Assembly: GCA_963729625.1 (NCBI GenBank)
Contig: CAVSOU010000011.1
Location: 640,001 to 704,000 of the forward strand
Source: an uncultured bacterium
GTDB taxonomy: Bacteria > Chloroflexota > UBA5177 > JANWHV01
Reading direction: 5' to 3'
Length of the DNA: 64,000 bases
The notes below the pieces were generated by a model. The model searched no databases, was not told where the DNA came from, and saw only the letters and a program-made list of their open reading frames with translations. Shown here piece after piece: positions 1 to 64,000 of this stretch; position 1 is the stretch's first letter; each line of letters begins with the position of its first letter. The position numbers and the translations under genes are program-made.

Positions 1-520
1 CATTCACCCGAATCCCGTATGGGCCGAGTTCCAGGGCCATGATACGCGTGAGTTGATCGACTGCGCCTTTTGATGTGCAGTAGGCGGTGTGGTCGGCAAG
101 ACCAACCTTGGATGCCTGAGAGGAAATGTTGACGATGGCGCCCCGGCGTCGCTCTACCATACCGGCTGCTACCTTCTGTGCCACGAGGAAGCTAGCGCGC
201 ACGTTGACTGCCAGCGTCAAATCGAAGCTGGCGACGCTGGTGTCGAGGAATGACTCCAAGATCACAATGCCGGCACTGTTCACCAGCAGATCGACAGGTC
301 CTGCTGCGACTACGGCACGGGACGCGGCATCCGGGTCGGCAAGGTCAACGACGATAGTCTCCCCGCCAATCGCCTCCTTGAGCGACATGAGATCGGCAGC
401 AGACCGGTCGAGCGACACTACCGTCGCACCGCACTCGCCGAGAACCGTCGCTACCTCTCGTCCGATACCGCTGGCTGCGCCGGTAACGAGAGCACGCTGC
501 CCGTCAAAACGGATCTCCAT
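1..520 (-). CDS. SDR oxidoreductase, L-xylulose/D-erythrulose reductase-like (runs off window edge)
   Basis: Not in the ORF track; translated by hand from ATG at 520: MEIRFDGQRALVTGAASGIG...NSAG...NISSQAS...YCTSKG...ELGPYGIRVN. TGxxxGIG and YxxxK motifs; GGAGG RBS upstream. Confidence 0.85.
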   Translation of the reverse strand, partial: MEIRFDGQRALVTGAASGIGREVATVLGECGATVVSLDRSAADLMSLKEAIGGETIVVDLADPDAASRAVVAAGPVDLLVNSAGIVILESFLDTSVASFDLTLAVNVRASFLVAQKVAAGMVERRRGAIVNISSQASKVGLADHTAYCTSKGAVDQLTRIMALELGPYGIRVN

Positions 521-1053
521 GCACCTACCTCCCCTTTCACAGATACAAGCGGTTGAAACCGCGCCCTGCGTTCGGCCAGGGTGGCGCCCCCCAAGGCTCG
601 GTGACCGATACGGCCTGCTGTGCACATCGATGTTGCCGAGAACAGCGTGTCTCCGTCAATGCATGGGCGATCGCCGGACTGCTTCGAGGTGTTGGACAGG
701 CGGGAGGGGCCAACATGGCACGGGAGGGTGCGTCCGCAGAGCACACGGGCACCCGGTGTGCGAACCCTTCCCTCACCACTGACAAGCTGGTAGCTGTACT
801 GGCTACCGGATCCTGCCGTCGACGGCGAGGGATCACCGTTTGCGGCATAGGGGTACCGCCGCCGTCTCGGCTTGGATCAGCACGTCGACCGCGGCGCCAA
901 GCAGCTGCTCCCGGAACCGCGTGGCGTCCGCCGCACAGCGCGGCGGCTGAGCGAGGGGAAGAGCAGACGCGATGCCATCCGGGTGTGAGGATAGCCGGTC
1001 GAACGCAGTGTCACGTTGCGACCATCCGCGCGGCTGTAGCCACGCTCACTGGC

Positions 1054-1536
1054 TCAGCGTGAAGCCGGTCCGGTGACGCTGGAGCGATAGTCCGCATCCA
1101 CGCGGTTGATCTTCTCGACCTTGCGCGCCGACGTGCCGCCTGCAAACTCGGATTCCAGCCAGGCGTCCACGATCGATTTCGCAAGTTCCAGCCCGATGAC
1201 ACGAGCTCCCAGGGCCAGGATCTGGGCGTCATTGCTCTTGCGCGCTCGTTGCGCTGAATAGACGTCGTGCGCTTGTGCCGCGCGCACACCAGGCACCTTG
1301 TTGGCCGTGATCGCCATGCCGATGCCCGTGCCGCACACCAGGATTGCCCGCTCCTCGCTTCTGCGGGCCACCGCTTCAGCAACGTCCCGCGCAATGTCGG
1401 GGTAGTCGACCGTCGCTGACGGAATAGCCGACGCCACGCCAAAGTCGTGGATGTCGATCCCCTTGGCCTCCAGGTAGCGCCGGATCTCTTCTTTCAAGGC
1501 GTAGCCAGCATCGTCGCTTCCCAGTGCTACTCGCAT
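1054..1536 (-). CDS. rpiB: RpiB/LacA/LacB sugar-phosphate isomerase, probably D-erythrulose-4-phosphate isomerase (DerI)-like
   Basis: GSDDAG, DYPD, CGTGIGM, ANKVPGVRAA and ARKSNDAQILALGARVIG motifs; AAGGAGG RBS before ATG 1536. Confidence 0.9.
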   Translation of the reverse strand: MRVALGSDDAGYALKEEIRRYLEAKGIDIHDFGVASAIPSATVDYPDIARDVAEAVARRSEERAILVCGTGIGMAITANKVPGVRAAQAHDVYSAQRARKSNDAQILALGARVIGLELAKSIVDAWLESEFAGGTSARKVEKINRVDADYRSSVTGPASR

Positions 1537-1604
1537 GATCTCCTCCTTAGCCAGCAGGACTTCGACTCCACGTGCCCGGTCACCGATGTGCTGGCACACC
1601 GCTC

Positions 1605-2240
1605 CTAGGTCGCCTCCTGACAGGCACGAACTGCGGCGGCGAGGATGATCGCCACCGACGTTGCCCCCGGGTCCTGGTGGCCGATGGTCCGCTCACCCAA
1701 CCGGCTCGCGCGCCCGACCCGTGCCACCATCGCGCGTGTTGCCTGCGCGCCGGCCTCGGCTGCCTCCGCCGCCGCTCGCGCTGCCGTCAAGGCGTCGCAG
1801 CCTTCGTCCACCGCCACCCCGGCAGCCCGGGCCGCCGGCTCGAGCGCGTCGAGCATCGTCTTGTCGCCTGGTTGTGCCTTGCCACGATGTGCCACCCCCT
1901 GCACAGCCGCATCCAGCATCCGGGCTACCAGATTCGGCGTGATCGTCGTCTGGCCTGCGCTCACCTTCCCCGCCTCGATGAATGCGGTGCCGAAGAGCGG
2001 GCCCATGGCGCCACCCACGGCGGTGAGCAGCGTCTTGCCAACCTCCTGCAGGATCACGCCGATGTCCCGCGAGACCACGCCTGTCAGGCGACTCTCAGCC
2101 GCCCCGAATGCTTTGGCCATCGAGATCCCGTGATCGCCATCGCCCAGCGCCGCGTCGAGCGCACACAGCTCATCCTTGCGCTCCTGCAGGTCGCAGCACA
2201 CGGCATGCAGGGCATGCACGAGAGCGTCCGCATCGTTCAT
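1605..2240 (-). CDS. dhaL: Dihydroxyacetone/erythrulose kinase subunit L (DAK2 domain)
   Basis: LDAALGDGDHG, GGAMGPLFG, GDKTMLDAL, GRASRLGER and DPGATS motifs; start at MNDAD (2240). Confidence 0.9.
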   Translation of the reverse strand: MNDADALVHALHAVCCDLQERKDELCALDAALGDGDHGISMAKAFGAAESRLTGVVSRDIGVILQEVGKTLLTAVGGAMGPLFGTAFIEAGKVSAGQTTITPNLVARMLDAAVQGVAHRGKAQPGDKTMLDALEPAARAAGVAVDEGCDALTAARAAAEAAEAGAQATRAMVARVGRASRLGERTIGHQDPGATSVAIILAAAVRACQEAT

Positions 2241-2265
2241 CTTCTGTGCCCCCCGTCTGCAGTAG

Positions 2266-3294
2266 CTACCGCTGCACGAAGCAGGGCGTGGCGGCAGGCG
2301 CGTCCAATAGGCCCTTGAGCTCGTCGTCCAGCTTGAGCAGCGTGATCGAGAATCCGGCCATCTCCAGCGCCGTGAAGTACTCGCCGACAAAAGAGCGAGT
2401 GATGGCGATCGATCGGTCCCCCAGGTTGCGTGTGAGCCGCCGCTGGGCGATGTACAGCTCGAGCTGTGGCGTGGCGCCCAGCCCGTTGATCAGCGTCACC
2501 ACCTCATCGCCCGCCTGGAAAGGCAGGTCGGACACGACCTCCTGCACCAGGCGGTCGACGAGCGCATCGACCGGGACGAGCGGCTCGGTGCTCGTGCCCG
2601 GTTCCCCATGGTGCCCCACGCCCACCTCCATGGCGTCATCGGCCAGGGTGAAGGTCGGTCGCCCGGCTGCCGGCACGGTGCACGGCGCGATCGCCACACC
2701 CATGGTCCGCGTACTGGCGTTGACGCGCTCGGCGATCACTTTGGTCTGCGCCAAGGTCGCACCCCTCTCGGCCGCCGCGCCGCAGGCCTTCCAGATGAGG
2801 AACTGTCCCACCACGCCACGGCGCATCTCCGGCCTGTCGTGGAATCCCGCCCCCACGTCATCGGTGGCAATCGCCATCTCTACCTCGATGCCTTCCTCAC
2901 GTGCCATCTCCGCGGCCATCTCGAAGTTCATGACGTCTCCGGAGTAATTGCCGAGAAGCAGCAGAACCCCTTTGCCCCGGTTGACGGCACGGATCGCGCT
3001 CAGCACGCCCGCGGCGGGCGGTGAGGTGAAGATGTCGCCCACCACCACGGCATCCAACATCCCTTCCCCGACGTAGCCGATGAAGGCTGGTTTGTGGCCC
3101 GAGCCGCCGCCCGTGACGAGCGCCACCTTGTCCGCAGGCTTGGCGCGGACGAGCACGCGGGAATCCTGGAGCCGCTGCACTTGTCGCGCGTGGGCCTGCA
3201 CGAACCCCTCCAGCATCTCGTCCACCACATCGCCAGGGTTGTTGATGAACTTCTTCATCGCCCGCGGGCGGTCAGCATTGCTCGGCATTGTCAT
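2266..3294 (-). CDS. dhaK: Dihydroxyacetone/erythrulose kinase subunit K (DAK1 domain)
   Basis: MKKFINNP, GGGSGHKP, FTSP, NYSGDVMNF, GHHGEPG and NGLGATP motifs. Confidence 0.92.
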   Translation of the reverse strand: MTMPSNADRPRAMKKFINNPGDVVDEMLEGFVQAHARQVQRLQDSRVLVRAKPADKVALVTGGGSGHKPAFIGYVGEGMLDAVVVGDIFTSPPAAGVLSAIRAVNRGKGVLLLLGNYSGDVMNFEMAAEMAREEGIEVEMAIATDDVGAGFHDRPEMRRGVVGQFLIWKACGAAAERGATLAQTKVIAERVNASTRTMGVAIAPCTVPAAGRPTFTLADDAMEVGVGHHGEPGTSTEPLVPVDALVDRLVQEVVSDLPFQAGDEVVTLINGLGATPQLELYIAQRRLTRNLGDRSIAITRSFVGEYFTALEMAGFSITLLKLDDELKGLLDAPAATPCFVQR

Positions 3295-4635
3295 CGCTAC
3301 TACTCCCCGTTCCAAAAGCACCTACAACCGAGGCCCGAGACCGTCAAGCGGCCACACCTCTAGCGCTCACCTCAGTATCTTGGGACACCAGGCCGGGCAG
3401 TCAAGCTAGTCGCTCCCGCTAGCTGACGCCCAGAGCTCCCGGGAACACGTCCGCATCCTGCAAGGGCGGCGAGCAGAATCGGCCCGCGACTGCCGGTAGT
3501 GCGCGAGCAAGGCGTCCTTGTCTTCGGCCAAATCTTTCCCCTCCGCTCCGCACCATCCAGATTATCCCGAGGCTGGGTGCACTGAGGCAGTGCTCGCCGG
3601 CGAAGCAGGTACCAGTGGTCGGCGCGGCACGTCACGAACACCAACGAGTGCGGCGCGAAACAACCGAGCGACTGCTACCTGAAGTCTGCTCATTGTACAG
3701 CCGCGAGCGCAGACGAGGCACGCAGCGAGCCGCACACGCGCGACCAAGCTTGCAATACCTGCGTCCGCGGCACAAGTCACTCGGCGGCTCTCGGAGGACT
3801 TCGAAGCAGAGTATGACGATCGTGTCGAAGGACCATGTCGGCGTCGACGTGCTGGATGCTCACGCAGCCAGACCAGTTCCTGCCGCGGTCATCAGCCGCC
3901 AATACGGCGCCCACAGGCGGAGAAGGCAAGGTCTGGGTCCACCACGTGCCTTGACCGGATATAACTAGCTGAGTAAGCGGCATGCGATGAGCTAGACTGT
4001 CCACGCGTTGGGAGCTGCGTCCGGGCCCTGGGCAGGGGAGAGGCACGTGACGTGTCGTGTTTCCTGACCAGGAGGAGTCCGACCTTAGCCGTGCCCGCTG
4101 CATCCTCGTGACGGGAGCCGGCAGCACCACGAGTAGCAACCGCCAGTGCGACGACATGTCGCATCTGCCATGAGCGTCCAGTCTGGCGTAGCGGCGACGT
4201 CGACGATGGCCAGGGCACGTGCAAGCGGTGCTATCACGTGTCGGTGTGGCCCGGCCGTCCCCTGGCCAAGCGAGCCAGGACGACCACGAGGGCATCGGCA
4301 ACAGCGCTCTGGGAATTGGGGATGCAACTGGAGATAGAGCGGCTGTCCTAGGAGGGCGACAGCGACGAAGCGACGCCATAGCTGCGCCAAGGTGAATGCC
4401 ACGGCGAGCGCCTGCGCGCTGAGGCCATATCCTCACACATCGTGTGCTACGCTCGAAGCCGGGTTGTCTGCCAGAAGCAGGGCATCCCATGACGGCGAAG
4501 CTCCGGCACCCGCAGCTCCAGCGCTTTCCCGTACCCAAGCAGATCCTGGCTCGGTGCGGCGTACCCATGTGCTATGCTGGTCCTGCCATTCATGTGGCCA
4601 CGTAAAATGTCTCGTGCACGCACCGAGTAGAGGCG

Positions 4636-5244
4636 ATGGAGACGGCGCAGCCGGAAGACACCGGTCAGCCACACACCTTCGCGAAGTTGCTGCGACACTA
4701 CCGTACCGCGGCCGGCTTCACTCAGGAGGAGCTGGCTGAGCGCGCCGGCCTGAGTCTGCGCGGCGTGCTCTACCTGGAACGCGGCGGCCGGCAGCCCTAT
4801 CGAGATACTATCCGTCGCCTGGCCGACGCGCTGGCGCTCAGCCAGGAGGGCCGTGCCGCCTTGCTGGCGGCGGGACGCCGGCACGGCAGCGGCGATGCGG
4901 CAAGTCCCGCCGCAGGAGCGCAGCTGCCGCGCGAGGATGAGTCGGAGGCGGTGCAGCCCGGGTGGGTCTACGTAGTCCATACCCAGGGAGATCGCGGGCC
5001 GGTCGAACGGCTCCAGGCCGACCTGCAGCGACGCGGCACCACCACCTGGGTGGACCAGGATGACCTGCCGGCCGGCACGCCGAGCTGGGAGCAAGCGCTG
5101 CGCGAGGCCGTCCGCGGCGCGCTGGCGGTGCCGCTCATCGCCTCCCCGCACACGCGCTCCTCACGCTATGTCGCCGATGAGCTGCGCATCGCCGAGCTGT
5201 ATGGGCGGCGCGTGTATCCGCTATTCGGCGCAGGGCGCTCCTGA
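4636..5244 (+). CDS. XRE-family HTH fused to a TIR-like domain (possibly C-terminally truncated)
   Basis: N-term FAKLLRHYRTAAGFTQEELAERAGLS...LERG; C-term VERLQADLQRRGTTTWVDQDDLPAGTPSWEQALREAVRG...IASPHTRSSRYVADELRIAE (TIR_2-like). Confidence 0.8.
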   Translation: METAQPEDTGQPHTFAKLLRHYRTAAGFTQEELAERAGLSLRGVLYLERGGRQPYRDTIRRLADALALSQEGRAALLAAGRRHGSGDAASPAAGAQLPREDESEAVQPGWVYVVHTQGDRGPVERLQADLQRRGTTTWVDQDDLPAGTPSWEQALREAVRGALAVPLIASPHTRSSRYVADELRIAELYGRRVYPLFGAGRS

Positions 5245-5302
5245 GCTACTGCGCAGCGAAGGCGGACGAATGTTTTGAGGCAAACGCGAGGGAGGACATT
5301 GC

Positions 5303-6901
5303 ATGAAGGCGGGGGATGACGCCAGCGTGGAGCAGTGGGGACTGTTCGAGGTCACACTGCACGGGAGCGAAGAGGGCAATCCGTTCCAAGACGTCGATCT
5401 CTGGGCGGAGTTCACGCACGAGAGAAACACAATGAGAGTCAGCGGATTCTACGCCGGTGGCGGGCGGTATTGCGTTCGCTTCATGCCACCATCGCAAGGC
5501 AACTGGCAGTACCGCACGCAGAGCAACCTGCGTGAGATCGACGGCGTCGCCGGAACATTTGCGTGTGGTGCACCGTCGAAGGAGAACCACGGCCCAGTGC
5601 ACGTCGCCGACCGCTACCACTTTGCCCATGCGGATGGCACACCGTTTCATCCTATCGGCACTACCTGCTACGTGTGGACCCTGCAGGGTGACGCGCTCGA
5701 AGCGCAAACGCTGGAAACACTTCGGCACGCCCCGTTCAACAAGCTGCGGTTCTGTGTATTTCCTAAACGCTACGTGTTCAACCTGAACGAGCCGCCAGCC
5801 TACCCGTTCCCCGGGGAGCTCCCGCGGGACCGCGTGATTGCAGTGCCCTCATTCACGAGCCGGCCGGCACCGCCGCCCGATGTCTGGGACTTCACCCGCT
5901 TCAATGTCAGTTACTTCGACCACCTCGAGCAACGCATTGTCGATCTGCAAAGGCTTGGCATCGAAGCCGATCTCATCCTGTTCCACCCCTACGATTCCGG
6001 CGCCTGGGGCTTTGATCAGATGCCGCACGAGGTCAACACCCGCTATCTGCGCTACTTGGTTGCACGCCTCTCCGCGTTCCGCAACGTCTGGTGGTCCTTC
6101 GCCAACGAATATGACTTGATGTTCAGTCACACAGAGAACGACTGGGACTTCTATTTCAAGTATGTGAGGGATCTGGATGCGTTTGACCATTTACGTTCGA
6201 TTCACAACTGCGTGGCCTTTTACGACCACAGCAAGGCGTGGGTCACGCACTGCAGCGTGCAGCACCATGACCTGGCGCGCGTGGCTAAATGGCAACGGCA
6301 ATATGGCAAGCCTGTTGTGGTGGACGAGTGCGGCTATGAAGGCAACATCGATCAACTCTGGGGCGATCTGCCGGCAGAGGAGCTGGTAAGGCGGTTCTGG
6401 CTTGGCTTCGTTGAAGGCGGATACGTGGGCCACGGCGAGACGTACTGGAACGAAGCAGAAGTCCTCTGGTGGTCAAAAGGCGGCGAGTTGCGAGGCGACA
6501 GTGTGCCGCGCATCGCCTTTCTTCGCCACGTGATCGATGGAGTGCCCGGCGCAGGTCTCGTCCCGCTCTCTCCGGTCCGCTTCTCGGAGTTCGATTCTAT
6601 CAGTGAAGCACGGGAATTCATCCAGTCGCAGGACCGGGAGAGAACGCCATTGGCGAATGACGCTCTCGGCTTTGAGGCGGCGGGGCGGTCCGGATCGGAC
6701 TATTTCCTGCTCTACTTCGGCGCGCATGAGCCGCTGTGGCGAACACTCAATCTTGGCCAGGGGGATTTCGCCATAGATGTGATCGACACATGGAATATGA
6801 CGGTCACGCGATTCGCGGAGCACGCCAACGGGCAGGTGCGGGTGGCACTGCCGGCCAAGCCGTATCAGGCCATCCGCATCGAACGGGCCTGGCTATGTTA
6901 A
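5303..6901 (+). CDS. DUF5060/DUF4038/DUF5605 apiosidase-like (GH140-related) putative glycoside hydrolase
   Basis: N-term VEQWGLFEV...GNPF...VSGFY...VRFMP; core GTTCYVW, PFNKLRFCVFPK, WWSFANEYD, RSIHN, VVDECGYEG, GHGETY; C-term DVIDTWNMT; GGAGG RBS. Confidence 0.8.
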   Translation: MKAGDDASVEQWGLFEVTLHGSEEGNPFQDVDLWAEFTHERNTMRVSGFYAGGGRYCVRFMPPSQGNWQYRTQSNLREIDGVAGTFACGAPSKENHGPVHVADRYHFAHADGTPFHPIGTTCYVWTLQGDALEAQTLETLRHAPFNKLRFCVFPKRYVFNLNEPPAYPFPGELPRDRVIAVPSFTSRPAPPPDVWDFTRFNVSYFDHLEQRIVDLQRLGIEADLILFHPYDSGAWGFDQMPHEVNTRYLRYLVARLSAFRNVWWSFANEYDLMFSHTENDWDFYFKYVRDLDAFDHLRSIHNCVAFYDHSKAWVTHCSVQHHDLARVAKWQRQYGKPVVVDECGYEGNIDQLWGDLPAEELVRRFWLGFVEGGYVGHGETYWNEAEVLWWSKGGELRGDSVPRIAFLRHVIDGVPGAGLVPLSPVRFSEFDSISEAREFIQSQDRERTPLANDALGFEAAGRSGSDYFLLYFGAHEPLWRTLNLGQGDFAIDVIDTWNMTVTRFAEHANGQVRVALPAKPYQAIRIERAWLC

Positions 6902-7174
6902 GATTCGCGATGGCGAGCGGGGGCGTCTCGCTTCGGTTGTGCCACGGTGCGATTACGGTTATGGCAGAGAACCATCGAATCACGCTCGGCTCCAGCCGCC
7001 CTGGTGGCTGGTTTGATGGGATAGTCATTCGAACGACACCAACGCCTGGCGACTGGCGCGTCCTGCCTTCGTCCGACAACAGGCATAGGCGTGCGGTTGC
7101 AGGGCCCGCAACCGCGGCTGTTCCGCCGCCCACAACTCGCACCACGCGGGGAACGCGTCATCGACACACGTGTG

Positions 7175-8698
7175 CTATTCGCGGCTCACCTCAAGCAGTG
7201 TCACGCCATGCGGTTCGACCGTGCACGACCAATCCAAGATCCCGCCGTGCACGTTCAGCCTCTGGACAGAGACCGAGGGTTCCATGACACGTCGCAACGC
7301 TTTCAGATCCGCAGGCCGGATGTGCTCTGGGGCTCCCATCGCAAGCCATGCATCATAGACGCTGCCCCGATCGCGGTCGAAGCGCGTCGTCTGCACACGA
7401 ACGGGACCGTCCAGGCCGGAGAAGCGCATCGAAAACTGCTTGGGAGGTCGGCGCTCAAATAGCTCATATACCCTGCTGCCTTCGGCCAGCTGAAACGACC
7501 GGCTATCGTTTCCTTCCGTGCTGTAGTGGCAATAGTTCCAGAGCAGGACCACGAGCGCACCGTCAGGGCGCCGCGTAACAGCAAACGAGTCACCGCTACC
7601 CAACTCCTCCGGTCCCAGGCGGGATAGGAACCAGTATCCATGATAAGCTGGCTTCTTCAGACCCTGGGCGTTGACCAGACCGAATCCGCCATGGAAGGGT
7701 CTGTCTCCGAGCCGATTCTCTTCGAAAATATCGCTTACCGTCCAGAAGGAGAGGGAGTCGGCGAGCCCACGTGCCAGCCAGTTGTTGCGCACGATAAAGG
7801 AGGCCATGAACGCCGTATCGTGAGACGGATCGCGAGAGCTGGGGCTACTGCTCCATTCAGTGAAGTGCCTTTCCAGAGTTGCAAAATCCGGCGATACCGT
7901 GTTACGAACGCCGCCGAGATCGGTCAGTAGCCGATCCGGACCGTCCCACGTCATGTAGCCGTGACCCTCGAGGTCTACGGGATGCAACGTCGGGTAAGGA
8001 TGCGTGGAGAAGAAGTCGATGGGCAGATCTTGGTTGCGACAGGCGGCAAGGAATTCGTCGCCCCAGGGCGCCTGGCCGGCAACAGCGCCCGACCCCGATG
8101 AGGCCGGCCCGCCAACACGCAACATGGTGTCAATACGCTTGATGGCGTGGGCCGTTCGACTGTAGAGTTCCACGTACGCGCGGAAGTCGGCGCCCTGCCA
8201 GAAGATCGGCAGGTTGGGCTCGTTCCACACTTCAAAGTACCAGCGCCGGACCTCGGCAAGCCCGTAGCGATCGATGGCGTGCCGCACGAACTGCTCGACC
8301 AGCCACTCCCAGCGATTCCAATCTCTGGGAGGCGTGATGTTGGCTTTCCACCAGAAGACGGTCTCCGAGCCGCTGGCAAGATCGTAGGGCATGAAGCCAA
8401 GTTCGACGAATGGCCGGATGCCGAGGGCAAGCCAATGATCGTACACCAGATCGACGTACTGCCAGTTTAGAACAGGCAGCCCGTTGCTTTCGTGGTATAC
8501 CATCATATCCTCATGGAATAACCCGTGCATGCGAAGGTAGTCAAACGGCATGTCATGCTGCACCATCTCCAAGTGCTTCTGGAAGTCCGCCCGAAGCGCC
8601 TCCGCGACCCGACCGCCGCCGATGCAGACACGCCAGTGGGGCAACAGGTCCACGCCCGGCATGCCGCAGTCAATGGTGATATGAATGTGGTCGATCAT
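7175..8698 (-). CDS. GH39 beta-xylosidase-family glycoside hydrolase
   Basis: YLRMHGLFHEDM, PFVELGFMP, FEVWNEPN (acid/base), STHPY, FTEWS (nucleophile), FHGGFGL motifs. Confidence 0.92.
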   Translation of the reverse strand: MIDHIHITIDCGMPGVDLLPHWRVCIGGGRVAEALRADFQKHLEMVQHDMPFDYLRMHGLFHEDMMVYHESNGLPVLNWQYVDLVYDHWLALGIRPFVELGFMPYDLASGSETVFWWKANITPPRDWNRWEWLVEQFVRHAIDRYGLAEVRRWYFEVWNEPNLPIFWQGADFRAYVELYSRTAHAIKRIDTMLRVGGPASSGSGAVAGQAPWGDEFLAACRNQDLPIDFFSTHPYPTLHPVDLEGHGYMTWDGPDRLLTDLGGVRNTVSPDFATLERHFTEWSSSPSSRDPSHDTAFMASFIVRNNWLARGLADSLSFWTVSDIFEENRLGDRPFHGGFGLVNAQGLKKPAYHGYWFLSRLGPEELGSGDSFAVTRRPDGALVVLLWNYCHYSTEGNDSRSFQLAEGSRVYELFERRPPKQFSMRFSGLDGPVRVQTTRFDRDRGSVYDAWLAMGAPEHIRPADLKALRRVMEPSVSVQRLNVHGGILDWSCTVEPHGVTLLEVSRE

Positions 8699-8753
8699 CG
8701 GGTCTCAGCCCCAGAACAGCCTCCCCGCTCGACGCCGGTTGGTTCCCAAGCCT

Positions 8754-11150
8754 TCATGCGAGGTGCTCCTTATGACCGCGCCAAGGGCCGCGCCTGGCTT
8801 CTACGATAACCGCAGTCTCCTTCAGGAGCACCAGCGAGACGCGCGAAGCTCCATCGTTACCTAGCACCTGGCCAGATGACGCACAGGCAATCGTAGATGT
8901 ACCGGCAGGGAACGTCACGTTCACCGGCTGCGTCTTGGCTGAACGCAGCACGGCGCGAATATGCGTGGCGTTCCAAGTCAGGCTGTCGACAATGACCTGG
9001 CCGCGACAGGCAACACCCTCGATCGACCCGGTCGTCCATTGGGTTGGCAACGCGGGCAGCAGCTCGAGCGCGCCGCGACTCGACTGGACCAGCATGGCCA
9101 CAATCAGTTCTGGCAGGCCGCCGCCAATATCGACGTTGAAAATAGTACCAGCATCGTGCGTGGGCACGAGCGACGAGTTGAAGTAGCGTGAGGCGAGCAT
9201 GCCGACGATCGCGTACGCCTCATCGACCATGCGCAGATGTGCCGCCGCGAGGCCAAGCTGCACGAGCCCGAAAGCCATGTCCCCACCGTCTTGCTCGCGT
9301 CGCCACGCCATGCGCGCGTGGACGGCACGGCGGCACGCCTCCAGCAGATCAGGCCGGCCCGCGATCTCCGGGTCCACTTCGTACAGCACCGGATAGAGGT
9401 GGGACGCGTGCCGGTGAGCATGGTTGTCCTGCAGGCTCGGCCAGGCCCACTCCGCCAGAGCGCCGTCCTTGTTAACCGGATAGTCCGGCATTCTCCCCAG
9501 CATCTCGGCCCACTGTGGCACCATATCGGCATTGACGCGTAGCGTCTCGCTGGCGGTGATGAGGTTGCGCAGCAGGTCCTTGGCTACGGCGATGTCCATC
9601 GTCGCGTTCACGCAGGCCTGGGATGAAGAATTGGCTGGATGATTCTCCGGAGAGTAAGAGGGCACGAACACATACTTGCCATCTGGACCCTCGACGAGGA
9701 AGTCCTCGTAGAACTCCGCGACCTGTTCCATGAACGGGAGGGCACGGCTCGCCAGAAAACCGTCGTCGCCCGTGTACTGCCAGTAGTCGTAAAGGAATCG
9801 CGCAGCCCAGCCGGCACCGGCCGTCCAGAAGGTATGGCACCACGTTGCGTTGAAGTGATTCTGCAGCCCGTGGGTGCTCGTATGTGCCGGCAAGTAGATG
9901 CCGCGACAACCATACAGGCGCCGGGCATTCTCGCGCATATCGTCAACAAACGATTCGAGATAGGTGAAATAGGGCTGCAGCAGCTCGGGCGTGTTTGTAC
10001 TCAGCAGCGCCGCCAAGGCGGTCGGGCAGTTGCCGTTGTGCACGTAGCCGCCCGACCAGGCCGGGGCCCACGTGGCGGACCAGACACCTTGCAATGTAGG
10101 CGGTAGTTTCCCGCTACTGGAAATAACGGCGTAGCGGCATGCGTCGAATTCCTTCTCGAGTAGCGCCGGCAGCGGGCCATCTTGCCGCGACATAGCCAGA
10201 AGCTCTTCAGCCGGAAGCAGGCGCTCGTTCTCGCCGCCCAGGTCAAGCCGGGCACGATTGAAGAGGTCGCCGTGCACCGCGGCATGTCTGGCAAGTAGAC
10301 GCTCGAAGCTCAGGTCGAGTCTGCGGAGCCTACGGCGCAGGGCGGCGAGCGGCAGCGGGGCCGTATCGCTCACGTCGAGGGCGGCAAGCACGACGACCTC
10401 GTCGGCACCCCGGACTACCACGCCACGACCGTCGCTGGACGTGCTGCCGCCAGTTGCCACGATCCACGCGACCCCCGCATATCCGTACAGGCTGCCGGGC
10501 CACTTCCTGCTGAAGCGGCTGCGGTAGCTGAGCATGTCGCGTGAAATCCCGTACTCCACGTTCTTCACGCCCTCGCTGAAAACCTGGTTGTACTGCGGTC
10601 CACTCGTACCTGGCGGGGTGGTGTCCAGTTGGATGACCACGTCGATCTGCCCTCGGCCCGGGCCGCTAATCGACAGTGCGAGCACGTCATCCGGGCGAGA
10701 GACGAAGAGCCGTCGCGTGAACGCACCCCGATCGTCGGCCCAATGCACGGTGACGACCCCGGTGCCGAAGTCCGTGCCACGGCTGTAGCCCTTGATCAGT
10801 CCCACCGACCGCATGTGCAGGCGGAGGTCAAAGCCTGGCACCAGCGGATCGATCCAGCGCAGGCTGCTGCCGTACCCTTCCTGCGTTGCCTGTGTGACAA
10901 CCGCTTCGGAGGCGGCCTGGTACTGTCCCGCCAGCAGTTGGTCCCGGATCTTCGCGAGGAGCTCGGCTGTGTGCACAGGCGGCAGCGGCCGGTTCAGGGG
11001 CAGGAACAGTCGCTCGTGGCTGAGCGTGATGGTTTCATCGGTCGGGTCGCCGGCGACCAGTGCCCCCAGGGAGCCGCCGCCGCTGATCAGCCTGTTCTCC
11101 CACGAAGTCGCGGGAGCCAAACTCACAAAGCCACGATCGTCGGCGACCAT
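8754..11150 (-). CDS. GH95 alpha-L-fucosidase/alpha-L-galactosidase-family glycoside hydrolase
   Basis: LPPTLQGVW, PSYSPEN, NATMD, HRHASHLY, MLVQS...LLPALP.W..GSIEG motifs. Confidence 0.88.
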   Translation of the reverse strand: MVADDRGFVSLAPATSWENRLISGGGSLGALVAGDPTDETITLSHERLFLPLNRPLPPVHTAELLAKIRDQLLAGQYQAASEAVVTQATQEGYGSSLRWIDPLVPGFDLRLHMRSVGLIKGYSRGTDFGTGVVTVHWADDRGAFTRRLFVSRPDDVLALSISGPGRGQIDVVIQLDTTPPGTSGPQYNQVFSEGVKNVEYGISRDMLSYRSRFSRKWPGSLYGYAGVAWIVATGGSTSSDGRGVVVRGADEVVVLAALDVSDTAPLPLAALRRRLRRLDLSFERLLARHAAVHGDLFNRARLDLGGENERLLPAEELLAMSRQDGPLPALLEKEFDACRYAVISSSGKLPPTLQGVWSATWAPAWSGGYVHNGNCPTALAALLSTNTPELLQPYFTYLESFVDDMRENARRLYGCRGIYLPAHTSTHGLQNHFNATWCHTFWTAGAGWAARFLYDYWQYTGDDGFLASRALPFMEQVAEFYEDFLVEGPDGKYVFVPSYSPENHPANSSSQACVNATMDIAVAKDLLRNLITASETLRVNADMVPQWAEMLGRMPDYPVNKDGALAEWAWPSLQDNHAHRHASHLYPVLYEVDPEIAGRPDLLEACRRAVHARMAWRREQDGGDMAFGLVQLGLAAAHLRMVDEAYAIVGMLASRYFNSSLVPTHDAGTIFNVDIGGGLPELIVAMLVQSSRGALELLPALPTQWTTGSIEGVACRGQVIVDSLTWNATHIRAVLRSAKTQPVNVTFPAGTSTIACASSGQVLGNDGASRVSLVLLKETAVIVEARRGPWRGHKEHLA

Positions 11151-11210
11151 CTCCCCCTCTAGATCAAAGGGTACGCAACAGCGGCGCGCCCGGCACCGGG
11201 CGAATACGCC

Positions 11211-12137
11211 TCATTTGTTCTTTCGCCAGGAATGCCGGGGCATGTAGCCCAACCTCTGGCGCGCGCGCTCGATGCTGATGAGGAAGTCGTCCGGGCCCAT
11301 ATGAGCGGTCATCTCGGCCAGCTCCGGGTAGAGCCGGCGCACCGCGTCCCGCGGTGATTCACCCGTCGTGCGGTCGCTTGCCAGGTAGAATCGCTCATGC
11401 GGCTCCAGACTCGGCGTCTCAAGCGCCAGACGAAATGCCTGCGCCGCGTCTCTTCCATCCACATAGAGCCACCCATCGAAAGGAACAATAGTGGAGCCTT
11501 TGGGCGCTTGCACCCGATCGTGGAACCGTTGGGCGCTATCGTCGCGGTGTGCATAGTAGACACCCATCAAGCGGAACGCGACAGTGCGCACTCCGTAGGC
11601 GCGGGTATAGGCGGCAAGCATCTCCTCGTTCAACATCTTAGATAGGCTATACGAATCCTCGGGGGTTAACGGGTGGTCTTCGTCAATAGGCAGGTAGCTT
11701 GGATTCCAGGTGGCATCGCTGATGCGGAATCCCAGGCCCAGCACAAAGAACGTGCTGGCGAAGACAACCGTCTTCACCCCTGCGCGGCGGGCTTCGTCGA
11801 GGACGTAGTAGGTACCAAGGGTATTGACGCGGAACGTCTCGTCGTCCGGCGGGCTCTGCACACCAGGGCGCGAAAACCTGAGTGTAGGGTGATCGGTTGC
11901 GTACGGCATCGCACCGACATGGCAGACCGCCTCAGCATTCGCCGCGGCCAGTGCGGCACGGCAGTCTTCCGCGCTCGTCAGATCGCCTTGTACAAACGGC
12001 AGATCAGTCTGCCAGGGAACGGGCGCCTGTAAGGGCGCAAGGCGATCAAAGAGTGTGACGCGGTACCCGTGCTCAACGAGTTCTTCGGCGATACAACGTC
12101 CGAGATTCCCAGCGCCACCCGTGACCAGAACGTTCAT
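11211..12137 (-). CDS. NAD-dependent epimerase/dehydratase (uronate dehydrogenase-like extended SDR)
   Basis: VLVTGGAGNLG, FASTF, YLPIDEDHP and YSLSK motifs. Confidence 0.85.
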   Translation of the reverse strand: MNVLVTGGAGNLGRCIAEELVEHGYRVTLFDRLAPLQAPVPWQTDLPFVQGDLTSAEDCRAALAAANAEAVCHVGAMPYATDHPTLRFSRPGVQSPPDDETFRVNTLGTYYVLDEARRAGVKTVVFASTFFVLGLGFRISDATWNPSYLPIDEDHPLTPEDSYSLSKMLNEEMLAAYTRAYGVRTVAFRLMGVYYAHRDDSAQRFHDRVQAPKGSTIVPFDGWLYVDGRDAAQAFRLALETPSLEPHERFYLASDRTTGESPRDAVRRLYPELAEMTAHMGPDDFLISIERARQRLGYMPRHSWRKNK

Positions 12138-12197
12138 GAGCACCTACTCCCCTCCCCTCTAATGTCGCCCGCCGACCAGTGCAACGCGTGCCGCAGG

Positions 12198-12848
12198 CTA
12201 GTCTGCGGGCCACTCGGCCAATACCTGCTCACCAAGCTCCGAAATATGTGCGGACATTGATTCTTCCGCCTGTGCGATGCCGCCCTCGCGCAGCGCGGCC
12301 AGCAAGGGACGGTGACGTTCGGCAATATACAAGGGCCCGCGCCCGGCGAGGACGCGCACGCTGAGCATCGTCCAGTTGGAGGGATTGATGCTCGCCCAGG
12401 TCTCATGCAGCAACCGGTGTCCGCCCCGCGAGTAGAGATGGTCGTGGAAGCTGACATCGACGTCGACCATCCCCTCAGAGTTGCTTTCCTCGGCAAACGC
12501 CACCATCTGGTCGACCAGCCGTTCCAGATACTCGAAGTCCTCCCCGGTCAGGCGCGGCAGCGCCAGGCGTATGGCAAGCCGATCCAGGTGGGCGCGCAAA
12601 GAGTACATCTCGTGGATGTCCTGCCGCGTGAGCTGACGTACTACGGTGCCCCGGTGCGGCTGCGAGACGACTAGCCGGGCGCTCTCCAATCCACGCAGGG
12701 CCTCGCGAACCGGTGTAATGCTCACGCCGAACTGCCGAGCCAGATCTGCCTCGAGCAGGCGATCGCCCGGCTTCAGTTGCCCGGAGAGAATCGCGTCACG
12801 CAGCTGTTCGCGCACCTGGCGCGGTATGCTTCGAGCCACCGGGCGCAA
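12198..12848 (-). CDS. GntR/FadR-family transcriptional regulator (HTH + FCD)
   Basis: LRDAILSGQLKPGDRLLEADLARQFGVSITPVREAL HTH and FCD motif DVSFH. Start uncertain: TTG 12848 chosen, frame open to 13049. Confidence 0.88.
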   Translation of the reverse strand: MRPVARSIPRQVREQLRDAILSGQLKPGDRLLEADLARQFGVSITPVREALRGLESARLVVSQPHRGTVVRQLTRQDIHEMYSLRAHLDRLAIRLALPRLTGEDFEYLERLVDQMVAFAEESNSEGMVDVDVSFHDHLYSRGGHRLLHETWASINPSNWTMLSVRVLAGRGPLYIAERHRPLLAALREGGIAQAEESMSAHISELGEQVLAEWPAD

Positions 12849-13252
12849 TCCGCTCCCGGTGTCGTCGCTGTTGCCCCACCCAGGTCGCGGCGCCAGCCTC
12901 CCCCCCTCAAGCTTAAGGCGGGACGTCGTGGGAACTGCACTACTCGACGGGATCCTGATCAACCTGGTAGCCCCTTGTTCCGATTGCTTATGAATTACAT
13001 CTTGCAATTCACTACTTATAAGATATATACTGTCAGTCGGATAATACACGGGTCAAGCCAAATCGTCAACCGGCCTACACGAGCCGACGGTAAAGGCTGG
13101 AGCATCCGCACTGCAACTTGGCTACTCAGCCGGCACAGCCCGCTGGAGGACGGCGGAGATACGGCACGCCTGCAATGCGGGGATGGCGGTTGTAGCACGA
13201 TGGCTTGGAAGATGGTTCACGTGCGCCGACAGCGGCGCGGTAGGAGGCTAGG

Positions 13253-14149
13253 GTGAAGATCGGATGCGTCGGAGTGCTGGTGCCGGAGCACGTCAAGCCT
13301 GCGGAGCGCCCGTACTACCAGATCCAGAAGGTCGCGGATCTCGGCGGGCAGATCACGGGTGTGATGGCTTGGGATCTGACCCCAGATGAGCGCAAGCGCT
13401 TGCGCGAGTTCGCCGACAGCAAAGGCATTGAGCTCGAGTGTTGGGTGGCCGGTGTGTTTGGCCTGGCCAGCGGCGATCCGGGACGCAGCGACGCGCGTGC
13501 CGACCTCGAGCATAGCCTCGACGCCGCGCTCGACCTGGGCGGCCCTGTGGTGCATACGGGTTACGGGCGCCTGCGGAAGCTGAGCAGCCGATTCAACCGC
13601 GATATCCCAGTCCCGGCCCACCTGGCGCGCCTGGCCGCCAGTCTGCGCGAGGCCGCCAAGCTCGCCGAAGAACGGGGCCAGACTATCGCCGTGGAGAATC
13701 ATTGCGACTTCAGTGGAAAGGAGCTGGCCTGGGTGCTCCGCGCGACGGAGTCGAAGGCCGTCGGAGCCGCGTTGGACACGGGCAACGCCTACACCGTTCT
13801 TTGCGATCCCTGGGAAGATGCGCTGGCGCTGGCACCACTCACGGTCACTACTCACCTCAAGGATATGAAGATCGTGGAGTTCCGCGACGAGATCGCCTTG
13901 ACCCCCGAGGATGACCGCGTCCCATTCCTGCCTATCGGCTGCGCCCTGGGCGAAGGCAACGTCGACATCATGGCAACGGTGGAGTTGCTGGCGAAGCAAT
14001 GCCCGCGCGGGTGGGACCTGCCACTAATTGTGGAGACCGGGTGGCTACCCAACGTGGCCGGCAAGACCAGGGCTGAACTGATCGAAGATGTCTTCCGGGC
14101 GAGCCTCGCCTACCTGCGCGCCAATCTGTCCGCTTACCTGTCGGCGTAG
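13253..14149 (+). CDS. Sugar phosphate isomerase/epimerase, xylose-isomerase-like TIM barrel
   Basis: Metal-ligand pattern AVENH, LDTGN, THLKD, VETG; GGAGG RBS. Confidence 0.85.
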   Translation: MKIGCVGVLVPEHVKPAERPYYQIQKVADLGGQITGVMAWDLTPDERKRLREFADSKGIELECWVAGVFGLASGDPGRSDARADLEHSLDAALDLGGPVVHTGYGRLRKLSSRFNRDIPVPAHLARLAASLREAAKLAEERGQTIAVENHCDFSGKELAWVLRATESKAVGAALDTGNAYTVLCDPWEDALALAPLTVTTHLKDMKIVEFRDEIALTPEDDRVPFLPIGCALGEGNVDIMATVELLAKQCPRGWDLPLIVETGWLPNVAGKTRAELIEDVFRASLAYLRANLSAYLSA

Positions 14150-14410
14150 CCCGTGCCGCGCCGGAGCGCGTTGAGGTTGGGAGCGATGGATCCTCGCCGA
14201 GGAACGAAGCCGGCACCGGTCATCGTTGCCACTTTGTCCCTGCTCGTCTTGCGCATCCTGCAACGGCGCGACGCCATCAAAAGCTTCACCGCATGACCGC
14301 TCAACGCCGAGTGAGGAGAGGGGGGGCACTGTGCACGTCTACCGGTCGTGGAGCAGTGGCGAGGTGAAGTCGAGACGGCGAGCTGTTGTTGAGGCGCAAT
14401 GGAGGAGACG

Positions 14411-15193
14411 ATGATAACTGCCGAGTGTCCCCCGTTCAGCGAGCAGGCTACGATCCGCTTCTTTGGACGTCAGTGTAGCGTCACCGATCTCAGCCACGTC
14501 ATCGCGACGGACGATCCAACGTTCCCCGGTCACCAGCGACCGGTGATCTGGCAGCACCTCAGCCACGAGGAGACGCAGCGCTTCGGGCTGACCAAGCCGC
14601 CGTATTCCTATCAGGTCGTCGGCTTCACACTGTGCGACCACTCGTCGACACATGTCGACGCCATCAATCACATCGTCGCCCGCCCGGACGCGCGCTCAAT
14701 CGATCAATTGCCGCTGGCGTGGTTCATGGCCCCAGCAGTATGGCTGGATTTTGGCCACAAAGAGCCGAGCTCCTATATCACGCGCGAAGACGTGCAGCGG
14801 GAGATCGAACGTACCGGCGTGACCATTCAGCCTCAGTCGGTAGCTCTGTACCACACGGGCTGGTACCGCAAGTACCGCACCGACCGCTTCGGCTACATTC
14901 GCGACTATCCGGGCCTGGACCGTGGGGCGACCGAGTATCTGAACGATCTGGGCGCCATCTCGATCGGGGCAGACGCGCCGTCGATCGATTCATGGCATGA
15001 GGTCTCCGAGGTTCGGGTGCAGCCAGCCCACATCGTCTGTCGCGAGCGGGAGATTCTCAACATCGAGAACCTGGCTAACGTCGACACGATACCCTCCCAC
15101 GCATTCTGGTTCATCGGATTGCCGCTGAAGATCAAAGGGGGAACCGGCAGTCCGTTCCGGGGTGTGGCGATCGTGGACCTTGGTGCGGACTAG
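14411..15193 (+). CDS. Cyclase-family (kynurenine formamidase-like) metal-dependent hydrolase
   Basis: DLSH, HSSTHVDAINH, YPGL, IGADAPSID, ENLAN and LPLKIKGGTGSPFR motifs. Confidence 0.88.
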   Translation: MITAECPPFSEQATIRFFGRQCSVTDLSHVIATDDPTFPGHQRPVIWQHLSHEETQRFGLTKPPYSYQVVGFTLCDHSSTHVDAINHIVARPDARSIDQLPLAWFMAPAVWLDFGHKEPSSYITREDVQREIERTGVTIQPQSVALYHTGWYRKYRTDRFGYIRDYPGLDRGATEYLNDLGAISIGADAPSIDSWHEVSEVRVQPAHIVCREREILNIENLANVDTIPSHAFWFIGLPLKIKGGTGSPFRGVAIVDLGAD

Positions 15194-15263
15194 GGCGTAC
15201 ATCGATGCAGCGTGCGCTCCAAGTGCTGGCAACTCGCTGCCGGGAGAGGTAGTAGCAGTGACG

Positions 15264-16175
15264 ATGGTAGCTGAAGTGGGATTCATCGGCATGGGACGGA
15301 TGGGCGGCCGCATTGCCAAGCGCCTGCTCGACGCTGGATATGTCGTCACCGGCTACAACCGGACCAAGTCCAGGTGCCAATGGCTACTGGATTTGGGCAT
15401 GCGGTGGGGTGCGACTGCGCGCGACACCGCCCGCTCGGCCGACCTTATCTTTAGTATGGTCGCGGACTCGGACGCACTCCACGCCATCGCCGAGGGACCC
15501 GATGGATTGCTAGCCGGCTTGGAAGCGGGAACAGTCTATGTGGACATGAGCACGGTGGCGCCGGCCGCGAGCCGGCAAGTGGCGGAGCAGGTCAGGGCTC
15601 GGGGAGCATGGATGCTCGACGCGCCTGTCTCAGGCAGTCCGCTCACCGTGGAGCAGGGGCAGCTGTCGATCATGGTCGGTGGCGAGCCGGCGGCGTTTGA
15701 ACGCGCCAAACCGGCGCTCCTGGCTATCGGACCGCGCGTGGCCCGCGTCGGAGCCAACGGCACAGCGGTCGCCATGAAGATCGCCATCAACCTGAGTCTT
15801 CCGGTGCAATTCCTGGCGTTCTCCGAGGGCGTGCTCCTTGCCGAGAAGAGCGGTATCGAGCGCGCGGCCGCCGTAGAGGCATTGCTCAACAGCGTCATAG
15901 CCTCGCCAGCGCTGCGCTATAGGGGACCGTTTGTGCTGGGACTGCCCGATGAGGCCTGGTTCACGGTGAACCTGATGCAGAAAGACATGCTACTGGCCCT
16001 GGAACTCGGACGCGAAGTTGGGATGGCGCTGCCTACCGTGGCCCTTGCGAACGAATGGCTCACTGCGGCGCGAGCCGCGGGCCTTGGTGAGCGCGATTTC
16101 GCCTCGCTCTTCCAGGTGGTGGCTCGGATTGCGGCGGCGGATGGCGCGAGCACCGCCATGCGAGGCACGGGCTAG
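15264..16175 (+). CDS. NAD(P)-dependent beta-hydroxyacid dehydrogenase (3-hydroxyisobutyrate/6PGD family)
   Basis: GFIGMGRMG, YNRT, DMSTV, DAPVSG, IMVGG, catalytic K in MKIAIN, MQKD. Confidence 0.9.
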   Translation: MVAEVGFIGMGRMGGRIAKRLLDAGYVVTGYNRTKSRCQWLLDLGMRWGATARDTARSADLIFSMVADSDALHAIAEGPDGLLAGLEAGTVYVDMSTVAPAASRQVAEQVRARGAWMLDAPVSGSPLTVEQGQLSIMVGGEPAAFERAKPALLAIGPRVARVGANGTAVAMKIAINLSLPVQFLAFSEGVLLAEKSGIERAAAVEALLNSVIASPALRYRGPFVLGLPDEAWFTVNLMQKDMLLALELGREVGMALPTVALANEWLTAARAAGLGERDFASLFQVVARIAAADGASTAMRGTG

Positions 16176-16301
16176 TTCTGGTTTCTAGGTCTACAACTGG
16201 GCACTTGGGTTTCGGTAGGTCGCTCTGAGCGTGGCCTCAGTCAAGGAGGTGGCCGCGGCCACGGCAGACGGCGAACACTGAATGAGGGAGGAGTACTGCA
16301 C

Positions 16302-17150
16302 GTGGATGTCAGCAAGGTGGGTCACACCGCGATTACGTGGCCCTTCACGGCCGACGGGGCGCACCAGGCAATGCAGGACCTTGGTGCCCTCGGCTATCGC
16401 GGCATCGAGCTGTTTGGCTTCGTCATGGACGTCTATCCCGGAGGTGTCGAGGGCCTGCGTACTCACCTGGCGGAGCACGGCCTGCAACTGGCGGCGGCCT
16501 ATTGTTCCGCCAGGCTTATCGATCCGGACACGCGGGCCGAGGACGTGGAGAAGATGACAGGCTGGGCGAGAAACGTGAGCAGCCTGGGCGGAAGCGTAAT
16601 AGTAGTTGGCGCCGATTCGAGCGAGAAGCCTGCCTATGAGCGCAACGAGTATGCCGGGCTCTGCAGGACGCTAAACGAAATTGGTTTGCGCTGTGCCGAT
16701 CTCGGGGTGACGGCGTGCTTCCACCCGCACACCGGCACGCCTGTTGAGACACGTGAACAGATCGATCTCGTGATGACGGGCGTCGACCCACGGGTTGTGT
16801 CTATGGCGCCCGATACCGGACAGATCGCCAAGGGCGGGAGCGATCCAGTGGAGGTGGTACGCACCTACCGAGAGCTAGTCGGCCACATGCACTTGAAGGA
16901 CTACGTGGGTGGCGAGAGCGTCCTCGATGCAGGCGGCAATCTGGTCGATCGAACGGGCTATCTCGATTACGTGCCGCTTGGAGATGGGGTTGTAGATCTG
17001 CCGGCCATCGTGCAGACACTGGAGACCGCCGGGTTTGCTGGCTGGTGGATGGTCGAGCTGGACGGTACCCCGCAAGCACCGCGCTCTGCCATGGAGGCAG
17101 CATCGTTGAGCAAGCGCTACCTGGAACGGCTAACCGCCGCGGCGCAGTGA
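16302..17150 (+). CDS. Sugar phosphate isomerase/epimerase (IolE/inosose dehydratase-like TIM barrel)
   Basis: AITW, GYRGIE, FHPHTGTPVET, PDTGQ, HLKD and WMVELD motifs. Confidence 0.85.
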   Translation: MDVSKVGHTAITWPFTADGAHQAMQDLGALGYRGIELFGFVMDVYPGGVEGLRTHLAEHGLQLAAAYCSARLIDPDTRAEDVEKMTGWARNVSSLGGSVIVVGADSSEKPAYERNEYAGLCRTLNEIGLRCADLGVTACFHPHTGTPVETREQIDLVMTGVDPRVVSMAPDTGQIAKGGSDPVEVVRTYRELVGHMHLKDYVGGESVLDAGGNLVDRTGYLDYVPLGDGVVDLPAIVQTLETAGFAGWWMVELDGTPQAPRSAMEAASLSKRYLERLTAAAQ

Positions 17151-17237
17151 CGAGGAGCACTGAGTCGACGCCACGTGAAGAGGAGTGAACCGCCCCGGAG
17201 GTAGAGAGTCTGCCGAACCAGCGTGGGGGAGAGCGAG

Positions 17238-17993
17238 ATGAGACTGAGCAACAAGGTCGCCCTGGTGACGGGAGCAAGCCGCGGCATCGGCCGCGCTATC
17301 GCCCTGAGCTGCGCCAGGGAAGGCGCGGATGTAGTAGTCAACTATGTGAGCCGGTCGGAACAAGCCCGCGAGGTCGCGAACGAAATCGTAGCGATGGGCA
17401 GACGAGCCCTGGTCGTCCACGCAGATGTGGCCGATCGGCCGGCTGTCGAAGCCATGGTCGAGCAGGCGTGGCGCGAACTCGGGCCAGTCGACGTACTCAT
17501 CAACAATGCTGGTATCGAGACGATCGTACCGCTCGTAGAGCTCACAGACGAACAGTGGGATCGCGTGACCTCGGTGAATCTAAAGGGGAGCTGGCTTTGC
17601 GCGCAGGTGGTGGCCCGTCGCTGGATCGCCGCTCGCAGGGGTGGCGTGATGGTCAATCTGGGCTCTATCCAGGCGGGCCTAGCCATGCCTGGGCGCACGC
17701 ATTATGCGCCGACCAAACGCGGGGTCGAAGCGCTGACTCGTAACCTCGCCGCCGAGCTGGCTCCATATGGAATCCGTGTGAATTGCGTGCATCCCGGAGT
17801 TATTGAGACGGATATGACGCAGTGGGTGATCGGCAATCCAGAGATCTTGCCGGGTGTGCTTGACAAGATTCCGTTGCACCGCCAGGGCCAGCCCGATGAA
17901 GTAGCTCCGGCTGTGATCTTCCTCGCTTCGGACGAGGCAAGCTACATTACCGGCCAGTACCTTTACGTGGACGGGGGAATGCTGGTCGTCTAG
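17238..17993 (+). CDS. SDR oxidoreductase (glucose 1-dehydrogenase/FabG-like)
   Basis: TGASRGIG, NNAG, YAPTK, PGVIETDM and YITGQYLYVDGG motifs. Confidence 0.9.
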   Translation: MRLSNKVALVTGASRGIGRAIALSCAREGADVVVNYVSRSEQAREVANEIVAMGRRALVVHADVADRPAVEAMVEQAWRELGPVDVLINNAGIETIVPLVELTDEQWDRVTSVNLKGSWLCAQVVARRWIAARRGGVMVNLGSIQAGLAMPGRTHYAPTKRGVEALTRNLAAELAPYGIRVNCVHPGVIETDMTQWVIGNPEILPGVLDKIPLHRQGQPDEVAPAVIFLASDEASYITGQYLYVDGGMLVV

Positions 17994-18160
17994 GTACCGC
18001 GACCCGCACGGCACGATCCCGCCGGATACGTGCTTGCCACCGACGCCATCAGTGCCTGTGGTCCTGCAGGCGGCCGCAGAGAACGAGAGGCTGCGAGCTC
18101 ACTCCCGGATTTGGGGCGAGCAACATGCGTGGACCGTGCCAGAGGATCTGAGGAGAGACC

Positions 18161-19072
18161 ATGACAGGTGCGTCAAAGGTTCCGGCGCTGGATGACGCCG
18201 ACGTGCTGAGAGAAGCAAATCAAGACAGGAAGATCGCGCTGATGCAGTGCCTGGCTCAGCAGTTCCGGGTTGAGGTCCTGGATGTCTTGCACGAGCGGCA
18301 GACCGGCCACTGGGGCGGCGCTGCCTCCGCCGCGGAGCTGCTGGTGACGCTGTACTTCGCCGTGATGAACGTTCGCCCGGAGCAGCCTCAGTGGCCCGAT
18401 CGGGATAGGCTGATCGTGAGCAAGGGGCATGCATCCTGCATGATCTACACCGCTCTGGCGCATCGCGGGTACTTTCCGGTTTCCGAGCTGAACACGTTCC
18501 GGCAATTGAACAGTCGCCTCCAGGGGCATCCGTCGATGCATGCCACACCGGGTATCGATATGTCGACCGGCTCGTTGGGCCATGGTCTGTCGGTCACGCT
18601 CGGGATGGCCCTGGCGGCTAAGCTGCTGGGCAAGCACTACTGGAGCTACGCGCTGATCGGCGAAGGGGACCTCAACGAGGGTCAGACGTGGGAAGCGATC
18701 ATGGCCGCGGCCAAGTTCAGGCCTGAAAGGATGGTGGCGCTCATCGACTACAACAAAGTGCAACTGGACGGACCAAGCGATGAGATCATGCCGCTAGATC
18801 CATTGCCGGACAAGTTCCGCGCCTTCAATTGGAACGTGGCGCCCCAATCGTACGATGGGCATGATGTCCGTGCGATTCTCAATTCATTCGATTGGATTCG
18901 CGCTCAGTCCACCTGGCCGGTCGCCGTGATCTACAGCACCCACAAAGGCAAGGGCGTTTCCTTCATGGAAGATAGCGCTTACTGGCATGGATCCGTCGTC
19001 GACGATGACAGCTACGCGAGAGGGAGATCCGAGCTCCTGAGCACGCTCAGCACGTTGGAGGCCGTCCTGTGA
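18161..19072 (+). CDS. Split transketolase, N-terminal ThDP-binding subunit
   Basis: GHWGG, DRDRLIVSKGHA, LQGHP, STGSLGHG, GEGDLNEGQTWEA and KGKGVSFME motifs. Confidence 0.92.
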   Translation: MTGASKVPALDDADVLREANQDRKIALMQCLAQQFRVEVLDVLHERQTGHWGGAASAAELLVTLYFAVMNVRPEQPQWPDRDRLIVSKGHASCMIYTALAHRGYFPVSELNTFRQLNSRLQGHPSMHATPGIDMSTGSLGHGLSVTLGMALAAKLLGKHYWSYALIGEGDLNEGQTWEAIMAAAKFRPERMVALIDYNKVQLDGPSDEIMPLDPLPDKFRAFNWNVAPQSYDGHDVRAILNSFDWIRAQSTWPVAVIYSTHKGKGVSFMEDSAYWHGSVVDDDSYARGRSELLSTLSTLEAVL

Positions 19073-20004
19073 GCACTCAAGTTGCCATGCGCGATGCTTT
19101 CGGGGAGTCTCTTTTGGCGATGGCGTTGCGGTGTCCGGAGATGGTCGTGCTGGATGCCGATGTCGCGACAAGCACCCGCACGGCGGCATTTGGCCGGGCG
19201 TTCCCCGACCGATTCTTCAATGTGGGCGTGGCTGAAGCGAACATGATCGATATCGCGGCGGGTTTGGCGACGTGCGGTCTCAGGCCGATCGTGAGCACGT
19301 TCGCCATCTTCATCTCGCTCAAGGGCCTAGACCAGGTCCGCAACACGTTGTGCTACAACAAGTTGCCCGTCGTCCTGGCCGGTTGCTATGGCGGGTTGTC
19401 CGATTCCTACGACGGCGGAAGCCACCAAGCAATCCTCGATCTGGCGATCCTTCGGGCCATGCCGAATATGGTCGTCGTCGTGCCTGGAGACGCCGTCGAG
19501 GTGAGCCAGGCCTTGGCCGCAGCGTTGTTGCGCCAGGGTCCTACATACATACGGATATGCCGAAATCCGACGCCCGTCCTTTTCGAGGGCGAGGAGACCC
19601 TACAGATCGGCAAGATTCGCAAGATCCGGGACGGAAATGACCTCACGCTGGCAGTCTGCGGGATTGCCACCTCTATGGCGATGGAAGCTGCTGAGCGGCT
19701 TGCGCGCAGCAACGTTGCGGTCGACCTGCTCGAGATCTCAACGCTCAAACCGATTGATAGAGAAACCTTGATTCAATCCGCGCGGAAGACCGGGAAGGTC
19801 CTGACAGTGGAAGAGCATACGGTCTTCGGTGGCTTGCGAGGTGCCGTGGCGGAGGTGCTCAGCGAAGAATTCCCTGTAGCGATCGCTTCAATTGGCATCC
19901 AGGACTGCTTTGGTGAGTCGGGCGAGTACGGGGCTCTGCTGCGGAAGCACAACCTCTCCGCGGATCAGATTGAGGCGCGAGCCAAAGCGATAGTGGTGAA
20001 CTAG
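19069..20004 (+). CDS. Split transketolase, C-terminal subunit
   Basis: LDADV, RFFNVGVAEANM, DGGSHQ, GPTYIR, TLKPID and VEEH motifs; 4-nt GTGA overlap with the N subunit. Confidence 0.92.
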   Translation: MSTQVAMRDAFGESLLAMALRCPEMVVLDADVATSTRTAAFGRAFPDRFFNVGVAEANMIDIAAGLATCGLRPIVSTFAIFISLKGLDQVRNTLCYNKLPVVLAGCYGGLSDSYDGGSHQAILDLAILRAMPNMVVVVPGDAVEVSQALAAALLRQGPTYIRICRNPTPVLFEGEETLQIGKIRKIRDGNDLTLAVCGIATSMAMEAAERLARSNVAVDLLEISTLKPIDRETLIQSARKTGKVLTVEEHTVFGGLRGAVAEVLSEEFPVAIASIGIQDCFGESGEYGALLRKHNLSADQIEARAKAIVVN

Positions 20005-20041
20005 AGCCACAACCCTGCCTGGCACGGAAGGCGAGATCGGC

Positions 20042-21109
20042 ATGACACAAGCGGGACGGCGCACTCGGGTGGCGATACTGACCGATGTGCAGACGTTTCA
20101 CGTCGAGGATGTCGACTTGCAGTATCCAGAGGGGGACCAGGTATGCGTCGCCGTTGAGGCGTGCGGGATCTGCGGCTCCGATCTCCATATGTATCTAGGG
20201 CACCACCCCGTTCTACGGCCTCCGCTTATCATGGGCCATGAGTTCGTGGGGCATGTGGTAGAGACCGGCACGTCCGTGACGAGCCTCGCCGACGGCGATC
20301 GGGTGGTTGCTATCGCGGGCCGCGGCTGCGGTGCCTGCCGTGCCTGCAGAAGCGGTCACTTCAACCGGTGCCCACGTTTGCAAACCGTGGGAGGCCAGAT
20401 ACCCGGTGGCCTCAGCGAGCGCGTCGTGCTGCCGGCCGATCAGTTCGTGCGGGTGTCAGAGAGTCTGTCCGTGGCGACGGCAGCCCTGATCGAGGTCGCG
20501 GCGGTCGCGATACATACCGTCGGTCGCTGCGGACCGGTCAACGGACAGTCGTGCTTGATCCTAGGCGCCGGGCCCATCGGACTCGTGCTCACACGCGTGG
20601 TGAAGGCTCTGGGCGCGTACCCTGTTGCCGTAAGCGACGTCAGCGCAGTGCGGCGCGACCTAGCGACTAGTTCGGATGCCGACATGGTATTTGACGGGAG
20701 CGATGCCGCGGCAGAGGCAACGGTCATCAACACGTTCCCCGACGGCTTCGACATCGCCTATGAATGTGTTGGACGACAGGATACACTGTTGCAGGCCCTG
20801 CGGCTGACTCGGCGGGGCGGGACGGTAGGCCTGGCCGGGATTTTCCCGGGAGACTGTGTCGTGCCGATGCTCCAGCTCCAGCGTGGAGAGCGCTCGTTGC
20901 TCGGCGTCCAGATGTATGACCGGGCGGACTTCGATACGGTGATCCATATGCTCGCCGAGGGTGCGCTTAGCCTGGACGGCATCGTCACACATGAATACCC
21001 ACTCGATAGAGTCAGCGAGGCGTTTGCGCTGTTGATTGCTCCCCGTCCAACTACTGGCAAGATCTTGGTGCGCTTGGCGTCCGCGGCGTCTCAGGAGACA
21101 CAATCGTGA
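20042..21109 (+). CDS. Zinc-dependent alcohol/polyol dehydrogenase (MDR family)
   Basis: CGICGSDLH, GHEFVG, structural Zn CGACRAC...C and GAGPIG motifs. Confidence 0.9.
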   Translation: MTQAGRRTRVAILTDVQTFHVEDVDLQYPEGDQVCVAVEACGICGSDLHMYLGHHPVLRPPLIMGHEFVGHVVETGTSVTSLADGDRVVAIAGRGCGACRACRSGHFNRCPRLQTVGGQIPGGLSERVVLPADQFVRVSESLSVATAALIEVAAVAIHTVGRCGPVNGQSCLILGAGPIGLVLTRVVKALGAYPVAVSDVSAVRRDLATSSDADMVFDGSDAAAEATVINTFPDGFDIAYECVGRQDTLLQALRLTRRGGTVGLAGIFPGDCVVPMLQLQRGERSLLGVQMYDRADFDTVIHMLAEGALSLDGIVTHEYPLDRVSEAFALLIAPRPTTGKILVRLASAASQETQS

Positions 21110-21128
21110 TGGGTGACGAGAGAGAAGG

Positions 21129-21920
21129 GTGTTACGGGTGCAAACTGCAGATGATAGTGTGGGTTTGGCAGGCAAAGTAGCGATTGTCACCGGGGCCGCA
21201 AGCGGCATCGGCGAGGCCATCGCCACCGACCTGGCCATCAACGGCGTGCAGGTCGTGCTGGCCGACGTCGATCGTGCCGCAGGCGATTCCGTCGCGGCAA
21301 GGTTGGCCGGCGCGCGGTTCGTCGCCGCCAATATCGGCGATCGCCGCGATTGCTATGATCTGGTCACCCGCACCGTCGACCTACTGGGCCGGATCGATAT
21401 CCTGGTGAACAATGCTGGCATGCAGAAGGTAGCGCGCATCGAGGAATTCGACGATGCCGATTGGGACCGCATGCTAGCCGTGATGCTCACAGGCGCGTTC
21501 ACTCTCATCAAGGCAGCGATCCCGCACATGTACGCGACCGGGTCGGGTCGTATCGTCAACATTGCGTCTGCGCTCGGACTGCGCGGTGCGCCGTTCAAGC
21601 CGGCCTATACGGCGGCCAAGCACGGTCTCGTAGGTCTGACGCGGAGCGTTGCTCTAGAGTCCACGAGCCGCGGCGTCACTTGCAACGCGGTGTGCCCAGG
21701 CTGGGTGCGCACGCCGCTGGTGGACCGTCAGCTGGCGGACCAGTCGCGCGTCAAAAACATCCCTGTCGATCAAGTGCAGGCTGGACTGCTGGAGCCCGGG
21801 GTGCCGAGGATGCTGGAGCCATCTGAGGTAGCGGCAGTTGTCACGTTCCTGTGCAGTGAGCGGGCTTCCGCCATCAGCGGTGCGGCCATCGGCACTGACC
21901 TTGGCTGGAGCGCGCAGTAG
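21129..21920 (+). CDS. SDR oxidoreductase (3-hydroxybutyrate dehydrogenase-like)
   Basis: TGAASGIG, NNAGMQ, YTAAKHG, CPGWVRTPLV..Q and DLGWSAQ motifs. Confidence 0.88.
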   Translation: MLRVQTADDSVGLAGKVAIVTGAASGIGEAIATDLAINGVQVVLADVDRAAGDSVAARLAGARFVAANIGDRRDCYDLVTRTVDLLGRIDILVNNAGMQKVARIEEFDDADWDRMLAVMLTGAFTLIKAAIPHMYATGSGRIVNIASALGLRGAPFKPAYTAAKHGLVGLTRSVALESTSRGVTCNAVCPGWVRTPLVDRQLADQSRVKNIPVDQVQAGLLEPGVPRMLEPSEVAAVVTFLCSERASAISGAAIGTDLGWSAQ

Positions 21921-22107
21921 GTCAGACGTGCATTCTGCGCTTACCCGAGCGTTGACGTTAGGGGCAGAGATCTCGTGCCATTTCAGCGACCTATGCGGAT
22001 GCGGACTGGAACCAAATTGAAGAGGCTGAGGAGTTCATCGAAGCCTCCCAACGCCAGTTCGCCCGGGCGAGCCCATACCGGCACGACCTGAGCAGGCGAC
22101 CACGAGT

Positions 22108-24246
22108 TTGCCGTTTGAGAGGAGAGTAAGGTTGGAGCGCGGGGTCTACTTCGACGGGTGGTTCCATCGACAGCATTGCTATCATCCCAGTTTGCCGGCG
22201 CGTCGGCTGCGCATGCTCGACGATCTTGACGCCTACCACGCCACCGTGCTGGTCTGGTCGGCACTGGGTGGCGGTTCGCTTGCGTTGCCCTACCTCGAGC
22301 AGGAGGCCTGGGGCCCGATCGAGCCACGCTTCCGCTTTTACGGCTTCGTAAACGACGCTGAGTTCATTCAGGAGTGCCGGAAGCGCGGCATAAAGACGTT
22401 CGGCATCGTCTTCGAGGCGCAGGGTTGGGAGTTTCCTGCCGTGCTGAGCGATGCAGAAGATCGCATTCTGGCGCTGAATGAGTCGCGAGGTGAGGGTAAG
22501 CCGGTCAGCCTCGGACTGCGCGAGTTCTCCCAAAATCGCTACCCAAAACTGTGGGCCCCCTTCGAGAGATACTTTCCAGACGGAATCCTTAATAGCGACG
22601 GCGAGAAGGTTACCGATCTGCTGGAAGAAGCCTGCTCGCGCGACATCCATGGTTTGCCCTGTCACGCGCGTTGGGTCGAGGTTCCAGACCGCGAGAGCTA
22701 CGCCTATATGATGGACCGCAATAACCCGGTATGGCGCGAATATCTCAAGGCGGTTATCCGGATACAGATCGATGCCGGAGTCGACGGCGTTCAGCTGGAC
22801 GAGGCCGAATTGCCGATTACCGCCCTGCAATATGGCGGCTGTTTCTGCAAGGACTGCATGAAGGGCTTCCGGGCATACTTGCGTGGGCTGCCCCTTGAGC
22901 AGCGCCCCGCGGAGCTGGAGGGCGTGGATCTAGCCACCTTCCATTACGGAAGATGGCTACTGGAACGCGGCTACGACTTCATGGCCGAGCGTGATACGAC
23001 GCCGCTGTTCTGGGACTACCTGCGTTTTCAGCGCGCGGCCATCGCCCGCTACTTCGGAGAGTTGGCTGACTACGTGCACGAGTACGCCGCGGGCAAAGGC
23101 CGAACGGCGCTGGTGTCGGGCAACTTCTTCAACCTGTTCGACCACTACTACCCGCTGGAGCCGAAGGTCGACCTCATCATTACCGAGATGCGCAACACGG
23201 CTTACCGCCAGCCGGCCTGGTACCGTTATCTGGCCGGCTTTGCCGGGTCCAAGCCGGTGATAGTCGCAGAGAACCCGTACGGTGGCGTGGTGCCAGAGTT
23301 GGCCGACAAGCTCAAGATTGGTCGGGGCTACGACCTGTTTCGCCTCATGCTCTTCGAAGCTGCGGCGCTCGGCGGCGCCAACATGAGCGTGCCATACGGC
23401 GCCTGGATGGGAGGCGTTATCGAGGACGCGCTTTACCCACCGCACGACCTGTGCGTTGAAATCCAGCGCTTCCTGGCCAATCACGACCGGCTCTATAGCT
23501 GGCGCACGTATGCGGACACCGCCGTCGTCTTCAGTGTCGAAAGCATGTTCCAGCATGTGGCGCGCCGGGATCTCCTGTCCGATGTTCGTTGGAACCAATC
23601 AAGCAACACGCGTGTGCCGTTCTGGATGGTCTGCGAAGCGTTGAGCGATGCGGCACAACCCTACGACGTGGTCTTCTTTCCCGATGGCACGCTACGCCTC
23701 GATTCTCTGTCCGCGGAGGATCTTGGCCAATATCGCACGCTTATCCTGCCTGAGTGCCGGTATCTGACCCCGCGCCAGGCAGAGCTGCTCCAGGCACATC
23801 TTGCCAGCGGCGGCAGGCTTCTGGTGCTGGGCGAGATGGGGAGCAATCTGCCAGCCAGCACACGGACAGCTATCCTAGGCCACAGCCGGGTAACTACGGC
23901 TCCCACCGACGACTTCCAGGTGCCCCACCTCGCGGACAGTCCGCAGGTGCGCTTCTCCAACTCAGCCCGCGTCGCCGTCAACGTCCAGCGCATTGAAAGT
24001 GGCGCTGCGGTACACCTCATCCGGTACGACTACGACGAGTCGAGCGACACCGTGCCCGTCCTGGCTGAGCTGAGTCTTGAATTGCGCCTGGCCGAACGGT
24101 TCGGCTCAGTATCAGCCTGCAGCCCGTCTTGCGTGTCGTCGGTATCCCTAGAGGTTTCAGGGCAGGTGCATCGCTTGACCCTGCATGACGTGCCACTCTA
24201 TTGCATTGTCGTGCTAACTAACACGGAGGCTCAAGTCACAGCGTGA
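22108..24246 (+). CDS. Uncharacterised glycoside-hydrolase-like protein (putative TIM barrel plus GATase-like C-terminal domain)
   Basis: 712-aa ORF; MDRNNPVWREYL, GVDGVQLDE, GCFCKDC; C-term QPYDVV...YRTLILP...GGRLLVLG resembles a beta-galactosidase trimerisation domain. Confidence 0.6.
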   Translation: MPFERRVRLERGVYFDGWFHRQHCYHPSLPARRLRMLDDLDAYHATVLVWSALGGGSLALPYLEQEAWGPIEPRFRFYGFVNDAEFIQECRKRGIKTFGIVFEAQGWEFPAVLSDAEDRILALNESRGEGKPVSLGLREFSQNRYPKLWAPFERYFPDGILNSDGEKVTDLLEEACSRDIHGLPCHARWVEVPDRESYAYMMDRNNPVWREYLKAVIRIQIDAGVDGVQLDEAELPITALQYGGCFCKDCMKGFRAYLRGLPLEQRPAELEGVDLATFHYGRWLLERGYDFMAERDTTPLFWDYLRFQRAAIARYFGELADYVHEYAAGKGRTALVSGNFFNLFDHYYPLEPKVDLIITEMRNTAYRQPAWYRYLAGFAGSKPVIVAENPYGGVVPELADKLKIGRGYDLFRLMLFEAAALGGANMSVPYGAWMGGVIEDALYPPHDLCVEIQRFLANHDRLYSWRTYADTAVVFSVESMFQHVARRDLLSDVRWNQSSNTRVPFWMVCEALSDAAQPYDVVFFPDGTLRLDSLSAEDLGQYRTLILPECRYLTPRQAELLQAHLASGGRLLVLGEMGSNLPASTRTAILGHSRVTTAPTDDFQVPHLADSPQVRFSNSARVAVNVQRIESGAAVHLIRYDYDESSDTVPVLAELSLELRLAERFGSVSACSPSCVSSVSLEVSGQVHRLTLHDVPLYCIVVLTNTEAQVTA

Positions 24247-24511
24247 ACACGTTTTGGAAAGGGACGCCGTGCTGCTGGCAAACCTGTTTGGGCCAACAGG
24301 ATTGAAGCAAAGCAGGGACGAGGCGCGACATACGCCGCTCCGGAGCGTGAACTCATCCCGGCGTGCGAACGGTGCCGCCTGGGACTGATTCCGCAGAGCC
24401 CACCCGCAGGTGGCACGCTGGATGGCGCCCTGCGGAAGGCAACGGAAGGCCGCGAGCACGTGCGGCATCCGACTAGGTCTTCCTGTCCTCAGAAAGGTCC
24501 ATCAGGAATAG

Positions 24512-25573
24512 TCAAGGCGACATCGTCAGTATGCTGCCGTCAGCGTCGAAGTGCAGCTCCTGGTATTTGATGCAGCGCAGATTGTCCTCGTGCGACAAGG
24601 AGGCGTCGTGGTAGAACAAGTACCATTTCCCCCGAAACTCGACAATAGAACCCTGCGTCGTCCAGCCGATCACGGGCTCTAGTATGCGGCCGCGATAAGT
24701 GAACGGCCCAAGCGGGCTTTTCCCGGTTGCATAGACCAGGTAGTGAGTATCGCCGGTCGAATACGAAAGGTAATAGGTCCCTCGATATTTATGCATCCAG
24801 GAAGCCTCGAAGAAGCGCTTGTCCGTTTGCCGGGCTTCCAGGGGCTGCCCGTCCTCGTCCAGGATGGCCGCCTCCCCGATCGGGCCATCGAACCCAAGCA
24901 TGTCGGGCGAGAGCCGGACGACGCGGGGCGAGAGCGCCTTGGCCTGGCCCGACGGCACCGCGCCGTTCGCGTCATACGTCCCCGTCTGCCACCGTTCGAG
25001 CTGTCCGCCGAACAGGCCGCCGAAGTACATATAGGCCGTGCCGTCGTCGTCCACAAATACTGCAGGATCGATACTGTAGCTGCCCTTAATGGGCCGGGTC
25101 TCGGGCGCAAACGGACCGGCCGGCGTTCTGGCAGTCGCCACGCCGATGCGGAAGACACCCTTCTTGTCATGCGCGGGGAAGTAGAAATAGTAGATGCCGT
25201 TCCTGAACGCCACGTCCGGCGCCCACATTTCATTGGACGCCCAGGGCACGTCCTTCACATTGAGCGCCACGCCGTCATCCTGGACGGGTGTCATGAAATG
25301 CGTCAGGGTGAGCACGTGGTAGTCCTTCATATCGTACTGGCTGCCGTACATATCGGGAGGGACAGTCGTCGGGATGTCATGAGATCCATAGATGAAGATT
25401 TTGCCCTCGAAGACGTGGGCTGAGGGATCAGCGGTGTAGAGCGTGGTAATGAGAGGCTGGCGTTCGGCCAGCAGCGGCTTCGCCGGCTCCGACTCTTGGC
25501 AGGCGGATAAGGTGAACGCCACTGGGAGAAGAGGGAAGAAAGCCATGCGATACATGCGCCGGCATCGATCCAA
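24512..25573 (-). CDS. GH43 (subfamily 1-like) beta-xylosidase/arabinofuranosidase, putative lipoprotein
   Basis: YTADPSAHVF, WAPD, SIDP, RFFEA and YSTGDTH motifs; lipobox-like LSAC. Confidence 0.9.
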   Translation of the reverse strand: MDRCRRMYRMAFFPLLPVAFTLSACQESEPAKPLLAERQPLITTLYTADPSAHVFEGKIFIYGSHDIPTTVPPDMYGSQYDMKDYHVLTLTHFMTPVQDDGVALNVKDVPWASNEMWAPDVAFRNGIYYFYFPAHDKKGVFRIGVATARTPAGPFAPETRPIKGSYSIDPAVFVDDDGTAYMYFGGLFGGQLERWQTGTYDANGAVPSGQAKALSPRVVRLSPDMLGFDGPIGEAAILDEDGQPLEARQTDKRFFEASWMHKYRGTYYLSYSTGDTHYLVYATGKSPLGPFTYRGRILEPVIGWTTQGSIVEFRGKWYLFYHDASLSHEDNLRCIKYQELHFDADGSILTMSP

Positions 25574-25692
25574 AGGAGACCCCTCTCCGGCAATATGACA
25601 CCTTATTCCCGCCGTTCGGCTGCCACTCGCTCTGCTTACGGAATGCGGGGCGGAATTGTGCCGAACTGAATCGCCCTCTCGCGGCGCTATCG

Positions 25693-27012
25693 TTACTTGA
25701 TCCCAACGAACGAGGTCACGCTCTCTCCGGCCAGGGTGGCCGCAACGACCGCACCGTGCACGGGCAGCGTGGGTAGCGGCGCGAGATCTTCATTGCGTGA
25801 GGTTCGGAACGGCCTCACCTGTGTGACCGGCGGAAAGCCGTCGAGTTGAAAGTCGATCCGCGCGGTGGCAGCGGCCGTGTTCACTGCGACGAGCACAAAG
25901 GCATCGCTCGAGGTATCTCTGAAGGCTGTAGTGCGGATGCGCTCCTGCGGTTCGGCATCGGCGTCGATGCGCGTCCAACCTGGCCTGACAAATCGGCTGA
26001 AGTTACCCATCACGTACAGCGTCTTGAGTACCTTGTAGGTTTGCGTCTCGAGGTCGAGCTGAAGCAAGCCACCACCCTGCTTCGGCTTGCACGAGGCCAG
26101 CCACCAATAGCACCAGGCGCTCACCCCAGTAATGGTCATGTGCTCGTGAATCATCGTGGCGATTCGCAACGCATCTGCGATCGTCCACTCGCCTTCGCTT
26201 TCTGCGCAGATTTCCGTCTGCCAGATCGGCATTTGGTGCGCCTTGGACAATGGAAACGCGTTCTTGCCGTAGTCATAAGCGTGCGTTCCGACGATGTCGA
26301 CGGCTCCGCGAGCTTCCGAGTCCTCGAATGTCTCGACCGCAAGCTCCTCGCTCAGCTTGGTCATCTCGGGCATGATTACCTTCGCGGCGACTTGATCCCT
26401 GGCCAGCGTCGGTCCGAGGTAATGCTTGATGAAGTCCCGGAGCTGCGCGCCGCTCCACCGGCACGAGGAGTAGCCAATCGTCAGGTCCGGCTCGTTGGTC
26501 GGCGAGATTGCATAGATGTCGAGGCCGTGCTGCTCCTTGTAGCCGGACACATACCGCGACAGGTAGTCGGCAAACGCCTGGTACTTGTCGGCTCGCAGCT
26601 CACCGCCATCCGTCACGCTGTTGTTGGTCTTCATCCAGGCGGGCGGACTCCAGACCGTGCTCATGAACCGCGTGCAGCCACGCCGCGCGGCCTCGCGCAT
26701 GAGCCACACCTGCTCCTCGTCGCCGGTCCAGCTCCAGACCCCTTCGCTGGGCTCGATGCTGGGAGTCGGGCCATCGATCTCGTCGCCCCACTCGCCGCCG
26801 TCGCCCACGACATTCCGCACGATACTCAGGCCGATGCCCTGATGCGGCGAGAAGAGGAGGTCCAGCATGGCGGAGCGCGCCGGCTCCGGGTAGCGCATCA
26901 GGTGACCCGCCTGGTGGAATGCGCCGCTAGCGCCGAACCCATCTATCTCCTGCCGCTGCGTCTGCCACGAGGCCGTGCAGGTTGCCGTGTCGATTCGCCC
27001 TTCCGCCACCAT
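25693..27012 (-). CDS. GH30 glycoside hydrolase (glucuronoxylanase/xylosidase-like), no signal peptide
   Basis: QEIDGFGAS, GIGLSIVR, WSPPAWMKTN, NEPD, WQTE and FSRFVRPG motifs. Confidence 0.88.
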   Translation of the reverse strand: MVAEGRIDTATCTASWQTQRQEIDGFGASGAFHQAGHLMRYPEPARSAMLDLLFSPHQGIGLSIVRNVVGDGGEWGDEIDGPTPSIEPSEGVWSWTGDEEQVWLMREAARRGCTRFMSTVWSPPAWMKTNNSVTDGGELRADKYQAFADYLSRYVSGYKEQHGLDIYAISPTNEPDLTIGYSSCRWSGAQLRDFIKHYLGPTLARDQVAAKVIMPEMTKLSEELAVETFEDSEARGAVDIVGTHAYDYGKNAFPLSKAHQMPIWQTEICAESEGEWTIADALRIATMIHEHMTITGVSAWCYWWLASCKPKQGGGLLQLDLETQTYKVLKTLYVMGNFSRFVRPGWTRIDADAEPQERIRTTAFRDTSSDAFVLVAVNTAAATARIDFQLDGFPPVTQVRPFRTSRNEDLAPLPTLPVHGAVVAATLAGESVTSFVGIK

Positions 27013-27115
27013 TCCTTCCCCCTCCAGCGGGGATCCTGCTGCGGCCACCACCGCGTGCTACAGGTATCCATACGCGCATGGGGCCACGCTCGCGGTCGCA
27101 CATGCAGAGCAATAG

Positions 27116-27997
27116 TCACACTGCATTGAGCGCGCCCATGGTGAGGCCCTGGATGAAATTGCGCCGCTGCATCAGGTAGAACAGCACCAACGGCAAGGCT
27201 GAGAGCATGACCACCGTCAAGATCATAGGCATGTTGGAGCTGTACACCCCCACGTAGTTGGACACCGCCAAGGGCAGCGTCCGGTTGGTGTCCGACGTCT
27301 CCAGCACCAATGGAAAGATAAAGTTGTTCCAGTCGCCGATGAACGTGAAGATCGCCACCGTCGCCAGCGCCGGGCGAGCCAGAGGCAGGGCGAGCTGGAG
27401 GTACCGCCGCAGATAGCCGGCGCCGTCGATGCTCATGGCCAGCTCCAGCTCCTCCGGGATCGAGCGCATGAACGCCGCCAGAATGAACACGGTGATCGGA
27501 AGGCTCGTGCCCGCCAGGGGCAGCAGCAGCCCGATCAGCGTGTCGTACAGGCCCACGGAGATGGAGATGCGGTAGGTCGCGACGATCACGGCGTACACCG
27601 GCACCGCGAGGCCCGCCACGAACAGCATGTACAGCAGCCCGTTCAGGCGGCCGGGAATGCGCGCCAGCGCATAGGCGGCAAGGGAGCCGACAAACAGCGA
27701 GAGGAGCACCGCTCCGCATGAGGTGATCACGCTGTTGAGGAAGTAGTGAAGGAACTGCCCCGTAAGCGCCGTCTTGTAGTTGTCGAGCGTGGGATTGGAT
27801 AGGCTCCAGGCTGGGGTGTTCATGGCGTCCGCCTGCGACTTGAACGTCTCGAACACGACAAAGGCGAGCGGCAGGCCCACCACGGCCAGCCAGGCGATGC
27901 CGCCGAACAGCGCAAGAGAGCCTGTCGATGCTCGCTGCGGGTTGATGCGCCGCCATGCAGGGCGCTTGGAACGCTGCTGTGGGTACGCGACAGCCAT
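27116..27997 (-). CDS. Carbohydrate ABC transporter permease (MalG-like)
   Basis: Multiple TM segments; EAA loop IPEELELAMSIDGAG; WNNF. Confidence 0.92.
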   Translation of the reverse strand: MAVAYPQQRSKRPAWRRINPQRASTGSLALFGGIAWLAVVGLPLAFVVFETFKSQADAMNTPAWSLSNPTLDNYKTALTGQFLHYFLNSVITSCGAVLLSLFVGSLAAYALARIPGRLNGLLYMLFVAGLAVPVYAVIVATYRISISVGLYDTLIGLLLPLAGTSLPITVFILAAFMRSIPEELELAMSIDGAGYLRRYLQLALPLARPALATVAIFTFIGDWNNFIFPLVLETSDTNRTLPLAVSNYVGVYSSNMPMILTVVMLSALPLVLFYLMQRRNFIQGLTMGALNAV

Positions 27998-28010
27998 GGG
28001 CCGCTCCTTC

Positions 28011-28904
28011 CTACTCCTGGATCAGCCGGGAGAACCGGATGACAACCGCGGATATGACAATAGAGATGATGAACAGCAGGACGGCCAGCGCCGAGCCGTA
28101 CCCGATGTCCTGCTCCAGGAAGGCGGTGTGGTAGACGTAGTAGGCGAGCGTGTACGAGGACTGGCCAGGCCCGCCCGATGTCATGATGAAGATGAGGTCG
28201 AAGTAGCCGAGCGATCCGACGGCGATCAGTACGAACGCAGTGACGAAGGTCTTCTTGAGCAGAGGCATGGTGAGCCGGCGGAAGCTGGCCCAGGTCCCGG
28301 CGCCGTCGATGGCGGCCGCTTCATAGAGGTCGTGCGGGATGCCGACCAACCCCGCGTTGAAGATGAGGATGTAGCTCGGGATAAACTCCCAGAGCACCAC
28401 ACCGGAGATGGCCCAGACGGCAATCGAGCTATCGCCGAGCAGTATGGGTGCCGGTTGGCCGAAGGCGTCGAAGAGGTAGTAGAGCGGGCCAAACTGCGGA
28501 TCGAATATGTTGGCCCACGCCACGCCCACCGCGATTGAGGAGATCAGAATGGGAATGATGTAGATGGTGGAGAGCGCCGCTCCCAGCCGTCCTAGTCGCC
28601 GTATGACCAGGGCAATCGCGAGCCCGAAAGGTATCTCCAAGAGGGAGCCAGCGAGAATGATCCCTGTATTGCGCAGTGACGCCCACACTGTGCTGTCCTG
28701 GAAAAGCTGCCGCCAGTTATCCAGACCGACAAACTTCGGTGTGGCAATACCGTTCCAATCCAGGAGCGAATACCAGATCGAAGCGACCAGGGGATACAGG
28801 AGATAGACGCCGTAGAGCAGGAGCGCCGGAATCACGAACAGCAGGACGGCGGCATCCCGGCGCAGGGCTCGGCGCCTACGACCTGCGTTGACCTGCTCGA
28901 TCAC
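28011..28904 (-). CDS. Carbohydrate ABC transporter permease (MalF-like)
   Basis: FVGLDNW, IPHDLYEAAAIDGA and TSGGPG motifs. Confidence 0.92.
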   Translation of the reverse strand: MIEQVNAGRRRRALRRDAAVLLFVIPALLLYGVYLLYPLVASIWYSLLDWNGIATPKFVGLDNWRQLFQDSTVWASLRNTGIILAGSLLEIPFGLAIALVIRRLGRLGAALSTIYIIPILISSIAVGVAWANIFDPQFGPLYYLFDAFGQPAPILLGDSSIAVWAISGVVLWEFIPSYILIFNAGLVGIPHDLYEAAAIDGAGTWASFRRLTMPLLKKTFVTAFVLIAVGSLGYFDLIFIMTSGGPGQSSYTLAYYVYHTAFLEQDIGYGSALAVLLFIISIVISAVVIRFSRLIQE

Positions 28905-29038
28905 CGTCTATTCTCCCTTCTCCTGGCGGATCACGCTCGCCGCCAGACCTACGCTGTGGCACGCAGCACCTTGTCCGCCGGATCTGGGCTTCAGTGTACT
29001 ACCTGCGCTTCCACAGCATTGATTTCCTGCTCGCCAGG

Positions 29039-29076
29039 AGGAGGAGAGCGTCGCCGGGTCCGGGCGCTCTCCTCCT
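29039..29076 (-). terminator. Strong stem-loop between the SBP and permease genes (partial terminator or mRNA-stabilising hairpin)
   Basis: Inverted repeat AGGAGGAGAGCG...CGCTCTCCTCCT just downstream of the SBP stop; no clear U-tract. Confidence 0.55.
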
Positions 29077-29111
29077 TCCGGCCCAGTTAACGGAGGTCTG
29101 CCGCTAACCGG

Positions 29112-30422
29112 CTAGGGGTTCTTGGCCCAATACGTGTCCAGACTGGCCTGCATCTTGCTGCAGAACTGCGCCGGCGTGATCGATAGGTTGAACAGCGTCC
29201 CCGTGAAGGTGTTTAGGTCATTGCCAGGACCGAGCGGCAAGAGCCGGTCGCCGGAGAGCTGGAAGCTCGTGGAGCCCTGCACCATCTTGATTTGCTGGGC
29301 CTCGACCGGATCCTTGACGGTGCTGAGATCGAGCGTCGCAACCGGGGGAATCTCGCCGTTCGCGAGAAGTTGCGTGACGAGGCTCGGGTTCAGGGCAGTC
29401 TTGAGATACGCGATCGCCGCGGCCGGGTTCTTGGAATCCTTGGTGACCGAGTAGTAGTTCGCCGGGTTGCCGATGAGATCGGTGATCTTGCCCTTGCCGC
29501 CGGGAACGGCGGGAACGGAGAATATGGAGATATCGGGAACGAGTTTGGGCGCGCTATCGCGTGCCATGCCGAGCTCCCAGACTCCCATGAACATCATGGC
29601 CGCACGGCCTGACCAGAGCAGCTTGTTGGCGTCCACGCCGGAACCCCAGTTGTACCCGGCGAAGCCCTTCTGGAAGGCACCCGCCTTCACGAGGTCCTGC
29701 GCCATTGTCGCCGCCTGGAGCCAGGCCGGCGAGTTGAACGAGGCGCCTGCCTTATGCGCCGAGATGTCGTTGAACGCGCTCGGCCCGCCGACGCGGTCGG
29801 CCAGGTATTGCACGATCTGCATCTCGGTCCACCCGGCCTGCCCACCGAGGGCGAAGGGAATGACGTTGTGGCTCTTCAGCGTGGCGACCACCTGCAGGAG
29901 TTGTGGCCAGGTGGTCGGTACCGAGAGACCATACTTGGCGAAGATAGCCTTGTTGTAGATGACAACCTCTGGCTGCGAATTGTTGTACGGCACGCCGTAG
30001 ACATGGCCATTGAACGTGGCGGTGGCAAGCACGGCGGCCTGATAGCGCGCCTTCCAGGCAGGATCGGCGTTGAGCACGCTGGTCAGGTCGACCACATCGC
30101 CGGCATCGACGAAGCTCTTCAGGCCGCCGCCGCCCCAGCCCATGAAAATGTCCGGCCCATGATGCGCGCCCATGGCCACGTTGAGCGCGGTGTCGTAGGC
30201 CGAGGTAATGGTGTTGTATTTCACTGTGATCGACGGATTTGCCTGGTGGAACGCGTCAGCCTCGGCCTGCAGGGCCTTTTGCTGCCACCCGGTCTGAATA
30301 TCCCAGACGGTGATAGTCGTGGCCGCCGCTGCCCGCGTAGGCACAGCGTGAGTGGCCGGGGTGACGAGAGAAATCAGGAGAACGGCAGTTAGCGCAACTG
30401 CAAGCTTAAAGTGGCTCCTCAT
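29112..30422 (-). CDS. Sugar ABC transporter substrate-binding protein (family 1)
   Basis: Signal peptide MRSHFKLAVALTAVLLISLVTPATHA; PDIF, YGVP, YNKAIFAKYGLSVPTTW and GRAAM motifs. Confidence 0.9.
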   Translation of the reverse strand: MRSHFKLAVALTAVLLISLVTPATHAVPTRAAAATTITVWDIQTGWQQKALQAEADAFHQANPSITVKYNTITSAYDTALNVAMGAHHGPDIFMGWGGGGLKSFVDAGDVVDLTSVLNADPAWKARYQAAVLATATFNGHVYGVPYNNSQPEVVIYNKAIFAKYGLSVPTTWPQLLQVVATLKSHNVIPFALGGQAGWTEMQIVQYLADRVGGPSAFNDISAHKAGASFNSPAWLQAATMAQDLVKAGAFQKGFAGYNWGSGVDANKLLWSGRAAMMFMGVWELGMARDSAPKLVPDISIFSVPAVPGGKGKITDLIGNPANYYSVTKDSKNPAAAIAYLKTALNPSLVTQLLANGEIPPVATLDLSTVKDPVEAQQIKMVQGSTSFQLSGDRLLPLGPGNDLNTFTGTLFNLSITPAQFCSKMQASLDTYWAKNP

Positions 30423-30831
30423 CAGTAAAACCCTCTCTGTTGTCCAACTGGTGATCCGCCTTCGAATCGGGACCGCATACAAATAATGCGATTGGCTGAG
30501 GGGTCGTCGCGGGCCTCGGCACTCGTACGAACCGGCAATCGCTCGTACGGCAAGGGGGCACGCGGCTATGGATAGCAATTCCGCGACAGGATTGTCAGAA
30601 CCGGCGCCCACGGGCGTCCGGTGTGTTGCATCTTCCCTCCTTTCTGGCTCCGGTCATGCCTATCGCGGCAAGTACACTGCAACAATCGGCTTGATCCGCG
30701 TGCGCTGACTGAAACGCTCCGCGATCATGTGTTGCACACGTTTTCGGGTCGTCGCGACACTATCCTGGTTATCGAGCGCCTTCTTATGGTCGGAACAGAT
30801 GAGCGTGAAGCCATCGCGATGAATCTCCTGG

Positions 30832-31872
30832 CTAGCATGCATCGACTTGCGCGCAGGACTCCCTGGGTATCAGGGTCGTGGGCAATACCACGCCCATGCT
30901 GTCAAGGGACTCGTCATTGATCAGGCGCACGAGCATGCTCGTCGCCATGCGCCCCATGTCGGCAAGCGGCTGCCGGATGGTCGTGAGCGGCGGGGTCGAG
31001 ATCGCACTCATCGGCACGTCATCGAACCCCACCACGCTGAGGTCGCGCGGAACAGAGAGGCCGCGCACACGCAGCGCGCCGTAGACACCCATGGCTTGCA
31101 GGTCGCTGCCGGCAAAGATGGCCGTAGGCGGATCCGGCTGATCGAGTAACGCCGATGCTTGGGCAAAACCTGTCTCGTAGACGAACCCTCCCGGTCGGAT
31201 ATAGGCGGGAGCAACCGGGAGCCGAGCGGCGTGTAGCGCGGCCTTGTACCCTTCCTCTCGCTCACGGCTGCACTCGTAGGACGGAGGACCGCTGATCATC
31301 GCTATCCGCCGGTGCCCCAGCGACAGAAGATACTCCGTTGCCGCTCGCGCGCCGGCCCAGTTCGTGGCCCCCACCGACGGCACCCGCGCGCCAAGCCCGC
31401 CGCGATGGTCGATCACCACGAACGGCACGCTGTGTCGAACCAGCGTAGCAAGCCGATCGGACTCCCCATGGGCCAGAACCAGGATCGCGCCATCCGCGGC
31501 CCGGTCAATCACGGTCTCCAGCCACCGCCGCTCCCGCTGCAGCTTGTCGTGCGTCACGGTGAGCGCCATGCTCAGGCCGGCGCGCGACAGGCCATCTTCG
31601 ACGCCGACGATGATCTCGAAGATGTACGGGCTGTCCAGCCGCAACACGACCAAGTCGACCACGCCGGTCTGGCCACGGCGGAGACTGCGCGCTGCTCTGC
31701 TGCTCACATAGCCCAACTCCACGATCGTGCGGTGCACCCGTTCGCGTGTCGTCTTCGCGACCCCGTCTTGGTCGTTGAGCACTTTGGAGACGGTCGGGAT
31801 CGAGACCCGCGCAGCGAGTGCGACGTCGGCAATCGTGCGCCTGCGGGCAACGGTTACGGACTTCTCACCCAT
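30832..31872 (-). CDS. LacI-family transcriptional regulator
   Basis: TIADVALAARVSIPTVSKVLN HTH; GHRRIA, PTAIF, SVVGFDD and PPLTTIRQP motifs. Confidence 0.95.
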   Translation of the reverse strand: MGEKSVTVARRRTIADVALAARVSIPTVSKVLNDQDGVAKTTRERVHRTIVELGYVSSRAARSLRRGQTGVVDLVVLRLDSPYIFEIIVGVEDGLSRAGLSMALTVTHDKLQRERRWLETVIDRAADGAILVLAHGESDRLATLVRHSVPFVVIDHRGGLGARVPSVGATNWAGARAATEYLLSLGHRRIAMISGPPSYECSREREEGYKAALHAARLPVAPAYIRPGGFVYETGFAQASALLDQPDPPTAIFAGSDLQAMGVYGALRVRGLSVPRDLSVVGFDDVPMSAISTPPLTTIRQPLADMGRMATSMLVRLINDESLDSMGVVLPTTLIPRESCAQVDAC

Positions 31873-32014
31873 ATCCTGCGTCCGGGTCGTATATTGATAT
31901 CGGTAATTTTCTTCCCGACTCTAGCACCGATTTCCCACGCTGTCAAGGCATCCGGCAGCAGGAGCGGGGGGACAGGGATCGCCGTCGCGCCATGCCCCGG
32001 CGGTGCAGGTATTC

Positions 32015-32171
32015 TTGACATCGCCCGGCGTGCAGGTGTAACGTTTGGTGCGGGTGCCGAGAGTCCAGTATCGATAATTCAGGACACGGCGATGCCCGTG
32101 GCCTCTGTGTGTGATAGACAGCACTGGTGCGTCGCCGCAGCGTGGAAGCCGGGCAACGTTCCCGGTAACGT
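32015..32171 (+). promoter_or_regulatory. Candidate promoter and LacI-type operator half-sites for the GH3 operon
   Basis: TTGACA at 32015; AACG-centred motifs TGTAACGTTT, GGCAACGTTCCC and GGTAACGT in the lacI/GH3 divergent region. Confidence 0.3.
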
Positions 32172-32220
32172 GAGGCGCGCTTGACTCCCTGATTCGCCGA
32201 CACCCAGCAAAGGATAGCCG

Positions 32221-34596
32221 ATGAGCCAACCAGTCTACAGGGACGTAGCGGCACCACTTGAAGAGCGTGTTGCAGACGTGCTGGGCGCGATGACACTGGA
32301 CGAGAAGCTCGCACAGCTCGGCTGTCTCTGGAGTTCCTCCTTTGTCGCCAACGGCGTGTTCGAGCCGACCGAGGCCCTCAAGCTCATGCCGCACGGCATT
32401 GGCCAGGTGACGCGCATTGGCGGGGCGACTGCACTGCGACCAGGCGAGAGCGCCGAATTCATGAACGCCATTCAGAGGACGGTGATCGAGCGCACCAGGC
32501 TGGGAATTCCCGTGTTCGTGCATGAAGAGGCGGTGGGCGGCCTGTCACAGCGAGACGCCACCGTCTTCCCGCAAGCACTCGGTCTCGCCGCGACATGGGA
32601 TGCACCGCTCCTCGAACGTGTGGCCGGCGTGATCCGTGCACAGATGCTCGCGGTTGGGGCGCGGCTGGCCCTCGGGCCAGTCATGGACGTCGCACGCGAT
32701 CCTCGCTGGGGGCGAGTCGAGGAGACCTATGGGGAGGATCCGGTGCTCGCCGGCACCCTCGCCGCGGCCTATGTGCGCGGACTGCAGACCGACAACCTGC
32801 AGAACGGCGTGGTCGCTACCGGCAAGCACTTCCTCGGATACGGTGCGTCCGCAGGTGGTCGAAACTGCGGGCCGGTGCACGTCGGACCGCGTGAGCTGCG
32901 CGAGGTGTATGCCGAACCCTTTGCCGCCGCCATCCGGCTCGCCGATCTCGCGGCCATTATGCCATCGTATTCCTCGGTCGATGGGGTGCCAAGCACGGCC
33001 GATCGTCGCGCACTTGCCGATCTGCTGCGAGTGGAGCTGGGATTTGACGGCTTGGTGGTATCCGATTACTGGGCGCTCAATCTGCTGTGCACCTTCCATC
33101 GGATCGCCGCGTCGCCGGGCGAGGCAGCGCGCCTGGCACTGCAAGCGGGATTGGACGCCGAGCTGCCGGCGCTCGATTTCTTCGCAGGCCCGCTCAAGGC
33201 CGAGGTTGAGGCCGGGCGCGTACCTTTATCCGCGGTCGACGAAGCGGTGCGGCGTGTCCTTCGCCTGAAGTTCCGCCTCGGCCTGTTCGAACGGCCGTAC
33301 GTGGATGTCGCGGCCGCCACAGCGCAGTTCGACACCTCTGAGCAGCGCGCGCTTGCACGGAGGGCCGGCGGCGCATGTGTGGTGCTGCTGCAGAACGATG
33401 GCATTCTGCCGCTGCCGCAGACGGCGCGCCGGATTGCCGTGATCGGCCCGGCTGCCGACGATCAACGCCTCCTGCAAGGCGACTACCATTATCCCGCCCA
33501 CCAGGAGATCATTTTCCTTAGATCTGATGGCACGGCGTCGTTCGACGATGCTCCGGCGGCAAGAGGTGCCTATGCACCCGGCCCGTACTACACGCCGCAC
33601 GTCACGCCCTTGGCCGCATTGCGCGCGGCGCTTGGTGATACCACCTTAGAGTATGTTCGCGGCTGTGGCGTGCTGGGAGATGACCGATCGGAGCTGGATG
33701 CCGCAGTGCATGCGGCTCAGGGAGCTGACGCTGCGGTTGTGGTGGTCGGCGGCAAGAGCGGGCTGATGCGACCAGTCACCGTCGGCGAAGGCAACGACGC
33801 CACCGATCTCGATCTCACCGGCCTGCAGGAGGATCTGGTAAAAGCCGTGGCATCTACCGGCACACCACTCGTCGTCGTCGTGATGAGCGGGCGCGTGCAT
33901 ACCCTCCACCGCATCTCGAAGTGCGCAAATGCGCTCTTGTGGACCGCGCCGTCCGGCGAGGAAGGCGGATCTGGGCTCGCGGACATCCTGACCGGTCACG
34001 TGAATCCGAGCGGCCGCCTGCCCGTGAGCCTGCCACGGAGTGTGGGACAGGTTCCGGTGCATGTCGGGAAGCGGGCGGCGTCACACCGTGCCGTGCTCCA
34101 CGAGGGATACGTGGACTGCCCTTCGACCCCGTTGTTCGCCTTCGGTCACGGCCTGAGCTATACCACGTTTGCTTATTCCGAGCTGCGTATTCGCGCCGCC
34201 ACGACGCTCGAGCCCGTGGAAGTCGATCTCGTCGTGGCCAACACCGGTCACCTGCCCGGCCACGAAGTCGTGCAGCTCTATGTGTCGGACGAGGTTGCGT
34301 CGGTGGCACGCCCTGATCAGATGCTGATCGGCTTCGCGCGCGTGTTCCTCGAGGCCGGCAGTTCCCAGCGTGTGACCTTCACTGTTCATCCATCGCGCCT
34401 GGCGTACTTCGACCTGGACATGCGCTTCGTGACGGAGCCGGGCTCATTCAGTGTGCAGGTCGGCGCATCGTCGTCCGACATCCGCCTGAGCGGCAGCTTT
34501 TGGCTTCAGGGTGAAACCGTCGAGTACCGGCAGCGCGATATCGTCATGACCGGTGTGACAGAGAAGGCTATCAGTTGCGGCAGGACAGCCACCTGA
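32221..34596 (+). CDS. GH3 beta-glucosidase/beta-xylosidase (cytoplasmic)
   Basis: RLGIP..HEE, RDPRWGRVEETYGEDP, KHF, VSDY (nucleophile), PSGRLP, FGHGLSYTTF and a C-terminal Fn3-like domain. Confidence 0.95.
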   Translation: MSQPVYRDVAAPLEERVADVLGAMTLDEKLAQLGCLWSSSFVANGVFEPTEALKLMPHGIGQVTRIGGATALRPGESAEFMNAIQRTVIERTRLGIPVFVHEEAVGGLSQRDATVFPQALGLAATWDAPLLERVAGVIRAQMLAVGARLALGPVMDVARDPRWGRVEETYGEDPVLAGTLAAAYVRGLQTDNLQNGVVATGKHFLGYGASAGGRNCGPVHVGPRELREVYAEPFAAAIRLADLAAIMPSYSSVDGVPSTADRRALADLLRVELGFDGLVVSDYWALNLLCTFHRIAASPGEAARLALQAGLDAELPALDFFAGPLKAEVEAGRVPLSAVDEAVRRVLRLKFRLGLFERPYVDVAAATAQFDTSEQRALARRAGGACVVLLQNDGILPLPQTARRIAVIGPAADDQRLLQGDYHYPAHQEIIFLRSDGTASFDDAPAARGAYAPGPYYTPHVTPLAALRAALGDTTLEYVRGCGVLGDDRSELDAAVHAAQGADAAVVVVGGKSGLMRPVTVGEGNDATDLDLTGLQEDLVKAVASTGTPLVVVVMSGRVHTLHRISKCANALLWTAPSGEEGGSGLADILTGHVNPSGRLPVSLPRSVGQVPVHVGKRAASHRAVLHEGYVDCPSTPLFAFGHGLSYTTFAYSELRIRAATTLEPVEVDLVVANTGHLPGHEVVQLYVSDEVASVARPDQMLIGFARVFLEAGSSQRVTFTVHPSRLAYFDLDMRFVTEPGSFSVQVGASSSDIRLSGSFWLQGETVEYRQRDIVMTGVTEKAISCGRTAT

Positions 34597-34737
34597 GCGG
34601 TCGTGCAGACCACCGATTGCGGCTTCGCGACGCCAACCGCCCACCTGGCGGCGCTCCGCCGTTTTGCCGAGGCTGTCGGTCTGCGTGATGACACCACTGC
34701 ACGGACTTGATGGTACTGGTCTCCGTGTAGGAGTGAT

Positions 34738-35784
34738 ATGAGCACAGCTGACAGTCCCGCCACCGACCGCATCGCGCGGCGCAAGGCACACTGGGATGCT
34801 CTGGAGGACATGAGTGCCCCATGCACACCGGCCTGGGTGATCACGCTCGAGGGCGAGCTGGACGACCGGCCTTATCCCTGGCCCACGAATTTGCCGGAGC
34901 GCATCACGTGGGCGTGGGAGACCTACACCCGCGACCTCGAACGGCTCGAATGGCTGGAGGACGACAGAATCCCCTGCCTGGATCCGTACACCGGCACCGA
35001 GATATTCGCCGCTGCATTCGGCTGCAACGTGTACCGACCGGCGGATAATATGCCATTCGCGCTGCCGCTTATCGACAGCCCCACCCAAGTTGCGGCGGTC
35101 TCGGTACCCTCCATCGACGTCGAGTCACTGCGCATTCTCTTCGAGATAGCTGACGAGTTGCGGCAACGGGCTGGCCCCGACGCCGTCATGCGTCTGCCCG
35201 ACATCCAGTCGCCGTTCGACATTGCTGCCTTGCTGTGGGAAAAGAAGAGTTTCTACGTGGCGCTGCTGGATTGCCCGGATGCTGTTCATGAGTTGACGGT
35301 CAAGGTTGAAGAACTGCTGACCGCATTTCTAGACGAGTGGTTTCGTCGCTACGGTTTGGAGTGTGTGGCTCACTACCCACACTACTACCTGCGGCAAGGC
35401 GTGAGCGTGTCCGTAGACGAGGTGGGCGAGATCAGCGCGCGTATGTTCACGGCGCACGGTATGCCTGAATTGGTCCGATTATCGGACCGCTTCGGCGGCA
35501 TTGGCGTGCACTGCTGTGCCAATGCGCGGCACCAGTGGGCCAATTTCAAGCGCCTGCCCAACCTGCGCCTGCTCAATCTGTTCGGGCTGGAGCGTCCCGG
35601 GATCCTGCGAGAGGCTGCCAAGTGCTTCGCAGAACACGTCGCGCAACTGCACTACTGGGAGGAGCCGATCTCATCGTGGCTGCCTGCCATGCCGCCGACA
35701 GCACATGTTGCATTCGAGGTTGCCGTGCACGATGAAGAAGAGGCTCGACGAACAACTGCACAGCTCGGGGAAATGTATAAGTGA
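34738..35784 (+). CDS. Uroporphyrinogen decarboxylase/MtaA-CmuA-like TIM-barrel protein of unknown function
   Basis: DIQSPFDIAALL, PDAVHEL, VDEVGEIS..MF and GVHCCA motifs. Confidence 0.65.
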   Translation: MSTADSPATDRIARRKAHWDALEDMSAPCTPAWVITLEGELDDRPYPWPTNLPERITWAWETYTRDLERLEWLEDDRIPCLDPYTGTEIFAAAFGCNVYRPADNMPFALPLIDSPTQVAAVSVPSIDVESLRILFEIADELRQRAGPDAVMRLPDIQSPFDIAALLWEKKSFYVALLDCPDAVHELTVKVEELLTAFLDEWFRRYGLECVAHYPHYYLRQGVSVSVDEVGEISARMFTAHGMPELVRLSDRFGGIGVHCCANARHQWANFKRLPNLRLLNLFGLERPGILREAAKCFAEHVAQLHYWEEPISSWLPAMPPTAHVAFEVAVHDEEEARRTTAQLGEMYK

Positions 35785-35860
35785 CAACCTCGTGAACGAA
35801 CCTCTCTACCAGCGGCAAGCCGCATGTATCGAAAAGCGTGCCTGTAGCCTGTCGGCGGCG

Positions 35861-38248
35861 ATGACTCAATCCGAAGTCGCCCCGGGGACGGGCCGGGATA
35901 CAGCAGACGTGGCAGAAATCTACAGGCTGCTCGGCTTCGCAACGATGAGCGGCGAAGATCCGCTGACCATGTGGGGCCGACTGAAGAACACTGCCACGTG
36001 GCTCGTCGGGCCGCTCTCGCCGGATTCCTGGGCCGGCCAGGTCTTCATCGCCGATCATGCCGATATCTTTGCCTTCCGCTTCCTGGCGTTGCCGGCCGCG
36101 TGGTCGCGCCAGTGCGACGGTGGTCGCCCCGCGCTGGCAGCGGCGGAGCGGTCCGCCGGCTGGTGGGCTGGCTCGGCAGGCTGGTGGGAGACGATCGGGC
36201 CCAAGGCGCCGGACGATTCCTATGCCAGTATGGTCTGGCAGATGCCGGACAGCGGGCCGCGCGTCACGTACGAGTGGGCACGGACCGACAAGATGGAAGT
36301 GGTCTGCCGCATCTCGTTGTCCGCCCCTTCGGATCTTGTCCTGCAAGCCTACGCCCCGTGGGATGATCAGGCTCCGCGCTTCTCGGCCCTCTACGCTGAG
36401 ACAGAGGACAGGCGCTTCCTGCGCGGGCGATCCTGGGTGCCGGGCACGCGCGACGGAATGCGGTGGGTACTGGGGTTCGGCACGCCTCCTGCTGACACCT
36501 CGCGCCAGGCTCTCGCCGTCGATGTTCCTGTGCGCGATCCGAATCGAGGCCGGTCGTGGCACGGTTACTTCCGCGACCTCGACGTACTTTATCTCTGCGG
36601 ACGCCAGGGGCAAAAGTACGACGATCTCGAGCGTGCAGTCGAGGATCGCCTCGACACCGGGGCCATCGACGCGGTGCTGGCGGCCAACCTGGAGCGTTAC
36701 TGGCGGACGCGGCCGACCGGGAGCGGCTGGCTGGCGGACGTTCCTGCCGCGATCAACGATCAACTGGAGTGGAACGAGGTCTACACGCCGCAACGCCGGC
36801 GGCCGTATATCACTGTCAGCCGCACCTGGGCCGAGGAGAACAACTCGTGCCCCGACTTTCTCTGGGACAGCTTCTTCAACGCGCTTCTCGTCTGCCAGGA
36901 GGACGAGGCCCGCTGCCTCGACATGGTGCGGGACATTACCTCCTGGCAAAACGAGCAGGGCATGTTCGCTCAGTACGGCCAGTGGATCAGTCACCCGGAG
37001 CAGTGGAAGTTTCCCGTGGCATGGGGGCACACCCAGTATCCGGTCGGCGCGCTTGCAGTGGCCAAGATCTACCTCAGACGCCCCAATAGGGACTTCCTGG
37101 AGGAAGTCTACCCACGCCTTCTGCAGGCACATCGCTGGTTCTTCGCCGATCGGGGCGACGGACAACCCTGGCGGGATGGTAACCGCAACGGGCTCCTCGA
37201 GCTTGGCTCGAATTACCCGGTCGAAATTCCCTACGAAGACCGGCAGCAGGTCGCTTATTTCGAGTCGCACGACGACAGTCCCCAGTGGTGGCACGTGGCC
37301 CGCTACAACGAGCAGACAGAGACGATCGAACAGGATGTCGTGGAGCGAAACTGTCTTTACACGATGGATTGTTGGATACTGGCCTGGATGGCCGACCTGC
37401 TGGGCCGGGCCGAGGACGCGCGGGCACTGCGCGCGGAGCACGCGACGATGGCCGAGCGCATCAACAGCCTGCTGTGGGATCCGGTCCGGCAGTGCTACTT
37501 CAATCGTCGCTGGCAAGCGCTGGACGGCAACGACTTCTATCCGCAGATGGCGCCGGACGTGTTCCTCTCGCTGTTGGGAAGAGTTGCCGATCCGGAGCGC
37601 GAAGCGCGACTGCGTACCCTCTTCCATGACCCGGCAAAGTTCGCCGGTCAATGGATTCTGCCGACCATCAGCCGAGACGATCCCGCGTATCCCGAGCAAC
37701 ACTACTGGCGCGGGAAGGTTTGGGCTCCGATCAACTGGTTGGTGTACCAGGGCTTCAAGATCTATGACTGGGATCGCGAGGCGCGGCTGCTTGCTGAGTC
37801 CAGCGCCGAGATGTTTCTGCGGCAGTGGCGGGAGCGCGGGCGCTGCTACGAGAACTTCCTGGCGACAACAGGCGAAGGATCGAGCGATCCGCACTATACC
37901 TGGGGTGCCATGATGGCGCTCATCGCGGTCGAGGAGCTCGTCGACGCGAATCCGTGGCATGGTCTCCGATTCGGCAATCTCGATCCGGTGGCGGAGGCGG
38001 CGATCAACCGGTACCATGTCGCCGGCTCAAGCTACGATGTTGCGCTGTCGCCTCAATGGCTGGAAGTACGCAGGGACAGCAAACATCTCTTCTCGGCCGA
38101 CGCCCCGGTCGAGATCCGGCACGTGCGCTATGAATCTGGCGCCGTCCATTTCCAGGTGCGTTCCCCCCGACCATGCGTGCTCAGAGCAGGCTCAGCTGCG
38201 CCGGCAGAGTATCCGGCCGGCCTGCTTGATGGGGTTGCCGGCTTGTGA
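35861..38248 (+). CDS. MGH1/GH63/trehalase-like (alpha/alpha)6 glycoside hydrolase
   Basis: FLWDSFF, ESHDDSP, INSLLWD, PTISRDDPAY..QHYWRGKVWAPINWLVY and YENF motifs; start uncertain (35792 or 35861). Confidence 0.8.
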   Translation: MTQSEVAPGTGRDTADVAEIYRLLGFATMSGEDPLTMWGRLKNTATWLVGPLSPDSWAGQVFIADHADIFAFRFLALPAAWSRQCDGGRPALAAAERSAGWWAGSAGWWETIGPKAPDDSYASMVWQMPDSGPRVTYEWARTDKMEVVCRISLSAPSDLVLQAYAPWDDQAPRFSALYAETEDRRFLRGRSWVPGTRDGMRWVLGFGTPPADTSRQALAVDVPVRDPNRGRSWHGYFRDLDVLYLCGRQGQKYDDLERAVEDRLDTGAIDAVLAANLERYWRTRPTGSGWLADVPAAINDQLEWNEVYTPQRRRPYITVSRTWAEENNSCPDFLWDSFFNALLVCQEDEARCLDMVRDITSWQNEQGMFAQYGQWISHPEQWKFPVAWGHTQYPVGALAVAKIYLRRPNRDFLEEVYPRLLQAHRWFFADRGDGQPWRDGNRNGLLELGSNYPVEIPYEDRQQVAYFESHDDSPQWWHVARYNEQTETIEQDVVERNCLYTMDCWILAWMADLLGRAEDARALRAEHATMAERINSLLWDPVRQCYFNRRWQALDGNDFYPQMAPDVFLSLLGRVADPEREARLRTLFHDPAKFAGQWILPTISRDDPAYPEQHYWRGKVWAPINWLVYQGFKIYDWDREARLLAESSAEMFLRQWRERGRCYENFLATTGEGSSDPHYTWGAMMALIAVEELVDANPWHGLRFGNLDPVAEAAINRYHVAGSSYDVALSPQWLEVRRDSKHLFSADAPVEIRHVRYESGAVHFQVRSPRPCVLRAGSAAPAEYPAGLLDGVAGL

Positions 38249-38350
38249 GACACGGAGTGACGGCGCTATCCGGCATACAAGCGGAATAGGAACACATGAA
38301 ACAGGCGTGCCCGCCCGAAACCCGAATGACTTGAGGTGAATTGCAGAGCC

Positions 38351-39655
38351 ATGACGAGCGCAGAAGCCATCCCCGCTCAGAGCCTGGATCTGATCGAGCC
38401 CGCCACTCTGTTACCGCCGGAGCTGGATTTCGACGCCGGCGATAGATCGGTGTTGCGCGAGATCGCTGCCGAGGTTGCCGATCTCCTGCGCCGGCCGATC
38501 GAGCTTGAGAAGCGCGACCACTGGTGCCGTCTGAACAAGCTCCAGCATGTACGGCCCATCGTCTACGCCTCGCCCGAAAACGCCTGGAACGAGATTCTGC
38601 CCCAGGCTTCACTGCGCTGCCGGGATTCTGTCGCGCGCGGCTGGGAGATGCGGCTGCGGCAGCAGACGTACTACGGTCGAGAGATGGGCGACGACTACGC
38701 GCTCATCCCCTATTTCGGGCTCGATAACGTCCACGAAGCGCCCGATTGGGGCCTTGCCGAGCAGCGCGTCGGCGACACGGCCAACGCCGCCTTCACCTGG
38801 ATCCCGCCGATCACCTGCGCCGCGGACGTGGCGAAGCTGCATCCGCCCATCATGCGCGTCGACTTCGACGCTACCAAGCACCTGGCGTCCCTCGCCCAGC
38901 AGATATTCGGCGACCTCCTGCCCGTGCGCGTCGTCTCTCGCTGGCCGGGATCGGTCGGATTGACACGAACGCTCGTAGATCTTCGCGGCATGGAACAGGT
39001 GATGCTCGACATGGTGGACGCACCGGAGATGTTGCATCACCTGCTTGCGGTCCTTAGAGACGGCACCGCGGCCCTCCTCGACGCGCTCGAGGCGCGGCAG
39101 CTGCTCGATCTCAACAACGACGGCGGCTACGTTGGCTCCGGCGCGCAGGGCTGGACCGACGAACTGCCGGCACCCGACTACACCGGCGTGGCACGCCTGT
39201 GCGACCAGTGGGGATTCGCCGACAACCAGGAGACGGTCGGCATCTCTCCGCGCATGTTCGAGCGGTTCATCGTTTCGTACGTGGCCCCGCTGATGGAGCG
39301 GTTTGGACTCAACTGCTACGGCTGCTGCGAGCCGCTGGAAAAGCGCTGGAACGTGGTCCGGCAACTGCCTCGCCTGCGCCGCATCTCTGTGCCGCCCGCA
39401 TCGAATCGGGAGAAGATGGCCAGCCTCCTTGAGGATCGCTACATCTTTTCCTTGAAGCCGAACCCTACGGATCTGGCCATGACGACGTTTGACGAAAAGC
39501 GTGTTCGGCGCGAGATCCAGCACGATCTCGAGCTCACGAAGGATTGCTGCCTGGAGGTCGTGATGAAAGACACGCACACTATCCGCAACGATCCCGGCAG
39601 GCTGCTGCGCTGGGTGCGAATCGTGCGTGAAGAGATCGACGCGGTCTGGACGTGA
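38351..39655 (+). CDS. URO-D/methyltransferase-like protein of unknown function
   Basis: LRGMEQVMLDMVDAPE, QETVGISPRMFERF, YGCCEPL, LKPNP and MKDTHT motifs. Confidence 0.65.
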   Translation: MTSAEAIPAQSLDLIEPATLLPPELDFDAGDRSVLREIAAEVADLLRRPIELEKRDHWCRLNKLQHVRPIVYASPENAWNEILPQASLRCRDSVARGWEMRLRQQTYYGREMGDDYALIPYFGLDNVHEAPDWGLAEQRVGDTANAAFTWIPPITCAADVAKLHPPIMRVDFDATKHLASLAQQIFGDLLPVRVVSRWPGSVGLTRTLVDLRGMEQVMLDMVDAPEMLHHLLAVLRDGTAALLDALEARQLLDLNNDGGYVGSGAQGWTDELPAPDYTGVARLCDQWGFADNQETVGISPRMFERFIVSYVAPLMERFGLNCYGCCEPLEKRWNVVRQLPRLRRISVPPASNREKMASLLEDRYIFSLKPNPTDLAMTTFDEKRVRREIQHDLELTKDCCLEVVMKDTHTIRNDPGRLLRWVRIVREEIDAVWT

Positions 39656-40001
39656 GAGGCACCATTGCGGGATCTCCCGCGCCGCCTGCTCCAACCCCGC
39701 ACGGTCCTCGTCACTCACCGTGAACTCCATCCCGCCTGCTCCTTTCAGCAGCCAGGATCCCTCATCCATCCCTACGGTGCCATGTACTTAGCGTCACGAT
39801 CGCGTTCGGCGAGGATCTCAGCTCAGGCCGCTGCGTGCTGTCCTGACGGCGAGCCGCAACCGGCCACGAACGTCGTGGCTGGACAGATCGCGTTGTTGCC
39901 CAGCACCGCTGCAACATGCCCAGAGGCGGGTGCGTGCCTCTGGCAAGGCTGCGGCGATGGTATCTTGACCCAGTGAGCGCACGCAGTAAGGAAGGACGGA
40001 C

Positions 40002-40916
40002 ATGGATATCGCGATCATGATTGAGGGCCAGATGGGGCTCACGTGGCCCCGCTGGCAGAGAATCGCACGGGCCGTCGAAGATCTGGGCTTTGCCGGGCTC
40101 TATCGCTCCGACCACTTCACTAATCCGGAGCCGCCGGACGAAGCGTCGCTGGAGCTGTGGGTATCGCTGACCTGGCTCGCCAGCCACACGTCCCGCATCG
40201 AGTTCGGGCCGATGGTCTCCCCTGTCTCCTTCCGCAACCCGGTGATGACGGCACGGATGGGCAGTGCCGTGAACGACCTCTCGGGTGGCCGCCTGCATCT
40301 CGGCATCGGTGCCGGCTGGCAGGAACGCGAGCACGCGAGCTTCGGCTTCGATCTCCTACCGCTGCGGCAGCGTCTGCAGCGGTATGCGGAGGGTCTCGAG
40401 GTCATCACGCGCCTGCTGCGGGGCGACGCGCCGGTGACCTACGAGGGCGAATTCTACCGCCTGCGCGAGGCAATGCTGTTGCCGCGACCGCAGCGGCCGG
40501 GCGGCCCCCCGCTCGTCATCGGCGGCAAGACGGGCGTGCTGCGATTGGCCGCCCGCTACGCCGACGAGTGGAACGCACCGTTTGCCACGCCGGAGGACTT
40601 CCAGTCCATGAGCGCGCGCCTGGACGAGTTGCTGGGCACGGCCGGTCGCGACCCGAGCACGGTCCGCCGCACACTGATGACGGGCCTGGTGTTTGGGCGT
40701 GACGACGCCGAGGTTCAGGCAAAGATGGGCAGCAGAGATGCGTCGATCGACGCGTTATGGCGCCGGGGCATCGTCGCCGGCACGGCGGGGGCGGTGGTCG
40801 AGCAACTGGGACGGCTGGCCGAGGTGGGCGTGCAGCGCGTGCTGCTGCAGTGGCTGGATCTGGACGACATCGACCGGCTGGAGGCGCTGGCGCGGGCAGT
40901 GTTGCCGCAGGGGTAG
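40002..40916 (+). CDS. LLM-class (luciferase-like) F420-dependent oxidoreductase
   Basis: IEGQMG, RSDHF, FRNP, DLSGGRLHLGIGAGW..REH, PLVIGG and AARYADEWN motifs. Confidence 0.88.
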   Translation: MDIAIMIEGQMGLTWPRWQRIARAVEDLGFAGLYRSDHFTNPEPPDEASLELWVSLTWLASHTSRIEFGPMVSPVSFRNPVMTARMGSAVNDLSGGRLHLGIGAGWQEREHASFGFDLLPLRQRLQRYAEGLEVITRLLRGDAPVTYEGEFYRLREAMLLPRPQRPGGPPLVIGGKTGVLRLAARYADEWNAPFATPEDFQSMSARLDELLGTAGRDPSTVRRTLMTGLVFGRDDAEVQAKMGSRDASIDALWRRGIVAGTAGAVVEQLGRLAEVGVQRVLLQWLDLDDIDRLEALARAVLPQG

Positions 40917-41238
40917 GGTGGAGGCGACCCGCTAAAATGATGACCCACTGATCATGCTTGCTCCCTCAGTCCTGATGATCCGGTTGGCGGCCGCCAGGCT
41001 GGCTAGGTGCTGCGGGGTCGACTGGCGCGCCATGTCGGCAGGACCGACGGACGCTCTTGACCTGAGCGTGAACTGCACGGGTGCAGAAACGAGTCCTGCA
41101 GCGTCTGCTCGAGTGTGCCGCCGCCGGACCTGGTCTTGCGCCGCGGCACTGGCAAGCACTGGCCGGGCCGTCCGCCAGGTGATTCGGGGCTTCCGCCGCG
41201 AGGGCCTGGAGGTGTTGCTCGCTATACTTGCGCCCAGA

Positions 41239-41906
41239 GTGCGCCGCATCATCCGGCGCTGGATCCCTTTCACAGAAAGGAGGGGTAAGGAAGAGCAGAC
41301 CTCTGGGTCAACGGCTTACCTGGCAGCGAAAGCCAAAGGGGACTGTAGCATGCCGCTAAAGCGCGAGTGGTCGGAAGACGCGTAGGGCCACGTCGTGCAA
41401 GACCCGCGCGATAGGGTGAAAGCCGTATTGCCTGAACCGCAGCCTCCAGCGATGTAAGCAACCATCCTCTGGCAGCGCGTCTGACGCCAGGGCCAGCACG
41501 ATAGGGCGACTGACTTGGGGTCGTCCGAAGCTTCCGCGTGCTGGGCGGTCGGGCGTGACCCGACTCAAGGAGACGGACACGGCACCTACGTCGCGCTCGA
41601 GACGTCCAGCGTCGTGGGAATGCGGGATCGCCCGCCGTGCCGCGAGGCACAGGGCGACGGAGCCGCCGTAGTACTCCGCGCACGGGAGAGCCGTGTACAT
41701 GGGGAAGGGCGGCAGGTACATGCGGCCTGGGGAGATGCCGGTAGGCGAGATGCCGAGCGCCGAACTCTTCCGAGGCCATCGGCAGCACAGCGCTGTCGTC
41801 GTCAGGTGCTGGAAAGCGCAGTGCGGTGAAAGCCGCACGCTGCGTTTGGGGAGAGGCGGACAGAAAAGGCTTGGTTGTTCAGGACCTCGCTGGCCGCCTA
41901 CTCCAC
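41239..41906 (+). ncRNA. ORF-less group II intron (668 nt)
   Basis: 5' GTGCG at 41239; domain III-like segment at ~41653-41716; 34-nt domain V 41814-41847 with AGC triad and GAAA loop; domain VI GGAGAGGCGG/CCGCCT-A-CTCC with bulged A41900; 3' AC end; no RT ORF. Confidence 0.88.
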
Positions 41907-42270
41907 CCACTCGAGCAGGACCATGGGGACAGTGGCCGCACAGGGCCGTCATTTACAGATCGGCGCCCGATGCAACGAATGTTTGGATATGCGGAGGCGT
42001 CCGCGTGCTATCGCACCGAGTCGGCGCGGAGCGCGAGCGGCTCGTCGTGAGACCCGCGCCGAAGGCATGCATGCCAGATTGAGATCAACCCCATCAAGGT
42101 AGACCGTAGCCACGGGAAAGGCGCAGCTGTCCGCGATCCGTCGGTCTTGTCAGGCCTTGGTGCGATCCGGCGGACCACAGTTGATGGCAATACCGTCGGT
42201 CAGCTTCAGGGGTTCGTCGTCCAGCGATGGATTTGATTATGCGTGACGAGCGTCGACCGGCGATGCCGCA

Positions 42271-45200
42271 TCAAGCGGTCGGACTTGTCCAGCGCCAGCC
42301 CAGCCGTCGAACCTCCGGGCCGATCCGCTCAACGATATCTAGGCGTTCGGCGTCCGCTGCCACCGCCAGGTGGGTGGCAGCCTGCTCACGCGCCACTGCC
42401 GCCAGGTCCGCCAGCGCGGGCCCGAGTTCCAGCATGTTGCCACTGGCCCGCGCCAGGTCTGCGGCATTACGCAAGGCGGTCACCGCCCCTGTGCCATCGC
42501 CTCGGCTTGCCAGCAGCAATCCCCGTGCCCTCGCCAGTGTGGGCTGATTCCACGCTGTGCCGTCGCGCTCCACCCGCGTCCCAGCCTGCGCCAGCACGCG
42601 CGCGGCATCCGGATGGCGGCGCCGGGCCAGCACGAGCGCGAGGAGTGCGATATCCACGTTCGCCATACCCGTCGCCTGCAAACCGACCAGTTCGCGGGCC
42701 AGCGCCTCCGCCTCGCCGAACCGCCCTTCCAGCTCCATTCGCCAGGCCAGATCGAAGAGCCAGTTCTGCAACGCGACAACCCGTCGGTCTCCTCGCTGCC
42801 GTGCCGTCGCCACCGCGTCGTGCAACAACCCGCGCGCGCTATCCCGGTCGCCAGTCATTGTGGCGAGAAGCACAGCCACGTCCTGGGGCCACTCATCCGG
42901 ATCCACGGCCTGGGCTCTGTGCAGGAGCGCCCGGCCCTCCGCCCAGTCGCCGGCCAGGTAGCATTGCCCGGCGAGGAACAAGGACCCGATGGCAATACCA
43001 GCCGGACGCCCGGTCTGCTCGTCTGCGGCCAGAGCGCGACGGTGATCCGCATAGGCGGCGGCAAAATCTCCGGCCAGACAGTGAGCATTGGCGCGCTGGG
43101 TCCAGATGCGAGCCAGCAACACGGCATCGCCTGCCGCGTGGGCAGCGGGCTCCGCCTCGTCCAGGCGAGCGATAATCTCCTGCGGCCGGGTGCCTGCGCC
43201 GAGCTGCACGAACGTTAGCTCGAGCAGGGCGCGCGCCCGCACGGCACTCTCGCCGAGTTGCTCAGCCAGGGCCAGGCCACGCGCGCCTAATGCGGCAGCC
43301 GCTGTCCGATCCCCGCTAAAGTAGGCAGCGCGTGCGGCATCCAGCAGCAGGCGGGCGAATTCGGCATTCTCCTGCTCCGGCGGCCACAACGCCAGCGCCG
43401 CGTCCAAGTGTGGCGCCGCAGCATCAGTGTCGTAGGCGAACTGGTGTACCCAGGCGATGTCCCGGTGCGCACGTGCCCGACCCAGGCAATCGCCTAACTG
43501 CTCAAAGGCGTGCAGCGCGAGCGCCAAGGCCGCCAGCGCCTCCTCCCGCCTGCCGAGGTCGTGCAGGACGCGGCCCAGCTTGAGTCGTACCTCAGCCGCT
43601 TCGGCCATGCGTTCTTGCTCCAGGAGCAAGTCTAGCGCGGTCCGATACTGCTCCTCAGCCTGCCTTGCGGCGTACACGCCGGCTGCGTGGTCTCCAGCCT
43701 GGATAGCATAGCGCGCCGCACGCGCATCGTCACCGGCCGCCAGGAAATGGGCGGCCAATTCGCCGGCCATCTCCGGTCGTTGCCCGCGCTCCCGTTCCAG
43801 CGCCTCCCCGGCCCGCAGATGTAGCCGCCGCAGCCGGAATCGCGGCACCTCCTCGTAGAGCGTTTGGGCGATCAGCTGATGCGTGAAGGCGTAGCGCTCG
43901 CCGCGTCCCGCTCGCCGCTCTTGCAGCACCTTCAGCGCTAGCGCCGCCTCCAGGTGCTCAAGCACCGCCGCCTCCGTCTGCTCCGCCGCACCCACCAGTA
44001 CGGGCAGCTCAAATTCCTGACCCAACACGCTGGCCTGCCGCAAAAGCGCCTGCGCTTCGGGCACCAGCCGGCCCAGCCGTTGCCCAACTGCCGATCGCAC
44101 GCTCTGGGGCACAGTCATGTGCTCGAGGGCCGCGCGATCCCAGCCGTCACCCGAACGACCGGCTGTGCCTTGCTCCAGCAGCGCGCGCAACACCTCCTCG
44201 GTGAAGAAGGGATTGCCCTCGGTGCGCTCGTGCACCAGGTCGCGCAGTTCCTCGGTGACGGTCGCCACGTCGCAGCGGTCGCGGATCAGCGCGGCAGTGC
44301 CCGCGGGTGGCAGACCGCGCACGACCAACACGTCCGCCACGCGGTCTCGAGTCAGCGCCGTTACGGTGGCCTCCAGGGGGTGCTGGCGCCCCACCTCTAC
44401 GTCCCCGTAGGTACCCAAGAGTAGGACGCGCTCGCCGCGCAATGATCGCGCCAAATGGGCCAGCAGCTCCAGGGATGCGCCGTCGGCCCAGTGCAGATCG
44501 TCCAACGCCAGGGCGAGTGGCCCTTCCCTGGCCAGGGCGGTCAGGAAGGCGGCCACCGTGCGCAGCACGCGCAGACCGGCTTCCGGGCCCTCGCTGCGGG
44601 CTGGAACACTGAGCAGCTCAGGTACCAGCCGGCCAAGCTCGCCGAAGCGTTCAACCGCGGCAGCGCGCAGGGCAGGCGATGCGAGCGACCAGGCCGTGGT
44701 CAGGACTTCCACGAAGGGGCTGAAGGCGGTGCCGCTGCGTTCCTCGTAGCAGCGTCCGACCAGCACACGCATGCCCCGTTCTGCTGCCAGCAGCAGCGCT
44801 TCTTGGGCCAGCCGGGTCTTGCCTACGCCCGGCTAGCCGGCTAGCCATAGCATCGTGCCATTCCCGTCGATGCTGGTCTGGAGGGCCGCACGGATCGTCG
44901 TCATCTCCGACTCCCGTGCGGCGAGAGCGTGCAGCGGCCTGGCACCCAGGTAGCCGCCGGACGGCATCGTGGCAGGCGGGCAGGTAGGGGTACGCGCACC
45001 CACCTTGCCACTCTCGGCGTATGCGGTGACGCTTGGTGGCAGGACTTTGCGATGACCGGCAGCTACGAACTCGGCCAGGTCCTTCCCGCTCAGTGCCAAG
45101 CCTTCGATCAGCAGAGCGAGTGTGTCCCTGCGCGGTAGCAGCCGTACACCGCGCTCCAGATCGCTGATGCCGCGTTTGCTCAGGCCCGCACGCTCGGCCA

Positions 45201-45282
45201 GTTCCTCCTGGGTGAGGCCGGCTGCTTTGCGCGCCCGTAGCAGCAGCGTGCCAAACGATGTAGCCCCTGGCTCGGCATGCAT
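42271..45282 (-). pseudogene. XRE-HTH + AAA ATPase + TPR-like regulator, interrupted by an in-frame amber codon
   Basis: ORFs 44833-45351 and 42271-44772 are in the same frame; the junction reads MLWLAG*PGVGKTRLA. LDDLHWAD and RTEGNPFF motifs downstream. Confidence 0.85.
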
Positions 45283-45573
45283 GCCGCCCCACCCCGCGAT
45301 GTGCGGCGCCGACGCGCTGCTCGGCGCCATCCCGTGGTTTGGAGCCATCATAGCAGAAACGCATCCAGCCGTGTGCTCGGAAGGCCGCGCCGCGTCCTTC
45401 TCTGACGATGCAGGCTCACACGCAGCTTGTTAGGTGGATCTGGTCAGGATGCGTGGCCGAATGCGTGCCTACCCGCGTGCGTTCTGCCTCGTCAGCAGGC
45501 CCTCCTCGGCGCAGACTGTACCCCACAGAACGAGATCGCCGTGCAGGTCATGCAGCCGACAAGGGAGAAGAAG

Positions 45574-45783
45574 ATGGACACCCGATTAGCTCGAACAGAC
45601 AACCTCTTCAGCCTGACCCTCGCTATGGTCCAGCGCCACCAAGAGGATCTGCGGCGTGAGGTCCTAGACGACCGCGCTGCGCAGTCCTACGTGAGTTGTG
45701 CCCCCCGGACGCGCCGATTCCGGTTCCTCGAAGCGATGCGGCGCCAGGCGTGTGCGCGGTTCATGGTTGCCAACGCCCGGTAA
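45574..45783 (+). CDS. Small hypothetical protein divergent from the XRE-ATPase gene
   Basis: AGGGAG RBS then ATG; MDTRLARTDNLFSLTLAMVQRHQEDLRREV... Confidence 0.5.
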   Translation: MDTRLARTDNLFSLTLAMVQRHQEDLRREVLDDRAAQSYVSCAPRTRRFRFLEAMRRQACARFMVANAR

Positions 45784-45986
45784 TTGTCTCGCAGCGCATG
45801 GATGGACTTCTGCTGGCGTGTTCCTAGTCCATGAGCACGTTCCTAACCAGGTACCGCTGCAACGAGCGACATGACGGCATCGCGAGAGGATGTGGCTACA
45901 ACAGGCTGGTACACCTTGGGGGTCGTGGCGTTTCCTGGAGAGCATCACGTTTGCCAGAACTATGCCCGAAATGTGTACCCCATCCG

Positions 45987-46493
45987 GGCTCTCCCGCACT
46001 CTCGGTGATGTCGACTGAGCGGTAAACTGGAGACACGCCTTCTCCTCATTCTTCTCCATCGTTCCGCAGCAAGGTTTCCATGCTCACAAATCGGTTATTC
46101 CTGCACCTACGATCCCTGCATCTGCAAAGTGTCATGATCGACGGCGGCACCGTCATCATGACCGCCGCGGTCAAGCGTCCCTGCGCGCGCTGTCCTCTCT
46201 GTGGGCACTCTTCGACGCGCGTCCATTCCCAGTACTGGCGAATTGTGGCCGATCTGCCCGTGAGCCAGCGGGCGGTAGTGATCGTGATGCAGGTCCGGCG
46301 CTTCCGCTGTCTGTCGCCCAAGTGCCCGCGGCGCATCTTCGCCGAGCGCTTGCCTGACCTCGTCGCGCCCTATGCTCGCAAGAGTCGGGGTCTCCACCAG
46401 GCCTTGGTGCACGTTGCGTTCGTTGCCGGTGGCGAGGCTGGTGCACGACTGGCACGCCACCTTGGCATGCAGACCAGCCCTGATACGCTGCTG
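45987..46493 (+). mobile_element. ISL3-family IS fragment (left end plus truncated transposase N-terminus)
   Basis: IR-like GGCTCTCCCGCACTCTCGGTGA at 45987; zf-ISL3 CPLCG..STRVHSQYWRIVADLP, RRFRC...CPRRIFAERL, GGEAGARL...TSPDTLL, then similarity stops. Confidence 0.85.
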
Positions 46494-46630
46494 CTGCAGC
46501 AACTTGGCACGCGGATCGCCCCATTTCTGGCTGGGACTAACAAAGACATCGTGCCGTTTCAACCCGGCCTGGAGTTGCTCGAGCACGGCAAACGAGTACG
46601 CACGCCGGCTGATCGCGTTGGTCGGCTGTG
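46494..46630 (-). pseudogene. Tn3-family transposase internal fragment
   Basis: ISRRAYSFAVLEQLQAGLKRHDVFVSPSQKWGDPRAKLL resembles the conserved Tn3 TnpA segment. Confidence 0.65.
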
Positions 46631-47176
46631 CCGGCCCGCAGCAGATACTGCCGTGCGCACGAGGAGACGGCGGCTGAATCGATGGGTTGGCGCGGCGCAG
46701 CCGATCGGAAGAACACGTGCCGATCCGCTGTCCTTGGCCGACCATGTTGCAGATAGTCGACGATGGCCTCACCGACGGCCTTCGACAGCGGGAACGCCGT
46801 CGCGTGACCGGCCTTCCGCTCCGGTATCGCCAGCCGCTCGTGTTTCCAGTCGATGTCGTTGAGGGTCAGCGCAGCCACCTCGCGGCCCCGCAGGCCGTAG
46901 GTCACGAGCAGCAGCAGGATCGCGTAGTCCCGTTTGCCACACGGGGTCCGTCGATCGACGGCCGCGAGCACGCTGCCGACCTCGGTCCAGGAGATCGACC
47001 GCGGGATGTCCGACAGACGGTAGACCTGCGGCCATTCGACGGCCTAACTGAGATCGCTGCCGATGCTGCCTGCGCGATGTGCGTAGCGCAGGAAGACGTG
47101 CAGCACCCCGCAGCAGTCTCGCACGGTCGTTTTGGCCAGACCGTTCGCCGAGCGCTCAGCCACAAACGCGCGCAAG
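46631..47176 (-). pseudogene. Tyrosine recombinase (RIT-type integrase) fragment with an internal stop
   Basis: FLRYAHRAG..SDLS*AVEWPQVYRLSDIPRSISW...GKRDYAILLLLVTYGLRGREVAAL...RKAG; lacks HxxR and the catalytic Tyr. Confidence 0.8.
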
Positions 47177-47300
47177 CTTGAGCTTCGCTTCCCCGGCTAC
47201 CTCTCGGATATGCGCCGGATCGGTGCTGCCCACCAGCGGGAGGATCCCTGCTGGATGCCCCAGGAGCCAGGCTGATGCCAGCTGACAGGCGAGTAGTAGA
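47177..47300 (-). pseudogene. Aldo/keto reductase C-terminal remnant
   Basis: QLASAWLLGHPAGILPLVGSTDPAHIRE matches the AKR C-terminal signature. Confidence 0.55.
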
Positions 47301-47465
47301 GTGACGACATGGATCGCTCCTGGGCCACCCTGCGACTGCCTCCCGTGGCTCCGATCGGGGCTGGCGGTCAAGTTCGCTTCGTATGATAATGGGACCAGGC
47401 CGCGTGTCCGCCGGCGGTGCCGTGTGGGACGCACCGGCGTGAGCACGCGACAGTGGGAGGTCACC

Positions 47466-50057
47466 ATGCCACACCATGTCGGCCGCGGACGAGAGGGAGG
47501 CCGGTGCCTGGCCGTTCGGCTCCTCAGCGTAGGGCTGGCCGCGACGCTTGCTCTGAACGTCTCATTCCCCACGGCCTATGGCGCACCGGCTCGGAGCCGG
47601 ACCGGCCTCATCTGCACGTGGATCTCCACGGCGCAGGATCTGCAGAACATCACTGCCGACCGGACGGATGACCGGACGCTCAACCTCGACTACTGCCTGC
47701 AGAACGACATCGACCTGAGTACCCTGGGCAAGTCATTCTGGTCGATCGGGACGAACGATCACCCGTTCACGGGCTCGTTCGACGGGAACGGCCACACGAT
47801 TCGCAACCTGTACCTCGTCGCGAACCCCCTTATGTATGCGCCCGCGTGGGCAAGCTCCGTTGGACTCTTCGGCTTCATCGCGAAGGGAGCGTGGGTACGC
47901 GCGCTGCATCTCGAGAACGTGCACGTGTCGGGCGGCGACGCCGAATCAGTCGGAGCCCTGGCAGGAGCATGCGAGGGCGACGTCACAGATATCGACGTGT
48001 CGGGCACCGTCGACGGGTCCGGACTGGTTGCCGGCAGCGTGATCGGCTTCCTGGGAACCGGCGCCACCATGACCGGATCGCACAGCTCAGCCGCCGTGAC
48101 GCACGTTGCTTCCAACACTGGAGGGCCGATCGCGGATACCGGCGGCCTCGTTGGTCAGAATCAAGGCAGAATCATCAAATCGTACAACACCGGCCCGGTG
48201 ACGGAGGCCGGTGCCGGCAACGCCGTGGGCGGCGTGACCGGTATGAACGAAGGCTTTGCAATCGATCAGTCGTACAACACCGGTCCTATCATCGCGGGGG
48301 CTGGTGCGCTGGAAGGCGGCCTGGTAGGCGTCAACATGGCGGGATTCATCGTGCACTCGTACAACACCGGCTCCGTGAGCGACCAGGGGAGCAGCGCGCA
48401 GGTGGGCGGCCTGGTCGGCGAAAACCAGGCATCGATCGTCCAGTCGTACAGCACGGGAGCCGTATCGGAGAAGGGCTCCGCGAACGAGGTTGGGGGCCTG
48501 GTCGGGCAATCGTACGGTGCTATCAGCCAGTCGTTTCATATCGGCACCGTGGATGGCGGCGACCAGTCGACGGCCGGCGGCCTTGTTGGAGCCGAATACC
48601 ATGCCGTTAGGCAAGGCACAGTACTCGACGGGACAATTAGCGAGACCTACAGCGCCGGCCCTATAATCGCCGGCAGCAACGGGTCTCTGGGCGGGCTGGT
48701 CGGCCAGAAGAAGAACAGCGCCGCGGATGGGCCGATCCAGAGCTTCTTCGACGCCAGTACCTGCAGCGGCTGCGGAGCCAACATCGGCGTGGGTCGCTCA
48801 ACCCAGGACATGACGACCAGCAGCGCGTTCGCCGGCTGGGACTTCACGGCGGTCTGGCACATCGAGGAGGGCGTGAGTTACCCGTTTTTCTCCTGGGCCG
48901 CGACACCCCCACTCGCCCCGCTCCCGACGCGAACTGCCACCGCCTCGCCAACGGTGACCTCAACCTCGACAGCAGTGGAAAGCGTCACTGTGGCAGCCAC
49001 CTCCCCGTCGACTGCGCTCGCGACTCCCACCGGTCTGCCATCGGTGAGCATAACGCCCGCCGGCCCGCTCACACAGGTTATTGACCTTGCCCCGTTGGCC
49101 GACCGGCGATATGGCGAGCCGCCCTTCCAGGTCCATGCCACAGGTGGCGGCTCCGGCAATCCTGTAACCTACCGAACCACGGGAAACTGCACGGCCACCG
49201 GATCTAGCGGCGGCGTGATCACCCTCACCGGAGCCGGCACCTGCACAGTGGAAGCCCAGCAAGCCCGAGGCGGTCCCTATGCAGCAGCCATCCCCGTAGC
49301 TCGAACCTTCAGCATCCTTCGCGGTCATCCTACTATCAGCTGGCCCCGGCCTGCGAGCATCGCGTGGGGCACGCGATTGGGTGCCTCCCAGCTCACTGCC
49401 CGCGCCTTGGTGGCCGGAACCTTCCGCTACACCCCTGGTGCCGGAACGATCCTGCCCGTTGGTGTAAACCAGTCTCTCTCCGTGTCCTTCACACCAGCGG
49501 ACTGGCGAAACTGGGATGCGGTGACCGCGTCTACCATCATAACGGTCGTGCCGGCCGTACCGCATGTGATACTCATGCCACTCGCCAATCGCACGTACGG
49601 CGATCCGCCCGTCCGCCTCGGCGTGAGCGGAAATTCCGCGCGGACCGCGACGCACTATAGCGTTTATGGCACCTGCATCCTGAATCCGCGCGATGTGAGT
49701 CTTGTACGTCTCACAGGAGCGGGCAGCTGCACTGTGTCTGCCTATCAGCCCGGTACGGCGGAGTATCGGGCGGTCTCCATGGCACCCGTCACGTTCAAGA
49801 TCGCCAAAGCGTGGCCGACTATCAATTGGCCTCGGCCCAAGCCCATGAATACGGCTACACGCTTGAGCCAAAAACAGTTGAACGCCAAAGCGATGTTCCA
49901 GAGACGGTCGCTGCCTGGCGTATACGCGTACACTCCCAAACTTGGTACGCAGCTTCGGGCCGGTACCTGGACCCTGCGTGTGCAGTTCACGCCCCGCGAC
50001 AGCAGGAACTTCGTGACGGCCGTGGCGACTACGACGCTGCTGGTTCTCACGCGGTGA
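47466..50057 (+). CDS. Secreted GLUG-repeat beta-helix protein with a Thr/Pro linker and Ig-like C-terminal repeats
   Basis: GGAGG RBS; signal peptide; YCLQNDIDL, FTGSFDGNGHTIRNL, repeated GGLVGxN...SY.TG.V, FAGWDF..VW; duplicated TLTGAGTC and PTI.WP units. Confidence 0.85.
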   Translation: MPHHVGRGREGGRCLAVRLLSVGLAATLALNVSFPTAYGAPARSRTGLICTWISTAQDLQNITADRTDDRTLNLDYCLQNDIDLSTLGKSFWSIGTNDHPFTGSFDGNGHTIRNLYLVANPLMYAPAWASSVGLFGFIAKGAWVRALHLENVHVSGGDAESVGALAGACEGDVTDIDVSGTVDGSGLVAGSVIGFLGTGATMTGSHSSAAVTHVASNTGGPIADTGGLVGQNQGRIIKSYNTGPVTEAGAGNAVGGVTGMNEGFAIDQSYNTGPIIAGAGALEGGLVGVNMAGFIVHSYNTGSVSDQGSSAQVGGLVGENQASIVQSYSTGAVSEKGSANEVGGLVGQSYGAISQSFHIGTVDGGDQSTAGGLVGAEYHAVRQGTVLDGTISETYSAGPIIAGSNGSLGGLVGQKKNSAADGPIQSFFDASTCSGCGANIGVGRSTQDMTTSSAFAGWDFTAVWHIEEGVSYPFFSWAATPPLAPLPTRTATASPTVTSTSTAVESVTVAATSPSTALATPTGLPSVSITPAGPLTQVIDLAPLADRRYGEPPFQVHATGGGSGNPVTYRTTGNCTATGSSGGVITLTGAGTCTVEAQQARGGPYAAAIPVARTFSILRGHPTISWPRPASIAWGTRLGASQLTARALVAGTFRYTPGAGTILPVGVNQSLSVSFTPADWRNWDAVTASTIITVVPAVPHVILMPLANRTYGDPPVRLGVSGNSARTATHYSVYGTCILNPRDVSLVRLTGAGSCTVSAYQPGTAEYRAVSMAPVTFKIAKAWPTINWPRPKPMNTATRLSQKQLNAKAMFQRRSLPGVYAYTPKLGTQLRAGTWTLRVQFTPRDSRNFVTAVATTTLLVLTR

Positions 50058-50086
50058 GGCAGAGGGCTGAGCAGATCATCCCTTGC

Positions 50087-50132
50087 GCCGGGTAGGGCAT
50101 GCCGGCAAATCTGATGCCGGCTATCCTGCCGG
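50087..50132. terminator. Stem-loop between convergent genes
   Basis: Imperfect inverted repeat CCGGGTAGGG..GCCGGCA / TGCCGGC..ATCCTGCCGG followed by TTTG. Confidence 0.4.
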
Positions 50133-50165
50133 TTTGCTTGGCCACTTGAAAGATCGGGGCTGGGG

Positions 50166-51191
50166 TCACGCTTGGTGCAGGCAGCCTGAGCGTGGGGGCA
50201 GGGACGCGGCGGCAGCGCTGCTTAAGCGCAGTAGGGCGTGCTGCGCTGCGAGCCCAGCTTGGGCGAGGTCCGCGAGCATGCCGCTGAGTGGGTGCTGGGC
50301 GCCCATCTCCGTCTGCCGATAGGCGCCGATCACCCGCACAGTCCCTTCATGCTGCCGCACAAGGGTCGTGAGCAGATTAAGCGCGTCTGCGCCAGCCCAC
50401 TGCAGGTCGTCCAGGAGGAGCAGGGTGCCCGCCGGGCCGGCGATGTTGGCCAGGTACTGCCCCACCACGGCCCGAAAGAGGAGGCGACGCTCCTGCTCCG
50501 GCCGCAGGGTCCAGGCCGGCAGCGACTCGATGGGCCTGGCAGCCAGCTCGGGCAAGAGCCGTACCAGCCAGGCACAGCCCTGGAGCCTCACGCGCAGCCG
50601 GGCGAGCGGCTGGCTTGCGATGTCGCTCTCCAGGGCCTGGAGGAGGGGCACGTAGGGTTCCTGGCCGGCCTGGCGCTGGCAGCCGCCGGCTAGCACGTGC
50701 CAGCCCAGCTCGGTCGCCCGCTCCGCCGCCGCGGCCAGCAGGCGGGACTTGCCGATGCCCGGCTCTCCGGCCAGCAGCAGCACCGGCGGCCCCTGCCCGG
50801 CGAGTCGCCGCTCCAGCAGCACCAGCTCGCGCTCTCGGCCAACCAGCGCCGGCACGGTGGCCCCGCCTGGCCTCGGCCGGACCGCAGCCAGCGGCAACTC
50901 AGCGCGCGCCTCTGGCGGTGCCGGCGCGCCGCGCGGCCCATGGCGGCGCGGCACTGCCGCCTCCAGGTCAGCCCGTTCGTGAGCCGTCAGACCGAGCGCG
51001 TCAGCGAGCAGCCGCACCGTCTCTCGATACGGCACCGTCCGATGGCCCCGTTCGTAGGCGCTGATCGCCCGCACGGACACATGTGCGCGCTCCGCCAACT
51101 CCTCTTGCGACAATCCGGCCGCCAGCCGGTGGCGCTTGAGCAGCGCGCCGAACGGTAAGTACCGACGGGACTTCGGCTCGGGTGTCTCCAT
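50166..51191 (-). pseudogene. XRE-HTH + AAA ATPase regulator, C-terminally truncated
   Basis: FGALLKRHRLAAGLSQEELAERA HTH; Walker A GEPGIGKS; LDDLQWA; ends before the GNP motif and TPR region present in the paralogue at 42271. Confidence 0.8.
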
Positions 51192-51416
51192 CGCACACGT
51201 CCATCTGCGCTGCCAGGAAACGACACTTACCGACGGGCAACCCTCGCGGCTTGCCTCCCACCATGGTATATCGGAGCAGGGCTGCCGGTCGCCAGTGTGC
51301 TGCTGCACTGTGCCGGTCAGGTGTGTGGGTGTGCCTGGGATGGGCGGCTGGCCCGGACCAGACTTGGCGTATGGACGACGCCGACCTGAGGTGACCAACG
51401 AGAAGTACTGGAGGGA

Positions 51417-51674
51417 ATGGCAATCATGAATGGATCCAGGTTCCTGCCTCGCCGGTTCAGCGGCATGCCGCTGCCGGCCCTGCTCAGCCGCTGGGGGACG
51501 CTCGTGCTGGCCTGGACGATGGCAGTCTCGCTCGGGCACGTCGGGGGCCAGGTAACGCAGGCGCACCCGGGCGCGAGCAGCGCACCGCTGGCCGGAGACT
51601 GCCTGCCACCAGTTAAGATCCTCTCCCCTGACGGGACAGCCGTGGTCTATGAGAGCCCGGCGATCTGCCCGTGA
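51417..51674 (+). CDS. Small putative secreted protein or truncated secreted-protein gene
   Basis: GGAGGG RBS; hydrophobic signal-like segment; ends LSPDGTAVVYES (PD40/WD-like fragment). Confidence 0.4.
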   Translation: MAIMNGSRFLPRRFSGMPLPALLSRWGTLVLAWTMAVSLGHVGGQVTQAHPGASSAPLAGDCLPPVKILSPDGTAVVYESPAICP

Positions 51675-52250
51675 CGTGCGCCGAGGGCTGCTGTCAGTCG
51701 CACCCGGCGCGACAGAGTCACGTGGCCTGTGATCCTCACCCTGGGGGCGTGGCGAGAGACCAGGCGGTGGAACCAACCATGTTCGACCGCCTGTCGACGT
51801 GCGCTGTTCCAACCGGTGCATGCTGCGTGCGGCATTCACCGGCGGCTTGATCATGACGAGCCAGCGCACACGAGATAGGATAGATGTCGCCCTGCGGGTG
51901 GAATGACCGTGAATGCTTATGCATGATGTTGCAAGACCCGCAGACCGATTCCTGACTACGAGTGCGGCATGAAGGAATGCACACGCCCGGGGCGCAAGTC
52001 GCGGGACACAGCGCGGTAGCGCATGGCAGCAAATGCTGGCCGTGTCGGTCGGGTCACAAGCGAGAGCGGCGGTGACGTGGCGCTCACCGCTTCTTTTCCG
52101 TCTACCCGCTCAACCTGAACACTACCTGCCTGCGCACGCAACGGCCTCTGCACGCATCCAAGCAAGCAGTCCCTTGCGTGTGGGATAGGGCCGGTCCATA
52201 CTAAGCGGGGAGATCGACGTTCGACCGTGCTCGGGGGCCGCCAATGGCAA

Positions 52251-55200
52251 ATGACGGCGAATATGCCGGCCGTGCGTGTCACGTACAACCAGCAGTATCG
52301 GCGGTGTGGCCGGCCTGGCTGCCCATCCTGTGGCGATGGCGGGCCTGGCCACGGACCCTACTGGTACATGCATTGGCGCGACGGTGGCGGCCGGCTGCGT
52401 TCGCGTTACCTCGGCAAGTATCTACCGGCACACCTGACCGGCACCGGCGCTCTAGGCGCGACGGACGTTCCTGGACTCGCCGGTCGCACTTCTGCCGCAA
52501 CTGCTGAGCAGGCAGCGGTTGAGACCGCGAATCCAGCGCTGCGCGTACGCACCCTCGGCGGTTTCGAGGTGTGGCGCGGTGTGACCGCGCTCTCGCCACG
52601 ACTGCGACGGCAGCGGAACGAGGCTGCGCTCCTCAAGCACCTGCTCGGCGCGCCGGGCTACCAACTCTCGCGCGAGCAGGTGCAGGACCTCCTCTGGCCC
52701 GATGCCGATGTGGCGAAGGGTGCCGGCCACCTGCGCACGACACTGCACCGGCTGCGGCGCCTGCTGCGCGATCCCTTATCCGGAGAAACCTACATCCATG
52801 CGGAAGGCGATCTGCTCATGCTGCGGCCGTCCGGCAAGGCGGAGCCGGCGTCTGGCTGGCTGGACGCTGCGACGTTTGAGGATGCAGCGGGCACGGCCCT
52901 GCGCGCTGAGGACGCGTCCGCGTGCCGGGCCGCGCTCGCTTGCTACCTGGGCGACTATCTGCCCAGCGACGCCGAGGACCACTGGGCTCTCGCGCGGCGC
53001 GAGGCGCTGCGGGTGCACTACCTCGCCGTGCTACTGCACCTGGCCGACCTTGCCGGTGCGCACGGGGAGGCAGAGGAGGCCGAACAGCGCTTGCGTACGG
53101 TGTTGCGCGTGGACCCTTGCCACGAGGAGGCCGCTGCGCGCCTCATGGGCGTGCTCGCAGCCGCAGACCGTGCTGTGGAAGCCTTGCGCGTATACCGCGA
53201 GCTGGCTGCGGCCCTCAGGCGGGACTTAGATGCAGCTCCTTCAGCCGACGTGGAGGCTGTGCGTGCGGCGTGCATCGCGCGGCTCGAGGCGCCACTCGCC
53301 ACTGCAATATCGGTGCACCCGGCAGCACCATCACGCCCGACGAACCTTCCACAGGCCTTGACAAGTTTTGTCGGCAGGACCGACGAACAGGACGAGATTC
53401 GCCGCTTACTGGTCGAGTTTCGTCTGCTCACGCTCGCCGGCCCGGGCGGCTGCGGGAAGACACGCCTGGCCGTGCAGGTAGGGGAGGGCCTGGTGGATGC
53501 CTATCAGGACGGCGTATGGCTCGTGCAGCTGGGTGCGTTGCCGGCCGGTGAGCACGACCGCGCGCTCGTGCCCAGGGCGGTGGCGCGTGCGCTCGGTGTG
53601 CAGGAGCAGCTCGGAGAGGCTCTGGCGACGACGCTGACGGCCTTCCTGGCACCGCGGCGGCTGCTGCTGGTCCTCGACAACTGCGAGCACCTGCTGGTGT
53701 CGTGCGCTGCCCTGACGCTCGACGCTGCTGGCAGCCTGCCGCCAGCTCCAGGTCCTGATCACCAGTCGCGAGCCGCTCGGCGTACCAGGCGAGATGCTCT
53801 TCGTCGTGCCCTCGCTCGCCGTTCCACCTGCAGATGTGCGGCCGAACGTTCTGCTCGAGTACGAGGCTGCTGCCCTCTTCCTGTCTCGCGCCAGGGACAG
53901 GAGAGGCGTCCCGGTGGAGGCATCAACCGCCCGCGCCATCGCCGGCATTTGCCGGCGTCTCGAGGGGCTGCCCCTGGCCATCGAGCTGGCGGCGGCGCGC
54001 ACGAGCGTGCTGCCCGTCGAGGCCTTAGCCGCTCGTCTGGACGACAGTTTTCGTGTGCTTGGTGCCGGCCCGCGCACCGCCTTGCCGCGGCAGCGCACGC
54101 TGTGGGCCACGCTCGATTGGAGCATGGCGCTGCTCGCCGAACGGGAGCGCCTGATGCTGCGCCGGCTTGCCGTGTTCGCCGGCGGCTGGAGTCTGGAGGC
54201 TGCGGAGGCGGCGTGCCCCGACAGCGCTTCCCAGCGGTCGGCGTCGACGAACACTTGTGTTACCGCCGACGAGGTGCTCGACCTGCTCGGCGCATTGGTG
54301 AGCAAGTCCCTGGTCCTCCTCGAGGTCACGAGCAACGAAGCGCGCTATCGCCTCCTCGAGCCGATCCGCCAGTATGCGGCAGAGGCGCTGGAAGCTGCCG
54401 GCGAGCGTGCCGTGCTCAATGACCGGCATCTGGATTGGTGTGCCTGCTTGGCCGAGCGAGCCGAGCCGGCGCTGTGGGGCGGGCCGGAGCAACAACATTG
54501 GCTGGCGCGGCTCGAGCGCGAGCACGACAATTGCCGCGCTGCGCTGCGCTGGGCGCAGGCGGCCAGGACGCACAGAGCGCGGCCTCCGACTCGCCGGCGC
54601 CCTGCGCCGCTTCTGGGACGTACGCGGCTATCGCGCGGAGGGCTACGAGTGGCTGAACTCGCTCCAGCAGGCTGCGGAGGACGACCAGGCAGTGACACCT
54701 GCGACGCGGGCCAAGGCACTCGTCGCCGCCGCGGTCCTGGCCTACGGGCTGAACAAGTATGACCAAGCGACCGTCCGTGCCGAGCAGGGCGGCGGGCTGT
54801 GCCGGGAACTCGGCGATCGAGAAGGCCTGGGCGATGCCCTCAACGTCCTCGGTATGGTCGCCAGTGACCGGGAGGACCTGGAAAGTGCGGTCCGGTCGTA
54901 CACCGAAGCGCTGGCGCTTTACAGGTCCCTCGGGATGCCGCGCCGCATCGCGGCGATAGCCTGCAACCTGGGCAACGTCGCCTTCTTCCGTGGCGACTAC
55001 CTCGAGGCCATTGCGCGCTATGAGGACGCAGCAGGTCTGTTTCGCGCGCTCGGAGACGCCATTGCCCTCGCGTCCACCCTGTCCAACTTGGGCGCGGCGC
55101 TGAACATGCAAGGTGACCTCGCGCGTGCCAAGGATGTCTTGCAGGAGAGCGTGCGCACTGCGCAGCACGCGGGTGCCGTCGCGGAGGCAAGCATGGCGCT

Positions 55201-55612
55201 CGGCAATCTCGCCGACGTCCTGCTGCTTCTCAACGACTCCGCCGGGGCGCTCGATCTGCTGCGGCAGAGCACGGCACTCATGCAGCGCAGCACCGACAAG
55301 CGCGGCACCGCCATCCTCTTGGGCAATCTCGCGGAGGCGCTGGCCGGTGTGGGGCAAGCCGGCCCCGCCGCTACGATCTGCGGCGCGGTCCTGGCCTACT
55401 GTACAGCAGCAGGCGTAGCCACGTCGAGCGCGGAATGGAGTGGACTGCGCCGAGCGCTGGAGCGTGCGCGCGCCCTGCTGGGCGAGTCTGGCTTCGCAAC
55501 AGCCCTCGCCAAGGGACGAAGACTGGCGCTCGACGAGGCGGTCGCGCTGGCGCTGGCCGGCCGCGACTCCTCCTGGGCGAACGCACAGCCCGGCGTTGCC
55601 GGTGAGCCATGA
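52251..55612 (+). pseudogene. DUF6788 + SARP/BTAD + NB-ARC-like ATPase + TPR regulator split by two +1 frameshifts
   Basis: YRRCGRPGCPSC..GPGHGPYWY (DUF6788), LRVRTLGGF, BTAD, TNLP..LTSFVGR, GPGGCGKT, LDNCEH; frame changes near 53718 and 54568 continue ITSREPL, GLPLAIELAAAR and TPRs. Confidence 0.85.
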
Positions 55613-55644
55613 CCTGGGGGCCATCGAACGGCCAGAAACGTCTA

Positions 55645-55748
55645 CGTGCACAAACGCGTGCTGGCCGTGCACAAACGGACTGGGCTGCTTTCTCTTGACC
55701 GCGACGTTGGCGCGCTGTAACGCCGCCGCGACGCCGCCAGCGTAGACT
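55645..55748 (+). promoter_or_regulatory. Candidate SARP-activated promoter
   Basis: CGTGCACAAACG twice (55645, 55666); 11-bp repeat GTAACGCCGCC/GCGACGCCGCC (55717-55738); -10-like TAGACT at 55743. Confidence 0.45.
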
Positions 55749-55802
55749 GGTTCTGCTTGGTGAAGTAGACGGCCGGGGCGCGGGCGTGCGAGGCAGGCGA
55801 CG

Positions 55803-56114
55803 GTGGGCAGTCACGAGTTGTTCATGCTGCGTGTCTGGCATCGGGCCAGTGCCCGCGATTACCCCTGGATCGGGAGGCTGGAGCATCTGCCCGACGGCAC
55901 GATCTGGATCGCCCGCAGTCCGCAAGACATGCTTGCGCTGCTCGCGCCTTTGCTCGAGAGTGGACTGACGGCGAGTGACAGGGTCGTCGAGGCCGGACGG
56001 CCGGAGCCGGTCGACGGTGAGACAGGCATGGACCAAGCCGCGGCGGGGTCAGAGGGTCGGCACAAACACGTCGATGCGTCCGTGCCGCAGGAGCACGGGA
56101 CGGTCGACAAGTGA
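55803..56114 (+). CDS. Small hypothetical protein
   Basis: GAGG RBS, GTG start; FMLRVW...WIGRLEHLPDG pattern. Confidence 0.55.
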   Translation: MGSHELFMLRVWHRASARDYPWIGRLEHLPDGTIWIARSPQDMLALLAPLLESGLTASDRVVEAGRPEPVDGETGMDQAAAGSEGRHKHVDASVPQEHGTVDK

Positions 56115-56129
56115 AAGGAGCATGTTCCG

Positions 56130-56966
56130 ATGGCGCACACAATGGGAAGGTCGGGATGGCACGTCTGCGCATGCGCGGCCATGGCACTGCTCGCCGCGCT
56201 GGCATGCGCGCCTCTCGGCTCCACGGCAGGCAACGATTCCCGGCACGACACGGTGAAGGGGACAATCATGGGCGACGAGGAGATCCACACCACGTTGCGC
56301 TTCACCAGTTCGGGCGGCTCGCAGAAGAGGCTCACGACTGTGGACAAGACGCAGAAGGAAACCATTACCCTGACCGGTGCGGTCGACGCCGAGGGCGAGC
56401 GCGTGGGGCAGTACTCGGAGACCCTATCGTGGCAAAACATCGAAGTCACGGACGACAAGGAGAGTGCGTCTTGCAACGACCATAGCTACACGTACTGGCG
56501 CAAGACGGTCGCCAAGGTCATAATGACCGGCACGTTCGCGGGCAAGGCGGCGCTCTCATTCACAGCGAGCGACCCCCAGGGACCCACGTTCAAGCGAAGG
56601 TATGACGCGAACGTGTACTATCCCGGTGACAGCTCGATCGATGTGCGGGAAGAGTCGCAGACAATTGTCAGCGGTAATCCGTGCGAAAAGAGCCCAACCA
56701 AGAGCCCCTCGCTCGTCTCTTACTCGAAGTTTTTCCACGAAGTCCTTGGTCTTGGTCTGTTCGGCGTGGGGTCTCAGGCGTTTTACCACACGGGCCCATG
56801 CAAGGAGTCCTGTGCCTTGACCGGAAAAGTGATCCGGATGGACACCGATAAGGTGCCGAAGGGCGGCACAGGCACCGCCTACACGTCGGTGCAATGGAAT
56901 CTGAAATACACATACGTGGAGCCATTGGCCCCGCTCACTAAAGGCACGGGCGGATCCAAGCGTTAG
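56130..56966 (+). CDS. Secreted hypothetical protein
   Basis: AAGGAG RBS; signal-peptide-like N-terminus; Thr/Ser/Lys-rich beta-type body with paired Cys. Confidence 0.7.
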   Translation: MAHTMGRSGWHVCACAAMALLAALACAPLGSTAGNDSRHDTVKGTIMGDEEIHTTLRFTSSGGSQKRLTTVDKTQKETITLTGAVDAEGERVGQYSETLSWQNIEVTDDKESASCNDHSYTYWRKTVAKVIMTGTFAGKAALSFTASDPQGPTFKRRYDANVYYPGDSSIDVREESQTIVSGNPCEKSPTKSPSLVSYSKFFHEVLGLGLFGVGSQAFYHTGPCKESCALTGKVIRMDTDKVPKGGTGTAYTSVQWNLKYTYVEPLAPLTKGTGGSKR

Positions 56967-57016
56967 GACATCGACGAGAGATCGTCGTGAAGGGCTGGGA
57001 AGGAGGGATCGCTCGT

Positions 57017-57229
57017 GTGACGTACAGGGTTATGCCGCGGATGGTCGCAGCCATCGTGGTCACCGCATCGGTCGTCGCGCTGCCGGCGCGGGGCACTGTA
57101 CTCGGGTCGGCACCGGGCAGTTCCCCCGTCGTGGTCAACAACTCGATCGGTGCCGCCCATCTCGGCCCACCGACCGCTAGCGCACAGGTCGCGGTGCTGG
57201 GCTCAGGCGCCACTACCGGCAAACACTAG
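57017..57229 (+). CDS. Small putative secreted peptide
   Basis: AAGGAGG RBS before GTG 57017; signal-like RVMPRMVAAIVVTASVVALPARG; 70 aa; fills the gap between two + genes. Confidence 0.45.
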   Translation: MTYRVMPRMVAAIVVTASVVALPARGTVLGSAPGSSPVVVNNSIGAAHLGPPTASAQVAVLGSGATTGKH

Positions 57230-57250
57230 GAAGAAGGGAGATCGGCAGCA

Positions 57251-59053
57251 ATGATGACCAATAGGCTTCTCATCCCCATGGTCCGGCTCGCATGCTTTGC
57301 CGCTCTCGTGATCGGCTCGGCCGGCGTGGCTCGGCCGGCTTCCGCTCGCGGCCTCAGCCTGCAACTCCTGTCTGGCAACACCGCCACGGAGGGTGTCGGC
57401 GGCGTCTACACCTGGGGCCTCAACCTCCAGGGTCAGGTCGGCAAGGGAACTACCGATCCGCAGCTCAGCCCGCTGCACGTGACTCTCGACCCAAACGACG
57501 CCAGCGTCAAGGCGGTCTCCGTCTCGGCTGGGGGCTACCACAGCCTGGCGTTGGACAGCAACGGCAAGGTCTACGCCTGGGGCGGGGACAGCTGGGGCGA
57601 GCTGGGCGACGGGGGCTCGGGGTATCAGAAGAGCCCGGTGAAGATAAAACTCGATGCCGGCGTCAAGGTGGTCGCCGTGTCCGCTGGGTATACGCACAGC
57701 TTGGCGCTGGATAGCAGCGGTAGGGTCTACGCCTGGGGTGACGACCACTACGGGGAGCTTGGCAAGCTTGACCCGGGCCAGCTGATCAGAACTCCAGTAG
57801 CCGTGAGCCTCCCCGTCGCCGCCCGCGCTGTCTCCGCCGGGTACGGCTACAGCCTGGTGGTGGGCAGTGACGGCAAGGTCTACGCCTGGGGCGCCGACGA
57901 CTATGGCCAGCTTGGCGACGGAAGCCTGCGGTCGTTCACCAGCAGCCCCGTGGCGGTGAGCCTCGACCCCAGTAATCCGACGGTGAAGGCCATCGCGGTC
58001 TCTGCCGGGGACTGCTACAGCCTGGCGATGAGCGGCGACGGCAAGATCTACGCTTGGGGCGACAATCGCCGTGGCCAACTCGGTGATGGGACGGCGAGCG
58101 CATCGCCCCAACTCACGCCGAAGCACGTGAGCCTCGTCCCCGGCGACAAGGTCACCGCGGTCGCCGTTTCCGCCGGGCAGGATCCCCTCAAGTACGGGCA
58201 CAGCCTGGCGGTGGGCAGCGACGGTCGGGTCTACGCCTGGGGCGACAATCAATATGGCCAGCTGGGTAACGGGACGGCGAGCGGGTCGCCCCAGCCCAAC
58301 CCCCTACCCGTGAACCTCGCCAACGGTTTCACCATGGTTGGTGTCTCCGCCGGGGAACGGTTCAGCCTCGCCGTGAGCAGCGACGGAAAGGCCTACACCT
58401 GGGGCTGGAACCACTATGGCCAGCTCGGCGACGGGGTGGCGAGCGAAACGCTGCAACCCACGCCGGTAGCGGTGGACCTTCCCGGCTACCCCCAGGTCAC
58501 CGCCGTCGCGGTCTCCGCTGGGGGCGGCCAAAGCCTGGCCCTGAGCGGAACCATCGCGCCGGCACCGGTGCACATTCCGACCAGTGCGCCAAGCCCCACG
58601 TCCAAGCCGATCAGCGTGCCGACCTTCACGTCGACACCTGTTCGTGCTGCGACCAGCAGGCCGACGTCCACGTCGATGCCGGTCAGCAGGCCGACCAATA
58701 CGCCGACATCCACACCCAGTGCGCGCCCACAGGGCTACACCATTCCTCTGTACCCATTCACGAAAGCTGTGCTTCCGGCAGGGGGTACCGTTTCCTTCGT
58801 TTGGGACAAGTTTTCGGGTGCCGCTGGCTACATCCTCTCGGTCCGGCTGGTCAAGCAGAGCGGACATACCCGTATCCGAGCGAACAGCAGGGTCTCGTTC
58901 TCAGTCCTTGTCTATGGACAACTCTCATACGCCTGGGATGATCGGCAATTCCTCCCAGGAGATTACCAATGCGAATTGGTGCCCATCGACGAGTATGGCA
59001 ACGCCCTCGCGCCGGGTGATTCAGCCCGATTCAGTCTCGTGAACTCCCGCTAA
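57251..59053 (+). CDS. Secreted RCC1/BLIP-II-repeat beta-propeller protein with a Pro/Thr linker and Fn3-like C-terminal domain
   Basis: Seven VYAWG.N..GQLG...P...VSAG..HSLAL repeats; signal peptide. Confidence 0.9.
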   Translation: MMTNRLLIPMVRLACFAALVIGSAGVARPASARGLSLQLLSGNTATEGVGGVYTWGLNLQGQVGKGTTDPQLSPLHVTLDPNDASVKAVSVSAGGYHSLALDSNGKVYAWGGDSWGELGDGGSGYQKSPVKIKLDAGVKVVAVSAGYTHSLALDSSGRVYAWGDDHYGELGKLDPGQLIRTPVAVSLPVAARAVSAGYGYSLVVGSDGKVYAWGADDYGQLGDGSLRSFTSSPVAVSLDPSNPTVKAIAVSAGDCYSLAMSGDGKIYAWGDNRRGQLGDGTASASPQLTPKHVSLVPGDKVTAVAVSAGQDPLKYGHSLAVGSDGRVYAWGDNQYGQLGNGTASGSPQPNPLPVNLANGFTMVGVSAGERFSLAVSSDGKAYTWGWNHYGQLGDGVASETLQPTPVAVDLPGYPQVTAVAVSAGGGQSLALSGTIAPAPVHIPTSAPSPTSKPISVPTFTSTPVRAATSRPTSTSMPVSRPTNTPTSTPSARPQGYTIPLYPFTKAVLPAGGTVSFVWDKFSGAAGYILSVRLVKQSGHTRIRANSRVSFSVLVYGQLSYAWDDRQFLPGDYQCELVPIDEYGNALAPGDSARFSLVNSR

Positions 59054-59193
59054 TGTGCCTTGTCGCCTGAAGTTCGCGCAGGTTCCCGTTCGTGACGATA
59101 GCGTCGACGGAGGTTGGCGACCGTGAAGGCCGCGTGGCAGCACACGATAGCATAGCGAGCCGGCTTAGGCACATACTGGAGGGAGGTGAACCA

Positions 59194-60444
59194 ATGGATC
59201 GGAAGCCTTTGATCCGGATCGTGGCCATCGTCCTACTGGCATCGTCGCTGCCGATAGCGCATCCGACCAGAGCGGGGAGTGCCGGTCTCGGCAACGCCAG
59301 TCTTCTGGCGGCGCATACCGCCGCCGCGCCGCGCACCAGCAGCGCGATTGGGAGTGACGTGACGGCAGTCGCGCCGGGCACGGTGGTCTGGACCTCCGGC
59401 AAACGCTCGTTTCAGCCGCAAAACGGTCCAGACACGCTTACGAACACCTTTACGGCCAGTGGGCAGGCCTATCTGCTCACCGTGGCGCTCAGCAGCGGCG
59501 ACAGCGCCGACAAGGCCGATTTCTCATTTGGCGACCTGAACAGGGGTGACCAGCAGAGCCTGTGGGTGCAGAGCGGCGAGCAACGCCACTTCTACCTCGC
59601 GCACTTCCAAGCGGGATCCATGCCCCCGCTCACGGTCGAGTCGAGCGCCGATGGCGGGCGGACGCTGACCTACGTCGTGACCGTGGAGACCCTGCCGAAC
59701 ACGCCGGCCAGCTTCCAGGGAACGATGATGGCGACGAACAATTTCGACGTCATTGCCTTGAACGTCGCCGCCGCGGGCACCTACACGCTGCACTTTAGCC
59801 TTGGCAGCAGCACGTTCGTGATCACCATCGCGCCCGGCCTCGACTATGGATGGGACCCGGACAAAAGCACCGACACCGGACGGACCACCGGCGATGGCGC
59901 TATCGCGGTCAAGCTTGTCGCAGGGCCGACCAAGTTGATGGTGAGTCCTTTTGAGAAAGGCGGCGCCTCAATGCCCTGGTCGCTGTCCCTCGCACCTGGC
60001 CTGCCCCCTGCCGCGCCCACGGGCACCGCAGCCCCCAGGCCCGCCGGCACACCGGCTCCGGCGCCCAACTTCTCCGGCAGGACCAGCCAGGGCGTGAAGA
60101 TCTCATTTTACCAGGCCGGATCCACGGTCAGCGGTCTGGCGACCTCTTTGAGCGTGCTGTGCATCACCGGCTATCCGGCGTCCGGGAGTATGATCGAGAT
60201 GTTCCCGTTCGCACCACGCGCTGTCGCGAAGATCGCCAACCACCAGTTCACGCTTAAGATACCGACCAAGAGCAAGGGCAGGTTCGCCACGCTTGCCGGC
60301 GCGATTCATGGGCAGACGGCAAGTGGCACCCTGACGGTCTACTACGACAGGAGTGCCAACGTCTATGGCTCCGGCACCGGCAACTTCGTGCTCACTGTGT
60401 ACGCATGCCAAGCGAAAACGACATGGATCGCCCAGCAGCACTGA
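59194..60444 (+). CDS. Secreted multidomain hypothetical protein
   Basis: GGAGGTG RBS; signal peptide MDRKPLIRIVAIVLLASSLPIA; beta-rich domains separated by a Pro/Ala linker. Confidence 0.75.
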   Translation: MDRKPLIRIVAIVLLASSLPIAHPTRAGSAGLGNASLLAAHTAAAPRTSSAIGSDVTAVAPGTVVWTSGKRSFQPQNGPDTLTNTFTASGQAYLLTVALSSGDSADKADFSFGDLNRGDQQSLWVQSGEQRHFYLAHFQAGSMPPLTVESSADGGRTLTYVVTVETLPNTPASFQGTMMATNNFDVIALNVAAAGTYTLHFSLGSSTFVITIAPGLDYGWDPDKSTDTGRTTGDGAIAVKLVAGPTKLMVSPFEKGGASMPWSLSLAPGLPPAAPTGTAAPRPAGTPAPAPNFSGRTSQGVKISFYQAGSTVSGLATSLSVLCITGYPASGSMIEMFPFAPRAVAKIANHQFTLKIPTKSKGRFATLAGAIHGQTASGTLTVYYDRSANVYGSGTGNFVLTVYACQAKTTWIAQQH

Positions 60445-60793
60445 GTGCATGCACGTGCCTTCCTATCTTGCCGCACGGTGGGCTCCGTATGAATAGCCGA
60501 ATGGCCGGCCCCTCGGGGCGATTCTGAGCTGGCGCAGGGTGCCCACTGTGCCAGCATGGCCTGCGGGGTGCCAAAACAATGTTGTCCGACGCCGCGGGCG
60601 ATTGGAGAGACTGCCGATACGCGCGATGCTCTTCCGCCCACGCCGGTGCTCGTTGACGCCGCTTCATATAGCACGGCACGTCCCGCCAGCTCTCCCAGCG
60701 AACACGCGCACGGGGAACATGTGGGCTCTTGGTGCAAGGGCCTGGCGGGCCCGCTCGCCGGGCCGCAGCAGGGGAAACCCCAGGGCCGCTCTG

Positions 60794-61060
60794 CTACGAC
60801 ACCTGCGCACCCGCCACGAAGCCGCTTATCATGCCCCTTCCCACAATCCCGTAACCTCCGGAAAGGCCGTAGCCAGCCGGCACGGTGATCTGGAACCTGC
60901 CGTTCTGATCGGCATGGGCCACGCCGGCGTCCTCCCTCGCCGGCACGTTCGCGCGAGCCCCATAGTAGTACCGCAGGAACACATACTCATTGGGCTCGTA
61001 GCCGCCGCCTTCGGCAACGCTTGCAGCTGCATGGTAGATGGCGTCGATCCCGCCTTGCAC
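60794..61060 (-). pseudogene. C-terminal remnant of a probable secreted Ig-like protein
   Basis: GGGYEPNEYV...AHADQNGRFQITVP...YGIVGRGMISG resembles an Ig-like module; abuts the integrase fragment and has no credible start. Confidence 0.35.
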
Positions 61061-61064
61061 AACT

Positions 61065-61410
61065 TGTCCCAGCGCTTATGCGCGCCAACCGTTTTTGCAG
61101 CATGTTGTACACGGCGATGGAACTCAGCCACTCACCCATCACGGTGCCCCGCTGCGTGACCGGGAGGAAGAGCCGGCCCGGAGTCATGCCTCGCCGTGCC
61201 AACCGCGCTTCGAGTGCGGCGGCCGCGTTGGCGGTCAGAGGCACCATGCGTTCTTTGTCGCCCTTCCCGTGCCGCACGCGCAGGGACGGCGGCTCGGGGC
61301 TGTAGTCCCCAATCTCGACCGCCACCAGCTCGCTGCGCCGCAACCAGCCAATATAGAGGATCGCGAGGATGGCCAGGTCCCGCGCGCCGGCAGCGCCCGT
61401 ATCCCCCGGC
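61065..61410 (-). pseudogene. Tyrosine recombinase/integrase fragment
   Basis: GARDLAILAILYIGWLRRSELV...RHGKGDKERMVPL...AVYNMLQKR; both ends missing (no HxxR or Tyr). Confidence 0.8.
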
Positions 61411-61517
61411 TAAGATTCGAGGGCCGCGCCGTTTCGTGCAGGGATTCGCCAGCAACATCCACATAGGTGAGCAGGTCCATCCACCTTGCCGTGCACACCG
61501 CCTTGAGTATGCCCGGG

Positions 61518-63296
61518 TCAGACCACCGTGTAGGTGGTCTGGTAGGTCACGCTGTTCGGCAAGCTAAGTGCCATGATGCCGAACTGGTACTTGCCTGGTG
61601 CGACCGGCGAGCTCGCGACAATCGTGACCGTGTCTCCTTTCACGACCGGATCCTTCAGGTCTGCCGCGCCCTCTTCCGTGGGCTGACCAGACGCGTCAAG
61701 GCGGGACAACCCCACCTTGAGCTCGCTGTTCGGTGGCACGGCAGCCGCGAATGTAAGGACGATGGTCGGGGTTCTGGAAAGGCGCCCGCCGGGTGGGGGA
61801 CTGACCTGCACGATCGTAGGAAAGCTGCCGTTGATGTTGACGCCCGGCAAGCCACGCTTCGGCACAGCAGGCGTGCCGCCCGTCGACCGTGCAGCCTTCA
61901 CGGAGTACGTTGCCGTGTAAGAGACTTCCCCACCGGAGCTGCTGGTGGCGCCGATGTTGAGAGTGTAGTTTCCCGGTTGCAGGGTCTGGCCAGGCCCGAG
62001 AGCGACCGTGGCGGTGCTGCCGTGCACGACGGGATCCGAGATTGCTGCCTCGCCGGCCGGACCTTCGAGAAGGATGACGACGTGGGCGTGCGCGGGCAGC
62101 GGCCCCGCGAACGTGACGGCAACGGTCGGGCTGGGCGAGAGCACCGTGCCGGGAGCCGGAGCGACCTGCATGATGCTGGGAATGTTGCCTCTGCCTAGGG
62201 CGGGGAGCGAATCGGACGTGTCTGCACCGGCCGCGGCGTAGACGACGGTTGTCCCCATGTCGCCGCTTCCGAACATCACCTGCCGCGCGCCGCAGACTGA
62301 CAGGCCGACGGGGCCGGCGACAGCGGCGTCGGAGAACTGCTCTTCGACGGTCCTGTCTAATTCTGCTTTGGCAGCGTTCGGATTGATGCAGCGGCCGGTG
62401 TCGGTCGCGGTCTGCAACCCGCCCTTCGCAGTGAACACAATGTGTGCCCTTCCCAGCGTGCCGGCGTACGCAAGGGTGATCTGCCCGCTCGTGCCCGTAC
62501 TCAGGCCGGAGGCCGACAGCTCATCGGTCACGAAATGGCTCGAGGCTATGAGTCCGGAAGCGGCACCGTCGCTCGAGTCCACCGACATGGTGATTCTGGA
62601 CTCGCCGCCCGAAGTCGTGGCGCTCACTAGCAAGCCGCTCGAGTGGCCCAAGGCTTTCGCAGCGCTGACCGTCGTGGAGTAGATGGTCCGGCCCATGGAC
62701 ACAGATTCCTCGGGCAAGTGGACGTCCTGGCCGCTGTACAGGTCGAGCTTGGCGCCGCCGATACTCGCGCGCAGGGCTCCCTCGCAGGGAAGCGTGAGGT
62801 CGAGTTCGGCCTTGGCGCTGGCGACGGCGCGTGTGGCCGCCTGCGCCGGTGTGCCAGCGCACGGATCGGCTGGAACTAGGAACGGCGCCAGATGCGCCGC
62901 GTATGTCCATTGCGCACCGATGTGCCCGTACCGGCCCAAGTGGTCGTGCGTGTCCAGGCTTGCAGTGTTTGCGGCGACGGCAAGGTCGCTCGCGGGCACG
63001 CTGAACGTGTAGTCGCTGCCGGTCGCACCCGAGCGATCGGCGATCTCGATCGTGATCTCAACGATCTGATCGTCGCTGCCGCGGCGGACCTCAAGGGTCA
63101 CCGTGCGTGCTGCGCCGCTGTTCGCCGCGGTGACCGTAGTGGTGAGAGCTGTGGCAAAATCGCTGCGAAACAATGCAGGACCGGCGGCATGCGACAAGGA
63201 CGCCGCTCGGTACGCGAATGCGTTCACCGGCAGCAAGAGGCAGGCGACGGCGATGATCCCGAGGACCGTCGTGCCAGATGGTCTCAGAGTGGCCAT
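61518..63296 (-). CDS. Secreted hypothetical protein with two C-terminal Ig-like (Big_5/CopC-like) repeats
   Basis: AAAGGA RBS; signal peptide ending VNAFA; duplicated unit PSIMQVAPAPG...PTVAVTF...PVVHG...PGNY / PTIVQVSPPPG...PTIVLTF...PVVKG...PGKY. Confidence 0.75.
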   Translation of the reverse strand: MATLRPSGTTVLGIIAVACLLLPVNAFAYRAASLSHAAGPALFRSDFATALTTTVTAANSGAARTVTLEVRRGSDDQIVEITIEIADRSGATGSDYTFSVPASDLAVAANTASLDTHDHLGRYGHIGAQWTYAAHLAPFLVPADPCAGTPAQAATRAVASAKAELDLTLPCEGALRASIGGAKLDLYSGQDVHLPEESVSMGRTIYSTTVSAAKALGHSSGLLVSATTSGGESRITMSVDSSDGAASGLIASSHFVTDELSASGLSTGTSGQITLAYAGTLGRAHIVFTAKGGLQTATDTGRCINPNAAKAELDRTVEEQFSDAAVAGPVGLSVCGARQVMFGSGDMGTTVVYAAAGADTSDSLPALGRGNIPSIMQVAPAPGTVLSPSPTVAVTFAGPLPAHAHVVILLEGPAGEAAISDPVVHGSTATVALGPGQTLQPGNYTLNIGATSSSGGEVSYTATYSVKAARSTGGTPAVPKRGLPGVNINGSFPTIVQVSPPPGGRLSRTPTIVLTFAAAVPPNSELKVGLSRLDASGQPTEEGAADLKDPVVKGDTVTIVASSPVAPGKYQFGIMALSLPNSVTYQTTYTVV

Positions 63297-63369
63297 GTTG
63301 ATGTCCTTTCGCGGTTTCACGCAACGCGGGTGCTACACCCTCGTGGACACAGGCACGCCAGGTTCCGCA

Positions 63370-64000
63370 TCACGATCCCCCCGGTTGCTGCGGGTTCTTG
63401 AGCGTGAGGTTCCACGTTTCCTGCGTGGTGGCAGTGATGCCAGGAGCCGTGCTCGGGCTCGGCGGTGTGCTTCCGCTGAGGGTATAGGGGTTGTTCCGAT
63501 CCAGCTTGCCGCTGAGCTGCCTGTTCAAGACGGTCCAGGCTGTGGTGGTCGTCTTCTGCTCAGGCTCCAGCACCTTCTTGCACGGATGCTTAGAGAACCC
63601 GGTGTACTTCTCCTTTGAGATGTTCAGCGCCGGAAGCTCGCGGGCACCGACTTCGATCGTGTATCGCCCGACCTGGCGGTCGAGATTGATCGACACTGTG
63701 GCTCGCCATGAGTCGTGAACCCGCACCGAGGATGCCTTCTGAAGGGTGAATGTGAGGTTCCGCAGTCGGGAATTGCACGAATCCAGGAATCCTTGCACCT
63801 CGCTGTCCTGGGCGTCGAGTGTGGCCTCGTAGGTCGCCCGCCCGATCGGCTGGCCGACGTCGGTGCTCGATGACGTGAGGTGGCGCGGTGGGACGAACGA
63901 GATGCTCTCAAACACATTGCTGTCGATAGTGACCGTGCCCGCCCCGATGCCTTTGCCCGGCTTCGTCTCGGTACTGTGGGTCGTTTCGATGACGGTGATC
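63370..64000 (-). CDS. Hypothetical protein, probably secreted (N-terminus beyond the window)
   Basis: Frame appears to continue from the right edge to the stop at 63370; composition and motifs resemble 56130-56966. Confidence 0.6.
   Translation of the reverse strand, partial: ITVIETTHSTETKPGKGIGAGTVTIDSNVFESISFVPPRHLTSSSTDVGQPIGRATYEATLDAQDSEVQGFLDSCNSRLRNLTFTLQKASSVRVHDSWRATVSINLDRQVGRYTIEVGARELPALNISKEKYTGFSKHPCKKVLEPEQKTTTTAWTVLNRQLSGKLDRNNPYTLSGSTPPSPSTAPGITATTQETWNLTLKNPQQPGGS

Follow-up and report, generated by a model that had tools for sequence, protein, structure and literature searches.

We analysed a 64,000-nt stretch of DNA (hereafter the window) corresponding to C11:640001-704000 of a Chloroflexota assembly (G000; 5.41 Mb, 21 contigs, 87% complete). 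Between a luciferase-like monooxygenase gene and an AAA_16/TPR gene on the opposite strand lies, at 41239-41906 (+), what is by all sequence comparisons a genuine, complete and structurally intact ORF-less group II intron. Introns of this kind are already known, and the present one is a previously undescribed member. It is located in non-coding DNA about 320 nt downstream of the monooxygenase gene, on the same strand, and its flanks are unique in its own genome. The frames of the flanking exons have no Pfam match and no convincing ORF, so there is no selection for splicing at this locus, and no promoter-like or terminator-like site was found in 40700-42400. No empty (intron-less) site was found in the same-genus genomes G001-G004, which align only over the luciferase-like gene (about 70%) and not over the flanks. 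The neighboring genes and the parts of the intron are listed below in window coordinates.

40002-40916 (+): luciferase-like monooxygenase gene, upstream neighbor.
41228-41238 (+): 5' exon target, with the IBS2 core UUGC (41228-41231), a G (41232) and IBS1 CCCAGA (41233-41238).
41239-41906 (+): whole ORF-less group II intron, 668 nt, with ends taken from homology with relatives and with a copy on contig C8; RF00029.
41244-41625 (+): domain I, with closing helix 41244-41248 paired to 41621-41625, from RNAalifold (14 sequences) and pair counts.
41450-41467 (+): EBS2 hairpin, loop UAAGCAAC at 41455-41462 with core GCAA at 41458-41461, from loop/exon covariation.
41504-41526 (+): EBS1 hairpin, loop UGACUUGGG, with EBS1 CUUGGG at 41514-41519 and the delta A at 41513.
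41628-41657 (+): domain II, a 30-nt hairpin (helices 21-22) with compensatory changes at 6 of 10 pairs.
41663-41712 (+): domain III (helices 23-25), with a weak Rfam D1D4-1 match at 41631-41710.
41713-41811 (+): domain IV remnant, about 99 nt, from alignments with both the RT-bearing relatives and the ORF-less family.
41715-41721 paired to 41804-41810 (+): D4 basal stem, from the family alignment and the MFE fold.
41724-41777 (+): D4a stem-loop, containing the ATG at 41750 at which the RT once started and a Shine-Dalgarno-like stretch; the stem is reproduced by the MFE fold.
About 41780-41803 (+): leftover of the RT 3' end, about 25 nt, from D4 alignments.
41814-41847 (+): domain V, 34 nt long; the AGC triad occupies 41815-41817, the GAAA loop 41828-41831 and the AC bulge 41837-41838, from the RF00029 alignment and D5 covariation (16 sequences).
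41850-41904 (+): domain VI, in which the branch-point A at 41900 is bulged and stands seventh from the 3' end, from D5-D6 covariation.
41907 (+): first 3' exon base, delta' C, unpaired with the delta A at 41513.
42271-44772 (-): AAA_16/TPR gene, downstream neighbor.

The intron termini, GUGCG at 41239 and AC at 41905-41906, and the position of the bulged A agree with what group II introns require (GUGYG, AY and a branch-point A 7-8 nt before the 3' end), and the termini coincide with the ends of homology: homology with 15 relatives starts at 41239, and homology with the C8 copy ends exactly at 41906, which fixes the 3' boundary there. An Rfam scan of the whole 64-kb window yielded a single gathering-level match, Intron_gpII (RF00029) at 41812-41906 (+), with 58.9 bits for a gathering score of 40 (E 5.1e-9). 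In a permissive Rfam scan of 40000-43500, group-II-D1D4-1 matched 41631-41710 with 23.6 bits, below the cut-off of 35, and because the D1-D4 models stay sub-threshold they are unable to assign the intron class. A first-pass annotation, made by a model from the sequence, had named these two types of covariance model as a check on its proposal of a group II intron: the check succeeded for Intron_gpII and fell short for group-II-D1D4. The landmarks that it had described, namely the GUGCG start, a 34-nt domain V with an AGC triad, a GAAA loop and a 2-nt bulge, a domain VI with an A bulged 7 nt from the AC end and a domain IV of only about 95 nt (slightly longer by our alignments), were all recovered in the map above.

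To derive a consensus structure with RNAalifold, we aligned D1-D3 of the window intron with those of 13 relatives, nine of which are RT-bearing. The resulting 127 pairs include 102 with at least one compensatory double change among the 14 sequences. Standard pairs occupy 92.7% of cells, versus 71.3% in shuffled alignments (0 of 500 shuffles as high) and 35-43% in slid controls in which partners were moved by 1-3 columns; the consensus was derived from the same alignment and is somewhat favored by the slid control, but the margin is still large. The D5-D6 consensus (16 sequences) has 35 pairs, 25 of them with compensatory changes. The window intron retains 124 of the 127 D1-D3 pairs, a number that none of the other 13 aligned sequences exceeds (96-124), and its D5 and D6 fit the family consensus. 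The catalytic core had been described as intact, a claim that depended on domain I being able to fold; it does fold, with the support of covariation, and the claim stands. The ribozyme is compact, GC-rich and well paired. Relative to the consensus of five ORF-less clade mates (see below), 32 of the 127 pairs differ in the window, only 3 of these being unpaired there, and 17 of the 20 pairs changed on both sides are paired in both. As these changes mostly keep pairing, divergence after loss of the ORF proceeded under constraint on the RNA fold. The folding energy of D4 is not unusual (z -0.55).

Pairing with the target was assessed from the exon-binding loops of the window intron and its relatives. 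The hairpin at 41504-41526 had been put forward as a candidate EBS1 able to pair with five of the six bases of the exon end CCCAGA, and covariation between loop and exon confirms it. In the window, CUUGGG pairs with CCCAGA at five positions including one G-U, with an A.C mismatch at -1. Cognate pairing is 6/6 in G045, G224, G234, G178, G047, G338b, L076, L079, L091, L096 and others, with EBS1:exon pairs such as UAAUCC:GGAUUA (G045), AAUCAG:CUGAUU (G224), CGUUGU:ACAACG (G234), ACCGUG:CACGGU (G178) and UAAAAG:CUUUUA (G338b). The EBS2 hairpin (41450-41467) was found by a scan for complements of exon positions -14 to -6, and its loop covaries with exon positions -12 to -7 across copies. Cognate loop/exon complementarity summed to 155 across 15 copies, and none of 20,000 exon permutations was as high. 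The window's EBS2-IBS2 pairing is GCAA:UUGC, only a 4-bp core in the family register; in the clade mate L076 the pairing at the same place is GCAU:AUGC, compensatory with respect to the window. Pairing of a delta beside EBS1 with the first 3' exon base characterises IIA introns, whereas IIB introns use an EBS3 in the coordination loop. Family-wide, delta-delta' is paired in 14 of 24 copies (27 of 20,000 shuffles as high). It is A.C in the window and is also unpaired in four of the five nearest clade mates (only L103 pairs, C-G), so the mismatch is not a sign of decay. Two other candidates for EBS1 were discarded: TCTGGG at 41303-41308, a perfect complement of CCCAGA, and CTCTGGC at 41467-41473 are both strands of helices (4/5 and 17 of the D1-D3 consensus, respectively) that are conserved in all relatives whatever their exons.

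Intron DNA was matched in 6 of 41 related genomes, the own genome counted, and in 23 of 401 genomes sampled from the phylum Chloroflexota. In D1-D3, the window intron shares about 70-74% identity with RT-encoding relatives from other Chloroflexota genomes, and full-length introns of 2.4-3.1 kb with D5-D6 matches and long RT frames occur in G021, G011, G338 (two), G341 (two), G234, G352, G178, G397 and G047. We scanned the proteins of two relatives and found RVT_1 and Intron_maturas2, with an AI2M-like HNH in one of them; against group_II_RT_mat they scored 241-268 bits, under the NCBI equivalog cut-off of 300. The IEP (intron-encoded protein) of the relatives matches Lactococcus lactis LtrA (5g2x) at E 6.7e-121 over residues 22-588. 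An IEP of LtrA type (RT + X + D/En) is thus seen in the RT-bearing relatives and not in the window copy, whose ML / IIA lineage is therefore tentatively assigned from ribozyme homology alone (70-74% identity).

In the D3-D4 alignment, the window sequence GGTAGGCGAGATGCCGAGCGCCGAA... lies opposite the Shine-Dalgarno and start-codon region of the relatives' ORFs, and the frame opened by ATG 41750 (MPSAELFRG) aligns codon for codon with their RT starts (MRNAETVLG, MRDANTVLG, MQRADTLLK). The relatives' ORF has about 600 codons and ends just a few nucleotides short of the basal D4 stem's 3' strand; by alignment to the RT-bearing relatives, about 1.7-1.8 kb of ORF is missing from the window's D4. 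The first-pass annotation had noted the resemblance of this ATG to an RT start and had deduced an internal deletion of the intron-encoded protein, and the alignment demonstrates both. As in TeI3 of Thermosynechococcus elongatus, the ORF was deleted with N- and C-terminal remnants left behind and DIVa kept. One detail of D4 could be refined, since the stretch after the ATG, as far as about 41777, forms the D4a stem's 3' strand and corresponds to RT codons 6-10. CGAGGCCATC (41771-41780), considered as an RT C-terminal tail on the basis of a 10-nt match to G007, was rejected: the family alignment and the fold place it in the 3' strand of the D4a stem, as RT codons 8-10.

Within its own genome the intron DNA matches four further places, and the only complete copy is that of the window. 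The second copy, on C8, is split into two pieces that adjoin (85% identity over query 186-461 and 91% over 563-668), is 5'-truncated and has no equivalent of window 41700-41799. A 61-nt D5 piece lies on C16 and another piece on C20, both at 80% identity. Of six RF00029 matches in the genome, four exceed the cut-off, and no RT reading frame was found upstream of any. The match on C4 follows directly on the end of an HNH domain, which makes it a 3' fragment of a different intron, and D6 is broken in the matches at C16:2215 and on C20; the other D5 matches were rejected as helper introns and classed as relics or fragments.

Searches of the assembly with PF00078, tblastn and TIGR04416 found no intact group II RT, a result that does not imply absence at 87% completeness. 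PF00078 detected one frame, on C17 beside an MmeI-type gene, which scores highest as Drt4 (242 bits, below the cut-off of 450) and was set aside as a Drt4-like defence RT rather than an intron protein. With the relatives' RT as query, tblastn returned only C11:716238-716555, 12 kb beyond the window (69% identity over 106 residues); this RT piece (C11:716220-716558, 106-111 aa) contains two stops and is of the same lineage as the relatives' RT. TIGR04416 detected weaker fragments and, on C13, a frame of 305 aa whose GIIM maturase domain is complete (E 1.1e-21); RT fingers and palm were not found in this frame, nor was a D5 near it. A related IEP-encoding intron in the same genome, as is the case for TeI3, was thus not found in the incomplete G000. 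The suggestion that sister copies and an RT-encoding relative might be found in the genome held for the C8 copy and, with respect to RT relatives, in other genomes, none with an intact RT being found in the own assembly. Three other genomes with complete ORF-less copies (G045, G344 and G224) contain only RTs that are 33-43% identical to the relatives' IEP, so that among the four genomes with such copies, G000 included, no closely related IEP was found in the draft assemblies. The same-genus genome G001, also a draft, has intron fragments only, and no RT like the relatives' IEP was found in it.

We compared the window intron with these other ORF-less copies. The G045 copy (680 nt) has the D4 architecture of the window and an identical 22-nt D4a block; the two introns are 66-70% identical in D1-D3, D4 and D5-D6 alike, and their flanks are unrelated. 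The G344 copy (659 nt) has a different junction and is nested inside D3 of another ORF-less intron, and the G224 copy (769 nt) has a third junction. A single clade for all four genome copies was rejected (p-AU 2.8e-5), and a window + G045 pair was not rejected (p-AU 0.335), which does not demonstrate a clade. In a scan of the genome contigs for the exact D4a 22-mer elsewhere, only the G045 contig matched.

A metagenome scan with a degenerate D4a motif yielded 39 loci, of which 29 align to the intron. D5 comes no more than about 75 nt after D4a in 28 of these 29 loci, and the twenty-ninth is cut by its contig end. The other 10 were rejected as introns (5 match the motif region only, 5 lack a blastn match and none has RF00029). 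A cognate RT behind the ATG was found in 0 of the 39 loci; the single RT seen, about 950 nt downstream in L090, is 35% identical. Because the scan was seeded with the motif of the ORF-less copies, the frequency of ORF-less forms is not measurable from it. A crude clustering of flanks gave 17 contexts including the window, some of which may be the same site. Two stretches of the window, 41293-41555 and (across the 3' junction) 41775-41925, recur without any difference in public contigs from independent runs, and a 358-nt soil contig covers 41637-41908 without gaps and with 25 differences, representing another ORF-less D4 of the same build. No joints were seen in the public DNA contigs matching the locus, and none of the runs listed for it was an RNA run.

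We built a ribozyme tree from D1-D3 and D5-D6, with D4 left out, in which the window intron groups with the ORF-less loci L083, L091, L079, L076 and L103 at 98/99 support. On this tree a single clade of the 14 ORF-less D4a-type copies was rejected (p-AU 0.00046), which leaves one ORF-loss event for the whole family unsupported. Within the window's clade, L076 and L103 are identical at 644 of 661 positions and L083 and L091 at 649 of 663, and only 24-34 positions agree in the 60-nt flanks of either pair. The common part of their upstream flanks is just ATGCGCT(CCCC), that is, the IBS2-IBS1 target. Near-identical ORF-less copies at different IBS-matched sites are thus present among the clade mates, in L076/L079/L103 and in L083/L091. 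Such near-identity (97-98%) in unrelated flanks with a common IBS motif points to trans-mobilisation after ORF loss, and the window intron evidently belongs to an ORF-less clade that moved after it had lost its ORF. Taking together the near-identical clade members in unrelated flanks sharing the IBS only and the EBS/IBS covariation, we infer that the window intron may itself be spliced or mobilised in trans.

We consider it very probable that the element is a non-autonomous ORF-less LtrB-like (mitochondrial-like, IIA-type) intron, in which the ORF was lost and the ribozyme stayed intact, and which was likely inserted by an IEP acting in trans. An ancestor lost about 1.7-1.8 kb of the reverse-transcriptase/maturase gene from domain IV; still present are D4a (with the ribosome-binding site, the start codon and the first 9-10 or so codons), the basal stem of D4 and a short stretch from the ORF's 3' end. 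The ribozyme (D1-D3, D5 and D6) is intact and went on evolving under constraint on RNA structure. Insertion at the present locus would most likely have occurred by reverse splicing guided by EBS1 and EBS2, as for the clade mates, with the IEP probably supplied in trans by another intron. The comparisons above establish the identity of the element, its ends and fold, the loss of its ORF, the EBS/IBS assignment and its place in an ORF-less clade with members at different sites; trans-mobilisation, dependence on an IEP and current activity of this particular copy are presumptive. The failure to find a helper RT in the assembly, the non-coding exons, the mismatches at EBS1 -1 and delta-delta', the 4-bp EBS2 core, the fragments elsewhere in the genome and the rejection of one clade for the D4a-type copies are points that do not fit this reading well.

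Since no helper protein was found in the assembly, the intron may now be stranded. A fuller version of this idea, to which we give a minority weight, is that the copy arrived by retrohoming or retrotransposition, that its helper RT has since been lost, and that it now persists as an inert, untranscribed or unspliced intergenic copy, too recent to have decayed. The failure to find an intact group II RT in the assembly, in which the same lineage survives only as the two-stop piece at C11:716220-716558, would be expected under it, as would the 5'-truncated C8 sister copy lacking D4, the non-coding exons, the mismatches at -1 and delta-delta' and the presence of fragments only in the same-genus G001. 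However, the structure is as intact as that of RT-bearing copies (124/127 pairs), and the assembly is incomplete, multi-copy introns often failing to assemble. The overwhelmingly compensatory divergence indicates constraint until recently, which fits a still active and a just stranded intron alike.

We regard as improbable the alternative that the element is an IEP-independent self-splicing intron comparable to C.te.I1 of Clostridium tetani, which would splice only and need no maturase in vivo. No IEP was found in the genome, the ribozyme is compact, GC-rich and well paired, and C.te.I1 provides a precedent as the one known bacterial case according to PMC4424553. Yet D4a is kept across the family, and the equivalent DIVa is described in PMC2882425 as a critical IEP-binding region in IIA introns; in addition, clade members moved recently, movement requires an RT, and the locus contains no host gene that would select for splicing. 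Finally, the reading of the element as no functional unit, either a fortuitous D5-like hairpin or intron pieces joined in a chimeric assembly, to which the sub-threshold group-II-D1D4 Rfam models would lend themselves, is refuted by collinear homology along the full length with 14 introns of other genomes and with 29 metagenome loci, by strong covariation and by the independent-run contigs identical over 41293-41555 and 41775-41925.

Beyond the preferred reading of a non-autonomous, trans-inserted LtrB-like intron, we tentatively raise a broader possibility, which we think more doubtful than not: a long-lived and diversified ORF-less group IIA lineage might persist and pass from genome to genome as a "MITE-like" parasite of group II introns, keeping only the ribozyme and the D4a docking site and borrowing distant or transient IEPs. 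The putative lineage would span copies that are 66-98% identical, about 16 metagenome flank contexts and at least 2 Chloroflexota genomes. If real, it would contradict the view of bacterial ORF-less derivatives as rare and short-lived, and the D4a motif on different ribozyme clades would then mean that a docking module for one "driver" IEP had been exchanged or converged upon.

Several known systems resemble the window intron in part, the closest being the TeI3 introns of Thermosynechococcus and the engineered Ll.LtrB-ΔORF. As in Ll.LtrB of Lactococcus lactis, the EBS2 and EBS1 hairpins are about 45-50 nt apart, delta adjoins EBS1, the D4a stem-loop contains the Shine-Dalgarno sequence and the AUG, and the match between LtrA and the relatives' IEP is full-length; the window intron would in effect be a natural ΔORF version of an Ll.LtrB-type intron. 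Ll.LtrB-ΔORF is a laboratory construct of roughly 0.9 kb for which LtrA is supplied in trans, in contrast to which the window intron has about 668 nt, a 30-nt D2 and a high G+C content. Also unlike Ll.LtrB, it has no cognate IEP nearby, and delta-delta' is not kept in its own clade. Archaeal ORF-less introns are reportedly nested in other introns, as Dai and Zimmerly are said to have described in 2003; the G344 relative inside D3 of another ORF-less intron recalls this arrangement, although IEP classes and hosts differ and the window copy is not nested. TeI3 and TeI4 belong to the chloroplast-like IIB lineage, whereas the IEP lineage of the window family is LtrA-like.

Like TeI3 (Mohr, Ghanem & Lambowitz 2010, PMC2882425), the window family appears to have proliferated after the deletion; dependence on the IEPs of other introns was shown experimentally for TeI3, according to that paper, and is deduced for the window family. 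The same paper reports 17 ORF-less introns in T. elongatus with one common DIVb deletion and N- and C-terminal ORF remnants (PMC2882425). These copies and their driver IEPs reside in one genome, whereas the window family is distributed across several Chloroflexota genomes and many metagenome contigs; and, unlike the 17 T. elongatus copies with one breakpoint, the window relatives have at least 3 junctions and a single D4a-type origin was rejected. In PMC4424553, ORF-less introns are said to be nearly always found alongside related IEP-encoding introns and to be short-lived, with C.te.I1 as the one case known to depart from this co-residence. The window intron is likewise an ORF-less bacterial group II intron with no IEP gene found in its genome. 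C.te.I1 is a lone and robustly self-splicing intron in that account (PMC4424553), whereas the window intron is part of a multi-copy, multi-site family and keeps the IEP-docking D4a, and its apparent lack of an IEP relates to an incomplete assembly. The main text of a pipeline survey of ORF-less introns (PMC8919778) does not contain the word Chloroflexi.

The window intron offers a clean natural compact ΔORF ribozyme of the LtrB-like lineage (about 570 nt without D4), and it brought to light a family comprising at least 29 metagenome loci, plus genome copies in which no closely related IEP was found. If this family spreads without a resident cognate IEP, it would bear on the origin of non-autonomous retroelements and of shared splicing machinery, as well as on the number of such introns missed by RT-based surveys. 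Its practical value is modest, as a small, GC-rich and well-constrained IIA ribozyme for structural or targetron work.

In the genome that holds the window, the window intron (the ORF-less group II intron at 41239-41906) has a sister copy on contig C8 (1027168-1027551). This copy is 85-91% identical and is missing its first ~185 nt and its entire D4, D3 being joined to D5. A D5 and a broken D6 fragment were also present within a ~2.5-kb segment that occurs both at the start of contig C16 (1-2593) and, inverted, at the end of contig C20 (49493-52080), and that is a repeat, which probably broke the assembly.

Sequences related to reverse transcriptases (RTs) and maturases were found in the same genome. 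On the contig of the window itself (C11:716220-716558), 12 kb past the window end, lies an RT fragment of the same LtrA-like lineage, with 69% identity to residues 409-514 of the RT encoded by the RT-bearing relative in another Chloroflexota genome (G021) and interrupted by one TGA and one TAG. Contig C13 carries an open frame of 305 aa (locus L113, 1216-2130, minus strand) comprising a complete GIIM maturase domain (PF08388, E-value 1.1e-21) and RT block 7, with the RT fingers and palm missing and no D5/D6 within 1.2 kb; this frame is either a truncated intron-encoded protein or a free-standing maturase.

Reduced and variant forms were also identified in public and metagenome contigs. A contig from the public run X1, aligned at 41683-41713 of the window, has the end of D3 (41713) fused straight to CGCCTACTCCAC, the final bases of D6, and is a further-deleted derivative without D4, D5 and most of D6. 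Six metagenome loci (L074, L078, L082, L084, L089 and L092) form a subfamily of the ORF-less introns in which D4 is shorter still and domain VI carries an insert of ~60 nt.

A nested arrangement, and a second likely one, were found in two other Chloroflexota genomes. At locus L051 (G344:C2), an ORF-less relative of 659 nt (143-801) interrupts domain III of another intron, which spans about 100-1093 (D5-D6 at 962-1093) and likewise has no ORF in its D4; these are nested ORF-less introns. At locus L023 (G034:C430, 408-2420), an intron relative has its 5' start inside or just past a TnpB-like frame (408-1829), and the 5' end of a second intron (GUGCGCC...) lies ~13 codons into the RT frame of the first, likely forming a twintron; the contig ends too early to show the complete arrangement.

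Around the insertion sites, a loose CTGAAC(A/G)T-GGG-like stretch was seen about 20-30 nt downstream in several members of the ORF-less clade of the window intron (L076, L083 and L091) and in the window (41907-41935), and ATG-rich stretches were seen upstream. The insertion target could be an element of weak conservation and not just the IBS.

Finally, contig C17 of the window's genome encodes a Drt4-like RT (L012:29-2676; 242 bits, below the cut-off) with a gene carrying an MmeI target-recognition domain directly upstream, which together look like a defence locus.
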